Shown: positions 1-64,000 of the stretch, in pieces
Layout: each line of letters starts with the position of its first letter
Position numbering within the stretch: the stretch's first letter is position 1
NCBI GenBank assembly: GCA_050949565.1
Contig: JBMNFY010000001.1
Span: 64,001 to 128,000 of the forward strand
Direction: 5' to 3'
Source: Kiritimatiellia bacterium
GTDB taxonomy: Bacteria > Verrucomicrobiota > Kiritimatiellia > RFP12 > UBA1067
Length of the DNA stretch: 64,000 nucleotides
Notes under the pieces: model-generated
Told to the model about the DNA's origin: nothing
The model's database searches: none
What the model saw: the letters and a program-made list of their open reading frames with translations, nothing else
Made by a program: the position numbers and the translations under genes

Positions 1-2
1 CT

Positions 3-2921
3 GCGGCGCAATGCGCGTCGTTAGGTCTCGGCTTCTGGACGCCCGAACGCACGCTGTCGCAGTTTGAAGCGCTGCTGTCTCAACTCCGCACCGACGCGAA
101 TCTTGCGGCGATGGCGCGGATGACCGATCGCGAGGCCGACATCTATAGCAAGAAGGGACGCGTCACCTACTTCGCGAACGCTTACCTGCTCGATATTTTC
201 ACGGACACGACCGAACGCTCGCCCACATTCAAGATCCCGCCTTTCCGCAGTGCGAACGATACCACATCGCCGGCGTCGTGGGCGTTTGTGAAGGACCCAT
301 TGCGGCCGACGACCGAAGCGTGGCTACATTTGATCGGCCACACGCCGAACTGTCTAGAGTGGTCGGCCGATACGTACACGCAACTCAAGGCTCCCGACAA
401 GCTCATCAAGAATCCGCCGCAGATTGGGCTCAAAGATCTACACACCTACCTTATCGGCAATGAGCCCGACGCTTCGCGCACCGAGGTCAAACCCAATCTG
501 GCGATGGCGGTGTTGGTGGGCAACAAAGCCGCACTTTTGGATCAAGGCTCTCCGGCCGCGTGGAGCCGGGCTTTCGCTGCCGCCGCTGCGCCCTTTGAAG
601 CGCGGTCCGCCTTGGTGGTGGGCCGCCGCGTACCGTTGGGCTGGCAGGCGGAACTGGTGCATGTGGATGTCGAGGTGCCAACGACGCCATTGCAGCTTTT
701 CGACCACTTGGCGCTGAAGCTGGTGCTCAACAATGTGTCATCAGCAACGATGGGCAAGATGGGGCGTCTGGACAGCAATTGGATGGCGCACGTCGATGCG
801 TCCAACAAGAAACTCATCGACCGCAGTGTGCGGCTGATCGTAGAGCTTGCAGGAGTCGACTACGAGACCGCCTGCATCGCGCTGTTCGAGTCGCTCGAAG
901 AGATGAAGGGGTGGGACGAGGCCCGCCGCAGAACCACCTCGCCGGCGGCGTATACGGTCGCGCGGATTCGAGCGCAAAGCGGTGTCTCAGGGCCGCCTGC
1001 GACCGACTGGCGGCTGGGTCTGGGCGACCTGCGCGGAGCGTTGCGTTTTGTCGGGCCCGAGTCAATGCGCGCGACGAACGTAACCTGCACGGCCGACGCC
1101 GTGACCGGCACATGGAAAGGCCACACCGAGTGCGGCGATGCGTTCACCGTGACGGTCACATGGCGGCGCGCGCCGGATGGTCTGTGGAGCGGTGAATTGG
1201 CTTATGACGGATACAGCGGCAAGCTGTTTGTGGAAGAGATCCATTTTCCGATTCTGTCCGGCGCGTTTGCGGACGGGTCGTCCTTTGTGTTCGGCGGCAC
1301 TGACAGCGGCATCGTGAACTCCGGCGCGGCGTTCTTCAAGCCAGGTGCCAAGCACCGGCGCACCTATTGCGGCGGCATGCAGTTCTCTGCGCTGATCAAT
1401 CCAAACGGGGCGTCGTTCTACTTCGACCATCGCGATCCCAAAGTGGGTAGCAAGGCCTGCGAGCTGTCGATCGCGAAAGAGGGGGGGCGGTTCACCTACG
1501 CGGGTGTCCATGTGGTCGGCCTGCCGGATCAGCCGCCCACCGCTTACCGCATCCCGTACGCCAGCAGTTTCACGCCGTTTACGGGAGGGTGGTTCGAGGC
1601 GGGGCAGATCTACAAAAAGTGGGGGACGGCTCAAGCTTGGCACACGAACCGCAAGGGCGTGAACCCGCTCCGCAAGATCGGCATGTGGGTCTGGAACCGC
1701 GGGCTTATCAAAGACGCGCTGCCGCCGGTCGAGCGGCTGCAAAAAGAGCTGGGTGACATTCCCGTGGCTCTCGACTGGTATTGGTGGCACAGCAACCCGT
1801 ACGACACCGACTACCCCGATTTCTGGCCGCCGCGCGAAGGCGTGGAGGCGTTCCGCGCGGCGGTCGCCCGTCTGAAAAGCCAGGGTATCTTTTCGCAGGT
1901 CTACATCAACGGCGTCTGCTGGGATATGGATGGCAAGACGTGGCAGGAGGGTGGCGAAGAGGGCGTGATCGTGAATCGTGACGGCAAGCCGCGCAACACG
2001 GCCTTCAACAAATACAATCACCATCGGCTCGCCTACATGTGCGGCGAAGCGCCGAAGTTTCAGGATCGCATCGCGACGGTGGTCAAGCATCTGCGGGAGA
2101 GTGGTTTGGATGGGCAATACCTCGACATGATCGGCAACTCGACCATGATCGGCCGCTGCTACAGTCCGCGTCACACCCACCCCAAAGGCGGCGGTTCGTA
2201 CTGCCCCGACGGTTACCGGGCACTGTTGCAACGGTTGAAGCGCGAAAACCCCGGCTTCGCGCTCACGACCGAAGGCGCCAATGAGGCGTATATGGACCTG
2301 ATGGATGGCTCAATCTGTTGCAACGTCACTTCGCTCGAACGGCTCGATGCTATCCCGATGTTCCAGTCGGTCTACCACGGCAAGTATGCGTTCTTCGGTA
2401 ATTACGCCTACCCTGACGGCACGCGGCCGTGGGATCCGCTGTGGCCGCCCGAGGACCGCTGGAAGGAGGAGAAGCCTTGGCACAACCTCTACCCCGACCA
2501 GTTTTATCTGGAGCTCGGCCGCACGGTCGTGTGGGGCGTGCAGCCCATGGTCTGCAACATCAAGGAGAACCTGTTCACGGACCCCGAACTGGCGCCCGCG
2601 CTGCGCTTCACACTGGAAACCGCGCGTTTTTATCATGCCAATATCGAGTTCCTGTTCGACGGCCAGATGCTTTCGCCAGCCGGATTTACCTGCGCGACCG
2701 CTCCGGTCGACTATTTGATCCGTAGCATCTTCACCAAGGAGCATGAGTGCAAGCCGCGCCACGCCGAGATGCCCGCTGTGCTGCATTCCGCTTGGCAGAC
2801 ACCCGATGGCCGGAAGGCACTGATCTTGGTGAACTGGACCCGGTCGGAGCAGTCTTGGACCTTCAACGATCTTTCAGGCAAGCTGCCGTCGCGCTCGTAC
2901 GACAAAGTGCTTCTGCGCTGA
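3..2921 (+). CDS. 5'-truncated fusion: MurQ/GCKR-like sugar-phosphate (SIS-type) region + DUF6259-like putative glycoside hydrolase domain
   Basis: Frame is open from base 3, so the true start lies upstream of the window. LKLVLNNVSSATMGKMGRLDSNWMAHVDASNKKLIDRSVRLI resembles the MurQ C-terminal motif. The C-terminal ~600 aa has a TIM-barrel GH-like pattern (DWYWWHSNPYDTDYPDFWP, DGQYLDMIG, TTEGANE). Confidence 0.6.
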   Translation, partial: AAQCASLGLGFWTPERTLSQFEALLSQLRTDANLAAMARMTDREADIYSKKGRVTYFANAYLLDIFTDTTERSPTFKIPPFRSANDTTSPASWAFVKDPLRPTTEAWLHLIGHTPNCLEWSADTYTQLKAPDKLIKNPPQIGLKDLHTYLIGNEPDASRTEVKPNLAMAVLVGNKAALLDQGSPAAWSRAFAAAAAPFEARSALVVGRRVPLGWQAELVHVDVEVPTTPLQLFDHLALKLVLNNVSSATMGKMGRLDSNWMAHVDASNKKLIDRSVRLIVELAGVDYETACIALFESLEEMKGWDEARRRTTSPAAYTVARIRAQSGVSGPPATDWRLGLGDLRGALRFVGPESMRATNVTCTADAVTGTWKGHTECGDAFTVTVTWRRAPDGLWSGELAYDGYSGKLFVEEIHFPILSGAFADGSSFVFGGTDSGIVNSGAAFFKPGAKHRRTYCGGMQFSALINPNGASFYFDHRDPKVGSKACELSIAKEGGRFTYAGVHVVGLPDQPPTAYRIPYASSFTPFTGGWFEAGQIYKKWGTAQAWHTNRKGVNPLRKIGMWVWNRGLIKDALPPVERLQKELGDIPVALDWYWWHSNPYDTDYPDFWPPREGVEAFRAAVARLKSQGIFSQVYINGVCWDMDGKTWQEGGEEGVIVNRDGKPRNTAFNKYNHHRLAYMCGEAPKFQDRIATVVKHLRESGLDGQYLDMIGNSTMIGRCYSPRHTHPKGGGSYCPDGYRALLQRLKRENPGFALTTEGANEAYMDLMDGSICCNVTSLERLDAIPMFQSVYHGKYAFFGNYAYPDGTRPWDPLWPPEDRWKEEKPWHNLYPDQFYLELGRTVVWGVQPMVCNIKENLFTDPELAPALRFTLETARFYHANIEFLFDGQMLSPAGFTCATAPVDYLIRSIFTKEHECKPRHAEMPAVLHSAWQTPDGRKALILVNWTRSEQSWTFNDLSGKLPSRSYDKVLLR

Positions 2922-2929
2922 CGATTAAC

Positions 2930-3934
2930 TCATTTCTGAACGCGGATGGGGACGCGCCATTCCGGGCGCTCGGGCAGGTTTGTGACGATGACGAGCGCCG
3001 CTCCGGGGGTGACTGTGTTGGTCCCGATGGCAGGCACCTGCACGTGGACCGTGCCGTCGGGGCGCGTTTCAAACGAGGCCTCGCCGCTGGCGCCTTCCAC
3101 GCGAACAGCGGTTATCTGGAACTGGGGGGCGGTGCCGCGTTTTACGATGACGGTCCGGGGGGCGAGGGCCGCTGTCTTCTGGTTGGCCCGATAGGTGAGA
3201 ACCGGTGGATGGATGCGCAAGAGATCCTCCATCCAGGCGTAGACCGGTAGCGAGAGGGGAGCGCGGTCGGCGCATGAAAGCGTCACCGTGATGGTGGCGC
3301 GGTGGGCTCCGGGTGTGGACAGGGTAGGCGGTGCCAGCAGGAGGGATCGTCCATCGGCGCCTAGCGAGACCGGGAACGCGGGGTTGTCCGACACCGCATT
3401 CGTTATGGTGGCCGTCGTCAGGTATCCGCCCAGACGGATCATAGCCGTGGCGGGCGGCGTGTCCGGCGGGAGGCGTCCGAATGAGAAGGCGGACGGCTCC
3501 AGACAGACCGCCGCACGGGCCTCTCCCTGTATCCACAATGTGAGATTGGGGGTCTTGGGGTCATTCGACAGGACCGACACCGTTTTGCGTTGCTGTCCTT
3601 GCAGACCGCGCAGAGCCAAATGGACCTCCAGTATGGTTTCGGCTCCCGGCGCGATCACGCGGGAGGCGGGTTCGGCCCGCGTGCAGCCGCACGAGGTTTG
3701 GATCGACCTGAGATGCAGGTCGGCGGTGCCCGTGTTACGCAGGACAAACCGGTTGGTGACGGTTTCGGCCGCATCGCGCCAACCAAAATCATAGGTTGTG
3801 AGCGGCACCTCCAGACGCGGTGCGGGTGCGGCCGTTGCGGACAGCAGACTCAGACCTGCGACAACAACGACGATCCCACACGGTATCCTTGGGAACAGCC
3901 CAAAAAAACAATGATGGCACTGACCTCTATTCAC
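2930..3934 (-). CDS. DUF1573 / Ig-like domain exported protein
   Basis: Hydrophobic N-terminus; F-x-L-x-N-T-G ... TSCGCT ... SNDP motif typical of DUF1573. True start may be slightly downstream. Confidence 0.7.
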   Translation of the reverse strand: MNRGQCHHCFFGLFPRIPCGIVVVVAGLSLLSATAAPAPRLEVPLTTYDFGWRDAAETVTNRFVLRNTGTADLHLRSIQTSCGCTRAEPASRVIAPGAETILEVHLALRGLQGQQRKTVSVLSNDPKTPNLTLWIQGEARAAVCLEPSAFSFGRLPPDTPPATAMIRLGGYLTTATITNAVSDNPAFPVSLGADGRSLLLAPPTLSTPGAHRATITVTLSCADRAPLSLPVYAWMEDLLRIHPPVLTYRANQKTAALAPRTVIVKRGTAPQFQITAVRVEGASGEASFETRPDGTVHVQVPAIGTNTVTPGAALVIVTNLPERPEWRVPIRVQK

Positions 3935-3992
3935 GCAACCATCATAATACGCCGACGGGATACGCGCAACCTAGCTTGACCTTTCCGGCTCG

Positions 3993-4021
3993 TTGACACG
4001 TTTGGACAGGGGGGGTACGAT
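3993..4021 (+). promoter_or_regulatory. near-consensus sigma70 promoter
   Basis: TTGACA (3993-3998), 17-nt spacer, TACGAT (4016-4021). Confidence 0.6.
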
Positions 4022-4058
4022 CTTCAACCTGTATTGATGCACATGCTGATGTTTCATT

Positions 4059-4111
4059 CGCGCCCGCCAGCCAGCGGCCAGCGCAACGCTGGCCGCTGGC
4101 TGGCGGGCGCG
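4059..4111. repeat. perfect 25-bp stem hairpin overlapping the IS30 right end
   Basis: cgcgcccgccagccagcggccagcg-caa-cgctggccgctggctggcgggcgcg. Confidence 0.85.
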
Positions 4112-5270
4112 CGCTTCCTTCAGGTGCTGAATGAAGGTCATTTTGGCATGAGGGAGGGGGCGGGGAAGGGGATGCGGTCTCGCCCTTTGCTGGAGAATGC
4201 CGCTCACACGGCTGCGGCAAGGAAGGCGCCCATCACCTCCCTCGGCGTCTTCCAGCCGAGACACTTCTTCGGACGGTCGTTCAGGAACTCGTCGATCCGC
4301 CGGAGCTCCGCCGCGCCGATCGATGCGAACGAGGACTTCTTGGGGTACAGGCGCCGGATCAGCCCGTTCGTGTTCTCGTTCGTCCCCCGCTCCCAGGAGT
4401 GGTACGGGGTGGCGAAGAACACGCCGTCCCTCAACTCCAGGGCACAGGATATCTCGGCGTGGCCGGCGAACTCCTTGCCGTTGTCGAACGTGATCCCTGT
4501 GCAGATCACGCCGATCCCTCTGAACAGCCGGATGATCTCGGCGCTGACCACGTCCGCCTCCTTGGTCGGCACCCACCCCACCAGTGCGAACCGGGTCACC
4601 CGCTCCACCAGTGTCACGAGATAGCCCGTCCCGGCCGCGCCGGCCACGAGGTCGCCCTCCCAGTGCCCCGGCACGACACGCAGCCCGACTTCCGGCGGCC
4701 GCGTCTCGATCCCGCGCCGGCCGGGGATCACGCCCCGCCCGCGCCCCTCCTGGCGGGGGCAGCGCCGCTTGCGCCTGCGCTTCGCGCGCGCCAGATGCGT
4801 CCAAAGATCGCCGCCCGCCTTCGCGTCTGCATACACGTGCTTGTAGATCGTCTCCTTGCACACGTGCGCGCGGCCCTCCAACCCGGCCCGCCCGCAGATC
4901 GCCTCGGGAGACCACCCCAGCCGGAGCTTCTCCTCCGCGTAGCGCCGAACCTCTTCAGTGAACCGCCTCGGACCGGGACGCTTCGCCCGCTCCACGGCCT
5001 TCCGGTGCGCCTGGCGGGGCCGGTAGCCCCGCTGCCCGGCGTTTCGCTTCACTTCGCGGCTCACCGTGCTCTTGTGGCGACCCAGTTGCCGCGCTATCTC
5101 GTTGATGCCTTTTCCGGCTTGCCTCAAAGCGTAAATCTGGTTACGCTCTCCCTCGGTCACGCGTTCGTAAGACACTTTTGTCTCCTTCCTGTTTACCGCA
5201 TGAAGGAAGTGTACTTCAACGCGTGGCCGCTTTCAAAACTTTAGGTGTTGCGCTGGCCGGTCGCGCGCGC
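4064..5270 (-). mobile_element. IS30-family insertion sequence (ends approximate)
   Basis: Encodes an IS30 transposase. Imperfect terminal IRs share the core cggccagcgcaac (4075-4087) / gttgcgctggccg (5247-5259). Target duplication not resolvable. Confidence 0.75.
4204..5175 (-). CDS. IS30-family transposase
   Basis: N-terminal HTH (IARQLGRHKSTVSREVKRN), WSPEAI, GHWEGDLV, TFDNGKEFA, PYHSWERGTNENTNGLIR, LNDRPKKCLGWKTP. DDE intact. Confidence 0.95.
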   Translation of the reverse strand: MSYERVTEGERNQIYALRQAGKGINEIARQLGRHKSTVSREVKRNAGQRGYRPRQAHRKAVERAKRPGPRRFTEEVRRYAEEKLRLGWSPEAICGRAGLEGRAHVCKETIYKHVYADAKAGGDLWTHLARAKRRRKRRCPRQEGRGRGVIPGRRGIETRPPEVGLRVVPGHWEGDLVAGAAGTGYLVTLVERVTRFALVGWVPTKEADVVSAEIIRLFRGIGVICTGITFDNGKEFAGHAEISCALELRDGVFFATPYHSWERGTNENTNGLIRRLYPKKSSFASIGAAELRRIDEFLNDRPKKCLGWKTPREVMGAFLAAAV

Positions 5271-5294
5271 GGCGCGATGTGAAAGGAGAACCTG

Positions 5295-6581
5295 TTGTCT
5301 ATGATCCGTTTGCGCCTGTTGGTTGGTAGCATTGCGCTGTATGCGTGTTTCTGTGGTGCGCAGGAGTGCGGACTGGGAGCCTCGCTCCAGGCTTGCGCCG
5401 ACGCCGCGTGGCACACAAGCTGGAACCGATTCTACAAGCCCGAAACGCACCTCTTCTACGATTATCTCACCAGCTATGAGCGCGGCAAAGAACTGGCGCA
5501 CCTGCCTTCGGTTGACGAGGTGCGCCGGCAGGTTCCCAACAACTGCGGCTACGGCACGGGCATGGAAGACGGTATGATTTCGGCCGGCGTCATGCTGGAC
5601 ACGGTGGTTGACCGTTATGCCGTCACCGGCGAGACGAATCTGTCAGCGTGCGCTCGCGAGATTGTGAAGGGTATCCGCCTCTGCACGTTCGGTCACGGCT
5701 TCACGGGCTTCGTCGCGCGCGCGGTCTGTCACGAGGATTTGACGAGTATCTACATCTCTTCGTCGCGTGATCAGTACACACATGCGGTGCATGGCCTCTG
5801 GCGCTATGCGCGTAGCCCGCTCGCAGACGAGGCGGATTGCAAGCAGGCCGCCGAGATTTTGGAGGCAATCGCCGACCGCATGTTGTGCAACGTGACCCCC
5901 GAAAACGACTACGATTCGCTACGTGCCGACGGCACACGTGACGATCGTGGCATCAGCACCATGTGGAACGTACAGGGTCACGAAGCGGCACGTCTACCGA
6001 TGATCTACGCCGCCGCCTGGGACCTGACGCGGCGTCCGGTCTATTATGAGGCTTACCGGCGTTACATAGCACCGGCGATTGAGCAGTCGTTGGCCTTTGA
6101 CTGCAAGCGTACAAGCTCATGGGGACTGACGCAGATGCAGGGCTCGCTGGAACTGTTGGACGCCTTAGAGACCGACCCCGCGATCAAAAAACAGATCGGT
6201 GAAGCGATGCAGCGCGTGTCGGCCTGCTGCGCCCCACGAGCGTCCGCCGCAGTCAAGCGTAGCGATACCCTTGACTTGCAGGCTATCGCCCCCGACTGGC
6301 GTGTGAGCGGTGGGCTGGTCAATCCTTATCGCCGCTCTTGGTATGTGGTGCGCGAAGTCGGCGAGATGCTGATTGCGATATTGATGGACGAGCGCCGTGC
6401 CGTGACTGAGACGGCGCAGCGCGACCTGGCCGCGATGTTGCACAAACTTGACTACAACCGTGTCTCGACCTGCGGCATTTTCCATTTGCAGAGTGCCTAT
6501 TGGAAGGCGCGCCGTCGCGGACTGTTTCAACACATGCAACAAGTGGATACCAATCGCAGAGAGAATGAGGGGGAACGATGA
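5295..6581 (+). CDS. secreted hypothetical protein, possible (alpha/alpha)-barrel glycoside hydrolase-like
   Basis: Signal-peptide-like N-terminus, SD aaggag upstream, helical aromatic-rich body (SSRDQYTH); coupled to the next gene. Confidence 0.5.
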   Translation: MSMIRLRLLVGSIALYACFCGAQECGLGASLQACADAAWHTSWNRFYKPETHLFYDYLTSYERGKELAHLPSVDEVRRQVPNNCGYGTGMEDGMISAGVMLDTVVDRYAVTGETNLSACAREIVKGIRLCTFGHGFTGFVARAVCHEDLTSIYISSSRDQYTHAVHGLWRYARSPLADEADCKQAAEILEAIADRMLCNVTPENDYDSLRADGTRDDRGISTMWNVQGHEAARLPMIYAAAWDLTRRPVYYEAYRRYIAPAIEQSLAFDCKRTSSWGLTQMQGSLELLDALETDPAIKKQIGEAMQRVSACCAPRASAAVKRSDTLDLQAIAPDWRVSGGLVNPYRRSWYVVREVGEMLIAILMDERRAVTETAQRDLAAMLHKLDYNRVSTCGIFHLQSAYWKARRRGLFQHMQQVDTNRRENEGER

Positions 6582-9469
6582 TGCGGTTCATACGCGGGAT
6601 TACGGCTCTTGTCGGATGTGCGGTTTTCGTGACGGCTGGCGGAGACGCTTGGATGGCAGCGGCGCAAAATCTGCCGAAGGACACCCTGCAGGACCTTGGC
6701 GCGCCGCCCCCGCAACCGGGCGATGAAGCGTGGACCTTCATCGAGGACCTCAAGTTACCTTTGTGGGGCAACGGCCTAGGCTGGAGCCAGCGGGCGGTGG
6801 CGGCGGACGAGGCGGACCTGAGTCGCGGCGTGCGCGTCAACGCGACCTTCCCGGATGTCGAAGGGGTGCTCAAAACGGCCTATGCTGATCTGGCGGACTT
6901 CTGCGCGGCCGCGAAGCTGCCTGCTGACGGCCCGTATGTGATTGAAACGGCAAAGGCGCAGACCCCGGTTTTTGAGGCTTACCGGATCGAGGTCGCCGCA
7001 GACCGCTGCCGGATTTTGGCTGCTGACACGGAGGGCATCCGGCGCGGCATATTCAAGGTCGAGGATATGATGCGCGAGGCTGGCGGGCCATTCCTTAAAC
7101 TGGGGACGGTTGAGCGCAAGCCCTTCATCAAGTCCCGCATCTCCCGTTGTTTCTTCGGCCCGATCAAGCGTCCGCCGCGTTACCGCGATGAACTCATGGA
7201 CGATGTTGATTATTACCCCGACCAGTACCTCAATCGGCTTGCACACGAAGGGATCAACGGATTGTGGCTCACGATCACGTTTCAGGACCTGTGCAAGACG
7301 AGTGTGGCTCCAGAGTATGGGGAGCACGCCGAGCGTCGTCTGGCCAAGCTCCGCAAGACGGTTGAACAGTGTCGGCGCTACGGTATCCGCATTTACATTT
7401 TTTCGATTGAGCCAAAAGCCTGGGAAGCCGACTCGCCGATTGTCAAACGGCATCCGGAACTCGGGCGCGACCGTATCGGGAACACCCGGCCGTTCTGTCC
7501 ATGGTCTGATATCTCGGAGCGCTATCTCTATGAATCGACGCATTTCATCTTTTCGCAGGTTCCCAACTTGGGCGGACTGATCAACATCAGCCACGGCGAG
7601 CGCCGCACGAACTGCCAGAGCGTGATTCTTCCGACTAGTGACCGGCGTTCATCCTGTCCGGTCTGTTCAACGAAGGAGCCGTGGGAGAACATTTACGCGA
7701 CTCTGACGCCCATGGCCAAAGGCATGCACGATGCCAATCCCGACGCGCACTTCATCGCCTGGTTCTACATGCCGCAAGACGATCCGCCCGCCGATTGGGT
7801 TTATGAACTTCCCAAGCACTGCCCGGAGCATATCACGGTGCAGTTCAACTTCGAATCGGGCGTGACCAAGGATGTGTTCGGCCGCGGCCGCAGAGGTGCG
7901 GACTACTGGATATCTACGCCGGGGCCGAGTCGGCGGTACGAGCGGCTGGCATCATTCGCGAAAGAGGCGGGCACGCCGATGTCGGCTAAGATTCAGACCG
8001 GTTGCTCGCACGAGGTGGCCACGATCCCGTTTGTCCCGGTGCCCGGGATGCTCTACCGCAAGTTCAGCGCGATGCATGAACTGGACGTTTCTAATGTGAT
8101 GCTCTGCTGGTATTTCGGCAACTACCCCGGCATCATGAACCGTGCGGCGGGTGAGCTTTCATTTGAGCCGTTCCCGGAGACCGAGGCAGCGTTTATGAGC
8201 CGTTTGGTCGGGCCGGAGTGGGGACGGCATGCTGAAACGGTCGCGCGTGCCATGACGCTTTTCACCGAGGGGTACGGTCATTATCCGCTGGTCACTGAAT
8301 TTCAGTATTGGGGACCCATGCATGACGGCGTTGTCTGGCCGTTGTTACTGCGGCCCCGCGATGTGCCGCTCGCGCCGACATGGCAGATCGCCTGGCACAC
8401 GGGCCAGCATATCGGAACGCCGTTCGCGCCGAGCGGCGACCGGATCGGCGAGGCGCTAGGCCAGGTTTATACCTTGTCGGAGGCGATTGAAGAGTGCCGG
8501 GTCATGAGCGACCTATGGGATCAAGGCGTGGCGCTGCTTCGTTCGGTAGAGGCCGATCCCGGCCTGCTGCCCGAGCGGCGGCTGGATATTGGCGTGGCCC
8601 GGGCATTGGGGATTCAGTTCCGCAGCGGTCTGAACATTCTCCGGTTTTATGATCTGCGCGAACGCATGGTGAACGAGCCGCCGGAGAAGCAGTTGGTGAC
8701 CCTCAAGGAGATGCGGCGCATTGTGGAGGAGGAGCACAAAAGCGGTACGGAGTTGATCAGCCTGTGTGAACGCGATTCGCGTCTGGGATTCCACTCCGAG
8801 GCCGAGGGATACAAGTACTTCCCTGAAAAAATCCGCTGGCGCATGAACCAGTTGAAGAACGTGCTCGAAAAAGAGATTCCGGTGCTTGAACGCGAGATCA
8901 CCTCCGGCAAGGATGTGTTCGCGGTGTACGCCGGACGTACGCCAGCCGGTGTGTCGTTGCATTCGCGTTACTGCGGTGAGATCGGCGACCGGATTCGCGA
9001 ACTTTCCAAAAGTCTTCCTGAGGATACGGCTTGGCAAGTGTGCGAGAAACCCTCGCCCCGCACGACCGGCGCCAAAAACTTCCGCTGGACCGTCTGCCAC
9101 GACCGCGATGCCTTTTATGTGGTGTATGACGGTGCGGATAAATCGGATCGGATCATGTTGATGCTGGAGCCGCGCCGTCTCTGGACATGCCTCCGATATG
9201 ACATGTCCGGTTCGGGAGAGAAATTATCGCAACACTCACATAAGCACGATGTGTACGCGCGGGAGGGTGCCAACGGCTGGCAGGGATGGATGCGCTTGCC
9301 CTTTGTTTCGCTCGGCATGGATGCTGCGGCACCGGCCGCATTGCGGATCAACGTCCGGCATGTGTCAGGCGGCGGCGAACGTTCATGGATCGCACGCGAT
9401 CCGTGGCCCTACAGGCTCCGGTTGTGCAATGAAAACCCCGAGGATCTCGGCTGGCTGTTTTTCAAGTAG
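6578..9469 (+). CDS. large secreted hypothetical protein with GH20/GH67-like N-terminal alpha/beta domain
   Basis: Signal peptide; EAYRIEV...ILAADTEGIRRG...KPFIKSR pattern; ATGA overlap with the previous gene. Confidence 0.5.
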   Translation: MMRFIRGITALVGCAVFVTAGGDAWMAAAQNLPKDTLQDLGAPPPQPGDEAWTFIEDLKLPLWGNGLGWSQRAVAADEADLSRGVRVNATFPDVEGVLKTAYADLADFCAAAKLPADGPYVIETAKAQTPVFEAYRIEVAADRCRILAADTEGIRRGIFKVEDMMREAGGPFLKLGTVERKPFIKSRISRCFFGPIKRPPRYRDELMDDVDYYPDQYLNRLAHEGINGLWLTITFQDLCKTSVAPEYGEHAERRLAKLRKTVEQCRRYGIRIYIFSIEPKAWEADSPIVKRHPELGRDRIGNTRPFCPWSDISERYLYESTHFIFSQVPNLGGLINISHGERRTNCQSVILPTSDRRSSCPVCSTKEPWENIYATLTPMAKGMHDANPDAHFIAWFYMPQDDPPADWVYELPKHCPEHITVQFNFESGVTKDVFGRGRRGADYWISTPGPSRRYERLASFAKEAGTPMSAKIQTGCSHEVATIPFVPVPGMLYRKFSAMHELDVSNVMLCWYFGNYPGIMNRAAGELSFEPFPETEAAFMSRLVGPEWGRHAETVARAMTLFTEGYGHYPLVTEFQYWGPMHDGVVWPLLLRPRDVPLAPTWQIAWHTGQHIGTPFAPSGDRIGEALGQVYTLSEAIEECRVMSDLWDQGVALLRSVEADPGLLPERRLDIGVARALGIQFRSGLNILRFYDLRERMVNEPPEKQLVTLKEMRRIVEEEHKSGTELISLCERDSRLGFHSEAEGYKYFPEKIRWRMNQLKNVLEKEIPVLEREITSGKDVFAVYAGRTPAGVSLHSRYCGEIGDRIRELSKSLPEDTAWQVCEKPSPRTTGAKNFRWTVCHDRDAFYVVYDGADKSDRIMLMLEPRRLWTCLRYDMSGSGEKLSQHSHKHDVYAREGANGWQGWMRLPFVSLGMDAAAPAALRINVRHVSGGGERSWIARDPWPYRLRLCNENPEDLGWLFFK

Positions 9470-9592
9470 GTGCGCACCGTTGCCTTAAACAGGCTTGAGA
9501 CGTACGGCAGGGTGTATTAAACTACTCGCCAAGTAAACCAGATCAGTCCGCGTGGAAAATGCGCGGACGCAACCATTTGAGGAGTTGGACAC

Positions 9593-9910
9593 ATGGGTAT
9601 GCTCGACCAGGTCAAGCAGGCGATGCAGATGCGTAAGGAAGCCAAGCGCATTCAGTCGGAAATTGAGAAGATCACCTTTGAATATGCTAACGGCGGCATC
9701 ACTTGCGTGGCGCGCGGCGATTTCACGATCGTATCGATCAAGGTGACACCGGAGGCGCTGCAGGAGGTCATTGCCGGCAAGCCGGAACGTTTCGAGACGA
9801 TGCTCAATAACGTGGTCAACGGCGCTCTCAAAGGGGTCAAGAAGCAGACGCAGGAAGCCATGGCCAAGATGATGCAGGGATCGGGCATGGGCGACATGTT
9901 CGGAGGCTGA
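9593..9910 (+). CDS. ybaB: YbaB/EbfC nucleoid-associated protein
   Basis: KQAMQMRKE...NGGITCVARGD; immediately upstream of recR; SD ggag. Confidence 0.9.
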   Translation: MGMLDQVKQAMQMRKEAKRIQSEIEKITFEYANGGITCVARGDFTIVSIKVTPEALQEVIAGKPERFETMLNNVVNGALKGVKKQTQEAMAKMMQGSGMGDMFGG

Positions 9911-9917
9911 AACCGTC

Positions 9918-10517
9918 ATGGTCCCGCCGGTCGACAATCTGATCCGCGCACTGTCCAAACTTCCCGGACTGGGACGGCGGTCAGCGGAGCGCGCCGCGTT
10001 GGCTTTGCTGCGCAAACCCGAGCTGTTGCTGGACACTCTGGTGGCGGCTTTGCAGGAGGCGCGTGCCACGGTTTGTTGCTGTACGGTCTGCGGCGGGTTT
10101 ACAGCGCGTGAGCAGAATCCGTGCGGCCTCTGTGCCGATACTTCGCGCGACGGCACGTTGCTGTGCGTAGTGGAGGAACCCTCCGATATCTTTGCTATCG
10201 AGCGTTCCGGCGGCTATCGTGGGCGGTACCACGCGCTGATGGGTAAGCTCTCTCCCGCGCGGCAGACCGGTCCCGCCGACCTGCGTTTGCGTGCGCTCGT
10301 CGAACGCGTTGAGCGCGGTGGCGTGAAGGAAGTGCTGCTGGCTCTGAGCACTGATATGGAAGGCGACGCCACGGCGGGCTACATCAGTGAGCTGCTCGGA
10401 CCGCTGGGTGTGCGTGTGACGCGCCTCGCCTTTGGATTGCCCGCAGACAGCGGCGTGGGCTATTCCGATCCGCTGACGCTCAAGCGAGCCATCAGCGGCC
10501 GCATCGCGTGTAGCTGA
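9918..10517 (+). CDS. recR: recombination mediator RecR
   Basis: LPGLGRRSAER HhH, C4 zinc finger, CVVE, Toprim EGDATA. Confidence 0.97.
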   Translation: MVPPVDNLIRALSKLPGLGRRSAERAALALLRKPELLLDTLVAALQEARATVCCCTVCGGFTAREQNPCGLCADTSRDGTLLCVVEEPSDIFAIERSGGYRGRYHALMGKLSPARQTGPADLRLRALVERVERGGVKEVLLALSTDMEGDATAGYISELLGPLGVRVTRLAFGLPADSGVGYSDPLTLKRAISGRIACS

Positions 10518-10531
10518 CGGCCAGCAACTTA

Positions 10532-10660
10532 TTTAACGCAGAGACGCAGAGACGCAGAGGTTTTTTGAGGGGCGCTGCGGAGCGTGGCAACGTGCTCTAG
10601 ACAAACTAACGCGGGCGAAGCCCGCAACCCAATCATGTAAATCATGTAATCATGTCAAAA
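10532..10660 (+). repeat. intergenic repeat mosaic: (ACGCAGAG)x3 + TTTTTTG, small hairpin, (AATCATGT)x3
   Basis: 10532-10567, gcgggc-gaa-gcccgc at 10611-10625, and 10631-10660; mirrored at 49275-49460. Confidence 0.8.
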
Positions 10661-10678
10661 AATGGAATCGGGAGTCAC

Positions 10679-11413
10679 ATGGAATCGGATAGAGCGATAT
10701 CTGATACTTTGATGGACGTGCAGGCGCGCATCGCGGCGGCCTGTGCCAAGGCGGGCCGCAAGCCGGATGAGGTCGAGATCATCGGTGTCACCAAGACGCA
10801 CGGACCGGATGTGGTGCGTGAGGCGTGGGAGGCGGGCATCAGGCTTTTCGGCGAAAACAAGGTACAGGAGGCAGCTTGGAAGATCCCGGAGAGCATCAGT
10901 GGCCCGTCATGGCATCTGATCGGTCATCTGCAGCGCAACAAGGTGCGCCCCGCCTTGGAACTTTTTTCCGTCATCCACTCTGTGGATTCTGTGCCGCTGC
11001 TCGAACGACTTGAACGGATCGCCGACGAGTGTGGTCACCGTCCCGAGATTCTGCTGGAGGTCAATGTCTCGGGCGAATCGAGCAAGGAGGGGCTTAAGCC
11101 CGAACAGGTGCCCGAGGCGATCGAGTATGCGTTGCAATGCCGTTCGCTCACGCTGACCGGGTTGATGACAATGGCACCGTTCTGTCCCGATCCTGAGTTG
11201 GCGCGTCCGGTCTTCGCGCAGTTGCGCACATATCGCGACCGCTGGGAGCAGGAGTTCGCGATCGGCTTGCCGAATCTGTCGATGGGCATGAGCAACGATT
11301 ATGAGGTGGCGGTGGAAGAGGGCGCCACCTGGGTGCGGCTCGGCACCGTGCTCTTCGGCCACCGTCCTGCATGGCGCCCGCAACGCGAAGACACGGAGCG
11401 TTGGGAGCCGTGA
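10679..11413 (+). CDS. yggS: YggS/PLP homeostasis protein
   Basis: IIGVTKT, FGENKVQE, WHLIGHLQRNK, LSMGMSNDYEVAVEEGATWVRLGT; SD ggag before ATG 10679. Confidence 0.95.
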   Translation: MESDRAISDTLMDVQARIAAACAKAGRKPDEVEIIGVTKTHGPDVVREAWEAGIRLFGENKVQEAAWKIPESISGPSWHLIGHLQRNKVRPALELFSVIHSVDSVPLLERLERIADECGHRPEILLEVNVSGESSKEGLKPEQVPEAIEYALQCRSLTLTGLMTMAPFCPDPELARPVFAQLRTYRDRWEQEFAIGLPNLSMGMSNDYEVAVEEGATWVRLGTVLFGHRPAWRPQREDTERWEP

Positions 11414-11416
11414 CAG

Positions 11417-14400
11417 TCACCGCAGGGTAATGACCGATTCGGTGCCGCGCAACACGCGTAGGACGCCGGTGCCGGAAAAGCGGAGGGTGTCGATCACTTG
11501 TGCGCCGCTTGCGGCATCCGCGCTGTAGGTGCCGCGCCGCATCAAGGTGTTGCCGATGCGCAGTGTGCGCACGGTTTCTGTAACACCGGTATCGAGGTAG
11601 AGCTTGGCACCGCTGGCCGCAAGGGCCAGGTCGGCATCGTCCGAGATGCTGTCGCCACTGCCAAGCCGCAGGGTGCCGCCCGCGACCGTCACACGCGTGC
11701 TCTGGCCCAGACTGGCGGTTGCGTGGAGCCGCAAGGTGCCGGCCTGCACCGTGACGGCACCGGTGGCGGTCGTGTTGGTGCCTAGCAGGTAGAGTGTTCC
11801 AGCACCGGCCTTGACGAGGCTGACCGCTCCGCTGAAGCTCGCATCACAATAATAGGTGCTGCTGACCTGGTTAACCGTCAGCGTGGCGGGCGTCGCGCTG
11901 GTCACGGTACGGTTACCGGATGTGGTTAGTCCTCGTTTGAGTTGCGCGACCGTTTGATCGTTACCGTTCAGGTCCAGCGTGGCATCCAGATTGTAGGTTG
12001 CACCCATCGCGACAATACTGTTGGCAGGCAAGACGTTGGGAGCATCAAGCCGCACCGTCGCCCCGCCGATCTCCAGCGTGCTCCAGGTGTTACCTGTCAC
12101 GGCGATGGCGACGATGCCAGCACCGTGGGCACAGAGCTTCCGCGATCCCAAAAGTTGCGGTTGCTCCGCGAGCGCCACGCAGGCACCCAACTCGGGCGAG
12201 AGGACCAGATCGTAACTCGGAGAGACGGGCACTGTGAATAGGAACGAGCCGTCTTCTCGGGCACAGATGCGCACGGGGCCACTTTGCGTGATAGGGCCGC
12301 ACCAGCGGTTGGTGCCGCTGACACCGCAGAGCGTGCTTTCGGGATCTTCAAGGATCACGGGTTCCGCAACCGTGGTGTTTCCGCCCACTTCAAGGCACCC
12401 GCCGGCTTGAACGCGGGTTGGCGTGTCGGCGCTACCCAACCCGTACATGTGCGCAACACGCAACACGCTGTTCGATCGCACGATGATCTCGCCGCCATAG
12501 GCACGGTTGTCGCCGGCCAATGACAGCGTACCGATACCTTCTTTTTCGAGTGGCAGATTGGCACCGCCGTCGGAGAGCGTGCCCGTGACGACAATCATAG
12601 TCTGCGCTGCTCCCGCATTGGTCACACACCAGAGTTGGGGCACGGCCATCACGAGCGGTGCCTCGATCGTGTAGGTGTAGGGGAGATTGCCGGGCAGTGC
12701 GGCGCAGAGGCCATCCGTGCCGAGCATCAACGTGCCGCCGCCGGGGGCGATCGTGAAGTCGGCGGTGCGGTTGAGCAGGATGCCGCGGAAGTGGACGTTG
12801 GTGTTCACGACCGCGAGATGACCGCCGACGCCGAAAGCCAATCGGCGCGAACCGTCGTACAATTCCGGCAGATCGTCGTAATCCCAGTTGAACGGCGCGT
12901 TGATATCCGGGGTGGAAGCGCCGCCATCCCAGGCTGTGCTGTTGCCGAACGGAACCAATACCATGCCGGAGCCCGAGAAGTGCGTATCGTCTTTGTTGTC
13001 GGCCGGGCTGCTCGAAGAACCCCAGGTGCCCTGCCATTTGCGTCCGCCGTCCAGAACCAACTCGCCGACAGTTTCGACGCTGTCGGCCGGGAGTTGGAGT
13101 TTGCCGGGCGCACTGATGCTGAGGCGGGCTGTGTCGGCGATGACCGGCGTGGCGTAGAAGCGCAGTGTGCCGTTGCTGATGGTAAAGTCGCCGCTGGTTC
13201 CATGGCCGGCGGCGGTCAGGCCATAGGTACCGCTACCGGTTTTCGTCACGTTGACCGCGCCGTTGAAGACGCCGTCGAAATACATCGTGGAACCGCTGTG
13301 GTCGACCGTCAACGTGGCGGGCGTCGCGCTGGTCACGATACGGTTGCCCGGCGTGGTCAGGCCGCGTTTGAGTTGGGCGACCGTTTGGTCAAATCCGTTC
13401 AGGTCGAGGACGGCATCGAGGGCACCAGTCCTGCCCATTGCGACAACCGATCTAGGCGGAAGGGCGTTGGGGGCATCCGTGCGCACGGTGGTGCTGGCGA
13501 TCTCCAACGTGCCCCAAAGATTGTCGGATGCACCAAAGGCGACGGTGCCGCCGCCTTGCGCGATGATCTTGGATGAGGCACCGGCGGTGAGCGGAGCACC
13601 GGAGATGGCAATCTCCGCGTTGGGATCAGGCACGAGTGTGAGGCCGGACGGGGCTGTCACGCCGCCCGTGAAGGTCAGGCTGCTCGTATTGAGTGCACGC
13701 AGCGGGGATGCTGCCGAGGAGGTGACCGGTCCGCTCCATGTGTTTGTGCCGACAAGGGCGCGTACCGCGCCGTCCGGAGCATTGTTGGCAAGCGTCAGCG
13801 GTTCGGGCACGGCAAGGTCTCCGTCGAGTTCGATCCACGCGGGACCTTCCACCAGCGTGCCGCCTGTTGCGCTGCCGAAGGCATTGCTATGCCGCACCAA
13901 CACGGTACCGTCCGTGATACGCGTTGTGCCGCCGTACGTATTATCGCCAGCAAGGATCAGGTGTCCGTCACCGGCCTTGGTGAAACCAAAGGGTGTGTCG
14001 CCGTCTTGGACCGGTCCGCTGACGAGCAGGGTAGTGAGCCCTGCGCCGTTATTGGTCACGCCCCAAGTCTGGTCGGCCTCGAGTGTGATGTCGGCGGCAA
14101 CGGTGTAGAGGAGCGGCGTGTCGGTGTTCGGGTTGGCCGCTCGGATGCCGCCACCGCCGAGGATTAGTGAACCGCCACCGTCGATCAGCGTGAAAGGGTC
14201 ACGGCTGTGCAGGCTGATGCCGCTGACGCGCGCCTCGACGTTGACCTGCGCCACAGTGCCGCTGGAGGCGAAGTTCAGCGGCATGGTGCCGTCGAATGGC
14301 GGTGTCTGATCGAGATCCCAGTTCAGCCTCCACGAGAGATGCGGAACCAAACCTTCGGCATCCCAGACGGTACCCCAGGCTTCGAAGGTGCCGGGCGTCT

Positions 14401-17400
14401 CGAGTGTGGCGACCGACGACCAGGCGGACGGCCCGGCGGCGTTCACGGTGCGCACACGGTAGGCGTAGAGCGTGTTCGGCTGCGTGGTGTCGTCGGTGAT
14501 ATGGGTGGTGTCCGGCGGTAACGTTTGGAATGGCATGAAGTCGCCGCCGTTTACACTGCGCTCCAACACGTAGCCGGTTTCGTTGGTGGCGACGTCGGTC
14601 CAGTCCAACTGGATGCTGAAGAGGCGGCCCGGCGTGGCGGTGAAAAACGCTGGACGTAGCGGGGCTGAGTTGACGCAGGCAAATTCGAGCGTGGGCGGGG
14701 TGAGTGTCGCATGCTCGCGCGACGCCCAGTCGGTGGTGGCGCCGAGGTATTGATACAGCGCGATGGTGACGCGGTTGTCAGCGCCGCGGTTGTTGAAGAG
14801 CGTGGCGGCATCCAGCGGCATCCGGAGGATTTCACCGACAATGGGCAACCGTTCTTCGTATAGACCGCCGAGGCTGTGCGTGGTTCCGGTGAATCCGTAG
14901 GAGGCCGTGGCGTTCTGTGGGGCATTATTCCATGTGAGGGTCGTCTCGTCCCATGAGTCAGAGGAGTCGGCGAGTAGCACGGCGTCGATGTCAAAGTACC
15001 CGCTCTGCTCAAACAGCCGCGCCTCGACAAAGGTCATGGCCAATTGGGCGCTGACCGGGGTGGGAAGATCCGTGAGGTCGAAACGCAGATAGCTCTTGCA
15101 GGCGTTGCTGAGTACGGACCAGGAGTTGCCGTCGTAGTGGTAGAACCCGGCAACCGAGACAACATCGCCGGTGCCGAGCGGGACCGATGCTAAGTCACGC
15201 TGCACGGTTGCATCGGCACCGCCTGTATCGGCGGTGGTGACGGTGAGCAGGAGATAGGGCGGTGGCGTGGTGACGGTGACCGGTTCGCAAAATTCACTGC
15301 TGGCGGCGCTGTTGTAGGCGCGCACGCGGTAGGCCAGGGCGGTGTCCGCGCTGAGACCGGTGTCGGTATAAGTCTGGGTTGAGCCGTCAGTCGTCGCGAT
15401 GTCAGCGAGTTGGACAAAGGCCTCGCCTTCCATTCGCCGTTCGATCACATAGCCTGAAGCGCCGGACACACTCGCCCACGTCAGCGTGACGGCAGTCGGT
15501 GTGGGGGCGTTGGCGACTAAGTTGGTGGGAACTGCCGGCAGGGGCGGATCCGCAAATGTGACCGTAGAAGCGGAAGCAAGGTGGAAGTCATTCCTGTTGG
15601 ATGCAAGGTGGAATATGCCCCACAACGCGGTGTCGGGCATGCCACCGAGCGTGGCCGCGCCGAGCACAGTCCAGTCGGTGCCGTCTTTCGAGGCTTCAGC
15701 CGTGAAGCGCGGGCCGATACGGGTGAGCCGTAGCCAGCAGTCCAAATAGAGGCCGTTTGCGCTGCTGGGTATGGCGGATGCACTGCCGCCTGTTGTAGCG
15801 CGGTAGGCGAGCTTGCTGCCGAATACGGCAGTGGTGCCAGCCACTGCCGCCGCGCTGATGGCATTGTTGGCGGTCGAGGCGCGGATCATGACACAGACGC
15901 GGGCGCTGGAGTCGTGCGGAATGCCGGTTGGAAAATAGGCCGTGAGGCTGCCGTCGCCGCTGCGGCTCTGGTAGATGAAGCGTCCGTTGTCGGTGGAACC
16001 GGATGTGATGCCCGACCCGCCGATGAGGGTGCTGCTGAGGATGCCGTCGATCAGCACAGCCGGAGAGGAGTCCGTGACGCTGCCGACGATGGCTTGACTC
16101 CACGGCGCGCCGAGTGTGGCGGTCGGGTCTTCGATCAGGATCGAGGCCTTCCTATTCGCGGTCAGGCCGGTGCCGGCGGAGTTGCCGCTCAGCGCAAGCG
16201 TGAACTGGCGCGCGGGCTGGGGCGTGCCGGTATTGACGATGGGCACGGTGATGGACTTGGCGCCGACCGTGCCGTCCGGCCATGCGAGTGTGCCGTTGAC
16301 AGGTTGATAGTGGATACCGGCTTCGGCGGAGGTATTGGCGGTGGCATAGTTCACCGAACAAGGGCCGTTGACTCCGCCGAAACGCTCGGCGTCGAGCACG
16401 ACGTTGCCGGCGGTTTTGCTGACCTTCAGGCGGGTGCTGGGCAGGGTGAAATGTCCAGCAATCGCGACGAACGAGGCTTCAGTGGAGGCGGGCGAGTCAC
16501 CAGCGGTGTTTGTGGCAACCACGCGATAGGCGTAGGAGCTGCCGTGTGTGAAAGGACCGGGGTCGAGGTATGTGGTGGTGTCGGCGGCGACCGTCGCGAG
16601 CAGGCTGAAGGTGTCGGCAGCATCAACGCGGCGTTCAATGCGGAATCCGGTTTCGTTTGCGGCGGTGTCGCTCCATGTGAGCGTCGCCTGCACGGCGTTG
16701 CTGGGCATGACGGTCAGACCGGTGGGATTGGAGGGGATAGCGCTGGAGGCGGCGCGTGCGGTCAGGGTCAGCGCGGAGCCGACACTGAGGTTGTAGTAGG
16801 AACCACCGGGGGCGGACTCAAGCTTTAGCGTGCGCACGAGGTAGGTATAGGTCTCGTCAGCGGTCACGGTTGAATCGGTGTAGGTGGTGACCGTCAAAGG
16901 GTCTTCAGTCAATTGGGTAAAGGGGCCGGCAGGCGTGGGCGCGCGGTAGACGTGGTAGCCTTGCAGGGCGGGCTCGGACGAGGCGTTCCATGCGAGGGTG
17001 ACCTGCGAGTTGGCGCTGGTGGCGTGCAGGTGGCGCGGCGGCTCCACTGCATGCAGGCGCAGAGCGGGGTCGCCCATCAAACCGCAGTGTACGCCGGCGT
17101 AGGCGTTGGGTTGGTAGCGGACACTCCAGAAGTTAGCGTTATGCGAGACAAGAGTCGCGAAGCCGACGGTCTCGCCCATACCGAGGTGGTGCATGAAGCG
17201 ATTGGGGCGGCCACCCCAGAAGCAGGTCAGGCCGAGCGAATCGCCGGTGGCGTTGCCTGCCAGCGGCGCACGCAGCAACACGTTGTCGGCATCCCAGTCG
17301 CCGAAGTAACTGCCGAAAAGGCTGGTGAAGACCGCGCGGCTAGGATACAGACCGAAATCAGTCGTCGTGCCGATCGTACTGGCGCTTTCATAGCTGCCGC

Positions 17401-18547
17401 CACCGTTGCCATAGGCGACGAGATAGTCCTTGCCACCGGCGTAAGCATCTGCAAACCACTGGCCGCTCGGTGCTACGTCGATATCCTGTCCGACAGTGGT
17501 GAAAGCCCAACTCCATCCGGCGATGGCGAAGGCCTCGCCTCTGAAGTACCCGAATCCGTCGCGGATCAGGCTACGGCGCGGGATGGCGGCGTATGCGCCC
17601 TGTTTGTGCCGGTAGTCGTGCGCCTTGCGCAGGTAGCGCCGCAACAGGAGAAGCTCGGTGGCGGCGGTGGAGGGGGCCTTGGTCATGCTGTGCAGATCAA
17701 CGCGCCCGACCATCAGTTCCGTCGCACTGGGCAGATAGCTTTGGTCAAACTTGCCATCACCGGGGATGTTGACGTTGGCTGGACGCGAGGCACTGGTATT
17801 GCTTACCGAGGCGTCGGTCCAGATGCCGTCCATATCGGCGTAGTAACCATCGGCCGGCCAGGCGCCGACATGGTTGCTGTGGCCGTCCGGTCCGATATTG
17901 CCGGAGTAGGGGACCGGGACGTGGCCGAGCAGATAGACCATCTTGACTTGTTCGGGATCGGCATTGTAGGCCGACTGGATCAACGCTTTGACGGCGGCAG
18001 GTGTGCCGGCGCGCGGCGCGAGAAGGGACTGCACCGTCCAGCCGTCGGCGGCGAGATCGGCGGTGAGTTGTGCGATCTCCGGTGCCAACGGCGCGGCCAG
18101 TGTGTCATCGACGACCAGCAGCAGGGTGCCGCGCTGATGAACCTCGGGCACCTTCACGCCCGCGCTGAGGTAGCCGACCGCCGGAGAGGGCGAGAGACCG
18201 GCGAACGAGCGTTGCAACCAGTATTCGTATTCGATGCCCGGCACGGCGCTGCTGTCGGCATACGTGGTGGCATTGGAGGCAAGTGTTGCTTGGAGTTCCC
18301 AAGGCATCCCGCTGGCGTTTTTGAGACGCCGGTGGAGTTTTTGCGAGGCGATTTTGTTGGCCTGACGCAGCGACCAGGAGAGGGTGATGCAGGGCGCGGT
18401 GTCAGAGACCGTGGCGCGCAGGTCGATCGCGAAGTCACGCGGCGTTTGCGCGATGGTCGTCAAGGAGAGGGCCATGATACCGAAGAACCATGCGGCGGTA
18501 CGCATCTTTTTTGTCAAACATGAGAGCGCGGGCATGTGTGTCTTCAT
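11417..18547 (-). CDS. 2376-aa secreted multidomain protein: C25/gingipain-like N-terminal domain, FN3 repeats, Calx-beta, DNRLRE-like domain, autotransporter-associated beta-strand (PATR) repeats
   Basis: Signal peptide; YLLGHVPVPYSG; FN3 motifs (LTWSD..NETGFRIER, YAYRVRA); NYATANTSAEAGIHY; SYLRFDL...WDETTLTWNNAP; TKAGDGHLILAGDNTYGGTT; ends RGTESVITLR. Confidence 0.75.
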   Translation of the reverse strand: MKTHMPALSCLTKKMRTAAWFFGIMALSLTTIAQTPRDFAIDLRATVSDTAPCITLSWSLRQANKIASQKLHRRLKNASGMPWELQATLASNATTYADSSAVPGIEYEYWLQRSFAGLSPSPAVGYLSAGVKVPEVHQRGTLLLVVDDTLAAPLAPEIAQLTADLAADGWTVQSLLAPRAGTPAAVKALIQSAYNADPEQVKMVYLLGHVPVPYSGNIGPDGHSNHVGAWPADGYYADMDGIWTDASVSNTSASRPANVNIPGDGKFDQSYLPSATELMVGRVDLHSMTKAPSTAATELLLLRRYLRKAHDYRHKQGAYAAIPRRSLIRDGFGYFRGEAFAIAGWSWAFTTVGQDIDVAPSGQWFADAYAGGKDYLVAYGNGGGSYESASTIGTTTDFGLYPSRAVFTSLFGSYFGDWDADNVLLRAPLAGNATGDSLGLTCFWGGRPNRFMHHLGMGETVGFATLVSHNANFWSVRYQPNAYAGVHCGLMGDPALRLHAVEPPRHLHATSANSQVTLAWNASSEPALQGYHVYRAPTPAGPFTQLTEDPLTVTTYTDSTVTADETYTYLVRTLKLESAPGGSYYNLSVGSALTLTARAASSAIPSNPTGLTVMPSNAVQATLTWSDTAANETGFRIERRVDAADTFSLLATVAADTTTYLDPGPFTHGSSYAYRVVATNTAGDSPASTEASFVAIAGHFTLPSTRLKVSKTAGNVVLDAERFGGVNGPCSVNYATANTSAEAGIHYQPVNGTLAWPDGTVGAKSITVPIVNTGTPQPARQFTLALSGNSAGTGLTANRKASILIEDPTATLGAPWSQAIVGSVTDSSPAVLIDGILSSTLIGGSGITSGSTDNGRFIYQSRSGDGSLTAYFPTGIPHDSSARVCVMIRASTANNAISAAAVAGTTAVFGSKLAYRATTGGSASAIPSSANGLYLDCWLRLTRIGPRFTAEASKDGTDWTVLGAATLGGMPDTALWGIFHLASNRNDFHLASASTVTFADPPLPAVPTNLVANAPTPTAVTLTWASVSGASGYVIERRMEGEAFVQLADIATTDGSTQTYTDTGLSADTALAYRVRAYNSAASSEFCEPVTVTTPPPYLLLTVTTADTGGADATVQRDLASVPLGTGDVVSVAGFYHYDGNSWSVLSNACKSYLRFDLTDLPTPVSAQLAMTFVEARLFEQSGYFDIDAVLLADSSDSWDETTLTWNNAPQNATASYGFTGTTHSLGGLYEERLPIVGEILRMPLDAATLFNNRGADNRVTIALYQYLGATTDWASREHATLTPPTLEFACVNSAPLRPAFFTATPGRLFSIQLDWTDVATNETGYVLERSVNGGDFMPFQTLPPDTTHITDDTTQPNTLYAYRVRTVNAAGPSAWSSVATLETPGTFEAWGTVWDAEGLVPHLSWRLNWDLDQTPPFDGTMPLNFASSGTVAQVNVEARVSGISLHSRDPFTLIDGGGSLILGGGGIRAANPNTDTPLLYTVAADITLEADQTWGVTNNGAGLTTLLVSGPVQDGDTPFGFTKAGDGHLILAGDNTYGGTTRITDGTVLVRHSNAFGSATGGTLVEGPAWIELDGDLAVPEPLTLANNAPDGAVRALVGTNTWSGPVTSSAASPLRALNTSSLTFTGGVTAPSGLTLVPDPNAEIAISGAPLTAGASSKIIAQGGGTVAFGASDNLWGTLEIASTTVRTDAPNALPPRSVVAMGRTGALDAVLDLNGFDQTVAQLKRGLTTPGNRIVTSATPATLTVDHSGSTMYFDGVFNGAVNVTKTGSGTYGLTAAGHGTSGDFTISNGTLRFYATPVIADTARLSISAPGKLQLPADSVETVGELVLDGGRKWQGTWGSSSSPADNKDDTHFSGSGMVLVPFGNSTAWDGGASTPDINAPFNWDYDDLPELYDGSRRLAFGVGGHLAVVNTNVHFRGILLNRTADFTIAPGGGTLMLGTDGLCAALPGNLPYTYTIEAPLVMAVPQLWCVTNAGAAQTMIVVTGTLSDGGANLPLEKEGIGTLSLAGDNRAYGGEIIVRSNSVLRVAHMYGLGSADTPTRVQAGGCLEVGGNTTVAEPVILEDPESTLCGVSGTNRWCGPITQSGPVRICAREDGSFLFTVPVSPSYDLVLSPELGACVALAEQPQLLGSRKLCAHGAGIVAIAVTGNTWSTLEIGGATVRLDAPNVLPANSIVAMGATYNLDATLDLNGNDQTVAQLKRGLTTSGNRTVTSATPATLTVNQVSSTYYCDASFSGAVSLVKAGAGTLYLLGTNTTATGAVTVQAGTLRLHATASLGQSTRVTVAGGTLRLGSGDSISDDADLALAASGAKLYLDTGVTETVRTLRIGNTLMRRGTYSADAASGAQVIDTLRFSGTGVLRVLRGTESVITLR

Positions 18548-18585
18548 ACGGCAGTTTAGCGGCTGTGCCGCAGAGCGGCGTGGTT

Positions 18586-19305
18586 TTACATGGCTTTTAA
18601 CAGTTCAAGCTCAGCGTTCAGAAGAATGGCGTACATCTCTTCAGCGGTCGTGGCGGCGCGCAGATCGGGGAGCAGTTCAGTGCCATGCGCCAACATGCAG
18701 AGCCGAGCCAGGACGTGCAGATGCAAGACGTCGTCGGTACAACAGATCAAAAAGAAAAGATCGGTCTGCTCTCCGTCCTGCGCCCCGAAGAAAATCTGCT
18801 GCACGGTCTTGCCGAGCACAATAAAGGAGTCGGCGGCATAGTAGGGGTCGTGGTAGCGTGCGTGCAGAAAGGCGGCGCCGCCGCCGATCGCGGTGGAACT
18901 GACACTCTCGCGCTCTTCGATTTCGCGCTGCAAGGCGGCATCATCATAGAGCAGGTCCGTAGTGACCGCCAGGGCGACCATGTCACGGATCACGCCTGGC
19001 TTGGTTTTCGCGGACATCTCCGGGTCGATCCATTCGGGGCGGCAGAGGCGCTTGATGAGGATGTCATCCGAGTCCCTGTCCGTGCGCACTTCGGTCTCTT
19101 GGCGGTGATGCTCCGAGAGCATGCGGCTGCTGAGTCCCATAATCCTACGCTGTGCCCAGTCGTCGAGCACGCGGTGTTCGAAAACCACGTCATCGCCCTG
19201 CCGGATAAAGGGAATCTCGTCGCGCTGTACCAGATGGAACAGCTCGCGTTCCGAGATGCGGATGTGGCGTGCAGCCTGCCGCAAAGATAGTTTTCTGTGT
19301 GGCAT
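18586..19305 (-). CDS. HTH (excisionase-like)-PTS EIIA(Ntr)-like protein
   Basis: N-terminal LSLRQAARHI...EIPF HTH; ERESVSSTAIGGGAAFLHAR EIIA motif; HLHVLARL. Confidence 0.85.
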   Translation of the reverse strand: MPHRKLSLRQAARHIRISERELFHLVQRDEIPFIRQGDDVVFEHRVLDDWAQRRIMGLSSRMLSEHHRQETEVRTDRDSDDILIKRLCRPEWIDPEMSAKTKPGVIRDMVALAVTTDLLYDDAALQREIEERESVSSTAIGGGAAFLHARYHDPYYAADSFIVLGKTVQQIFFGAQDGEQTDLFFLICCTDDVLHLHVLARLCMLAHGTELLPDLRAATTAEEMYAILLNAELELLKAM

Positions 19306-19368
19306 GAGGACCCATTTTACCGGATTCAGTGTTGTGCGTCAAAGCGCATGTCTACAAAAACGTAATGG

Positions 19369-19420
19369 GTGGAAAATCTGCCGCGAGGTATGATACTCTG
19401 CCTCCACTGATGCGACTGAC
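19369..19420 (+). repeat. degenerate copy of the 3' end of the 20492-23195 gene
   Basis: aaaatctgccgcgaggtatg is identical at 19373-19392 and 23158-23177; similarity extends ~50 nt. Confidence 0.8.
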
Positions 19421-19444
19421 AATAGGCTCTGATGTGGATCGCTG

Positions 19445-19490
19445 GAATCGACGGGATCGAATGATTCGAATAAGTCGATTCTCTCGATTC
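19445..19490. repeat. 46-bp TCGA-based 9-mer quasi-palindromic element (copy 1)
   Basis: gaatcgacgggatcgaatgattcgaataagtcgattctctcgattc; near-identical copy at 51151-51196. Confidence 0.8.
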
Positions 19491-19509
19491 ATTTGAAGAG
19501 CCGCCTATA

Positions 19510-20415
19510 GTGATGAGGAGGAAAGAGGTGAATCTTAATCGCAGAGATTGTCTCCGAGGCATTTTTTTCACGACGCTTTCCGCTGCGGCGGGTTCGCAGC
19601 AGGCGGCGTTCGGCAAGCCCTCGGCGGGCGCGGCACTGCCTGCGCCGAAGGCCGGGACGTTTGATTTTGAGGCGGCTGCGTTCGACCCGAAAGGCGGGCA
19701 CATACAAGGTGCCGCGGCATCCGATGAGGCGCTCTATCTGGCGCAAATGACGCGGATATGCAAGTTTGACTGGAACGGGAAGATGCTCAAGACGCTCGAT
19801 GTGATCACCCACACAGGCGACGTCTGCTGGCATGATGGATGTCTGTACACGTCCGTTGCCGTCTACGGCGGGCCGAACAAGGGCAAGGGGATGATCCAAG
19901 TGTTCGACAAAAATCTCGATCTCCAGCGTGAGACGCTCATCGACCGGGGAACCGACGGGATCACGTTGTTGGACGGCACGCTCTATGTGGGCATGGGTGC
20001 CAAAACGCAACCCTCGAAAGAGCCGCACCGCGTGAATCTTTTCGGACGATTCGATCCGGTCTCGTTGAAAGAGACCGCGCCGCGTCAGGAGGTCGACTAC
20101 GGTTTTGAGACGCACTACGGCGCACAGAATATGCTGACGGACGGGAAGATACTCTACGTAAACTTTTACGGTGCGAAGGGGAGTCCGCCGTTCGTCGCGT
20201 TCGACAAAGATTTTAAGCCCCTGAAAACGTTCCGCTTCGGCACGGGGCAGGGAGCCGATTTTGTGCCCGCCGCGCGCGCGGCGGGCAAGGTGCGCGTGTT
20301 CACCATCCGGACGACCGGAAACTGGCGGGCGAAGGGCGATCAGCCAGCCGAGCCACCAGGCGCACGGATTCAGTTTTACGACTTCGACGGCGAGACATTT
20401 ACCGCCGTTAAGTGA
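19510..20415 (+). CDS. Tat-exported hypothetical protein (beta-propeller-like)
   Basis: NRRDCL twin-arginine motif; GGHIQG, HTGDVCWHDG, beta-rich. Start may be GTG at 19528. Confidence 0.55.
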   Translation: MMRRKEVNLNRRDCLRGIFFTTLSAAAGSQQAAFGKPSAGAALPAPKAGTFDFEAAAFDPKGGHIQGAAASDEALYLAQMTRICKFDWNGKMLKTLDVITHTGDVCWHDGCLYTSVAVYGGPNKGKGMIQVFDKNLDLQRETLIDRGTDGITLLDGTLYVGMGAKTQPSKEPHRVNLFGRFDPVSLKETAPRQEVDYGFETHYGAQNMLTDGKILYVNFYGAKGSPPFVAFDKDFKPLKTFRFGTGQGADFVPAARAAGKVRVFTIRTTGNWRAKGDQPAEPPGARIQFYDFDGETFTAVK

Positions 20416-20491
20416 GCGATAGGAAGCACGTCCGCATGATCGATCGGATCAATGGTGGCAGGTTTGATGAAACTTTAAATCAGGAGGAAAG

Positions 20492-23195
20492 ATGATGAAA
20501 CAAAAAGTGATTTTCGCATGTCTGTTACTGTTTGGCGCAATGGCGCTCATGGCGGAGGATGCGTATGTGGAGACGGACTATACTCAGGGTCAGGGTATCA
20601 ACACAGGGTACTGCATGACGCCCAATACGCGCTGGGAGGTGGACTTTCAACTCACGGAGACGACCAACAAACAGGCGCGGATCGTCGGGGGCGACCATGA
20701 GGCTACCGACCCCAAATTTTTTGTCTCTTGCTATATTAATGGGGGCGGTCACTTCAGTTTCGGAGCGGGCAACACGTTCAAAGCGTTTTCGACCGGTATA
20801 CCGGTGGACACCGCCCGCCATACGGCAATTCTGGACTGTTTCACTAAAAAGATGTACTACATCGATGCCGCGGGTGTTACAAATTGGACGGGGACGATTG
20901 ATGTGGAATGTACGAAAACGGCGACCACACCGCTTGTCCTCTGCGCGGATGCGTATACGGCAGATGCCGCTCAAGTCACAAGATGCGCGTCTGCAAAAAT
21001 CTACGGCTTCAGGGTCTATGAGCAGGGGACGCTCGTGCGCGACTTCACGCCATGCATGAGGCGGGTTTGCCGGGGTTGCTGATTCGGTGACAGGACTGTT
21101 CGTCAAGGACGACCGCGTGGGTGCCGCCGCGCTCGCCTACGGCGGCGACATTGAATCGTATGAGGATGGTTATGTTGAATCCGCAGGCAATCAACATGTG
21201 AACAGCCGTTACTTTATGAACCCCGGCACGAAGGTGGAGATCGATTACGCCTTGACCGATGCCAAGGTGAACTCGCAGTGGCGTCTTGTCGGCGCGGACA
21301 AATCTGGCTGCAACACGTACTCCGCCATTTACATTGGCGGGGGCGGCGTGAGCTTCGGCACGGGCGATGCGTTTACGGGCCACGGCACGCAGGTCGCGCC
21401 GGATCTGCTGCGCCATACCTGCGTGATCGACAGTCCCGGCAACACGTATTACTACATTACCGGTGCAACCACGAACTGGCGGGGCACCATCGCCTCCACA
21501 CGCACAAAGACTGCTTTGCACCCGATGGGAATTTTCGGAGGTACTACCAGTGCGTCAGGGACCTCGTTTGTCGATCCTGCGAAGGCGAAGATTTATCGCG
21601 TGAAATTCTGGACGGACGGCGAGTTGCTCCACGACTATCTTCCGTGCGTGCAAGACGGTGTCGCCGGGTTCAAGGATCTGGTCGACGGCGCGTTTGTCAC
21701 GTCGGGCGGCTTGACCGCCGGTGGTGACATCGCCTCTGAGGAGGGTGATGGTTACATCGAAAGCACCGGGGGCAACCACTATATTGACACAGGGTATTAC
21801 TTCGGGCCAAAGACCCGTATCGATGCAGATTTCGCCCTCGTCGAGACCAACTTACAGCAGTTTGTCTTCGAGACTGGCACCGAAGTGGTGAGCCGGTTTT
21901 ATATCAACTGGGGGGGCCAATACGCTTGGACGTGTAACGACGATGTCGGCAACTGGACCTCCACCGGCATACCGCTCGCGACGTATGTACGGCGGTTGGG
22001 GACGATCGATGCCCACAACAAAACGGTTGCGTTTTCGACGGCGAGTTTCACCAATTACACTGCCACGATCACGAATTGCACCAAAACTTGCACAAGGCCG
22101 ATGATCTTACTCGCAAGTGTAAACAAGAACAGCAACTTCGCAAAGATGCGGCTGTATGGATTCAAAATCTACGAAGAAGACGTGCTGGTGCGTGACTACG
22201 TGCCGTACGTGATAAACGGTGTGGCGGGGCTGAAGGACACGCTCAGCGGCTCGTTTGCGGTGAGTGGCAACTACAGCGCTTTTTCTTGGGGCGGGAATAT
22301 TCAGGGTGAGTCGGGCGATGCCTACCTTGAAGCGGACGGCACACAGGCCATCAACACCGGCTACTTCCCCAATCCCGGAACGAAAATCGTTGCCGATTTC
22401 CAGATGATGACAGTTGTGGGGCAGATGCGTCCTTTCGGTGAGGCCAACACAATGAGCGCCGAACTTTATATCGACGGTTCGTCGACGGGGTCGGGCAACT
22501 TTGCGTTTGGCTTCGGGGATTCATGGACCAAATCGAAGACGATGGCAGCGAATGACAAACGGCATGTGGCCACGCTGGATATCATGAACAAGGGCTATTC
22601 CATTGTCACGGACGGGGCGGTTTCCCTTTCCGGAACCATCGCAAACGCCTGTACGAAAACGGCGGGCCATCCGCTGGCGTTGTACGCCAAAGCGACAAGT
22701 GCGGACGGTACGACATTCGATGGACTGGCGAAAATGAGGCTGTATTCGGCCAGAATTTACGAAGCGGGCGTGCTCGTGCGTGAGTTCCTGCCGTACAAGG
22801 ATGGCGAGACGGTCGGCCTCTACGACACCGTGACCGGCACGGTCAAGACCGACGCACTGTCATCGGCAACGGCGTTTACGGTCGGCGGCATGGGTGTGGA
22901 CGGCGGCGGATCGGCTTTTGTGGTCGCGCCGCAGAATACGGTGGTGGGTGCCAACCAGACGACCACACTCGCGGCCTATGCGCCGGGCGCGGTTGCGTAC
23001 CGCTGGACGAAAGACGGTGTTCTCATTGAAGGCGTGACCGGCGGCAGCCTGACGGTCGCATGGGAAAAGCTGCCGCTGCAGAGCGTGTACGCCGTGACGC
23101 CGGTTTATTCCGTCAATGGCAAGGCGGTTGAAGGCACGCCAACCACAGCCACTGTGAAAAATCTGCCGCGAGGTATGCTATTCTACATTCGCTGA
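20492..23195 (+). CDS. secreted protein with four ConA/LamG-like repeats + Ig-like domain; frameshift near 21060
   Basis: SD aggagg and signal peptide. Four repeats of Y(V/I/L)E...(N/D)TGY...IYxF(K/R)xYExGxLVR(D/E)(F/Y)xP split across ORFs 20492-21082 and 21087-23195. Ends PRGMLFYIR. Confidence 0.65.
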
Positions 23196-23240
23196 TGTGG
23201 CTGCAAGTCGCGGGTCGCGAGTAAAAGCACTGCTCTGCTG

Positions 23241-23425
23241 TTTCACGCGAAGGCGCGAAGACGCGAAGGTTTTTTGGAGGGCCTTACTCGGGTTTGTTTA
23301 ACCACAGAGAACACAGAGGGCACAGAGTTTTTTGGGGGCGTTGCTCGGCTTTTTGGAAGCGCCAAGGCGCCAAGAACGCCAAGGCGAGTCCCTGATTTTC
23401 ATGAAGTTTCATGTGTTTCATGGTG
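23241..23425 (+). repeat. tandem array of different triple 8/9-mer repeats with conserved linkers
   Basis: (RCGCGAAG)x3, (NNCACAGAG)x3, (CGCCAAG)x3, (TTTCATG)x3; the first two are followed by TTTTTTGG(A/G)GG..CTCGG.TTT. Confidence 0.8.
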
Positions 23426-23443
23426 TTGAATTCGAAAGTTTTG

Positions 23444-23473
23444 CTGACTTTCGGCACAGGGGCTGTCTATAAT
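23444..23473 (+). promoter_or_regulatory. candidate sigma70 promoter for the GDPD operon
   Basis: CTGACT-18 nt-TATAAT (23468-23473), followed by SD aaggag. Confidence 0.45.
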
Positions 23474-23504
23474 GGGGCAACCAGTAAAGGAGAAGAACGA
23501 GACA

Positions 23505-24468
23505 ATGAAAAAAGTGATGGTGATGCTGGCGGTGATGCTGGCGGGCGTGGCCGCGCAAGCGGAGCAGTGTTTGAACGGCGGCAGGGGTTCCGGCGGTAAT
23601 AAAACAGACCTGCTGCACCTCTCCCATGTGCATCGCGGCGGTGGGAAACTGGAAAGCCCGGACAATACCTTGGAGACGTTCAAGTGGTGTTGGGAGAATG
23701 GCAGCGCTCTCGAATGCGATTGCCGCAAGACGAAGGACGGCGTGGGTATCATGCTGCACGACGACACGCTTGCGCGTACGGCACGGGGCATCCCGGAAGA
23801 ATTGAAGAAGAAGTCCGTGTCGAAGGAGCTGACTTGGGACGAGATCAAGGACGTAGATGTGGGCTCGTACCTGTCGCCGAAGTTCGCGCATCATCGTATC
23901 CCGACGATCGACGCGACATTTGCAGCGATGAAGGGCAACCCGACCTATCTCTGCTTTGTGGATGAAAAGGGCGCAGGACCGGAATACATCGCGAAAAAAG
24001 CGCAGGAGGCGGGCGTGCAGGATCAGGTGTACTACACCGGCCCTAGCCACGCGAAGATTTTCGAGTGGAACAAGATCCTGCCCGGCGGCAAATCGCTGCT
24101 TTGGCTCGGCGCTTGGCCCAAGGGTCGGAGCGCGGCTGAGCGGACGCGTGCTGATACTTGGTTCCGCGATGCGATGGCGAAACTGCGTGCGAAAGAGTTC
24201 AAGTACATCTCCGCTAGTCTCGATCCACACCTACTACGATCCGAAAGATCCCGTCGATCCGTTCATCCCGTCGACGCCCCTCCTCAAGGAGATGGTCAAT
24301 GAGTTTCACTCGCATGGCATTCCCGTGGCCTCGATCCCGTTCGCGGGCGGTGAAACCGAAGAGGTGTACTTCAAGCTGTACGATTTGGGTTTTGACGCCT
24401 TCTCGACAGACTATCCGTCGGTGATGTTCTCGGTAATCCGCAAGCTCAAAGCGGGCAAGCGTGAGTAG
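23505..24468 (+). CDS. glycerophosphodiester phosphodiesterase (GDPD), frameshift near 24215
   Basis: Signal peptide; HRGGG..PDNTLETF, ECDCRKTKDG..MLHDDTL, IPT; C-terminus ...FSTDYP lies in another frame. Confidence 0.85.
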
Positions 24469-24486
24469 TTGGGCTCTTGCCCCCTC

Positions 24487-24535
24487 GTGGCATGGGCGTC
24501 CCGCCCATGAAACACGGGCAAGATGCCCGTGCCAC
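24487..24535 (-). repeat. 49-bp REP-like double hairpin (copy 1)
   Basis: Reverse complement of gtggcacgggcatcttgcccgtgtttcatgggcgggacgcccatgccac. Confidence 0.9.
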
Positions 24536-24559
24536 ACTTGTGAGCAAAGTTGTTTACGT

Positions 24560-25927
24560 ATGAAAAAACTGTTTGATGATGAGGTGATCGGCCGGCGCTT
24601 CCACCGCGGTCAGTGGCGGATGCTCGGCATGACGATCATCGGGTACACGCTCTTTTACTTCCTACGGAAGAACTTCAGTTTCGCGATGCCGGGACTCGAA
24701 CAGGATCTCGGTGTCTCCAAATCTATGCTCGGCAACTGTCTGTTCGCCGGCGGCATTGTTTACGGCATCTCGAAGTTCTTGAACGGATTCATCGGCGACC
24801 GTGTCAATGCGCGCAAGATGCTCTGCTTCGGGCTTGCGATCTGCGTGTGCGTGAACATCGCGTTCGGCTTTGCGGAGGAGATCGCCGGTCTCTTTTTGGG
24901 CGAGGGAGCGGACGCGGCTTCGCGTGTGGCGACACTGGCCGTGGTGATCGGCGGACTCTACGTTCTCAGCCAGTTCTTTCAGGGAACAGGCTTTCCGCCG
25001 TGTGCGAAGCTGCTTGCCTTCTGGATTCCGCCGAATGAGCTGGCCACCAAGATGAACCTGTGGAACACCTCGCACTCGATCGGTGGCGGGATCGTTGCGA
25101 AAATCTGCGGTGTGATCATGGGGCTCGGAGTGATCGGGAGCGCCAATCAGGGCATCGGAATGTGGAAGTGGTGCTTCTGGTCGATGGCCGCTTTGGGGTT
25201 CGCCGGTCTCGTGCTCCTGTGGTTCGGGCTTCCGGGTACACCGGAAGAGGAGGGGTTGCCGCCTGTCCCAGGAACGGAGACCTTGAAAACGGAGAGCCAG
25301 ACGACGATGATCAAAGGCGATCGTCCGTCTGTCTGGAAGGGAGTGTTCTCGCATCCGGCGATCTGGGTACTCGGATGTTGCAACTTCACGATCAATGCCG
25401 TGCGCGCGCTGGTGGCGGACTGGGGACCGACCATGCTGCAGGAGGCGAAGCACCTGACATCGTCCGAGGCCGGGACAGTGATTATGGCCTTCGAGTTCGC
25501 CGGTATTGCGGGCATGCTTCTGTCGGGCTGGGTGACGGACCGCTTCGCGGGCGGGCGCAGTCCGCGTGTCTGCGTGTTTCTGATGGCGCTCACGGCGTTG
25601 TTCCTATGGCTTTTCTTAAAGCTGCCGACCGGTGCCGCTTCCGGCGCGGCGCTGTGTGCGGTCGGGTTCTGCCTGTACGGGCCGCAGGCCCTGACGGGTG
25701 TCGCGGCGACCAATCTTTGCGGTAAACAATTTGCCGGGACATCCATCGGTTTTATCTCGCTCTTCTCGTACATCGGCGTGTCGATCTCCGGCAAGGTCTG
25801 CGGTACGCTCGCGCAATCAACGGGCGGGTGGCAGATGCCGGTAACGGTCATCGCCAGCACGGCGGTGGCCGGCATGGTGTTTTTCCTGTTGCTCTGGGGG
25901 GCGAAGGCCGACAATTATGGTGAGTGA
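24560..25927 (+). CDS. MFS organophosphate:Pi antiporter (GlpT/UhpT family)
   Basis: GYTLFYFLRKNFS, YGISKFLNGFIGDR, FQGTGFPP, WNTSHSIGG, YGPQ. Confidence 0.9.
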   Translation: MKKLFDDEVIGRRFHRGQWRMLGMTIIGYTLFYFLRKNFSFAMPGLEQDLGVSKSMLGNCLFAGGIVYGISKFLNGFIGDRVNARKMLCFGLAICVCVNIAFGFAEEIAGLFLGEGADAASRVATLAVVIGGLYVLSQFFQGTGFPPCAKLLAFWIPPNELATKMNLWNTSHSIGGGIVAKICGVIMGLGVIGSANQGIGMWKWCFWSMAALGFAGLVLLWFGLPGTPEEEGLPPVPGTETLKTESQTTMIKGDRPSVWKGVFSHPAIWVLGCCNFTINAVRALVADWGPTMLQEAKHLTSSEAGTVIMAFEFAGIAGMLLSGWVTDRFAGGRSPRVCVFLMALTALFLWLFLKLPTGAASGAALCAVGFCLYGPQALTGVAATNLCGKQFAGTSIGFISLFSYIGVSISGKVCGTLAQSTGGWQMPVTVIASTAVAGMVFFLLLWGAKADNYGE

Positions 25928-25931
25928 GAAT

Positions 25932-27287
25932 ATGTCAAAAAATATGATCGAAAGGGCGCTTGATAACGCCTGTGATACCAAAGTGTGTTTGATCGGCGAG
26001 GGCGTGCTTGAGCAGGTGCCGTGTCTCTTTAACGAACAGTTCGAGGGAGCATTAGATGCGTTCGTGGTCTGCGACCCTCGCACGAAGGTTGCGGCAGGCG
26101 AACGGGTGGCAGCGTTGCTCAAGGATGCCGGCGTCACCGTGAGCGAGCATGTGCTTGAGCCGGGCGGAGAGTTGGTCCATGCCGACTACCGCTATGTGGA
26201 AGAGATCCGCGCTGCCATCCAGTGCGCGATCGAACGGTCAGACGGGCGGACGCTCATCCCTGTGGCTGTCGGCTCGGGGGTGGTGAACGATCTCACCAAA
26301 CGTGCGAGCGGCGAACTCGGCGTCCCGTACATGGTCTGCGCGACAGCGGCGAGCATGGACGGCTATTCCAGTTTCGGGGCATCGATCCGCTCTCCAGAGG
26401 GCGCGAAGACGACCTATGCGTGCCCCGCTCCGCGTGTGATTGTGGCGGATTTAGAAGTGATGCGGACGGCTCCAGCGTGGATGGTCGCCAGCGGTTTCGC
26501 CGACCTGCTCTCGAAGGTGACGGCAGGCGCGGATTGGATTCTCGCGTTTGAATTGGGTGCTGCAGAGTGGCATGACCGTGCCTGGCATACCGTGCAGGAC
26601 GGCCTTCCCGAGGCCATCGGCGATCCTGAGGGTGTGGCGGCGATGGGGACGGCACCGCTCACGAAATTCGTCGAGGGGCTCATGCTCGGCGGCTTCGCCA
26701 TGCAGGACATGCAGAGTTCGCGCCCGGCCTCAGGCGCGGAGCACATGTTCAGCCACATCCTCGATATGCGCAACCACACCTACCGTGGCGCTAGCGTGTC
26801 GCATGGTTTTCAGGTAGGGGTGTACACGCACTTTATGGCGAAGCTCTACGAAGAGATACTGGCCTTCGACTACACGCAACTGGATGTGGAGGCCTGCGTC
26901 GCCGCATGGCCGGAATGGTCCGCCGAAGAGGCGGTCGTGGAAAAGATTCTGGCAGGAACGTCACTCGTCGAGGTCGGCAGGGTTGCCACAAAGAAGAAAT
27001 ACGTGGACAAAGCGGGACAACGCGCCCGGCTATCGGATTTGAAGCAACGCTGGCCTGCCATCAAGGCGCGCCTAGAGAAGCAACTGTTGCCGGCCAAGGA
27101 GATTGAGCGCAGACTGCGGGTTGTCGGTGCGCCCGTCCATCCCGAAGAGATCGGAGCGACGCGCGAGCAGTCGCTCCGTGACGTGATGGTCGCCGCGCAC
27201 ATGCGTGATCGTTACAACTCGCTTGATTTTCTCTATGCGACCGGCCAGATGGACCTCTTCGCCCGAAAAGCGATGGCAGTTAGTTAG
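25932..27287 (+). CDS. sn-glycerol-1-phosphate dehydrogenase (AraM/EgsA-like)
   Basis: AVGSGVVNDLTK, TAASMDGYSS, SGFADLLSK, SSRPASGAEHMFSH, HGFQVG. Confidence 0.88.
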   Translation: MSKNMIERALDNACDTKVCLIGEGVLEQVPCLFNEQFEGALDAFVVCDPRTKVAAGERVAALLKDAGVTVSEHVLEPGGELVHADYRYVEEIRAAIQCAIERSDGRTLIPVAVGSGVVNDLTKRASGELGVPYMVCATAASMDGYSSFGASIRSPEGAKTTYACPAPRVIVADLEVMRTAPAWMVASGFADLLSKVTAGADWILAFELGAAEWHDRAWHTVQDGLPEAIGDPEGVAAMGTAPLTKFVEGLMLGGFAMQDMQSSRPASGAEHMFSHILDMRNHTYRGASVSHGFQVGVYTHFMAKLYEEILAFDYTQLDVEACVAAWPEWSAEEAVVEKILAGTSLVEVGRVATKKKYVDKAGQRARLSDLKQRWPAIKARLEKQLLPAKEIERRLRVVGAPVHPEEIGATREQSLRDVMVAAHMRDRYNSLDFLYATGQMDLFARKAMAVS

Positions 27288-27365
27288 TTCATTAGTGCGT
27301 TACGGTTCGACAAGCGTGATAAAAAACAAGTTGTTTCGCCACGAAGGCTTTTTAAGGAGGACATA

Positions 27366-28685
27366 GTGATGAGACGGATGGTGTGTGCGGCTGTTGTCTG
27401 GGTGGCTGTGTGTTTGGGGATTTGGGCCGGGGCGGCGCCAGCAAAGATGGAGTTGGCAGGCGCGTGGCAGGTCAAGGTGACCTGTGGCGAGCAGACGGCG
27501 GTGCTCGTCGTGGATCCGCCGGATATGGTCACGGTGGTCGATGAGGCGTACGAGCGGCTGGCGCTGTTCCAAGGGCCGGAGTGGCGGCGCGGTACGCCGC
27601 TGCTGGGGCCCAAGGCCGAAGCGTGCAGCGTGGCGGGTGCGCTTGATCCGGCGACGCTGGTCGTGCGTGCCGGGCCGGGTGCAACGGCGCAGCTCTTTGA
27701 GCGTGGCAAGGATTATCAGCTTGAACCGCGCTGGGCCGGCTTCGGTCGGCTGGAGGGCGGGGCGATCGCGGCCGACCGTCCGGTGTACGCGAGTTATCGT
27801 TATGCCATGATGCGACTGGACAGCGTGGTGCTGAAGGCGGACGGGAGCCTGGCGGTGCGCAAAGGCGTGCCGCATGTGGCGACGCCGCGTCAGCCGGAGA
27901 TTGGCGACGGCGAAACGCGCGTGGGCAATGTCTGGTTGGCCGGACGCGTGGAACGCTTGACGGATGACCATCTGTTCCCGATTTTGGAGCACGCATACCC
28001 CGAGCCTAAATCCGCGCCGCCGGGCGCGTCAGCCGCAGAACGGTATCTGCCCAAGACCTTGGCCAAACTGCGCGCCGGGCAACCGGTTCGGATTTTAGCG
28101 TGGGGCGACAGCGTGACCGAGTGCGTGTACTTGCCGTTCCAGCAGAAGTGGCAGGAGCAGTTCGCCACCCGTCTGCGCGCGCGTTTCCCGGATGCCAGCA
28201 TCGTGATGTTGTCGGAAGGGTGGGGGGGACGCACCACAACCGCCTTCCGCAAAGAGCCGCCGGGCAGTCCGCGCAACTATGCCGAGAAGGTGTTGGCGCT
28301 CAAACCCGATCTGATCGTGTCGGAGTTCATCAACGACGCCTATATGAATGAGGCGGCGGTGTTAGAGAACTACGGGGCGATCCTCAAGGATTTCCAGCGG
28401 ATCGGCGCGGAGTGGGTCATTCTGACGCCGCATTACGCGCGGCCCGACTGGATGGGCCTGACACGGGAGCGGGAGATCGACAACGATCCGCGTCCTTATG
28501 TTCGCGGGCTCAGGCTGTTCGCGGAGAACAATTCTGTGGCGCTGGCCGATGCCTCGTTGCGCTGGGGCCGTCTTTGGCGGCAGGGGGTGCCGTATTCCAC
28601 GTTGCTGGTGAATGCCATCAATCACCCGGACGAGCGCGGCATGGCGCTGTTTGCCGATGCGCTGATGGCACTCTTTCAGGACTAA
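27366..28685 (+). CDS. secreted SGNH/GDSL hydrolase
   Basis: Signal peptide; AWGDSVT, GWGG, EFIND, NHP blocks. Confidence 0.8.
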   Translation: MMRRMVCAAVVWVAVCLGIWAGAAPAKMELAGAWQVKVTCGEQTAVLVVDPPDMVTVVDEAYERLALFQGPEWRRGTPLLGPKAEACSVAGALDPATLVVRAGPGATAQLFERGKDYQLEPRWAGFGRLEGGAIAADRPVYASYRYAMMRLDSVVLKADGSLAVRKGVPHVATPRQPEIGDGETRVGNVWLAGRVERLTDDHLFPILEHAYPEPKSAPPGASAAERYLPKTLAKLRAGQPVRILAWGDSVTECVYLPFQQKWQEQFATRLRARFPDASIVMLSEGWGGRTTTAFRKEPPGSPRNYAEKVLALKPDLIVSEFINDAYMNEAAVLENYGAILKDFQRIGAEWVILTPHYARPDWMGLTREREIDNDPRPYVRGLRLFAENNSVALADASLRWGRLWRQGVPYSTLLVNAINHPDERGMALFADALMALFQD

Positions 28686-28700
28686 GAAGTAACAGCGCTG

Positions 28701-28724
28701 GGAGGGACGAGCGTCTGCTCGTCC
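28701..28724. terminator. REP-like hairpin between convergent genes
   Basis: ggag-ggacgagc-gtct-gctcgtcc. Confidence 0.45.
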
Positions 28725-28751
28725 GGCGGCGGTTACGCCGCCACTTTGCGG

Positions 28752-29054
28752 CTATCTCCCAAACTTCCTGCGCAAGCAGGCGAGAATCGTGAGCGCGTTT
28801 TCGGATGGGCTGTGGTAGTAGACCTGCCGGCCGTCGCGGCGCGCTTGGATGATGCCCGCGAGCCGCATCTTGTTGAGGTGCTGGGAGACGGCCGCCTGCT
28901 GGCCGCAGACACCCGCGACAATCGCGCTTACCGTGCTTTCGCCGTGAAGGTCGATGTATTCGAGGATCCGCAGGCGTTGCGGGTGTCCGATGATCTTGAT
29001 CGTTTGTGAGACCTGATCCAGATACTCGTCGGGTAGTGGCTTCGGTTTCATCAC
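28752..29054 (-). CDS. ArsR/SmtB-family transcriptional regulator
   Basis: KIIGHPQRLRIL...AVSQHLNKMR..GIIQARRDGRQVYY. Confidence 0.92.
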   Translation of the reverse strand: MMKPKPLPDEYLDQVSQTIKIIGHPQRLRILEYIDLHGESTVSAIVAGVCGQQAAVSQHLNKMRLAGIIQARRDGRQVYYHSPSENALTILACLRRKFGR

Positions 29055-29060
29055 GGCCGC

Positions 29061-31472
29061 CTAGATGAAGAGTGTGCTTTGGCTGTGCTTGGCCATTTCG
29101 ACGAAGCTGGCGACGCCCACGACTTCGTCGATCTCGATCAACTCGTCGCGCGTGATACCCATGACGTCCATCGCCATCTCGCACGCGACGAACCGGACAC
29201 CCAGTTCGCGGGCCTGCCGGATGAGGTCGGGGAGCGGCGTGACGTTCTGGTCGGCCATCACCCGCTTCATCATGAGCGCCCCCATGCCGCCCATGTTCAT
29301 CTTGGACAGTGCCAGCTTCTCGGTGCCCTTGGGCAACATCCAGCCGAACATCCGTCCCATCAGTGTCTTCTTGACTGGCGGCGCGGGATTTTTCCGCAGG
29401 ACGCTCAAGCCCCAGAAGGTGAAGAAGATGCCCACCTTGCTTCCGGAAGCCGCCATGCCGCAGGCGATGATCAGCGCGGCCATCACTTTGTCCAGATCAT
29501 TGCTGAAAAGGACAAGCGCCGCGCCGTGCTCGTCTGCTGTCTTTGTCGGTACGGGGGCATCCGCCGGAAGCGCCTTCCGGATCACCGCTTCAAGGTGCGT
29601 GGCTTTCTTTTCCAGGCTGAGCAGTTCGTTGCCGGTCGAGGCGATCCAGTTTTTCAAGTCCGGTTCGAAGGAGAGCTGCGCCAGCAGGCGCAGACTCGCG
29701 CCCGCGTCCCGCTCGTCAAGTGTCTGTTTGATCCGTACCACGGGTCCTGGGCAGGCAAGGGCGCGGACATCAAGCACTTCGGCATCGGTCGCGAGGGGAG
29801 CAGCGTTTTCAGTTGGCTTTGGGGCGGCGGTTTTGGGGGTCGGCGTGAACGGCGCGGGATGGAAGTAGGTCCAGGTCGTATAACCGCCCGACAAGTTGCT
29901 GACGCGGTAGCCGTTCTGGCGCAGAATACGCTCGGCGAGATAACCGCGCATACCGACCCGGCAAACGGTCACGATCTCACGGGCGGTGTCGAGTTCTTTG
30001 ATACGATCACGGAGTTGACCGAGCGGGATATTCGTGGAGCCGGGAATGGCGCCTAGCGCGACCTCCTCGGGCTCGCGAACGTCCAGAATCAGGGCGTCGG
30101 CGGGGATTTCATCGCCATGCGTCAGGTAGGTGTCGCCTTTGAGCACGTTGTCGGCGATCATGCCGGCAAAATTGACAGGGTCTTTGGCTGAGTTGAATGG
30201 CGGCGCATAGGCGAGTTCCAGGTCGGCGAGTTCTGGCGCGGTGGCGCCGCGGCACATCGCGACGGCGATCGTGTCAAGGCGCTTGGCCACGCCTTCGTGG
30301 CCGACCGCTTGCGCGCCGAGGATCTTGCCGTCGTGACCGAACAGCAGTTTGATGTGGAGCTGCGACCCACCGGGGTAATAGGTGGCGCAGGAGGCGGGGT
30401 GGTTGTAGATTTTATGGTAGGGGATTCCCATTTGCTTCAAGCGACGCTCGGTGAACCCCACGCTGCCGGCGGCCAGCGTGCCTACTTTGAGGACAGCGGT
30501 CCCGATGCTGCCGCGGTAACGCGATGTACGGCCGACCAGATTATCGGCGACGATGCGCGCCTGCTTGTTGGCAGGGCCGGCCAGCGGAATTGCCGTCTTG
30601 CCGCCGAGGATTGGGTCATTGACTTCGATTACGTCGCCTGCCGCATAGATGCTGGGATCAGAGGTCTGCAACGTGTCGTCGACGATAATGTGGCCGCGGG
30701 GGCCGACATCGAGTCCGGCGGCCTGCGCCAATTCGGAGTTGGGTTTCACGCCGACGCTCATGACCACAAGATCCGCCGGCAGTTTCTCGCCATCGTCCAG
30801 AACCGCGTGGAAGGCATCCGCAGACTTCTCGAACGCCGTAACCTTGCGCGCCAACCGCAGGGCGATGCCTGCCGAGGAGAGTTCTTGTGCCAGCGTGGTG
30901 GACATCTCTTTGTCGATTGTCGGCAACACTTGGTCGGAGAGTTCAACGAGGGTCACGTCGAGTCCCCGCTCGTTGAGATTTTCGGCGATCTCCAGTCCGA
31001 TGAAGCCCGCCCCGACGACCACGGCTGTCCGTGCGCCGCCATCGATGGCGGCAATGATGGAGTCCATGTCCGGAATCGTCCAGAGCCGCATGACGCGCGG
31101 ATCGTCAGAGCCGGGGATGTCCATCATGACCGGGGACGAGCCTGTGGCCAGAACCAGCTTGTCATAACTCTCTTGGTAGGTTCCCGTTTCGCTTCGGACC
31201 GTCACCTTTTTTGCGGCGCGGTCGACGGCGATCACCTCGCTTTTCGTGCGGACGTCCACGTTGAACCACGTCTTGAAGCGGTTCTCGGTCATCACCATCA
31301 GTGCTTCGCGCTGGGGGATGACGCCGCCTACATGGTAGGGCAGGCCGCAGTTCGCGTACGAGATGAATGCGCCGCGCTCGAACATCATGATCTCGGCCGA
31401 CTCATCCAGCCTACGCAATCTTGCGGCCACACCCGCTCCCGCTGCCACGCCGCCTACAATGACTGTCTTCAT
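29061..31472 (-). CDS. CoA-disulfide/persulfide reductase-rhodanese-TusA/SirA-DsrE fusion
   Basis: VGGVAAGA, SYANCGLPY, GAGFIGLE, LAYAPPF; rhodanese VCRVGMRG; TusA ACPGPV; DsrE2 FFTFWGL, ACEMAMDVMG. Confidence 0.9.
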   Translation of the reverse strand: MKTVIVGGVAAGAGVAARLRRLDESAEIMMFERGAFISYANCGLPYHVGGVIPQREALMVMTENRFKTWFNVDVRTKSEVIAVDRAAKKVTVRSETGTYQESYDKLVLATGSSPVMMDIPGSDDPRVMRLWTIPDMDSIIAAIDGGARTAVVVGAGFIGLEIAENLNERGLDVTLVELSDQVLPTIDKEMSTTLAQELSSAGIALRLARKVTAFEKSADAFHAVLDDGEKLPADLVVMSVGVKPNSELAQAAGLDVGPRGHIIVDDTLQTSDPSIYAAGDVIEVNDPILGGKTAIPLAGPANKQARIVADNLVGRTSRYRGSIGTAVLKVGTLAAGSVGFTERRLKQMGIPYHKIYNHPASCATYYPGGSQLHIKLLFGHDGKILGAQAVGHEGVAKRLDTIAVAMCRGATAPELADLELAYAPPFNSAKDPVNFAGMIADNVLKGDTYLTHGDEIPADALILDVREPEEVALGAIPGSTNIPLGQLRDRIKELDTAREIVTVCRVGMRGYLAERILRQNGYRVSNLSGGYTTWTYFHPAPFTPTPKTAAPKPTENAAPLATDAEVLDVRALACPGPVVRIKQTLDERDAGASLRLLAQLSFEPDLKNWIASTGNELLSLEKKATHLEAVIRKALPADAPVPTKTADEHGAALVLFSNDLDKVMAALIIACGMAASGSKVGIFFTFWGLSVLRKNPAPPVKKTLMGRMFGWMLPKGTEKLALSKMNMGGMGALMMKRVMADQNVTPLPDLIRQARELGVRFVACEMAMDVMGITRDELIEIDEVVGVASFVEMAKHSQSTLFI

Positions 31473-31523
31473 GTTATGGACCTCTTTTTAAAAAATGACT
31501 TCTCGTGCGTTGAAAAAGGCGGG

Positions 31524-31553
31524 AGTATATATCATAAAATCATGATATGTCAA
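31524..31553 (-). promoter_or_regulatory. sigma70 promoter containing a palindromic operator (likely ArsR site)
   Basis: Minus strand TTGACA-18-TATACT; ATATCAT-N6-ATGATAT at 31529-31548. Confidence 0.65.
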
Positions 31554-31744
31554 TACGTCGCGAAGTGCTGAATAATAAAACACCAAAAAAGTTCTTGTCT
31601 TCCTCTCCCTTTTCACGTTACCATGCAACTGCAACTATGCTTTAGCTCATGTTACTGCCGTTTTCTCGAAGGAAAGGCTGACCGTGAACAGCAGCGCCAC
31701 GAACAACAACGACACTGCATCCAGTTTTGCGTGCCAGTCCCGCG

Positions 31745-31776
31745 CTTTGCGTCTCCGCGTCTCCGCGTCTCCGCGC
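31745..31776 (-). repeat. (ACGCGGAG)-type 8-mer tandem repeat
   Basis: ctttgcgt-ctccgcgt-ctccgcgt-ctccgcgc; variant of the 10536 repeat. Confidence 0.75.
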
Positions 31777-31902
31777 TCGTGCGCCTCCTCCTTTTTTCCC
31801 GGAACCGCGCGCGACGGCATGACGCTCACCGTACCGTTTGCCACAGATGAACCCCGTGTTTTACTGAGGATTTTGGCACAGTGAATGAGCGAGGAAAAGA
31901 AA

Positions 31903-31957
31903 GGACAAGAGGCAAGAGACGCGAGACCCCTCGTCTCTCGTCTCGCGTCTCTCGCCC
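31903..31957. repeat. GAGAC-heptamer hairpin, site 1
   Basis: ggacaagaggcaagagacgcgagac-ccctc-gtctctcgtctcgcgtctctcgccc, then ctcaactgaaaggaacacc and ATG. Confidence 0.85.
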
Positions 31958-31978
31958 TCAACTGAAAGGAACACCGCC

Positions 31979-34900
31979 ATGAGACACACACTCCTCACCG
32001 TGATGGTTGCCGCCTTTGCCGCCGTCGCGACCGCCGCTCCCGTCGGCGTCTCCGTCAACGGCGTCACGCTCGATTCCGGCGGCTCGTCCGGCGAAGGCTG
32101 GAAGTACTACGCGCCCCACATCACGCTCACGAACGCGGGACCCTTCACGATTTCCGGCACCAACAAGACGAGCCAGGTGCGCGTCGTCGTCCAGCAGGGC
32201 GTGACGTGCGACGTGACGCTTTCGAATCTGGTGATCGAGGCGCTCGGCAGCAGCGGCCAATGCGCCTTCACGCTGGAGACCAACGCCTGCGTCTCGCTCT
32301 TCCTGGCGGGGAGCAACGCGCTCCTCTCGGGCGACAACCGCGCGGGTCTTGAAGTCGCGGGAGGGCGGACGCTCTCCATCAACAGCGCCCCCGGCGACGA
32401 CGCGGGCGCGCTGACGGCGACGGGTGGAAAGTACGCTGCGGGCATCGGCGGCAACAACAAAAACGAGAGCGGCATGATCACCATCCACGGCGGACAGATC
32501 ACTGCGTATGGCACCGACGGCGCCGCAGGCATCGGCGGCGGATCTCAAGGCGCAGGGGGTACGACAACCATCAACGGCGGACACGTCTCCGCATCCAGCA
32601 CGGGCACCTACGGCGCGGGCATCGGCGGCGGCTACTACCGTGCGGGGGGCACGATCACCATCAACGGCGGCACGGTGATGGCGCAGGGCGGCCGCCTGAG
32701 CGCAGGCATCGGCGGCGGCTACTACCACAGCGGCCCCGCCGGCACGGTCGCCATCAACGGCGGCACGGTCACGGCCACGGGCGGCAACAGCGGCGCGGGC
32801 ATCGGCGGCGGCAGCAGCAGCCAGGGCGGCACAGTCAACATTTCCGGCGGCGCGGTGACGGCACAGGGCGGCACCTATGCCGCAGGCATCGGCGGCGCCT
32901 ACGGCGGCGCCGGCGGCCATGTCGCCATTTCCGGCGGCAGGGTGACGGCAACGGGCGGCACTTCCGGAGCCGGCATCGGCGGCGGCGCCTACGGCGGGGC
33001 GGGCGGCACGGTCATGATCTCCGGCGGCACGGTCGCGGCAACCGGCAGCAACGGCGCAAGGGACATCGGGCCGGGGCAGAACGGCACCGTCTCGGGCGCG
33101 AACACCTTCACCGGCGGCTCGATCGGCCTCGGCGCCACATCGGCCTTCCACGCGCCCTCGAACGCCACGGCGCAGGTCTTCTGCGCGTCGCTGGCGGGCT
33201 TCGCGCCCGGCGGCGCGGTCGCCATCATCGGGGCTGCCCGGCAGTATCGGCGCGAACGATCATCGTCGCCGACGCCGACGGCTGCATCCACCTCTGGCTC
33301 CCGAACGGCGCCCACATCTTCGACGGCGAACGGGAACGCGAACGCACGGTGACGATCCAGGACGGCGTCGCGCCCACCGGCGTGACGGTCAACGGCCAGG
33401 AGATCGCCACCGCCCCGGCGGCTGCCCGGCGCGGGCTGGGCCTACGACGCGCCGAACCGCACGCTCTCGCTCACGGGCGCGGGTCCCTTCACGCTGTCGG
33501 GCACCAACGTGGTCGGCGGCGTCCGCGTCGTCGTGTCGAGCGGCGTCGTCAAGCCGGTCACGCTCGCGAACCTGACGCTCCGCATGACGGGCAGCGGCCA
33601 ATGCGCCTTCATGCTGGGGACAGGCGCCAACGTATCGCTCGTCCTCGCGGGGACGAACGCGCTCGCCTCCGGCTACAACTGCGCGGGCATCCAGGTCGAA
33701 TCAGGCCGGACGCTCTCCATCACCAACGCGCCGGGCGACGACGCGGCCGCGCTCTCCGTGACGGGCGGCCGCAACGCCGCCGGCATCGGCGGCGGCAACA
33801 GCGTCAACGGCGGCACGGTCAACATCCTTGGCGGCATCGTCACAGCGGCCGGCGGCAACGGCGCCTCGGGCATTGGCGGCGGCTTCAAGGGTGCGGGCGG
33901 CACAGTCAACATCGCGGGCGGCACGGTGACGGCTCAGGGCGGCAACTACGCCTCGGGCATCGGCGGCGGCGGGGAAAAGACCGGCGGCACGGTCAACATC
34001 TCCGGCGGCCGGATCGCGGCGCTCGGCGGTAGCCGGGGCGCGGGCATCGGCGGCGGCAGCTACGACGGGACCGGCGGCGCGGGCGGTGCGGTGACGATCT
34101 CCGGCGGCACGGTCTTCGCGCAGGGCAGCGACGGCGGCATGGACATCGGGCCGGGCCGCGACACCACGATCTTCGGCGCCAACACCTTCACCGGCGGCTC
34201 GATCCGCCTGGCCGACGCCTCCCTCGCCCCCATCCCCCGGAACCACAACGGGAAGGCGGTCTTCTGCGCGACGGTGGCGGGCTTCGAACCCGGCGCGCAG
34301 GTCGTCACCACGGATCACGGCAATCTGCCGGCCTACTACGGCACGGCGGACATCGTCGCCGACGACGGCGGCAACATCCACCTCTGGATCCCCAACGGCA
34401 CCTACACCTTCACGGCCAACGGAAGCACCTACACGGTGGAGCTCGACGACACCGCCGGGGCGACCGGTGTGACGGTCAACGGCGACGAGGTCGCCTTCGG
34501 TTCCGACGACCCCGCCGCCGGCTGGACCTACGACGAGGCGGCCGGCCTGCTCCGGCTCACGAACGCGGGGCCGTTCACGATTTCCGGCACCAACACGGAG
34601 GGCAAGGTGCGCGTCGTCGTCAATGCCAATCTGGCTCCCGCAGTCACGCTCTCGAACCTGACGCTCCGGACGTCCAGCGACGATCGGTGCATCTTCACGC
34701 TGGGGTCGGGGGCGAACGTGTCGCTCACGCTCGCGGGGGCGAACGAGCTCGCCTCCGGCAGCGGACGCCCCGGCATCTGGGTCGAGGCGGGCGAGACGCT
34801 TTCCATCACCAACGCGCCCGGCGACGACGCGGCCTCGCTCGCCGTGACGGGCGGCGGCAACGGCGCCGGCATCGGCAGCGGCACGCAAACTGCGGCCGGC

Positions 34901-37495
34901 ACGGTCAACATCTCCGGCGGCACGATTACGGCCACGAGCGGCACATGCGCCGCAGGCATCGGCGGCGGCCAGGGAAAGGCGGGCGGCACGGTCAACATCT
35001 CCGGCGGCACGGTCACGGCCGTCAGCACCTACTCTGGTGCAGGCATCGGCGGCGGAATGAGCGGCGCGGGCGGCACGGTCAACATCTCCGGCGGCGCGGT
35101 CACGGCCACCGGCGACAACGGCGGCGCGGGCATCGGCGGCGGGAAGAGCCGCGCGGGCGGCACAGTGACGATTTCCGGCGGCAGGGTCACGGCAACGGGC
35201 CGCAGCGGCGGCGCAGGCATCGGCGGCGGCACGGGTAGCGCAGGCGGCGCGACGGCCATCTCCGGCGGCACGGTCACGGCGGCGGGAAGCTACAGTGCCG
35301 CAGACATCGGGCCGGGTGACGGCAGCACGGACGCCAGCGCGAACACCTTCACCGGCGGCTCGATCCTGCTCGTCAACGACAGCATTGCACTCGCCCCCTC
35401 GAACAACACGGATCCGGTCTTCTGCGCCACGCTGGCGGGCTTCACGCCCAACACCGCCGTCGCCATCACAGGGCTGGCGGAATACGGCGTCACGGACATC
35501 GCCGCCGACAACGGCGGAGCCATCCACCTGTGGCTCCCGGACGGCGACTACAATTTCACGGCCAACGGGTGGCGCTTCGTGGTAACGATCCAGGACGGCG
35601 TCGTCCACATCCTCGGCTCCACGGGCGTGACGGTCAACGGCGAGGAGATCGCGTTCGGTTCGGCGGATCCCGCCGTCGGCTGGATCTACGACGAGGCAAC
35701 CGGCCTGCTCCGGCTCACGAACGCGGGGCCATTCACGCTTGCCGGCACCAACACGGAGGGCAAGGTGTGCGTCGTCGTGCCGCAGGGCGTGACAAACGAG
35801 GTCACGCTCTCGAACTTGGTGCTCCAAGCTTCAGACGAAGACCAATGCGTCTTCGCACTGGAGACGAATGCCGTCGTCTCGCTCTCCCTCGCGGGAGAGT
35901 GTGATTTGACGTCGGCGGATTACCGCGCGGGTGTCGAAGTGCCGGCGGGTGCGTCGCTCACCATCACCAACGCGCCCGGCGACGATGCAGGCGCACTGAC
36001 GGTGACGGGCGGCTATGGCGGTGCCGGCATCGGCGGCGGCTATGATGCCAACGGCGGTGCGGTGACCGTTAACGGCGGCACGCTCACGGTCACGGGCGGC
36101 TTCGCCGGTGCGGGTATCGGCGGCGGTTATAACTACAGCGACATCCCCAACGCGGATACCGACTCGGGCGGCATGGTGACCGTCAATGGCGGCGCGATCA
36201 CGGTGACGAGCGGCAACTATGCGGCCGGCATCGGCGGCGGCGCCTTTGGCGGTGGCGGTACGGTGACCGTCAACGGCGGTGTCGTGACGGCGACGAGCGG
36301 CTATGGCGGCGCGGGCATCGGCGGCGGCTACAATGGTATCGGCGGCGCGGTGACCATTAACGGCGGTGCGCTCACGGCCACGGGCGGTTACGCCGGCGCG
36401 GGCATCGGCGGCGGTTATAATTACAGCAACATTCCCAATGCCGAAACCAACTCGGGTGGTACGGTGACCATCAACGGCGGCACGGTGTCGGCAATCGGCG
36501 GCCGATATGCCGCCGGCATCGGCAGCGGCGACTATGGCGGTGGTGGCACAGTGAACATCTCCGGTGGCACGGTCACGGCCACGGGTGGCTTCGACGGCGC
36601 GGGCATCGGCGGCGGCTATGATGGCCAAGGCTGCACGGTGACAATCACCGGTGGCGGGGTTTCCGCAACCGGCGGCGACTATGCAGCCGGCATCGGCGGC
36701 GGTTACACTTACAATAGCACCGCCGCTACCGCCGCTGCGGGCGGCACGGTGGCGATCTCCGGCGGACGCGTCATGGCGACCGGCGGCCGGTACGCCGCGG
36801 GCATCGGCGGCGGCTCCGGCTGGACGGTTGAAGGCGGCGATGGCGCGGATCTGACCGTCGCAGGCGGCACGGTCTTCGCCACCGGCGGCGCGGACGGCGG
36901 CCCGGGGGTCGGTAGCGGCGTCGGCAATGTAGGAAACGGCGGCTCTGCGCCGCACGTTTCCGGCACGTGTACCTTCACCGGCGGTTCCATCCGCATCGAC
37001 GGCGGCTATGCGGCGACTGACCCTACCGATGGCGAGGCGCGCGTCTGGTGCGTGACGGTGACGAATCTCGTGCCCCATGCGGCGGTCACGGTCACATCGC
37101 TCGGCACCTACGGTGTCAACGACCTCTTCGCCGACGAAAACGGCAGGCTCTACCTCTGGCTGCCGGATAACGATTACACTTTCACGGCGGGCGGCTTCGG
37201 CTACACGGCCGCTGTGAACGGCGCGGATGCGACGGCGACACTCTACCTCGCGGCGCCGGCCTTCGCCACGGACGGCTCGGCGATTGTTGTCAGCGGCACG
37301 ACGCTCTCCATCACGATCGCCAACGCCCAGAGCGGAGCTTATTACACGCTCTACGGGGCACCCGAGCCCGGCGGGCCTTGGACGCCGGAGCAGAGCGTCC
37401 CCGCGACGGTGGACGGCACCCTCACTTTCACGCTCTCCAACATGACAGCGCCCAAACGCTTCTTCAAGGTGGAGGCCAGCACTGACCAGCCATAA
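31979..37495 (+). CDS. giant secreted Gly-rich beta-helix-like repeat protein (AGIGGG repeats, four modules); clustered frameshifts ~33230-33440
   Basis: Signal peptide; modules start GVxVNG..GWxY, contain (A/S)GIGGG..GTVxIxGGxVTAxGG repeats and end FTGGSI...LWLP; C-terminus KRFFKVEASTDQP. Confidence 0.75.
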
Positions 37496-37514
37496 GATAG
37501 AGAGGCTTGCAGAT

Positions 37515-37563
37515 GTGGCACGGGCATCTTGCCCGTGTTTCATGGGCGGGACGCCCATGCCAC
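37515..37563 (+). repeat. 49-bp REP-like double hairpin (copy 2)
   Basis: Identical to copies 1 and 3. Confidence 0.9.
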
Positions 37564-37588
37564 GGGGGAGCAAGAGCCTCCAGCGAAA

Positions 37589-37664
37589 GGACAAGAAACA
37601 TGCGACAAGGGACAAGAGGAGACATGAGACGAGAGACCCCTTTCTTGTCTCACGTCTCTTGCCC
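37589..37664. repeat. GAGAC-heptamer hairpin, site 2
   Basis: ...gacaagaggagacatgagacgagagac-ccctt-tcttgtctcacgtctcttgccc. Confidence 0.85.
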
Positions 37665-37694
37665 TGGCTCTCACATCAAACCCAAAGGAACACC

Positions 37695-40600
37695 ATGATG
37701 AATGCGAAAACCATTTTGACACTTGCTTGTTCGGGCCTGTTTGCCGCCACCGCCACCGCCGCCTCCACCGGGGTGACGATCAACGGCATCATGCTCGACG
37801 ACGCCGTCTCGACCAACGACATCGGCTGGGCGTACGAGTCGGCCACCTCGAACCTCGTGCTTTCCGGTGCGGGCCCCTTCACGCTTTCCGGCACGAATAC
37901 GGAAGGGGCTGTGCGCGTCGTGGTCCCGACGGATGTGACGAACGAGGTCACGCTCTCAAACCTGACGCTCCAGGCACCGTGGAATGTCGTAACGCATTAC
38001 TGTCCCTTTGCACTGCAATCGAACGCCGTCGTCACGCTCTCCCTTGCAGGGACGAACACGCTCACGGCCACGGCGTACCGCGCGGGTCTCGATGTCCCGA
38101 TCTACGCGGAGATCACGATCACCAACGCGCCCGGCGATGACGCGGCATCGCTCACCGCACAGGGCGGCGCCTACGGTGCGGGCATCGGCTCATCCCACCG
38201 CGCAGATGCCGGCAAAATGGTTTTTTGCGGCGGTGTCGTCACGGCCACCGGCGGTAGCGACGCCGCAGGCGTCGGCGGATGCGGCACCGACAACCGAGCG
38301 GAATCCAACGGCGGTCGAGGCGGCGTGGTGTACATTTACGGCGGCACGCTTGCCGCGACGGGCAGCGGCTACAGCGCGGGCATCGGCAGCGGTTACCGGC
38401 GCGCCCTGGGCGTGGTGCGGATTTGGGGCGGCACGGTGACGGCCATCGCCGGCAACATGGGTGGCCCGGGCATCGGCGGCGGTGCCGGCGACAGCCAAAA
38501 CAGCGCCATGCACGGCGGAAAGACATACATCTACGGCGGACACGTCACCGCGACCGGCAGCAGTTACGGCGGCGCGGGCATCGGCGGCGGCTACAACGGC
38601 CCGTGCGACCCGATAACCATTACCGGCGGCACGGTGCTGGCAACGGGGCTGGGAGGCGCCTACGACATCGGACGGGGACGCGACTCCAAAAACCCCACCT
38701 ACGTCCCCCAATTCACCGGCGGCTCGATCCGCCCGGGCACCTCTGAGGTCGCACCCACGCCCAACAACGGCTCGGCAACAGTCGCCTATGTGGTGTGGTC
38801 CGGCTTCGAGCCGGGCGAACCCGTCGTTTTCCCCGCCTTCGGCTCGGGGCTCCCGGACTATTACGGCACCCATGACATTTTTGCCGACGAGGCCGGGTGC
38901 ATCTACCTCTGGTTCCCGAACGCCCGCGACAAGACCTATACGCTCGTGGCCAACGGATGTACCAATACGGTCGCGATCAAGGACGGCGTGGGATCCTCCG
39001 GCGTGACGGTCAACGGCGTGGACGCCGTTTTCGGGCCGCAGGGTTACAACGAGGGCGGCTGGTCCAACTCGAGCCGCGACATCAGGCTGTTCGGCACCGG
39101 CCCGTTCGTCGTCTCGGGCGCCAATGCGGCCAGCGGCGTCCGTTTGGTCGGCACCGCCAACGCGATGAACACGGTGGTCCTCTCGAACCTGACGCTCGGC
39201 GCGGGCGGCGACAGCCGATCCGCGCTTCTGCTGGAATCGGGCGCCAACATGACGCTTGTCCTCGAAGGCACGAACACCCTCTGGTCCGGCCCCAAGCGCG
39301 CGGGCATCGGCGTGGGGGCGGGACGGACGCTCTCCATCAACAACGCGCCCGGCGATGACGCGGCAACGCTCGTCGTCACAGGCGGCAGCGGCGGCGCTGG
39401 CATCGGTGGCAACCGATACCTCGACGGCGGCACCGTGACCATTTCCGGCGGACGGGTGCTTGCCACCGCCGGTACCAGCGGCGCGGGCATCGGCGGCGGC
39501 TCGGACGGCTCGGGCGGTTCGGTGACCATCTCCAACGCCACGGTCATCGCCATGAGCGACGCCGGCGGCGCGGGCATCGGCGGCGGTGTTGATGGCAACA
39601 ACGGCGGTACCGTCGTAATCGCCAGCGGCACGGTCACCGCAACGAGCCGCACCGGCGCGGGCATCGGCGGCGGCTCGGGGGGATCGGGTGGCTCGACGAC
39701 GATTTACGGTGGCACCGTTACGGCCACGAGCACCGGCGGCGGCGCGGGCATCGGCGGCGGCTACGATTACGGCGGCACCGGCGGTACGATCACGATTATC
39801 GACGGAAACGTGACCGCGACCGGCGGCGACGGCGGCGCTGGCATCGGCGGTGGCTACATGGGCACCGGCGGTGCCATCACGATTTCCAACGGCGTGGTGA
39901 CCGCCACGGGCGATGGCGGCGGCGCGGGCGTCGGCAGTGGTGCATATAGTGGTGATTTTGAAGACGGCTATACCGTGACAATCGCCGGCGGGCAACTCAT
40001 GGCCGCAGGCGGCGCGGGCGGCGCGGGCATCGGCGGCGGCGACAGGGGTGCCATCGGCACGGTCGCGATTTCCGGCGGTACCGTCGCGGCGACGGGCGAT
40101 GACGGCGGCGCGGGCATTGGCGGCGGCTCAGGCCCCTACAACGCCGGCGGCACCGTCAACATCTCCGGCGGCAAGGTGACGGCGACAGGCGATAATGGCG
40201 GCGCAGGCATCGGCGGCGGAGCCTGCTTCTTCTACTCCGGCACCACCGTCACGATCTCTGGCGGCACGGTCGCGGCACAAGGCTCCTTGGAGGCGCAGGA
40301 CATCGGTTCTGGTCACAACGAATACGGTGGCGGCGGTGTGAGCAGCATGGAGATGACACCGGGTAACCAAGATGACGGGCCCGGCACGAACACCTTTACC
40401 GGCGGCTCGGTCTATCTCGCGAACGACAGCATCGCCCCCGCACCCAGCAACGACACGGATCCTGTCTGGTGCGTGACGGTGACGAATCTCGTGCCCCATG
40501 CGGCGGTCACGGTCACATCGCTCGGCACCTACGGCGTCAACGACCTCTTCGCCGACGAAAACGGCAGGCTCTACCTCTGGCTGCCGGATAATGTTTACTC

Positions 40601-40916
40601 TTTCACGGCGGGCGGTTCCGGCTACACGGCTGCCGTGAACGGCGCGGATGCGACGGCGACACTCTACCTCGCGGCGCCGGTCTTCGCTGCGGACGGCTCG
40701 GCACTCGTCTTCAGCGGCACGACGCTCTCCATCACGATCGCCAACGCCCAGAGCGGGTTTTATTACACGCTCTACGGGGCACCCGAGCCCAGCGGGCCAT
40801 GGACGCCGGAGCAGAGCGTCCTCGTGACGGCGGACGGCAATCTCGTTTTTGAAAGCATTGACGCGGCGGCTCCCAGGCGCTTCTTCAAGGTGGAGGCCAG
40901 CAGTGACCAGCCGTAA
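37695..40916 (+). CDS. secreted AGIGGG-repeat protein, paralog 2 (two modules)
   Basis: SD aaggaa; MMNAKTILTLACSGLFAATATA signal peptide; ends RRFFKVEASSDQP. Confidence 0.8.
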   Translation: MMNAKTILTLACSGLFAATATAASTGVTINGIMLDDAVSTNDIGWAYESATSNLVLSGAGPFTLSGTNTEGAVRVVVPTDVTNEVTLSNLTLQAPWNVVTHYCPFALQSNAVVTLSLAGTNTLTATAYRAGLDVPIYAEITITNAPGDDAASLTAQGGAYGAGIGSSHRADAGKMVFCGGVVTATGGSDAAGVGGCGTDNRAESNGGRGGVVYIYGGTLAATGSGYSAGIGSGYRRALGVVRIWGGTVTAIAGNMGGPGIGGGAGDSQNSAMHGGKTYIYGGHVTATGSSYGGAGIGGGYNGPCDPITITGGTVLATGLGGAYDIGRGRDSKNPTYVPQFTGGSIRPGTSEVAPTPNNGSATVAYVVWSGFEPGEPVVFPAFGSGLPDYYGTHDIFADEAGCIYLWFPNARDKTYTLVANGCTNTVAIKDGVGSSGVTVNGVDAVFGPQGYNEGGWSNSSRDIRLFGTGPFVVSGANAASGVRLVGTANAMNTVVLSNLTLGAGGDSRSALLLESGANMTLVLEGTNTLWSGPKRAGIGVGAGRTLSINNAPGDDAATLVVTGGSGGAGIGGNRYLDGGTVTISGGRVLATAGTSGAGIGGGSDGSGGSVTISNATVIAMSDAGGAGIGGGVDGNNGGTVVIASGTVTATSRTGAGIGGGSGGSGGSTTIYGGTVTATSTGGGAGIGGGYDYGGTGGTITIIDGNVTATGGDGGAGIGGGYMGTGGAITISNGVVTATGDGGGAGVGSGAYSGDFEDGYTVTIAGGQLMAAGGAGGAGIGGGDRGAIGTVAISGGTVAATGDDGGAGIGGGSGPYNAGGTVNISGGKVTATGDNGGAGIGGGACFFYSGTTVTISGGTVAAQGSLEAQDIGSGHNEYGGGGVSSMEMTPGNQDDGPGTNTFTGGSVYLANDSIAPAPSNDTDPVWCVTVTNLVPHAAVTVTSLGTYGVNDLFADENGRLYLWLPDNVYSFTAGGSGYTAAVNGADATATLYLAAPVFAADGSALVFSGTTLSITIANAQSGFYYTLYGAPEPSGPWTPEQSVLVTADGNLVFESIDAAAPRRFFKVEASSDQP

Positions 40917-40918
40917 GA

Positions 40919-40940
40919 CAAGAGACATGAGACAAGAGAC
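40919..40940 (+). repeat. heptamer repeat, left boundary of the four-helix-bundle cassette
   Basis: caagagacatgagacaagagac; contains ATG 40927. Confidence 0.85.
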
Positions 40941-41709
40941 GACGCAGATCATCGGAGCATACGGCGGGTATCGCAAAACGTTCGCCTTTGGCTATACGTG
41001 TCTGGTGTACCACGCCACCTGCGCGTTCTGCCGCCGTAACTACGACCGCACTAACGACGCGCTCGGCAAGACCGTTGGTCAGATGGTGGGGGCGGCTCGC
41101 AGTGCGCGTCAAAACATCGTTGAGGGCTCGGCGCGAGCCGGAACGAGCCGCGAGACCGAACTGCGGCTCTATGACGTGGCGAAGGCTTCGCTCGAAGAAC
41201 TCGCCGGTGACTACGAGGCGTTTCTCATCGAATGCGGCGAGGCACCCTGGCGCGCGGACGATCCGCGCGCTGTGAAGGTGCTCGCGTTGCGGCTGGATCG
41301 TTTCACGGGTGATGACGCCCTCAATATACGCCATGATTTCGGTGTCTACATTCTCGCTATGCGGGAGCGGTTCGCCGAGTGGCTTGAAGCAAAGGATGCG
41401 GTGATAGCCGCGAACGCGATTCTGCTGGTGATCGACCAGGTGTGTCGGCTGTTGCACCGGCAGATGGAGTCGCTCGCGGCGGACTTCCGCGAGGAAGGCG
41501 GCTTCACGGAACGGCTCTCCAAGGCGCGTCTGGAAACACGCGATGCGCAGATGGCGGCGCAGGGCGCCCCGTCGTGTCCCAAGTGCGGCAAGCCCATGCG
41601 CAAGATGATCGCCCGCAAGGGCCGCAATGCGGGCAACCCCTTTTGGAGTTGCACCGGATATCCCGACTGCAGCGGAACACGCAATTACACGGAAGGGCAA
41701 GAGACATGA
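40927..41709 (+). CDS. four helix bundle protein (23S rRNA IVS-protein/Avd-like fold) with suffix domain and topoisomerase-type C4 Zn ribbon
   Basis: GGYRK, QMVGAARSARQNIVEGS, VAKASLEELAGDYE, FREEGGFTERL (suffix domain), CPKCGKPM...FWSCTGYPDCSGT. Confidence 0.88.
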   Translation: MRQETTQIIGAYGGYRKTFAFGYTCLVYHATCAFCRRNYDRTNDALGKTVGQMVGAARSARQNIVEGSARAGTSRETELRLYDVAKASLEELAGDYEAFLIECGEAPWRADDPRAVKVLALRLDRFTGDDALNIRHDFGVYILAMRERFAEWLEAKDAVIAANAILLVIDQVCRLLHRQMESLAADFREEGGFTERLSKARLETRDAQMAAQGAPSCPKCGKPMRKMIARKGRNAGNPFWSCTGYPDCSGTRNYTEGQET

Positions 41710-41753
41710 GACGCGAGACCCCATCCCGTCTCTTGTCTCATGTCTCTTGCCCT
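41694..41753. repeat. GAGAC-heptamer hairpin, site 3 (26-bp arms, 2 mismatches)
   Basis: agggcaagagacatgagacgcgagac-cccatccc-gtctcttgtctcatgtctcttgccct; contains TGA 41707-41709. Confidence 0.9.
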
Positions 41754-41773
41754 CAACCCAAAGGAACACCATT

Positions 41774-44227
41774 GTGAATGCGAAAACCATTTTGACATTT
41801 GCTTATGCGGGCCTGTTTGCGGCCACCGCCAGCGCCGCCCCGCTCGGCGTGACGGTCAATGACATCATGCTCGACTCCGACGGCGCATCCGACATCGGCT
41901 GGACATACGAACCGGCCACCTCGAACCTCGTGCTTTCCGGCGCGGGTCCCTTCACGCTGGCCGGCACGAACACGGAAGGGGCTGTGCGCGTCGTGGTCCC
42001 GACGGATGTAACGAATACAGTCAAGCTCGCGAACCTGACGCTCAAAGCGACGAGTGCAAATCAATGCGCCTTCGAGCTGGGAACGCGTGCCAACGTCTCG
42101 CTCATCCTCGCAGGCGCGAACACGCTCGCATCGGGCAGCAACCGCGCGGGGCTCCAAGTTGCGGTGGGGCGGACCCTCTCCATCACCAACGCGCCGGGCG
42201 ACGAGACGGCATCGCTCTCCGCCACAGGCGGAGGCAGCAGCGCGGGCATCGGCAGCGGCTACAACATCAACGGCGGCAGGGTGACCATCAACGGCGGGGA
42301 AATCACGGCCAAGGGCGGCAGCAACGGCGCGGGCATCGGCGGCGGCTACTATGGCGACGGCGGCAGGGTGACCATCAACGGCGGCACGGTGATGGCGCAG
42401 GGCGGCAGCTACGGCGCGGGCATCGGCGGGGGCTACTATGATCACGGCGGCATCGTGACCATCAACGGCGGAGAAATCACGGCCACGGGCGGGAGCTGCG
42501 CCGCAGGCATCGGCGGAAGCTACAATCGAAGCGGCAACACGACCATCAACGGTGGCACGGTCACGGTCAAGGGCGGTCTCGACGGCGCAGGCATCGGCGG
42601 CGGCTACAAGCGTTCCTGCGGCACGGTGGCCATCACCGGCGGCATCGTGCAGGCAGTGAGCCTGGGCCACGGCGCGGGCATCGGCAATGCCTTCGAAGCA
42701 AGCGCGGGAGGAACGGTCTACAATCTCCGGCGGTACGGTCACGGCTACGGGCGGCGATTATGCCGCCGGTATCGGTGGCGGTAACAACGGCGGCGGCTGC
42801 GCGGTCGAAATCTCCGGCGGCACAGTGACGGCGACAGGCGGCTACTACGGCGCGGGCATCGGCGGCGGCCAATACAGAGACGGTTGCACAGTCGAAATCT
42901 CCAGTGGCACAGTGACGGCGACAGGCGGCCAGTGCGGCGCGGGCATCGGCGGCGGTTATGGCGGCACCGGCGGCACGAACATCATTTCCGGCGGCACGGT
43001 CGCGGCGACGGGGGGCCGCTACGGTGCCGGCATCGGCGGCGGCATCGGCGGCGCAGGCGGCGCAGTGACCATCAGCGGCGGTATCGTGACAGCCACAGGC
43101 AGCGACTTTTACGGTGCGGGCATCGGTGGTGGCGGCGGTGGCGGTGGCGGCGTGGTGACCATCTCCGGAGGCACCGTCACGGCCAACGGCGTCCTTTTGG
43201 GCGCGGGTATAGGCTCGGGCGGCTATGCCGACGCGTCATCCGGCGGCGACGGCGGTACGGTGACCATCACCGGCGGCTCCGTCACGGCCGGCGGCGGCGA
43301 TTTCGCGGCCGGCATCGGCGGCGGCGATGGCGACGCGGGCGGCACGACAACTATCTCCGGCGGCGAGATCACCGCTACCGGCGGCCAATACGGCGCCGGC
43401 ATCGGCGGCGGCAACAACAACGGGGTCATCGAAGGAAACACCATCGAGAACGCAGGCCCGGGCGGCACGGTGAACATCACCGGCGGACGGGTTACCGCGA
43501 CCGGCGGCAAGTGTGCCGCGGGCATCGGTGGCGGTACCGGCCAGCAGGTTGCTGGCAGTGAAGGTGCAGTCCTGACCGTCTCCGGCGGCACGGTCTTCGC
43601 GATCGGCGGCGCGGGCGGTGCGCCGGGCATCGGCCCCGGCCTTGGCAATGTGGAGGAAGGCGACACCGGGAACTTGCCGGAGGCCTCCGGCACGAGCCTC
43701 TTCACCGGTGGCTCCATCCGCATTGATGGCGGCTATGCAGCAGCCGCGCCCTCGAACAGCTTACGGAGCGCGTCTGGTGCGTGACGGTGACGAACCTCAC
43801 GCCCAATGCGGCAGTCGTCGTAACAGCGCTCGGCGCCTACGGCGTCGTCGACCTCTTCGCCGATGAAACCGGCAAGCTCTACCTCTGGCTACCCAACGAC
43901 GACTACGCCTTCACGGCGGGTGGCTTTGGTTACACGGCGACCGTCGCCGGTGCGGCGGCCACGGCTACCCGTAGCCTCCCCGTGCCGGTCTTCGCCACGG
44001 ACGGATCGGCGATTGTTGTCAGCGGCACGACGCTCTCCATCAAGATCACCAACGCCCAGGTCGGGGCTTATTACACGCTCTACTGGACGGACACGCTGGG
44101 CGGAACCTGGAATAAAGGCCCGAGCATCCAAGCGGCGACGGGTGGCGACCTCGTCCTCACAACGAACATCGACGCGACGGCGTCGTGCCGCTTCTTCAAG
44201 GTGAGGGCCAGCGAAACCCAGCCGTAG
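41774..44227 (+). CDS. secreted AGIGGG-repeat protein, paralog 3; frameshifts near 42720 and 43765
   Basis: GTG start with the same leader as paralog 2; ORFs 41627, 42687 and 43781 join into one protein ending CRFFKVRASETQP. Confidence 0.7.
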
Positions 44228-44233
44228 GGTGGG

Positions 44234-44335
44234 GGAGGGCAAGAGACAAGAGACGAGGTGTCTCCTCTTGTCTCGCGCCTCTTGCCCTCCTAACCCCAAC
44301 TCCTAAATCCTACCTCCTAAATCCCAAATTCCAAC
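44234..44335. repeat. GAGAC-heptamer hairpin, site 4, followed by TCCTAAA-type heptamers
   Basis: ggagggcaagagacaagagacgagg-tgtct-cctcttgtctcgcgcctcttgccctcc; then aactcctaaatcctacctcctaaa. Confidence 0.8.
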
Positions 44336-44340
44336 CAGCC

Positions 44341-45780
44341 ATGAACAACACAACCACCAACCACAACACCCCATCTCGCATGATGCGCCTTTGCGCCTTC
44401 GCGCTCGCGCACATCGTGACCCTCCTCCCCCTGACCGCATCCGCCGCCGGCTTTGGCGGCGAAACCTGCGGTCGCTACACGTACACGATCGATGAAAACA
44501 AAGCCATTATCATAGGCTTCGACGACTACGAATACGAAGGCGACCTCATCATCACCAATCAACTCGACAACTACACTGTCACGGGTATTGGCCAGAGTGC
44601 CTTTGCCTACCGTTCCACCCTCACGTCCGTGACCATCCCCGACACCGTCACGACCATCGAATACCGGGCCTTCGCGAACTGTGCCTCCCTCACGAACCTC
44701 TTCATCCCCAACAGCGTCACCAACATCGACTATGGTGCCGATCATGGTGTCGTTCAAGGAAGTCCTTTGCTCATCCACATCACCGTTGCGGATGACAACG
44801 AAACCTACGCCGACATCGACGGCGTGCTGTTCGACAAAGCATGCTCCACCCTGCTGGCTTGTCCCAACGGCCGCGCCGGTGCCTACGCGATCCCCGACGG
44901 CGTCACGACCATCGTTGCCGAAGCCCTCAGGTACTGCACGGCCCTCACCAGCATCACCCTTCCCGACAGCCTTGCGACCATCGGCAAAGACGCCTTCGAG
45001 GACTGCACGTCCCTCACCAACATCACCGTGGCAGCGGACAACCCGAACCATGCCAGCGAAGACGGTGTGCTGTTCGACAACGGTCTTACCACATTGCTGA
45101 CATGTCCCGCCGGTTTCTCCGGCGCCTACGCCGTCCCCGACGGCGTGACCGCCATCGCCGATTGGGCTTTCCGTAATCGTACCGGTCTCACGGCCGTCAC
45201 CCTCCCCGACACCGTCACGACCATCGGATACCAAGCCTTCGATTGCTGCACCGCCCTGACCTCCATCACCATTCCCGATAGCGTCACGAACATCAGTTAC
45301 GGCGCCTTCGCGGATTGTACCGCTCTGCCGTCCATCATCATCCCCGGAAGCGTGAAGCACCTCGAATCCTATACCTTCGGCGGCTGTGAATCCCTGACCT
45401 CCGTCCTCTTCACCGGCAACGCCCCAACACCCGATTGGTATAACAACGCTTTTGCCTATACATCCCCCACACTCACATTCTACTATCTCCCCAACACAAA
45501 AAATTGGGGGGCCAAATTCTACGGGCGTCCCGTTGTCTGCTGGAATCCTGCCTTCAGCACCATCCCGCCGCCGCAAATCGACGCCTCGGGCGCGTTTGCC
45601 TTTACCCTCACCGGCAATACGGACATCCCCGTCCGCGTCGAAGCCTGCGACAATCTTGTCTCCACGCTATGGGTCACCGTCACCAATGCCACCATGTCAA
45701 GCGACGGCACCCTTGACTTCACCGACCCCGACGCCGCCTCCCATCCCTCGCGTTTCTACCGCTTCACCTTCCCGCATTAA
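44341..45780 (+). CDS. BspA-type leucine-rich repeat surface protein
   Basis: Repeated LTSVTIPDTVTTIxxxAFxxC; signal peptide; ends FTDPDAASHPSRFYR. Confidence 0.9.
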   Translation: MNNTTTNHNTPSRMMRLCAFALAHIVTLLPLTASAAGFGGETCGRYTYTIDENKAIIIGFDDYEYEGDLIITNQLDNYTVTGIGQSAFAYRSTLTSVTIPDTVTTIEYRAFANCASLTNLFIPNSVTNIDYGADHGVVQGSPLLIHITVADDNETYADIDGVLFDKACSTLLACPNGRAGAYAIPDGVTTIVAEALRYCTALTSITLPDSLATIGKDAFEDCTSLTNITVAADNPNHASEDGVLFDNGLTTLLTCPAGFSGAYAVPDGVTAIADWAFRNRTGLTAVTLPDTVTTIGYQAFDCCTALTSITIPDSVTNISYGAFADCTALPSIIIPGSVKHLESYTFGGCESLTSVLFTGNAPTPDWYNNAFAYTSPTLTFYYLPNTKNWGAKFYGRPVVCWNPAFSTIPPPQIDASGAFAFTLTGNTDIPVRVEACDNLVSTLWVTVTNATMSSDGTLDFTDPDAASHPSRFYRFTFPH

Positions 45781-45840
45781 ACGTGAGCGTTGAATCGCGC
45801 CCCGAGAGTCGGTACACTGTTCGGCACATGAGCAGTACGA

Positions 45841-46125
45841 ATGAATCATAGCGAGAACGGGCATCCGGACGGTGCGCCGCAACAGGTCGAGTATCCCGCG
45901 ATCTTTCATTTCCGCGTGATCACGGAAGCGTCATCCGCTGCGGAGCCGGAACTGACGGTGGTGCTGGCCGCCTACCGGGTGATCGAGCCGCTTGCGGCGT
46001 CGCGTGCGTCATCCTCGGGCCGGTATTGTGCCTACAGTGTTTCGATCGAACTGCAGACGCCGGATGAGTTGCGCACGCTTGATGCGGCGTTGAAGCGGGT
46101 GCCGGGTGTCCGTATGGTGCTGTAG
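45841..46125 (+). CDS. DUF493/YbeD-like protein
   Basis: EYPAIFHFRVI...SSSGRYCAYSV...VPGVRMVL. Confidence 0.8.
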   Translation: MNHSENGHPDGAPQQVEYPAIFHFRVITEASSAAEPELTVVLAAYRVIEPLAASRASSSGRYCAYSVSIELQTPDELRTLDAALKRVPGVRMVL

Positions 46126-46131
46126 GGGCGA

Positions 46132-47254
46132 TATGGCAGAGGTGGTGCTAGAGAAGGTGTGCAAGGAGTACGACGGCGGCGTGCGCGCGGTTGACGCGTT
46201 CAGCCTGGTGGTCCGCGACGGTGAGTTTCTGGTGCTGGTCGGCCCTTCCGGATGTGGCAAGTCGACCACGCTGCGTATGGTCGCAGGACTCGAGACGATC
46301 TCATCCGGCACGATCAGCATCGGCGGCCGCTGCGTGAACACGGTGCCGCCGAAGGATCGCGACATCGCGATGGTTTTTCAGAACTACGCGCTCTATCCGC
46401 ACATGACGGTCTATGACAACATGGCTTTCGGGCTCAAGCTGCGGGGCTTTCACAAGCGTGAAATCGAGAAGCGGGTCGGCGAAGCGGCGGAGATTCTGGG
46501 GCTGGGCGACCTGTTGCGGCGTTTACCCAAACAGCTCTCGGGCGGGCAGCGTCAGCGGGTGGCGCTGGGGCGCGCCATCGTGCGCAAGCCGCAGGTCTTT
46601 CTGTTTGACGAGCCGCTCTCTAATCTGGATGCCAAGATGCGCGTGGAGATGCGTAGCGAGTTGAACCGCCTGCACCAGCGGCTGAAAGCCACCATGATCT
46701 ATGTGACGCACGATCAGGTCGAGGCGATGACCATGGGCGACCGCATCGTGGTGATGGCGGACGGCACGATCCAGCAGGTGGCACCACCGCTAGAGGTCTA
46801 CCGCCGACCGGCGAACCTCTTTGTCGCCGGATTTATCGGGACGCCGCCGATGAATATGCTGCGGGGGCGCTTCGAGCTTCAGGAGGGCGGCGGTTGCTTT
46901 CGGCATGCACAGGGCGTGATCGCGCTGCCGGCGCGCTGGAGCGCCGCCCTGCAGCCGTTCACCGGACGCGAGCTGCTGATGGGGTTCCGGCCGGAATCGT
47001 TGGGCGGCGCAGCGTCGCCGGACACGGCGCAGGATGCGATCTGCGGCACGGTGGATGTTGTCGAGCCGATGGGCGCGGAGACCTTCGTCCAGGTGCTGAT
47101 GTCCGACGGCACCCGTATCGTGGCGCGGGTAGGGGCGGAGTGTACGTTCGTGCCGGGCACGATGGTGGCACTGCCGCTGGACTGCGGTCAGCTCCGGTTT
47201 TTCGAGGCCGAGAGCGGGAAGGCCATTCCGGCCGAGGACGAGGAGGTGCGGTGA
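46132..47254 (+). CDS. sugar ABC transporter ATPase (MalK/UgpC/MsmK family)
   Basis: GPSGCGKST, VFQNYALYPHM, LSGGQRQR, DEPLSNLDAK, YVTHDQVEAMT, TOBE-like tail. Confidence 0.95.
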
Positions 47255-47868
47255 TGCGGCTCGGTATTCTCGGCGGCAGTTTCAATCCGATCCACATCGG
47301 CCATCTTCTGATGGGCTGCGCGGCGGCGGAAGCCTTTCAGCTTGATCGCGTGTTGCTGATGCCCTGTGCGGTATCGCCATTCAAAGTTGGTGCGACGGAC
47401 TTGGCACCGGGCTCGGATCGGCTGGAGATGGTGCGGCGCAGCGTGGCCGGTGATCCGCTTTTCGAGGCGTCGGACCTCGACCTGACGCGCGGCGGGGTGT
47501 CGTATACGGTCGAGACGGTGCGGACTCTGCATGCGCGCTATCCCAAGGCGCATCTCTTTTTTATTATTGGCGGGGATTCGCTACGCGAACTTTCGCGTTG
47601 GTACAAGATCGACGAGATACTGACGTTGTGCGACGTGATTACGGTGTTGCGGCCGGGCGTGTCGCTGGTGCTTGACGAGGCGCTGGAGCCCTTCCCCGAA
47701 GCGGTACGCGCGCGTCTGCGGCAGCACATGCTCCAAGGGCGCACTTGCGAGGTTTCTTCTTCGGAGATACGGAGAAGAATTGCCGAAGGGCGTTCAATCC
47801 GTTATCTTGTGTGTCCTGAAGTCGAGGCCTATATCCGCGAGCGCGGCTTATACGCTACCGACAAATGA
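47254..47868 (+). CDS. nadD: nicotinate-nucleotide adenylyltransferase
   Basis: GILGGSFNPIHIGH, SYTVET, IIGGDS, VSSSEIR. Confidence 0.95.
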   Translation: MRLGILGGSFNPIHIGHLLMGCAAAEAFQLDRVLLMPCAVSPFKVGATDLAPGSDRLEMVRRSVAGDPLFEASDLDLTRGGVSYTVETVRTLHARYPKAHLFFIIGGDSLRELSRWYKIDEILTLCDVITVLRPGVSLVLDEALEPFPEAVRARLRQHMLQGRTCEVSSSEIRRRIAEGRSIRYLVCPEVEAYIRERGLYATDK

Positions 47869-47877
47869 TGAGGAAAC

Positions 47878-48231
47878 ATGGCCATTCAACCTGAACAGAT
47901 AGCACGGGAAGCGGCGGCGGCGCTGGACGCCAAGCAGGCGGAGGATATCCGCATTTACGATGTCCGCGGGATTTCTAACCTCACCGACTTCACGGTCGTG
48001 GCGACCGGCACATCGGAACCGCACCTCAAGGCGCTAGTTTCGGAGGTGCAACGCCGCACGAAGGCGTCGGACGTTGCCAGCTACCGCACATCGGGCACGC
48101 CGGACAGCGGCTGGGTGGTGGTGGACTTCGTGCATGTCGTGGTGCACGTCTTCTCACCTGAGGCGCGCGCGTATTACGCCATCGAGAAGCTGTGGGCTAC
48201 AGCCACAGAGATTCCGCTTCCTCAGTCCTGA
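47878..48231 (+). CDS. rsfS: ribosome silencing factor
   Basis: KQAEDI..DV, WVVVDFVHVVVHVF, YYAIEKLW; nadD-rsfS synteny. Confidence 0.95.
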   Translation: MAIQPEQIAREAAAALDAKQAEDIRIYDVRGISNLTDFTVVATGTSEPHLKALVSEVQRRTKASDVASYRTSGTPDSGWVVVDFVHVVVHVFSPEARAYYAIEKLWATATEIPLPQS

Positions 48232-48607
48232 AGAAGCCGTCCTCATTCAACCCCTGTATCTCCATCAGCAGGCTTGCAAAGCTGGCTGTGGATTCGTCGA
48301 TGTGCGCGGCGGCGGCCGGTTGCTGCGCCAAGCCCTGCGTCTCCTGTCCGGCACGTTGCGACGCGAACCAGAAGGCTGTTCCGCCCAGCAACAGCGCGAG
48401 CGACGCCGCGGCCGCCAAGATGCGTCCCAACGGCCACGTTGGACGCGCCCGGCTGGCGGCCACGCGCCGCGCTTCCTCGCGAATCGCCTGTTCCACCCGC
48501 GTGGAAGGCCCACCAAGACATTCAAAGCCCTGCCGGACGCGGGGGGCGAGTTCAAGCAGTTCGCGGTCAATGGCCGCGATCTCGTCAAAAGGTGTCTGCG
48601 TCTTCAT
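48197..48607 (-). CDS. putative membrane-anchored anti-sigma factor
   Basis: Directly downstream of the ECF sigma; single TM segment (LAAAASLALLLGG). Confidence 0.55.
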   Translation of the reverse strand: MKTQTPFDEIAAIDRELLELAPRVRQGFECLGGPSTRVEQAIREEARRVAASRARPTWPLGRILAAAASLALLLGGTAFWFASQRAGQETQGLAQQPAAAAHIDESTASFASLLMEIQGLNEDGFFRTEEAESLWL

Positions 48608-48610
48608 CGT

Positions 48611-49195
48611 TTAATCCTCCTCCTCCGCCAACCACTTCTTCAGTTTACCCATTGCGTCGTGCATGCGTCCCAGCGCGGTATTCAGCGGGATGTCCAGCGT
48701 GGCGGCAATCTCGTTGAAGGTCAGGTTTCCCTGAACGCGCATCAGAAAGACCTCGCGCTGTACTTCAGGCAGCATCATGACCGCCTGCATCACGCGCTGC
48801 GCCATGTCATCCAACTCCACCCGCTCTGTCGGCCCCGCCTCTGTTGCGGCCAGGCGCTCGACCAGTGGATTATCCTCGGCATCGGCCACTGCGTCCAAGC
48901 TGATGGTCGGCTTGCTTTTGCGGCGGAAGTCGATCAATAGGTTGCGTGCGATCTTCCACAGCCACGCCCGGAACGATACATCCTTGAAACGCGCCGCATG
49001 ACGGATCACGCGGAACCAAACCTCCTGAAACAGATCCTCGGCGTCGGCGCGGTTCGCGGTCATACCCAGCAGCCAGGCAAACAGGGGTTGCCGGTAACGG
49101 TCTACTAGCTTGTCTAAGGCCGTTGTGTCGCCCTGCGCGAAGGCTTGGAGCAGCTCGGCATCACTGATGTCAGGCTCTGGCATGGTTGCTTTCAT
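48611..49195 (-). CDS. ECF RNA polymerase sigma factor
   Basis: DAELL..GD..ALDKLV, AEDLFQEVW, FRAWLWKIARN, LPEVQREVF..EIAATL. Confidence 0.93.
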   Translation of the reverse strand: MKATMPEPDISDAELLQAFAQGDTTALDKLVDRYRQPLFAWLLGMTANRADAEDLFQEVWFRVIRHAARFKDVSFRAWLWKIARNLLIDFRRKSKPTISLDAVADAEDNPLVERLAATEAGPTERVELDDMAQRVMQAVMMLPEVQREVFLMRVQGNLTFNEIAATLDIPLNTALGRMHDAMGKLKKWLAEEED

Positions 49196-49274
49196 ACTGC
49201 TAAACGATAGACGTTGCGATTTATTGGCGAAAATCTTATTATTTTGCTCAAAACGATCAAGCAGGAAATTATCA

Positions 49275-49480
49275 TTTGACATGATTAACATGATTAACAT
49301 GATTAACATGATTTGGAGGGCGAGTGTCCCCACGAGCCGCCGAGGCGGGCAATGGAGGGCGAGTGTCCCCACGAGCCGTCTTCCGCTGTGCGGAAGGATG
49401 GTTTCGATTTTCACTGCGGAGCACCAAAAATCTCTGCGTCTCTGCGTCTCTGCATTAAAAAAACGTTCAACGCTCAATTT
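49275..49480 (-). repeat. intergenic repeat mosaic: (ACATGATTA)x4, two 26-bp REP-like direct repeats, (CTCTGCGT)x3, AACGTTC heptamers
   Basis: 49275-49314; tggagggcgagtgtccccacgagccg at 49314-49339 and 49353-49378; 49426-49460; 49462-49478. Confidence 0.85.
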
Positions 49481-51152
49481 TCTATCAGCGCTGGCCGCGC
49501 TGATATGGGGAGCGGGATGCGCGTCGCTGCCGCCGGCGGATGGCGGGGCGACCACGATCGCGCACTATCAGGCACAGGCCGTCAAAATGCGGGGATTGGA
49601 GCTGCAGCGTGAGATTTCAATCGAGCGGGAAACGCGCGAACAGATGCGCGTGTCGTTCGTAAAGGAGCTGGAGAAAGACGAAAACCGCGAATTCCTGTCG
49701 CAAACCGAGTTGCTTTTGCACCAGTTCCGTCTGCTCCCGCACGAGACGTCGCTCGCACCCCTTTTTCTCGAACTGATGAACGATCAGGTGGCGGCTTACT
49801 ACGACCCCGAGAAGAAACGATTGGTGGCTGTCGATGGGCCTTTGATGCAGGCCAACAAAGACTCGAATGTCAGCCGCAAGATTCCCGGCATGGAGCGTTT
49901 CGTGTATGTGCATGAATTCTGCCACGCGATCGAAGACGACCACTTTGATCTGGAGCGTCTGATGCGCGATGCCTCGAATGATCTGGATAGCAGCATGGCG
50001 CTGACGGCCTTCACTGAAGGCAACGCCATGCTGGTCGGGCTGGACGGACTGCTCGATAACTACGGGGTGCCGATGACCTCGGCTTCGCCCTTTACGGCGT
50101 GGGCGCTGGGTTTGCTGCGTCGACTCGATCTGGAGGATGCGGCCAAAGAGCTTGAAGGAACGCCGCCTTTTTTGATCTCCGCGCTGGTGCGCCCGTATCT
50201 GGACGGCACCGTCTTTTGCAACCGTCTGCGGTATGATGCGGGTTGGGGCGCCATCGACTGCGTTTACACCCAGCGCCTGCCGGCCACCACCGCCGAGATC
50301 CTTTATCCGGAGCGCCGTTATCTGGCGGGCTTCCAAGCCGCCACGTTCGAGCCCGACCCCGGATTGCTACAGGAGGCCACGCACGGGATTTCGACCAATC
50401 GTCTGGGGGCGCTCGGTATCGCGCTGTGGCTGAACGGCGACCGGCTTGACGCGCCCTCGCGTTACAGTTTCCTGAGGGGGTGGATGGGGGACTGTGTCTA
50501 CTTTCTTAAGGGCGAACGGCAAGAGATCCAGACGGTCTGGTTGAGTCTCTGGGAACGTCCGTCCATCGCGCGCGCTTTCTGTCGCGCGGCCCGGCGGCGA
50601 CTGAAGGAGGAGTTTGCGGGCGAACCGTATGCCGTGCAGCGTGACGGCGCGCGCGTGGCGATCGTCTGGGGGTGCGCCGACGCGGCGGCCTGCGACCGGC
50701 TGATGGCCTGTGCGCGGCGCTCGCGTGTCGATGCGGAGCGGCCCGGCTGGTTGGCGTCGGTCATACATGATCTGCCGTTACCGCTGCGTCTGCCACACTA
50801 TCCCGGTTTCTCGTCGGGGGTGGAGGTGTTGGGCGGCTGGGCAGTCGATGTACACGGCGGCGAAGGTTTCTTTCACGGCACGTTGGCGGGCGGTTTGCTT
50901 AGGACGGAGTGGAATCCCGACCGTCATGCGGTGGGCGCTGCGTGGGGCCTCCTGTCGCACACATCCGACGCGTGCGCCGACTACACCTATTGGAGGTTGC
51001 CGCTGCTGGCCTCGTGGCACCGCCGCGGTTCGGGCGAGACGGTGCGTTATCGTTGGCGCGTGCTTGGGGGCGTGCTGGCGGATGGCGACGAGCGGCGCGT
51101 CCGGCTGCTGTTTGTGCCGGTTTGGCGCGGACGTCGTGATTCGGGCGGTTGA
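49398..51152 (+). CDS. putative lipoprotein with HExxH zinc-metallopeptidase-like motif (start uncertain)
   Basis: LAALIWGAGC lipobox-like; VAAYYDP, VHEFCHAIED, TEGNA, PATTAEILYPE. Confidence 0.6.
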   Translation: MVSIFTAEHQKSLRLCVSALKKRSTLNFLSALAALIWGAGCASLPPADGGATTIAHYQAQAVKMRGLELQREISIERETREQMRVSFVKELEKDENREFLSQTELLLHQFRLLPHETSLAPLFLELMNDQVAAYYDPEKKRLVAVDGPLMQANKDSNVSRKIPGMERFVYVHEFCHAIEDDHFDLERLMRDASNDLDSSMALTAFTEGNAMLVGLDGLLDNYGVPMTSASPFTAWALGLLRRLDLEDAAKELEGTPPFLISALVRPYLDGTVFCNRLRYDAGWGAIDCVYTQRLPATTAEILYPERRYLAGFQAATFEPDPGLLQEATHGISTNRLGALGIALWLNGDRLDAPSRYSFLRGWMGDCVYFLKGERQEIQTVWLSLWERPSIARAFCRAARRRLKEEFAGEPYAVQRDGARVAIVWGCADAAACDRLMACARRSRVDAERPGWLASVIHDLPLPLRLPHYPGFSSGVEVLGGWAVDVHGGEGFFHGTLAGGLLRTEWNPDRHAVGAAWGLLSHTSDACADYTYWRLPLLASWHRRGSGETVRYRWRVLGGVLADGDERRVRLLFVPVWRGRRDSGG

Positions 51153-51196
51153 ATCGACGGAATCGAATGATTCGAATGAGTCGATTCCCGCGACTC
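51151..51196. repeat. 46-bp TCGA-based element (copy 2)
   Basis: gaatcgacggaatcgaatgattcgaatgagtcgattcccgcgactc. Confidence 0.8.
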
Positions 51197-51218
51197 ACTT
51201 ACAAGTTTTTGGTATGAT

Positions 51219-51319
51219 GAGACTCTTGCGAAACCCCTCGCGTGCAAGTGTGGCACGGGCATCTTGCCCGTGTTTCATGGGCGGGACGCCCATGCCACAA
51301 GAGGTTTTGCATAAGTCTC
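51219..51319 (+). mobile_element. MITE-like unit: imperfect 17-bp terminal IRs enclosing the 49-bp REP (copy 3, 51250-51298)
   Basis: gagactcttgcgaaacc ... ggttttgcataagtctc (14/17 complementary). Confidence 0.55.
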
Positions 51320-51337
51320 CAAAGCGAAAGAGAAATT

Positions 51338-52243
51338 ATGAAATACGATAAAAACCACGCGTTGCTTGAGAGTTTTATTCCGGGAGTGTCCGCGCCGAAA
51401 CGGGGCAAGGTCCGCGACCTGTATGATCTGGGCGATCGTCTGTTGCTGGTGGCGACCGACCGTATCAGTGCGTTTGACGTGGTGATGCCGAACGGCATCC
51501 CGGACAAGGGGCGGATTCTGAACAGCTTGAGTGTGTTCTGGTTTGACCTGCTGGACGACATGCCGAATCATCTCATCACGGCGGACGTCGATCAATATCC
51601 GGCAGAGCTTCAGGCGGTGAAAGAGGATCTGCGCGGTCGTTCGATGCTGGTCAAGAAGGTGGCGATTATTCCCTTCGAGTGCATCGTACGCGGTTACTTG
51701 ACCGGCTCGGGCTGGAAGGAGTATCAGAAGTCCGGCACGGTCAACGGCCAGTCGCTGCGGGCGGGCTACCAGAATGCCTCCAAGCTCGACACGGTGCTCT
51801 TCACGCCCAGTACCAAGGCGGAGTTGGGCGAGCACGACATGCCGGTGACCGCCGCCGAGCTAGAGCAGGCGCTAGGTGCCGACAAGGCGCGTACGCTGGC
51901 TGAGCGCTCAGTGGCTTGTTACACGAAGGCAGCCGACCACGCAGCGGCGCGCGGCGTCATTATTGCGGACACCAAGTTTGAGTTCGGCGAGGATGAGCAG
52001 GGGCGTCTGGTGCTGGCGGACGAGGTGCTGACGCCCGACTCCAGTCGTTTCTGGCCCAGCGAGAGTTACGCAGTGGGGAGCAATCCACCCAGTCTCGACA
52101 AGCAGTTCGTGCGTGACTGGCTGGACAGCGTTGCCTTCAACCACCAGCCGCCCGCACCGATCCTGCCGGACGAAGTAGTCGCCAAGACGCGCGCGAAGTA
52201 CGTCGAGGCCTACGAGACCTTGACTGGGCAACGCTTCGAGTAA
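51338..52243 (+). CDS. purC: phosphoribosylaminoimidazole-succinocarboxamide synthase
   Basis: RGKVRDLY, TDRISAFD, ECIVRGYLTGS, DTKFEFG, DEVLTPDSSRFW, DKQFVRDWL. Confidence 0.97.
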   Translation: MKYDKNHALLESFIPGVSAPKRGKVRDLYDLGDRLLLVATDRISAFDVVMPNGIPDKGRILNSLSVFWFDLLDDMPNHLITADVDQYPAELQAVKEDLRGRSMLVKKVAIIPFECIVRGYLTGSGWKEYQKSGTVNGQSLRAGYQNASKLDTVLFTPSTKAELGEHDMPVTAAELEQALGADKARTLAERSVACYTKAADHAAARGVIIADTKFEFGEDEQGRLVLADEVLTPDSSRFWPSESYAVGSNPPSLDKQFVRDWLDSVAFNHQPPAPILPDEVVAKTRAKYVEAYETLTGQRFE

Positions 52244-52369
52244 CGAAGCGCAGCCAACCCGGTCACAAATAGCGCTGTACTCTTCTCACACGAAGGCAAA
52301 GCACTAAGGTTTTGGGGAGGGGCAGGGCTGACCGCAAGTCGCAAGTCGCGGGTCACGCACGAGTCAACC

Positions 52370-52407
52370 TCTCTTGTTGCGACCACGCAGTGGTTCGCAA
52401 CAAGAGA
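52370..52407. terminator. hairpin between convergent purC and vapC
   Basis: tctcttgttgcga-ccac-gca-gtgg-t-tcgcaacaagaga. Confidence 0.55.
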
Positions 52408-52411
52408 AGGC

Positions 52412-52945
52412 CTACTTGCTCGCCGCGTCTGCGGGGGCGTCGTCTTTATCCTTCGACGCGGCCTTTTTCGGCGCTGACTCCGTGGGAGCCGATTCCTTCG
52501 ATGCTGGCTCGGGATCGGATTTCAGTGGTGCTTTCAGGGCGTCGCTGAAGCCCATGCTTTCCGCCGCCCGTAGCAGTTCATCGTCCGCCGTAGCCACAAG
52601 ACAAGTGATGTCGTGTACGGATTTGAGTTCGAGCAGAGTAGCGAGGTGGATGGCCTGCACCGTGCCAACGGCCGTGGGAAAGGCGTCGGCCGCGCGTTGC
52701 AGCACGCCGTCGGTGACCGGTACGATCGTGACGCTTTTGCAGACCCGCTCGATCCAAGTGCCGAGCCGCGCGCGTTGCTCATCATCCAGTTTCCCGGAGA
52801 GACGCAACAGGTTGGCGGTGCGATAACACTCCGTGCGCATCAGGGCGCTGGCGTAGGCTGCGTCCCATGCACCCCAGCCCGGCCAAGGGTTTTTGGTTCC
52901 GACCAGTTGCCGGATGACAAGGGTCGAATCGAGATAGACGGTCAT
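52412..52945 (-). CDS. PIN-domain (VapC-like) toxin with low-complexity C-terminal tail
   Basis: VYLDSTLVI, RTE, AIHLAT, ATAD. Confidence 0.8.
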   Translation of the reverse strand: MTVYLDSTLVIRQLVGTKNPWPGWGAWDAAYASALMRTECYRTANLLRLSGKLDDEQRARLGTWIERVCKSVTIVPVTDGVLQRAADAFPTAVGTVQAIHLATLLELKSVHDITCLVATADDELLRAAESMGFSDALKAPLKSDPEPASKESAPTESAPKKAASKDKDDAPADAASK

Positions 52946-53199
52946 CTTTTTTTTCTTTCCTGAATGAGTTGTTTGACGGGGTCGGTATCAAGACCGAAAC
53001 CGCCGATCTCCTTGAGTTCCGAGGCCGGCCGGGTCGGCTGCACGAGCGGAAGTCGGCCGGTCTCGCCGTCATCAGCCAGAATGCGCGCGATCACGCGCTT
53101 GTGACTGGTGACCAACACTTCCTTGCCTTGACGCGCAAGGCCCAGGTAGTGGCTGAGCTTTTGTTTAAGCGTAGCTGTGTTAACCGTTGTCATGTCCAT
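52942..53199 (-). CDS. Phd/YefM-family antitoxin
   Basis: VNTATLKQKLSHYL...GKEVLVTSHKRVIARI; 4-nt overlap with the toxin gene; imperfect palindrome atgtcca-N5-tagacat over the start. Confidence 0.85.
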   Translation of the reverse strand: MDMTTVNTATLKQKLSHYLGLARQGKEVLVTSHKRVIARILADDGETGRLPLVQPTRPASELKEIGGFGLDTDPVKQLIQERKKR

Positions 53200-53250
53200 A
53201 TAGTAGACATATCGTGTCCACTTTTGCAAGTGCAATGTGAGAAAAATCGC

Positions 53251-53275
53251 GTGACATTTTCTTGTTAAATGTCAC
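53251..53275. promoter_or_regulatory. perfect 9-bp inverted repeat, candidate TF site
   Basis: GTGACATTT-N7-AAATGTCAC between divergent genes. Confidence 0.5.
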
Positions 53276-53330
53276 AATGGAAGTCCTTTTTTTTGGCCCG
53301 CATCAGGAGCTTTTGGAGAACGACCCCTTT

Positions 53331-55238
53331 ATGAAAAAGCGTGAACAGAAAAAAGCGGCCGCCGCAACGGCCGCGCCGCGGATCCGTATTACCGATACCA
53401 CCCTGCGCGATGCGCACCAGTCGCTCTGGGCGACCCGTATGCGCACCGACGACATCCTCGCCATCGCTGAGGTCGTGGACGGTGCCGGGTACTACTCTCT
53501 GGAGTGTTGGGGCGGCGCCACCTTTGATGTCTGCCTGCGTTTCCTGCGCGAGAATCCTTGGGAGCGCCTGCGCCAGTTGAAGTCGGTCTGCAAAAAGACG
53601 CCGTTGCAGATGCTGTTGCGCGGCCAGAACATCCTCGGGTACAAGAACTATCCGGATGATGTGCTGGAACGTTTCGTGGCGCTGGCCTGCGAGAACGGCA
53701 TGGACATCTTCCGTATTTTCGACGCACTGAACGACACGCGCAATCTTGAGCGGGCGATTCAGGCGGTCAAGAAGTACGGCGGTCACGCGCAGGGCACGAT
53801 CTGCTACACGTTCAGCCCGGTGCACACCGTTGATAACTTTGTGGCGATTGCCAAGGAGCAGGTGTCGATGGGCATCGACACGCTCTGCATCAAGGACATG
53901 GCCGGTATTCTGACGCCGGCAGCGGCCACTGAATTGGTGGGGGCGTTGGTCAAGGCGGTGAAGGTACCGGTCCAACTCCATTCGCACATGACCAGCGGCA
54001 TGGCTGCGGCGATGTACCTCTCCGCCGTTAAGGCCGGTGCGGGTGCGATCGACACTGCGGTTTCGACCATGTCTGGTTTTTCATCACAGCCGCCCACCGA
54101 GATCATGGTGGCGATTCTGGAAGCCGAAGGGTATGCGACCGGACTCGATCCCGTTAGGGTCGCCAAGGTCAACGCTCACTTCCGCAACCTCAAAAAGGTG
54201 CGCCAGCCCTCCTCGTCCGGCGCGGTGGAGTCGGTGGACGCCGACGTGCTGCGCCATCACATCCCGGGCGGTATGATCTCGAACCTGCGCTCGCAACTCC
54301 AGCAGCAGGACGCGCTGGATCGCCTGCCCGAGGTGCTCGAAGAGTTGCCGCGCACCCGCGCCGACATGGGGTATCCGCCGCTCGTCACGCCGACCAGCCA
54401 GATCGTCGGTGTGCAGGCTGTGCTCAATGTGCTGGCCGGCAAACGTTACGAGATGGTCACGCAGGAAACGCGCGACTACGTCAAGGGGCTCTACGGCCGC
54501 TCGCCCGCTCCGATCGATCCCAAGTTGGCCAAGAAGATTCTCGCCGGTGAAAAGCCGGTCTCCTGCCGTCCGGCTGATCTGCTCAAGCCGGGGTTGGCCG
54601 ACGCCGCCGCACAGATCGATCCCAAGCTGATTGAGAAGGAAGAGGACATCCTTTCGTATTGTCTCTTCCCGGAAGTGGCGCTCGGTTATTTCAAGTGGCG
54701 CGCCAAGCCTGTTGACCAGCGCGATGCGATTCCGGCTGACATTGAAGAGGGCAATGGCCCCAAAGCAGAGGCGCAGGCGCAAGCAGAAGACGCCGCGCCG
54801 GCAGCCCAAGCCGACGCCGAGACACAGCGTCTCGCCGAAATCGGCCGTTTTGTCGTGTCACTCGCCGGGTTGGTGCAGGGCACGGGGCCGGTCGCTCTGC
54901 CGACCGCCGCTGCGCCCGTCCCGCCGCCGTCCGCTCCGGTCGTGACGGCTCCCGCCGCCAAGCCTACGAAGCCCGAGAAGGCGGCGGATGCCGCACCGCA
55001 AGGGCCGACGATCAACGCGCCGTTGAGCGGAACCTTTTACCGTTCGGCCGGCCCCGGCAAGCCCGAACTCGCCAAAGAAGGAGACAGCCTCAAGGCAGGC
55101 GATCCGCTTTGCATCGTGGAGGCCATGAAGCTCTTCAACCAGATCAAGGCGGATAAGCCGCTCAAGATCGTGAAGTTCATGGTCGAGCACGGTGCTGTGG
55201 TGTCGAAGGGCCAGCCTTTGGCGGTTGTCAGCTACTAA
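53331..55238 (+). CDS. pyruvate carboxylase subunit B / oxaloacetate decarboxylase alpha (carboxyltransferase + biotin carrier)
   Basis: DTTLRDAHQSL, WGGATFD, IKDMAG, LHSH, PGGMISN, YPPLVTPTSQIVG, Ala/Pro linker, EAMKL. Confidence 0.92.
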   Translation: MKKREQKKAAAATAAPRIRITDTTLRDAHQSLWATRMRTDDILAIAEVVDGAGYYSLECWGGATFDVCLRFLRENPWERLRQLKSVCKKTPLQMLLRGQNILGYKNYPDDVLERFVALACENGMDIFRIFDALNDTRNLERAIQAVKKYGGHAQGTICYTFSPVHTVDNFVAIAKEQVSMGIDTLCIKDMAGILTPAAATELVGALVKAVKVPVQLHSHMTSGMAAAMYLSAVKAGAGAIDTAVSTMSGFSSQPPTEIMVAILEAEGYATGLDPVRVAKVNAHFRNLKKVRQPSSSGAVESVDADVLRHHIPGGMISNLRSQLQQQDALDRLPEVLEELPRTRADMGYPPLVTPTSQIVGVQAVLNVLAGKRYEMVTQETRDYVKGLYGRSPAPIDPKLAKKILAGEKPVSCRPADLLKPGLADAAAQIDPKLIEKEEDILSYCLFPEVALGYFKWRAKPVDQRDAIPADIEEGNGPKAEAQAQAEDAAPAAQADAETQRLAEIGRFVVSLAGLVQGTGPVALPTAAAPVPPPSAPVVTAPAAKPTKPEKAADAAPQGPTINAPLSGTFYRSAGPGKPELAKEGDSLKAGDPLCIVEAMKLFNQIKADKPLKIVKFMVEHGAVVSKGQPLAVVSY

Positions 55239-55244
55239 GCATTC

Positions 55245-56213
55245 ATGCGATATCGGCCCCAACATCTCGTGGAGTATGGCGCGCTGCGCGGTGTGGCCGC
55301 CCTGCTCCATGTGCTGCCGTACCGGGCGGCGCTGGCGGTGGCTTGGGGCTTCGCCGCTATCGCTTTCCATCTCGTCCGCTTCCGGCGGCGTGAAACGGCG
55401 CGGCGTATCCGCGAGGTGTTCGGCGATACGATGTCCGACCGCGAGGTGCGCCGGATCGCTTGGCTCTCCTTGCGCAACATGGCCTTCAACATTGTGGAGA
55501 TGATGCGGGCGCCGCGCATCGACCGCGTATGGATCGATCGCCACATTCCCACGTTTCGCGATCACATCGGCAAGGTGCAAGAGTTGATCGCGGAGCATGG
55601 GGGAGCTGTCATTGCGGTGCCGCACATGGGCAACTGGGATCTTGCCGGCTGGGCTTGCCACCGCTACGGCATTCAGATGTTCAGTATCGCCGGCAAGCAG
55701 AAGAATCCGCTGGTAAATGCGTGGATCAACCGTCTGCGCGAATCCGGCATGACGGTTCTCGAACGTGGCAGCGGTACGCTCAGGCAGATCATCAAGCTAC
55801 TACGCGGCGGTAACGTGTTGGCGATCCTGCCGGACGTGCGGGTCTACACGCCCGACTTGCAGGTACCCTTTCTTGGCTCGACCGCCAATGTCGGGCGTGG
55901 CATGGCGATGTTTGCGATCACCGCGCGCGTACCGATCATTCCGGCGATCCTGCGGCGTGAAGGATGGGGGCGTCACGGCTTCGATCACCTCCCCGCCATC
56001 TTCCCTGATCCCACGCTGAGCAAGGAAGAAGACGCCCGCCGTATCACGGAGGCTGTCCTGGCAAATGTGGACGCCGCGATTCGGCAGGCGCCCGAGCAAT
56101 GGTTTTGGTATAATAAACGCTGGGTGTTGACGCCGGTCCGTGGTGTCGCGCCGGCAGCACCGTCTACCCCTGACGAGAATGAAAGGAACACAAATCATGA
56201 TCCGAGTGAATAA
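55245..56213 (+). CDS. lipid A lauroyl/late acyltransferase family (LpxL/HtrB-like)
   Basis: [26 protein letters not shown]. Confidence 0.88.
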
Positions 56214-57420
56214 GCATTACGCCAAGTTGCAATCATCCTATCTCTTTTCCGAAATCGCCAAGCGCGTCAAAGCCTACCAAACCGAAAATCCCGAAAAGAA
56301 GGTGATCCGTCTCGGCATCGGCGATGTGACTGAGCCGTTGCCACCCGCCTGCATCGAGGCTTTGCACAAGGCGGTCGACGAGATGGCCGCACGCGCGACG
56401 TTCCGCGGATACGGCCCGGAGCAGGGCTACGACTTCCTGCGCGAGGCCATCGCACAGAACGACTATCGGGCTCGCGGTGCCCAGATCAACGCGGACGAGG
56501 TGTTTGTGAGTGACGGCGCGAAGTGCGACACCGCGAACATTCAGGAACTCTTCGACGACAAAATAACGATCGCTATCCCTGATCCCGTGTATCCGGTCTA
56601 CGTCGACACCAACGTGATGGCGGGGCGCACGGGCAAGGCCAGCAAAGGCCGCTACAAGGGATTGGTCTATCTCGACAGCACGGTCGAGAACGGCTTTGTG
56701 CCCGCGCTGCCCGAACAGCCGGTTGACCTGATCTATCTCTGCTTCCCGAACAACCCCACCGGCGCGACCGCCACGCGTGAGCAACTCGCCGCTTGGGTGC
56801 GTTATGCGCGGGACAACAAGGCGCTGATTCTGTTTGACGCCGCGTATGAAGCCTTTATCCGCGATCCGGCGTTGCCGCGCAGCATCTACGAGATCGAAGG
56901 CGCGCGCGACGTGGCGATCGAATTCCGCAGCTTCTCCAAGACCGCCGGTTTCACCGGCACGCGCTGCGCCTTCACGGTGGTGCCGAAGTCAGTGATGGCC
57001 TACACCAAGAAGGACGAGGCGGTGGCGTTGCATCCGATGTGGAACCGCCGCCACACCACCAAATTCAACGGTGTTTCGTACCCGATCCAGCGCGCGGCCG
57101 AGGCCGTCTACTCGCCGGAGGGCAAGGTACAGACACGCGCGCTGACCGACTTCTATCTCGGCAACGCCGCGCTGATCCGTGACACGCTGGCCGACCTCGG
57201 CTTCGCGATGACCGGCGGTGAGAACAGCCCTTACATCTGGGTCAACGTCGGCAAGGATTCTTGGAAGTTCTTCGACAAACTGCTGAAACGCGCACAGGTG
57301 GTCACGACGCCCGGTGCGGGCTTCGGCCGTTGCGGCGAAGGTTTCATCCGCATCAGCGCCTTCAACAGCCGCGAGGCGGTCGAAGAAGCCATGCAGCGCC
57401 TGCGCAAAGTGCTCAAGTAA
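56197..57420 (+). CDS. dapL: LL-diaminopimelate aminotransferase
   Basis: [48 protein letters not shown]. Confidence 0.97.
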
Positions 57421-57535
57421 CTTGCCTATAACTTAAGCGTTAAAAGTTGAACGTTGAGCGTTAAACGTTTTTTAACTCAGCACGCTGAACGTCGAACTCT
57501 GAACTCTGAAGTCGAAAACACCTTGCCTATGACTT
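57421..57535. repeat. heptamer-repeat block flanked by a 14-bp direct repeat
   Basis: cttgcctataactt (57421-57434) and cttgcctatgactt (57522-57535) surround RARCGTT/GAACTCT heptamers. Confidence 0.75.
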
Positions 57536-57551
57536 GCACCTATTACCGCCG

Positions 57552-57590
57552 TGGGAACTTGAAGTCGCAAATTGCGACTTCAAGTTCCCA
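57552..57590. repeat. perfect palindrome (19-bp arms), ORF6N-type orphan site
   Basis: tgggaacttgaagtcgcaa-a-ttgcgacttcaagttccca. Confidence 0.9.
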
Positions 57591-57695
57591 GCCTCCTGCG
57601 GAGTCAAACAAATGCAAAATCCGACGAGAACCGTCTTTATTGAGTGTGCGACGTAGGCACTGATCTCAGTGCTCCGCAAGTCAGGCTAAAAAATT

Positions 57696-57760
57696 TGGAG
57701 TGCGGCGGCAAGCGGTATTCCGCGCGACGCCGCTTTTTGAGCGAGCAGTTCGAAAAGCGG
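57696..57760 (+). repeat. REP-like element (TGGAGTGCGGCGGC...GACGCCGCTTT type)
   Basis: Imperfect hairpin followed by AAAGCGG. Confidence 0.5.
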
Positions 57761-57833
57761 AGCTGCGACCCGTGAGCAATGTAGTTCCCATCTGCGCTGA
57801 CCGAATGCGTTGTTGCCTCTTCTTTTACCCTCT

Positions 57834-58886
57834 TTAAGGAGTATTACCCTTTTTACGCCATTTGGCACCAGGGCCGCGTCCGACGCATTCGACAAGGCCG
57901 CGATCTTTGAGTTTCCGTAGCAGATGACGGATCATATCGCGGCTGACACTTGGACAGAGGCGCTCAACGTCCGCGACACTGAAATCTGTCAAGAACGACT
58001 GAACCGCCTGCTCGACAAGTTCGGTTTTTTCACCGCGTGGTGCGGCGATCCGACCGGCGCGTTCTTCAAGTTCATCATAGGCTTTCTTGATGATGAAAAG
58101 CAGGAAGCCGATGTAGGGCCAAGGGTCGTGCTTGCTCTCGTGCCAGCCTTTGGAGCTGATCTGGAGAGTTTCGTAGTATCGCTCCTTGTTATCCTCGATG
58201 AGGCGTTCGAGGCTGACGTAGCGTCCGACGTCGATGCCGACGTGATAGCAGGTGAGTAGCAAGAGTAGGCGGGAAACGCGGCCGTTGCCGTCACGGAAGG
58301 GATGAATACAGAGGAAATCAAGGTTGAAGGCCGCCAGCAGGATGAGCGGTGAGATGGTGTGCGCACAGATTTGATCGCCCCACAACTCTACGAGTTTGCG
58401 GATGTGGGCTGGCGTTTTGGCAGGCGACACGCTACGAAAGCGGACACGGTGATCGCCGTTGGGCAGGCGTTCGATGATGTCGATCGGTTTGTCCTTATAC
58501 TGGCCGGCATCCCAGATTTCGCCGCGACTGAGCTTGTGAAGCGAGAGGATGGTCTCCTCTGAGACCGCGAGTACCGCGCCCCGCTCGTGAATGAGATTCA
58601 GGGCGTTACGATAGCCTGCGACCTCTTCTTCATCGCGATCTTTGAGAGCGGGACGTCCAAAGACAACCGTCCCGATGCGAGTCTGATCAATCTCGACCCC
58701 CTCGATGCGATTTGAGGAGACGCTACTTTGGGCGATGGCGTGTTCGCGTAGCACCTTGAGTTTTTGCGGTGATTGTCGGGTGAAGAGATCCTGAAGACCT
58801 TGGGCGCGTCCGATGTCGGACAAGTACCACGAGACGGTCATGGGGATGCTTAGCGCGTGTTGTTGGATGAGTTGGAGGGTTTTCAT
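57834..58886 (-). CDS. Fic-domain protein with C-terminal wHTH
   Basis: Canonical HPFRDGNGRVSR; N-terminal SSNRIEG autoinhibitory-type motif. Confidence 0.93.
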   Translation of the reverse strand: MKTLQLIQQHALSIPMTVSWYLSDIGRAQGLQDLFTRQSPQKLKVLREHAIAQSSVSSNRIEGVEIDQTRIGTVVFGRPALKDRDEEEVAGYRNALNLIHERGAVLAVSEETILSLHKLSRGEIWDAGQYKDKPIDIIERLPNGDHRVRFRSVSPAKTPAHIRKLVELWGDQICAHTISPLILLAAFNLDFLCIHPFRDGNGRVSRLLLLLTCYHVGIDVGRYVSLERLIEDNKERYYETLQISSKGWHESKHDPWPYIGFLLFIIKKAYDELEERAGRIAAPRGEKTELVEQAVQSFLTDFSVADVERLCPSVSRDMIRHLLRKLKDRGLVECVGRGPGAKWRKKGNTP

Positions 58887-58898
58887 CGGTTTTACCTC

Positions 58899-59525
58899 TT
58901 ACCTACTGCTTCGTGTCCGGCGGCGGGCGGCGTATTTGGCGGGGGATTCTTTCACGCTGAAGCCGATTTTGCGCGGGGGTGGCGGCGGGGCGGGATGCTC
59001 TGGCGGGTCGATCAAGTCCAGAATGCGTTGCATCACTTCAACAATGGCGGCGTCGTGCGAATCGAGGCGTGACTTGACCTCGCATTCAAGCGTTGCCAGT
59101 TTACGCGCCAGCTCACGGGTATCAGAGAGCGCGGCTCGCATTTTCGTGAAGGCGCGTACCACGAAGACGCTCATCTCCATCGCCCGCTTGCTATTGAGCA
59201 CATTAGCCGCCATCAGAGCGCCGTGCTCGGTGAAGACGCGAGGCGGATGCTTGCGATGTTGTCCGCGCTTTAAGATCACATTTTGTGATCTTAAAGCTGT
59301 AACGGCTTCCCATCCGATTTTTGAAAACGTAAAGGAGAAATCCTCCGGGAAACGGTCTGGATTGCGCTTGACCTGCTGGTTGAGGGTGCGGACTTCTGCG
59401 CCGTATATCTCCGCCAAGTCGCTATTGAGAATCACCCTTTCGCCTCGGATGGTAAGGATCCGGTCTTGCAGATCGGGTACGACATCAATCTCCTGTTTGG
59501 CCTGTTTCCTTTGGGGTGTGCTCAT
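58899..59525 (-). CDS. ORF6N-domain DNA-binding protein
   Basis: ILTIRGERVIL..DLAEIYG..LNQQVKRN..RFPEDF, FTEHGALMAANVLNS, VVRAF, RKIGF. Confidence 0.92.
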   Translation of the reverse strand: MSTPQRKQAKQEIDVVPDLQDRILTIRGERVILNSDLAEIYGAEVRTLNQQVKRNPDRFPEDFSFTFSKIGWEAVTALRSQNVILKRGQHRKHPPRVFTEHGALMAANVLNSKRAMEMSVFVVRAFTKMRAALSDTRELARKLATLECEVKSRLDSHDAAIVEVMQRILDLIDPPEHPAPPPPPRKIGFSVKESPAKYAARRRTRSSR

Positions 59526-59555
59526 CTTTTTTTCTTAGAGTGATCAAATCAAGTA

Positions 59556-59580
59556 CCGCGCATGATAACCTCATGCGCGG
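59556..59580. promoter_or_regulatory. perfect 10-bp inverted repeat upstream of ORF6N-fic
   Basis: ccgcgcatga-taacc-tcatgcgcgg; a second hairpin lies at 59601-59631. Confidence 0.45.
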
Positions 59581-59649
59581 AATTGGACAAGGCAGGTTTT
59601 CGCGCACAGCTGCGCTGCCGCGCTGTGCGCGTTGTGCGCGGAGTTGACA

Positions 59650-59673
59650 TTTAGGAGTTAGGATTTAGGAGTT
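59650..59673 (-). repeat. TCCTAAA-type heptamer repeat
   Basis: Reverse complement matches 44298-44321 at 23/24. Confidence 0.75.
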
Positions 59674-59716
59674 TTTTGTATGGTTGCGGGGGGGCCACAG
59701 AACGTTCAACTTTCAA

Positions 59717-59765
59717 GTGGCACGGGCATCTTGCCCGTGTTTCATGGGCGGGACGCCCATGCCAT
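59717..59765 (+). repeat. 49-bp REP-like double hairpin (copy 4)
   Basis: 48/49 identical to the other copies; followed by ...caagagcctc as in copy 2. Confidence 0.9.
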
Positions 59766-59867
59766 GAGGGTTTTTCAAGAGCCTCTGACATGGCAGAGGG
59801 CAGCTTTGTGGCGTCAGCCCTTGGCGTTCTTCATTTTGGAGAACTTCGTGAACGATGTTGTTTCACA

Positions 59868-62345
59868 TCAGTAGACGCGGATCTCAAAAATCTGGGCTGA
59901 AGGATCACCCCATGTCGAACGGCACATGATGCGCAATGCATCGATTGTGCGGCGGTCGAACGAGTGAACGGCAAGCCGCCACCAGTTCTCATCTTCCGAC
60001 GCGATCTCTGTCCACGCCCCGCCCGTTCTCACCTCCACCGTATAGCTTTTCACAAGGGCTCGCGGCATTACCGCAGGGTGCGTCGGCATTAGGTCGCTGT
60101 TGAACGTAATGCGCACCTGCTGCGCCTCGACCGGTTTTTCCCACGTTAAAGTGATCGTCTGCGGTAGAGCGGCGGCCGCATCCGAGACCCACCCGTGTGC
60201 CTCGTCATTCACGATACGGCTTGTCCCGTCAATCACGGCCTGTGGCGAAGCGCCTTCGGCATACAGCCAGCCTTCACGGTCCCTATCCTTTTTGTTCTGG
60301 AAGATACAACTATACTTATTCGTGATGTACCACCGCACGGATGGAGATTCTTGGAAGTAGAGACGCGGCTGCGAACTCGTCGCCGTCACTGTCGCCCGGC
60401 GCGCGTGGTCGTGCGAATCCTCGTTCTTTACGCCGGGAATGTAAAGATCGTCCCGCAGAAGCCGTTGCTGGAGTTCCTTGAGCCGATTCAGTCCTAGCGA
60501 CTTCGGCGTCTCGCCATACTGCAAGCACATCGCGGCAGCCGTGCCGCACACCTGCCCGAGCGTGGCCAGCGTGGACATCACGCGCACGGAACCGAGCGCC
60601 ATGTGTGAGACGCTCGAGCAGCGTCCCGCAAAGAAGAGGTTGCTGAAAGCCGAATTGTAGAGGACCCGGTAGGGGATCGTGTAGATCGGCAGCACGGGAG
60701 TGTGCTTCCAGTAACCGTTCCCCTTCGGATTCGCAAGCCCGAGCGGATCGTGCGTGTCCATCGACCAGCCGCCGTAGGAGATGCGGTCGGGGAAGACCGT
60801 CGCCGCCTTCTGGTCGTTCCCGGTCAGGATATAGTCGCCCGTGAGCCGCAACGTCTCGCGCCGAGCGACCCCGTAGGGCATGTCTGTAAGTGCAAAATTT
60901 TTCAGCAGGTCCCGATGCTCCCACTCGTTCTTGCCCCAGCCGAAGTAGGCGAACGAAAGACGTACCAGCTCATCGCGCGCGTTCTCGGGGTCTTCGAAAT
61001 CATCAACTATGCCGGGATGCGCCATCCGCCACGACGGCCCGAAGCCGTCATGCACGCGCAGACGGCGCGGATATTTGCGCGACCATCCCGCAGGCAGGGC
61101 ATCTTTCGCCCAGTCCGGTGTGACGTAGTCCACGGGATGTCCCATGTCGCTGTAGCCGAAGCACGAGAATCCTTCAGTCGCCAACATGCCGCTCATCGTG
61201 GTGCGGTCCGGTTGCTCGGGCGCCTCCTTTTCGCCGAACTCGGACTGGCCTTCGCGCCCGAAACGGTAGGGAACCCCCGCGTAATAACCGACCCAGCCGT
61301 CTCCCGTCGCATCGATGAAGATCTTCGCCCGATAGCGCACCCGTGCGCCGGTCAGCGTATCCACCGCCACAACGCCCGTGATGATATTCTCCGCCGTCTT
61401 CTCAACTTCCACCACGCGCCGGTTTAGAAACAGCTCCAGCTTCTGCTCGCCGCGCACCTGCTCAAGGTAGGCCGCCGAGATGGACGCTTTTTTTCCGCCC
61501 TGCGACATCCGCGAACGAATCAGTCTCGCTTCCTCGATGAAGCCCGTTTCACGCGCATTGGGATGCAGATGCGCCGCGCCCTGAATGCCTATCCGCAGTT
61601 CAGACGATGCATTGCCGCCCAGGACGGGCCGGTCCTGAATGAGCGCCGTGTGCGCCCCGGCGTGTGCCGCCGCCACCGCCGCTCCCATGCCTGTCGTTCC
61701 GCCGCCCACCACCACGACGTCATAGGCTCCCCCGTCCGACGGTTCGTAGGGCGCGCCCTTCCACTGCAAGCGCGCACGCGCCAGTTCCTCCGCGTTGTCG
61801 GGCGGCACGAACGCCGCGTCTTCCGCCAGCAGGACCGCATCGCACCGGCTGAAGAACCCTGCCTTGCCAATGAGCTTCACCTCGACCTCGCCGGCCGCCA
61901 GCGCCACCGTTCCGGACTTTTCCCAGCGCCAGCCCTTCACGCCGGACGCGCCCAGAATCTTTCCCTCCTGCCCGCCGACCTCCACGGCAAATTTTCCGGG
62001 CGCATACGGCGGACGCCAGTCGTTGCTGCGCACCCAGACCGTCCATGTGCCTGCCCGCGGAATTTCCACCGTCGTCACAGCCGGTATAAGCGGATTCCCA
62101 ACACCGAGCGCGATCAGATAAGCCGATCCCATCTTGTGGATGAACTGTGTATCCAGACGCCATCTGCCATACTTGGCGAACCCTTCGGCCTCCAGCAGGA
62201 TCACCCCGCGCACATGTTCCCGCGCCTTCTCAGCCGGTGCGCGCCACGACCACAAACTGGGCACTTTCACTTCCTGTTCCGACATGGCGCGTCCCGGCAA
62301 CACAGCGCTGAATGCCAGCACCACGCATATAAGTACGGTTTTCAT
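59868..62345 (-). CDS. secreted FAD-dependent oxidoreductase with carbohydrate-binding-like flanking domains
   Basis: SD aaggag; signal peptide; DVVVVGGGTTG, LGGNASSE, FIDATGDG, RRETLR, YTIPYR, NLFFAGR; F5/8-like tail ending FEIRVY. Confidence 0.85.
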   Translation of the reverse strand: MKTVLICVVLAFSAVLPGRAMSEQEVKVPSLWSWRAPAEKAREHVRGVILLEAEGFAKYGRWRLDTQFIHKMGSAYLIALGVGNPLIPAVTTVEIPRAGTWTVWVRSNDWRPPYAPGKFAVEVGGQEGKILGASGVKGWRWEKSGTVALAAGEVEVKLIGKAGFFSRCDAVLLAEDAAFVPPDNAEELARARLQWKGAPYEPSDGGAYDVVVVGGGTTGMGAAVAAAHAGAHTALIQDRPVLGGNASSELRIGIQGAAHLHPNARETGFIEEARLIRSRMSQGGKKASISAAYLEQVRGEQKLELFLNRRVVEVEKTAENIITGVVAVDTLTGARVRYRAKIFIDATGDGWVGYYAGVPYRFGREGQSEFGEKEAPEQPDRTTMSGMLATEGFSCFGYSDMGHPVDYVTPDWAKDALPAGWSRKYPRRLRVHDGFGPSWRMAHPGIVDDFEDPENARDELVRLSFAYFGWGKNEWEHRDLLKNFALTDMPYGVARRETLRLTGDYILTGNDQKAATVFPDRISYGGWSMDTHDPLGLANPKGNGYWKHTPVLPIYTIPYRVLYNSAFSNLFFAGRCSSVSHMALGSVRVMSTLATLGQVCGTAAAMCLQYGETPKSLGLNRLKELQQRLLRDDLYIPGVKNEDSHDHARRATVTATSSQPRLYFQESPSVRWYITNKYSCIFQNKKDRDREGWLYAEGASPQAVIDGTSRIVNDEAHGWVSDAAAALPQTITLTWEKPVEAQQVRITFNSDLMPTHPAVMPRALVKSYTVEVRTGGAWTEIASEDENWWRLAVHSFDRRTIDALRIMCRSTWGDPSAQIFEIRVY

Positions 62346-62388
62346 TTTGTGAAACTCCTTAGGCGATGTTACTCCAAACAGAACTGAA

Positions 62389-62607
62389 GCGACCGCATAC
62401 ACGCGTTTGTGGACCGCTTCCTTGTACACGTGAGCGCGACCCTTTTCCGGCTTGCCCCAAAGCGTAAATCTGGTTACGCTCTGTTTCAGTTACGCATGGG
62501 CAAGACACTTTCGCCTCCTTCCTGTTTTTTTTACATGGGGGAAGTGTACTTCAATGCGTGGTCGCTTTCAAAACTTAAGGTGTTGCGCTGGCCAGTCGCA
62601 CACACGC
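62389..62607 (-). pseudogene. internally deleted, diverged IS30 left-end relic
   Basis: 62441-62607 aligns with 5108-5272 and 62389-62442 with 4823-4876; ~230 bp are missing between them. Confidence 0.85.
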
Positions 62608-62621
62608 AAAAGGAAATGAAA

Positions 62622-64000
62622 ATGAGACCTGTTCCTGTTCTACTGTCTCTTCTTGCAATGGCGGTGGCCGCGCGAGGTTTCGCCGAGATCACTGTCGCCG
62701 AGCGCGGCCAGCCTTCCGCCTATACGCTCGTCATCCCTGCGAAGGCTTCTCCGAACGAGCGTTACGCCGCGCAGGAATTCCGTGACTGGACACTCAAACT
62801 GACGGGCGTCGAGATCCCGATCCGCGAGACCACGCCGGTCGCCGCCAAGGCGATTTACTTGAACCGCGAGAAGCCCGACCCCGCGCTCGGCGACGAAGGC
62901 TTCGACCTTGAGGCCGTCGGTGGCGACATCCGCGTCAGCGGAGGTAGGCGCGGTCTCCTTTACGGCGTGTATGAACTCCTTGAGCGTTTCGGCGGCATCG
63001 CGTGGCTTGACTCCGGTTTTACCGACATTCCGCAGACCGATGTCTTCAAAATCCCGTCGGATCTCAAGGACCGGCAACTTCCGGCGTTCGATCGCCGTGT
63101 CCACGACTGGCGGCAGATAAGCTCAGACATCTCTTTCAGCGCCCGCAGCCGCATCAACCATTATTATCTCCCCGAGCGTCACGGCCGCTCCTATCCGAAG
63201 TTCGACGGGCCGCTTGGTTGGGGCCACACCTTCAGCTACCTCGTCAACCCTGACCAGTATTTCGACGAGCATCCGGAATACTTCAGCTTCTTCAAAGGCA
63301 AGCGCCAGAAACACTATTCTCAGCTCTGCCTCACCAATCCCGATGTCTTCAAGATCGTCCTTGAAAAAGTGCTCGCGCGAATCCGCACAACAAAACGAAA
63401 GGAAACAACGTCAAATACTACGGCATCTCGCAGAACGATTGGAACGGTTACTGCGAATGCGAGAAGTGCGCGGCAATCGACGCACGCGAGGAATCGCACG
63501 CGGGCGCCTTGATCGACTTTTTGAACCGTATCGCCGAGGAGGTCGAAAAGGAACATCCCGATGTGATCATCCAAACTCTTTCCTACATGTATTCACGCAA
63601 ACCGCCCAAAAATCTGAAGCCGCGCCGCAACGTGATGCCGCTCTTGTGTTCGATCGAGTGCGACTTCTCCAAGCCTATGGCGGAAAACCGCTTCGAGGAG
63701 AACGTCGCTTTCCGCGCGGATCTGGAGAAGTGGCGGGATATCTCCAACCGTCTGATGATCTGGGACTACGCCGGAAACTGGCGCTCGACCCCGTGCCCGC
63801 AGCACAATCTGCGCACGATCTGGGAGAACACGCGCTATTACCGCGCCCAGGGCGTGACGGAACTTTTCCATGAAGGCAAAGTCTTGTCCAAAGAGAGCCA
63901 AACCGAAGAACTCGCCGCGCTCAAGGCATACCTCGCGTCGAAGGCGATGTGGAATCCCGACCGTCCGATGCGCCCGCTGATGGAGCGTTTCTGCAATGCC
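62622..64000 (+). CDS. DUF4838-domain secreted protein (3' truncated; frameshift near 63390)
   Basis: Signal peptide; GDEGF, RGLLYGVYELLE, HTF..LV.P..YF..HPEYF, QLCLTNPDV; other frame continues SQNDW..YCEC, IWDY. Confidence 0.8.

Follow-up and report, generated by a model that had tools for sequence, protein, structure and literature searches.

A four-helix-bundle gene joined to GAGAC heptamer arrays as a candidate mobile cassette in a Kiritimatiellia genome

We analysed a 64,000-nt stretch of DNA from a Kiritimatiellia bacterium (the window; its genome is designated G000 below) and describe here a segment, 40919-41753, which, with a probability of roughly 0.6, represents a discrete cassette moving at the DNA level, by means of host functions, among hairpins composed of its own repeat word. 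Judged from its sequence, the cassette is a gene of the TIGR04258 family (related in fold to the 23S rRNA IVS protein and Avd) joined at either end to arrays of 7-base words of the form xxGAGAC; 3′ of the gene the arrays form a hairpin, and 5′ of it lies a matching array (Table 1). The locus provides concrete, datable evidence for transposase-free travel of a gene together with its arms, as one unit, both from lineage to lineage and from one hairpin site to another.

Table 1. Coordinates of the cassette, its arms and the neighbouring genes and hairpins in the window
Feature	Coordinates	Strand	Description
Upstream ORF-less GAGAC-heptamer hairpin	~31903..31962	+	precedes a paralogous beta-helix gene; L071 is its G029 orthologue
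ORF-less GAGAC-heptamer hairpin	37589..37665	+	upstream of the beta-helix gene starting at 37695
Upstream beta-helix surface-protein gene	37695..40916	+	PF18889 Beta_helix_3, 132 bits; C-terminal end RRFFKVEASSDQP*
Distal left arm L	40919..40941	+	heptamers CAAGAGA-CATGAGA-CAAGAGA + CG; includes the ATG at 40927; 23/23 with 41727-41749
Four-helix-bundle ORF, 260 aa	40927..41709	+	core and "suffix" helices, C-terminal predicted C4 zinc ribbon
Proximal left arm L′	41694..41719	+	direct repeat of L (91% identical); last codons and TGA 41707-41709; 24/26 with R
Hairpin loop, 8 nt, CCCATCCC	41720..41727	+	between L′ and R
Right arm R	41728..41753	+	inverted heptamers GTCTCTT-GTCTCAT-GTCTCTT-GCCCT; similarity to the G029 copy stops within R
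Leader	41754..41773	+	contains AAAGGAA, a Shine-Dalgarno-like sequence serving the beta-helix gene downstream; common to empty hairpin sites (alignment)
Downstream beta-helix gene	41774..44227	+	readable only across three successive frames
ORF-less GAGAC-heptamer hairpin	44229..44290	+	heptamers of the TCCTAA type and then the LRR_5 gene come next; homologous to the hairpin 3′ of the cassette in L171
BspA-type LRR_5 gene	44341..45780	+	PF13306, 176 bits; homologue directly downstream of the cassette in L171

The initial annotation had drawn attention to a 15-mer, CAAGAGACATGAGAC, and its exact copies are indeed found on the forward strand at 40919-40933 and 41698-41712, with the claimed spacing of 779 nt; the left copy contains the start codon of the gene (ATG, 40927-40929) and the right copy its stop codon (TGA, 41707-41709), also as described there. 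The exact reverse complement of CAAGAGACATGAGAC is located at 41735-41749, and, with up to two mismatches allowed, the 15-mer has 11 matches in the window versus 0.08 expected, a number reached in none of 100 shuffles. The two exact copies do not represent independent events, and both lie within one heptamer-array family. The local hairpin, with two 26-nt arms and an 8-nt loop, is complementary at 24 of 26 positions (92%), exactly as claimed, while for the distal arm the reported 22/22 long-range pairing had to be corrected by one pair to 23/23, spanning a distance of 785 nt. The calculated RNA folding energies are -45.3 kcal/mol for the local hairpin and -41.1 kcal/mol for the duplex of L and R.

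The surroundings of the cassette consist of four Beta_helix_3 surface-protein genes and one BspA-type LRR gene, set amid housekeeping genes, and the upstream beta-helix gene terminates 10 nt before the cassette ATG. The three empty heptamer hairpins to which the initial annotation had pointed, at about 31903, 37589 and 44234, are all present, lack an ORF and are built of the same xxGAGAC heptamers; their folding energies are -30.6, -30.9 and -36.3 kcal/mol (for 31903, 37589 and 44229, respectively). No transposase, integrase, recombinase or reverse transcriptase domains were detected in the 27 ORFs between 21 and 62 kb. A promoter scan found no promoter-like site between the flanking genes, and a terminator scan yielded four terminator-like sites, three of them on the minus strand and one on the plus strand inside the upstream gene (40576-40588), with no plus-strand site between the flanking genes. 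The cassette gene lacks a promoter-like site, and it probably shares a transcript with the surface-protein gene upstream.

We searched 41 genomes, i.e. 40 relatives plus G000 itself, for copies of the cassette. The closest homologue among the 40 relatives resides in a genome of a different family, G029, and is 94% identical at the amino acid level (0.938); identities of 94% and 77% are attained in genomes of other families, whereas the best match in six genomes of the same genus does not exceed 50% identity. Between G000 and G029, the cassette ORF displays a nucleotide identity of 0.914, with dS of 0.32 and dN of 0.032, and the corresponding values for rpoB are 0.736, 1.08 and 0.188, the dS of the cassette being about one-third of that of rpoB. 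By the measure of synonymous divergence, the cassette unit is much younger than the genomes which carry it. The dN/dS ratio of the ORF in the same comparison is 0.10, and the ORF is under purifying selection.

The proposal that the cassette is precisely bounded holds for the copies compared here, in which the arms mark the end of similarity, and such flanks are the rule among relatives of the gene. When the alignment with G029 is divided into 60-nt bins, those wholly inside the ORF match at 52-58 of 60 positions and those in the upstream gene at 16-48 of 60, and downstream of R there is no alignable similarity between the window and G029. Three further lineages with the cassette are represented by the metagenome contigs L166, L170 and L171. 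Identity to the window in the upstream, cassette and downstream portions is 0.706, 0.907 and 0.437 for G029; 0.779, 0.932 and 0.669 for L166; 0.738, 0.875 and 0.680 for L170; and 0.44, 0.854 and 0.469 for L171, a contrast between cassette and flanks which the fast evolution of the flanking surface-protein genes in itself inflates. Only the rpoB dS comparison and the different context in L171 escape this objection.

In L171, the cassette has an outer-membrane-protein-like gene on one side and an LRR_5 gene on the other. The 3′ hairpin of this copy, its leader, the TCCTAA heptamers and the LRR gene show 67-74% identity when aligned with the window hairpin at 44229-44290 and the gene that starts at 44341 (e.g. 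positions 2320-2483 of L171 with 44266-44432 of the window at 74% identity); since the 3′ flank of the L171 copy aligns with this hairpin, a hairpin that is empty in the window is filled in L171. The nearest relative of the L171 copy in G000 lies 2.5 kb from the homologous empty hairpin. Close copies are found in different gene neighbourhoods and always beside a GAGAC hairpin of a type that also exists without the gene. No functional link between the cassette and surface-protein genes emerged, and the role specific to surface-protein operons which had been suggested for the element is unlikely, as relatives occur in many unrelated contexts. At locus L052 of G004, the left arm runs straight into the ATGAGACAC start of a beta-helix gene, and therefore deletions or recombination between heptamer-like units do occur.

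We also inspected the assembled contigs of four sequencing runs for products of excision. The postulated circle junction, 41697 to 40919, was absent from these contigs, in which rare forms are hidden, and contigs from three studies contain the filled allele with 0 differences. One contig (X7 record 16) skips 40920-41693; it was rejected as an excision product of the window copy, as 6 of its 59 aligned bases differ and it contains four extra letters and two further skips, and was assigned to a related, diverged empty hairpin. An empty allele at the strictly orthologous position, also predicted initially, was found neither in the six genomes of the same genus nor in G038, the loci being too diverged or paralogous: a DNA search of the former returned only paralogous beta-helix ends, and G038, a congener of G029, contains no alignable locus. 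Contigs of the RNA run X17 cover only 41807-41841 and 41986-42186, both inside the downstream gene. The initial suggestion of a mobile cassette devoid of a recombinase therefore stands in part: the cassette has moved between lineages and sites, and the 27 ORFs nearby contain no recombinase, but neither a circle nor a clean empty allele was recovered.

The survey of flanks proposed in the initial annotation was extended to the entire protein family. A gene was counted when its 190-nt upstream and downstream flanks shared at least seven reverse-complement 7-mers and contained some 5-mer at least six times. Such flanks surround 48 of 73 family genes in the 41 genomes (32/38 of the short form and 16/35 of the long form; 10/15 in G000) versus 109 of 3250 control ORFs, the latter being the other ORFs of G000. 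These figures, together with the excess of 15-mer matches over expectation, lead us to reject a chance origin of the repeats. G000 itself contains 15 PF05635-like genes, nine short and six long, and nearly all of them lie between inverted arrays of a 6-8-base word which differs from gene to gene (GAATCGA, AGTCGCx, CACCCAG, TAGTGGC, GGTTCAA, GTGCGAx, GGTTTCx, GGAGTTA, GAATAAx, GTGAAGx, GAACGCA). Yet another word surrounds a gene of the GxxExxY type. By this count, the same design, each time with its own word, is seen around most members of the family.

Of 10 relatives with an identity of at least 70%, 8 had four or more GAGAC/GTCTC words in their flanks, as opposed to 2 of 57 relatives below 70%. 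In these comparisons the repeat word tracks the protein subclade, with GAGAC as the word of the subclade to which the cassette belongs. A GAC core recurs in many words of the more distant long-form genes, and at least three GAC/GTC pairs at a spacing of 7 or 8 nt were found with 36 of 67 genes of the long form, with 3 of 37 of the short form and with 95 of 3284 control ORFs, although kinship of the genes overstates the significance of these counts. Binding of the repeat by the predicted zinc ribbon, which the initial annotation had put forward, would have its sole hint in this enrichment of GAC-core words near members that possess the ribbon.

The product of the cassette gene belongs to TIGR04258 (four helix bundle suffix domain-containing protein), with 65.2 bits over residues 159-205 against a cut-off of 40. 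Matches to TIGR02436 (21.3 bits) and PF05635 (21.6 bits) remain below the respective cut-offs of 24 and 33.8 and are limited to helices 2-3. Nevertheless, the helical core is homologous to that of the short form: hhalign of a profile of 23 relatives of the cassette protein against one of 19 canonical family members of 115-142 residues gave a probability of 88.5% and an E-value of 2.7e-6 over 66 columns, and the family motif around AARS..NI.EGS.R is present in the 23-sequence alignment. In the same alignment, sought for zinc-ligand spacing of the CxxC...CxxxxxC type, C217, C220, C242 and C248 are invariant, and the topoisomerase-type C4 zinc ribbon PF01396 matches with 29.1 bits (cut-off 32). 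Pfam and NCBIfam matches were confined to four-helix-bundle and zinc-ribbon models.

In an AF2 model with a pLDDT of 87.5, a helical bundle leads into two long helices, after which comes a three-stranded ribbon. The best Foldseek chains, 2gsc_A/B, have a probability of 1.00 and a TM-score of 0.73-0.77 on the target, though at an E-value of 0.15; 2gsc is a pentameric member of the four-helix-bundle family. The tail matches the Zf-GRF domain of 5u6z (probability 0.99), and a PDB sequence search retrieved zinc-finger and topoisomerase ribbons alone, at E-values of 3e-4 or worse. The protein is likely to be an oligomeric binder of single-stranded nucleic acid, and it probably recognises its own word array. 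Identification as the Avd protein of a diversity-generating retroelement was rejected: the equivalog model NF033474 gave no match to the cassette protein at E-values up to 0.01, and a reverse transcriptase domain is absent from the 27 ORFs between 21 and 62 kb.

Provision of both the start and the stop codon by the repeat, as seen in the window, proved to be general only for the stop, which is located in the first unit (TGAGAC or TTAGAC) throughout the subclade; placement of the start codon in the arm is restricted to those copies which follow beta-helix genes, and in G032, L119, L171 and L172 a complete hairpin lies upstream and the gene has a Shine-Dalgarno sequence of its own. Similarly, the long-range stem is better than the local one in the window, as had been noted, but in this respect G000 is peculiar among the five close copies. 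Distal pairing of L and R in these copies amounts to 23/23 (window), 20/24, 23/26 (L170), 12/12 (G029) and 7/7 (L171), and local pairing of L′ and R, in the same order, to 24/26, 23/26, 8/10 (L170, in which L′ is degenerate), 11/12 (in another register) and 23/27. Both the arm-borne start codon and the stronger long-range stem are accordingly of local rather than general occurrence.

These arms could also be viewed as acting in RNA. An unlikely alternative to DNA-level movement is that the element resembles an intervening sequence (IVS), the arms pairing within the surface-protein mRNA and being cut by RNase III, which would release or silence the ORF or uncouple its neighbours; the cassette would then be tolerated in operons through being processed out, and mobility at the DNA level would be compatible with this. 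The location of the ORF between complementary arrays and the folding energies of both stems given above are in line with such processing, and read-through transcription is likely because neither a promoter-like nor a plus-strand terminator-like site separates the flanking genes. In L170, moreover, the ORF sits in the loop of the 23/26 stem with no intact L′, and a single compensatory change, A-T to G-C, retains the pairing of L with R between G000 and G029. A gene of the same superfamily lies in the 23S rRNA IVS of Coxiella burnetii, which is excised by RNase III (PMC4990558). The mismatches in 56 arm pairs, however, comprise 58 G·U versus 83 A·C on the sense strand and 160 others, and show no sign of tolerated wobble; the mRNA stem or switch of the initial annotation is accordingly unsupported. 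The distal stem also lacks conservation, with 7/7 in L171 and 12/12 in G029, and the element is situated outside rRNA genes: in the 31-46 kb interval, Rfam searches returned no family at gathering score and no rRNA match, only sub-threshold microRNA-like hairpin matches.

It is still less probable that we are dealing with a resident gene which happens to lie among REP-like or regulatory hairpins belonging to the beta-helix gene family and to the genome as a whole, its similarity to the other copies being due to purifying selection. Heptamer arrays are certainly not restricted to genes of this family, as G000 contains 680 arrays with a period of 7 or 8, drawn from a limited set of word families, and 659 of 691 raw calls are far from any four-helix-bundle gene. 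Words of the family genes of G000 itself are represented by 118 (TTAGGA), 68 (GGTTTC), 35 (GAACGC) and 8 (GAGAC) arrays, and six of the eight GAGAC arrays are more than 400 bp away from any family gene. Beta-helix genes of G000, G002, G004 and G029 have GAGAC hairpins next to them, whether or not the cassette ORF is present, and GAGAC arrays occur in 12 of the 41 genomes, of which only three, G000 included, contain a relative with an identity of at least 70%; no close relative was found in the other nine, and GAGAC arrays therefore persist without the cassette gene. Residence nonetheless fails to fit the dS of 0.32 for the cassette next to 1.08 for rpoB in the same pair of genomes, and it is at odds with the unrelated neighbourhood of the L171 cassette, with the rarity of such flanks in control ORFs as compared with family members, and with the co-variation of word and protein subclade.

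Movement of the cassette at the DNA level thus remains the reading that we prefer. The cassette may enter and leave GAGAC hairpins by virtue of the sequence homology of the heptamer arrays or the structures into which they fold, and host functions, not a recombinase of its own, would carry out the movement; recombination of the Campbell type or slippage between L and L′ are both possible. Homology of 15-23 bp is short for RecA-type recombination, which counts against exchange mediated by the arms. The position of the start and stop codons would follow from an ORF which abuts the arrays or reads into them, TGAGAC carrying a TGA and CATGAGAC an ATG, and the duplication of L as L′ would likewise be a consequence of the fusion of the ORF to the arrays. 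In a broader and distinctly tentative version, which we think more apt to fail than to hold, four-helix-bundle proteins would be putative sequence-specific partners of heptamer arrays, each subclade with its own word (with a GAC core in the zinc-ribbon clade), and would, together with host replication or repair, be responsible for spreading ORF-less arrays as well as a gene-bearing master copy.

To our knowledge, the four-helix-bundle/23S-IVS protein family, albeit very large, has no known function outside diversity-generating retroelements, and short tandem heptamer arrays are a long-standing class of unexplained repeats. If the broader version given above is correct, the cassette would exemplify a new class of transposase-free mobile elements, and rRNA intervening sequences, cyanobacterial-type heptamer repeats and a very large family of "hypothetical proteins" would find a joint explanation. 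In the full-text literature, with subscription journals and supplements outside the coverage, we found no paper linking the four-helix-bundle family to flanking heptamer arrays. What is new here is the dated evidence for transfer with boundaries at the arms, the pair of filled and empty hairpins, which constitutes natural material for experiments, and the link between the zinc-ribbon clade and words with a GAC core. A vague association is thereby converted into testable hypotheses, namely binding of the word by the protein, arm-mediated insertion and excision, and processing by RNase III.

With regard to known systems, the cassette protein falls into TIGR04258, and its N-terminal helices are homologous to TIGR02436/PF05635, with a fold like that of 2gsc; in the libraries searched, the TIGR04258 and TIGR02436 families have no assigned function or genetic context. 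Integron cassettes resemble the present one in being a promoterless single ORF joined to an imperfect inverted repeat, and the circular intermediate with one recombination site that may be envisaged here is a similar idea. Identification as an integron cassette was nevertheless rejected, as the arms are tandem heptamers without the R and L boxes of attC and no integrase is encoded in the 27 ORFs between 21 and 62 kb; in addition, the locus does not contain an array of unrelated cassettes.

A closer parallel is offered by 23S rRNA intervening sequences containing ORFs, one of which was reportedly described in Leptospira by Ralph and McClelland in 1993. These elements, such as that of C. burnetii, share with the cassette a small ORF of the same superfamily (S23p/PF05635/TIGR02436 fold) placed inside complementary termini, as well as a sporadic occurrence, horizontal acquisition and the lack of a recombinase of their own. 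They are located in helix 25 or 45 of the 23S rRNA, whereas the cassette is found between two genes for beta-helix proteins; its arms, unlike theirs, are tandem arrays of a subclade-specific 7-base word, and its protein is a long form with suffix helices and a predicted zinc ribbon.

In the REPIN-RAYT system, dispersed hairpin repeats are accompanied by a single-copy gene flanked by its own type of repeat (Bertels and Rainey 2011, PMC3116915). The likeness extends to cognate hairpin repeats which both flank the gene and are dispersed in the genome, and to the pairing of repeat families with gene subfamilies. RAYT, however, is a Y1/HUH transposase and its repeats are REP palindromes of 20-25 nt, whereas the cassette protein is a helical bundle with a predicted zinc ribbon and its repeats are tandem heptamer arrays; moreover, unlike the genes of the REPIN-RAYT system, the cassette gene appears to travel together with its arms between genomes.

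The GAGAC hairpin is separated from the start of the LRR_5 gene by a run of TCCTAA-type heptamers, which places two different word families side by side, and the same juxtaposition recurs in L171, a metagenome contig carrying a cassette copy of about 85% identity. In the same-genus genome G004, a GAGAC left arm passes directly into the region of a beta-helix gene's ATGAGACAC start codon, with neither a right arm nor a Shine-Dalgarno leader, as if sequence between heptamer-like units had been deleted. In G002, another genome of the genus, an ORF-less hairpin built of the word GAATCGA immediately follows the stop codon of a beta-helix gene (locus L076, contig C243). GAATCGA is the word of a different long-form cassette in the same genus, and the ends of beta-helix genes thus draw hairpins of more than one word.

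The beta-helix gene downstream of the cassette can be read only as three separate ORFs, each in a different frame. The gene could be a pseudogene or undergo programmed shifts, or the assembly could have indels within the G-rich repeats. The strain-level contig L164 matches window positions 41754-42433 at 99% identity. A 2182-nt contig, L155, binned to a Syntrophales MAG, ends in a fragment that has 99% identity to residues 6-76 of the cassette protein, and is probably a mis-binned piece of the window's species rather than the product of a transfer.

Coordinates of repeat arrays, junctions and genes
Feature	Location	Remarks
Period-7/8 arrays (examples)	window 10534-10561, 31745-31777, 49429-49456, 52333-52354, 59649-59673	
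V_AS7 match	window 31288-31453	oxidoreductase gene region
Downstream beta-helix gene	window 41774-44227	ORFs 41774-42784, 42687-43784, 43781-44227
TCCTAA-type run	window 44291-44340	
GAGAC/beta-helix junction (L052)	G004:C178, ~7372-7400	
GxxExxY-type gene	G000:C15:17343-17723, outside window	126 aa

Tandem arrays with a period of 7 or 8 number 680 across the whole genome of the window (G000). They belong to a restricted set of word families (TTAGGA, GGTTTC, GAACGC, ACGCAGAG, GTTGA and others), and most lie far from any four-helix-bundle gene. The Rfam match to V_AS7 is sub-threshold (42.5 bits, where the gathering score is 90; E 2e-5) and probably due to chance. Elsewhere in G000, the flanks of a GxxExxY-type gene are rich in a GCAGA-core word, having 18 reverse-complement 7-mers in common, with the commonest 5-mer occurring 16 times; on this sequence pattern, the armed-cassette design may reach beyond four-helix-bundle genes.
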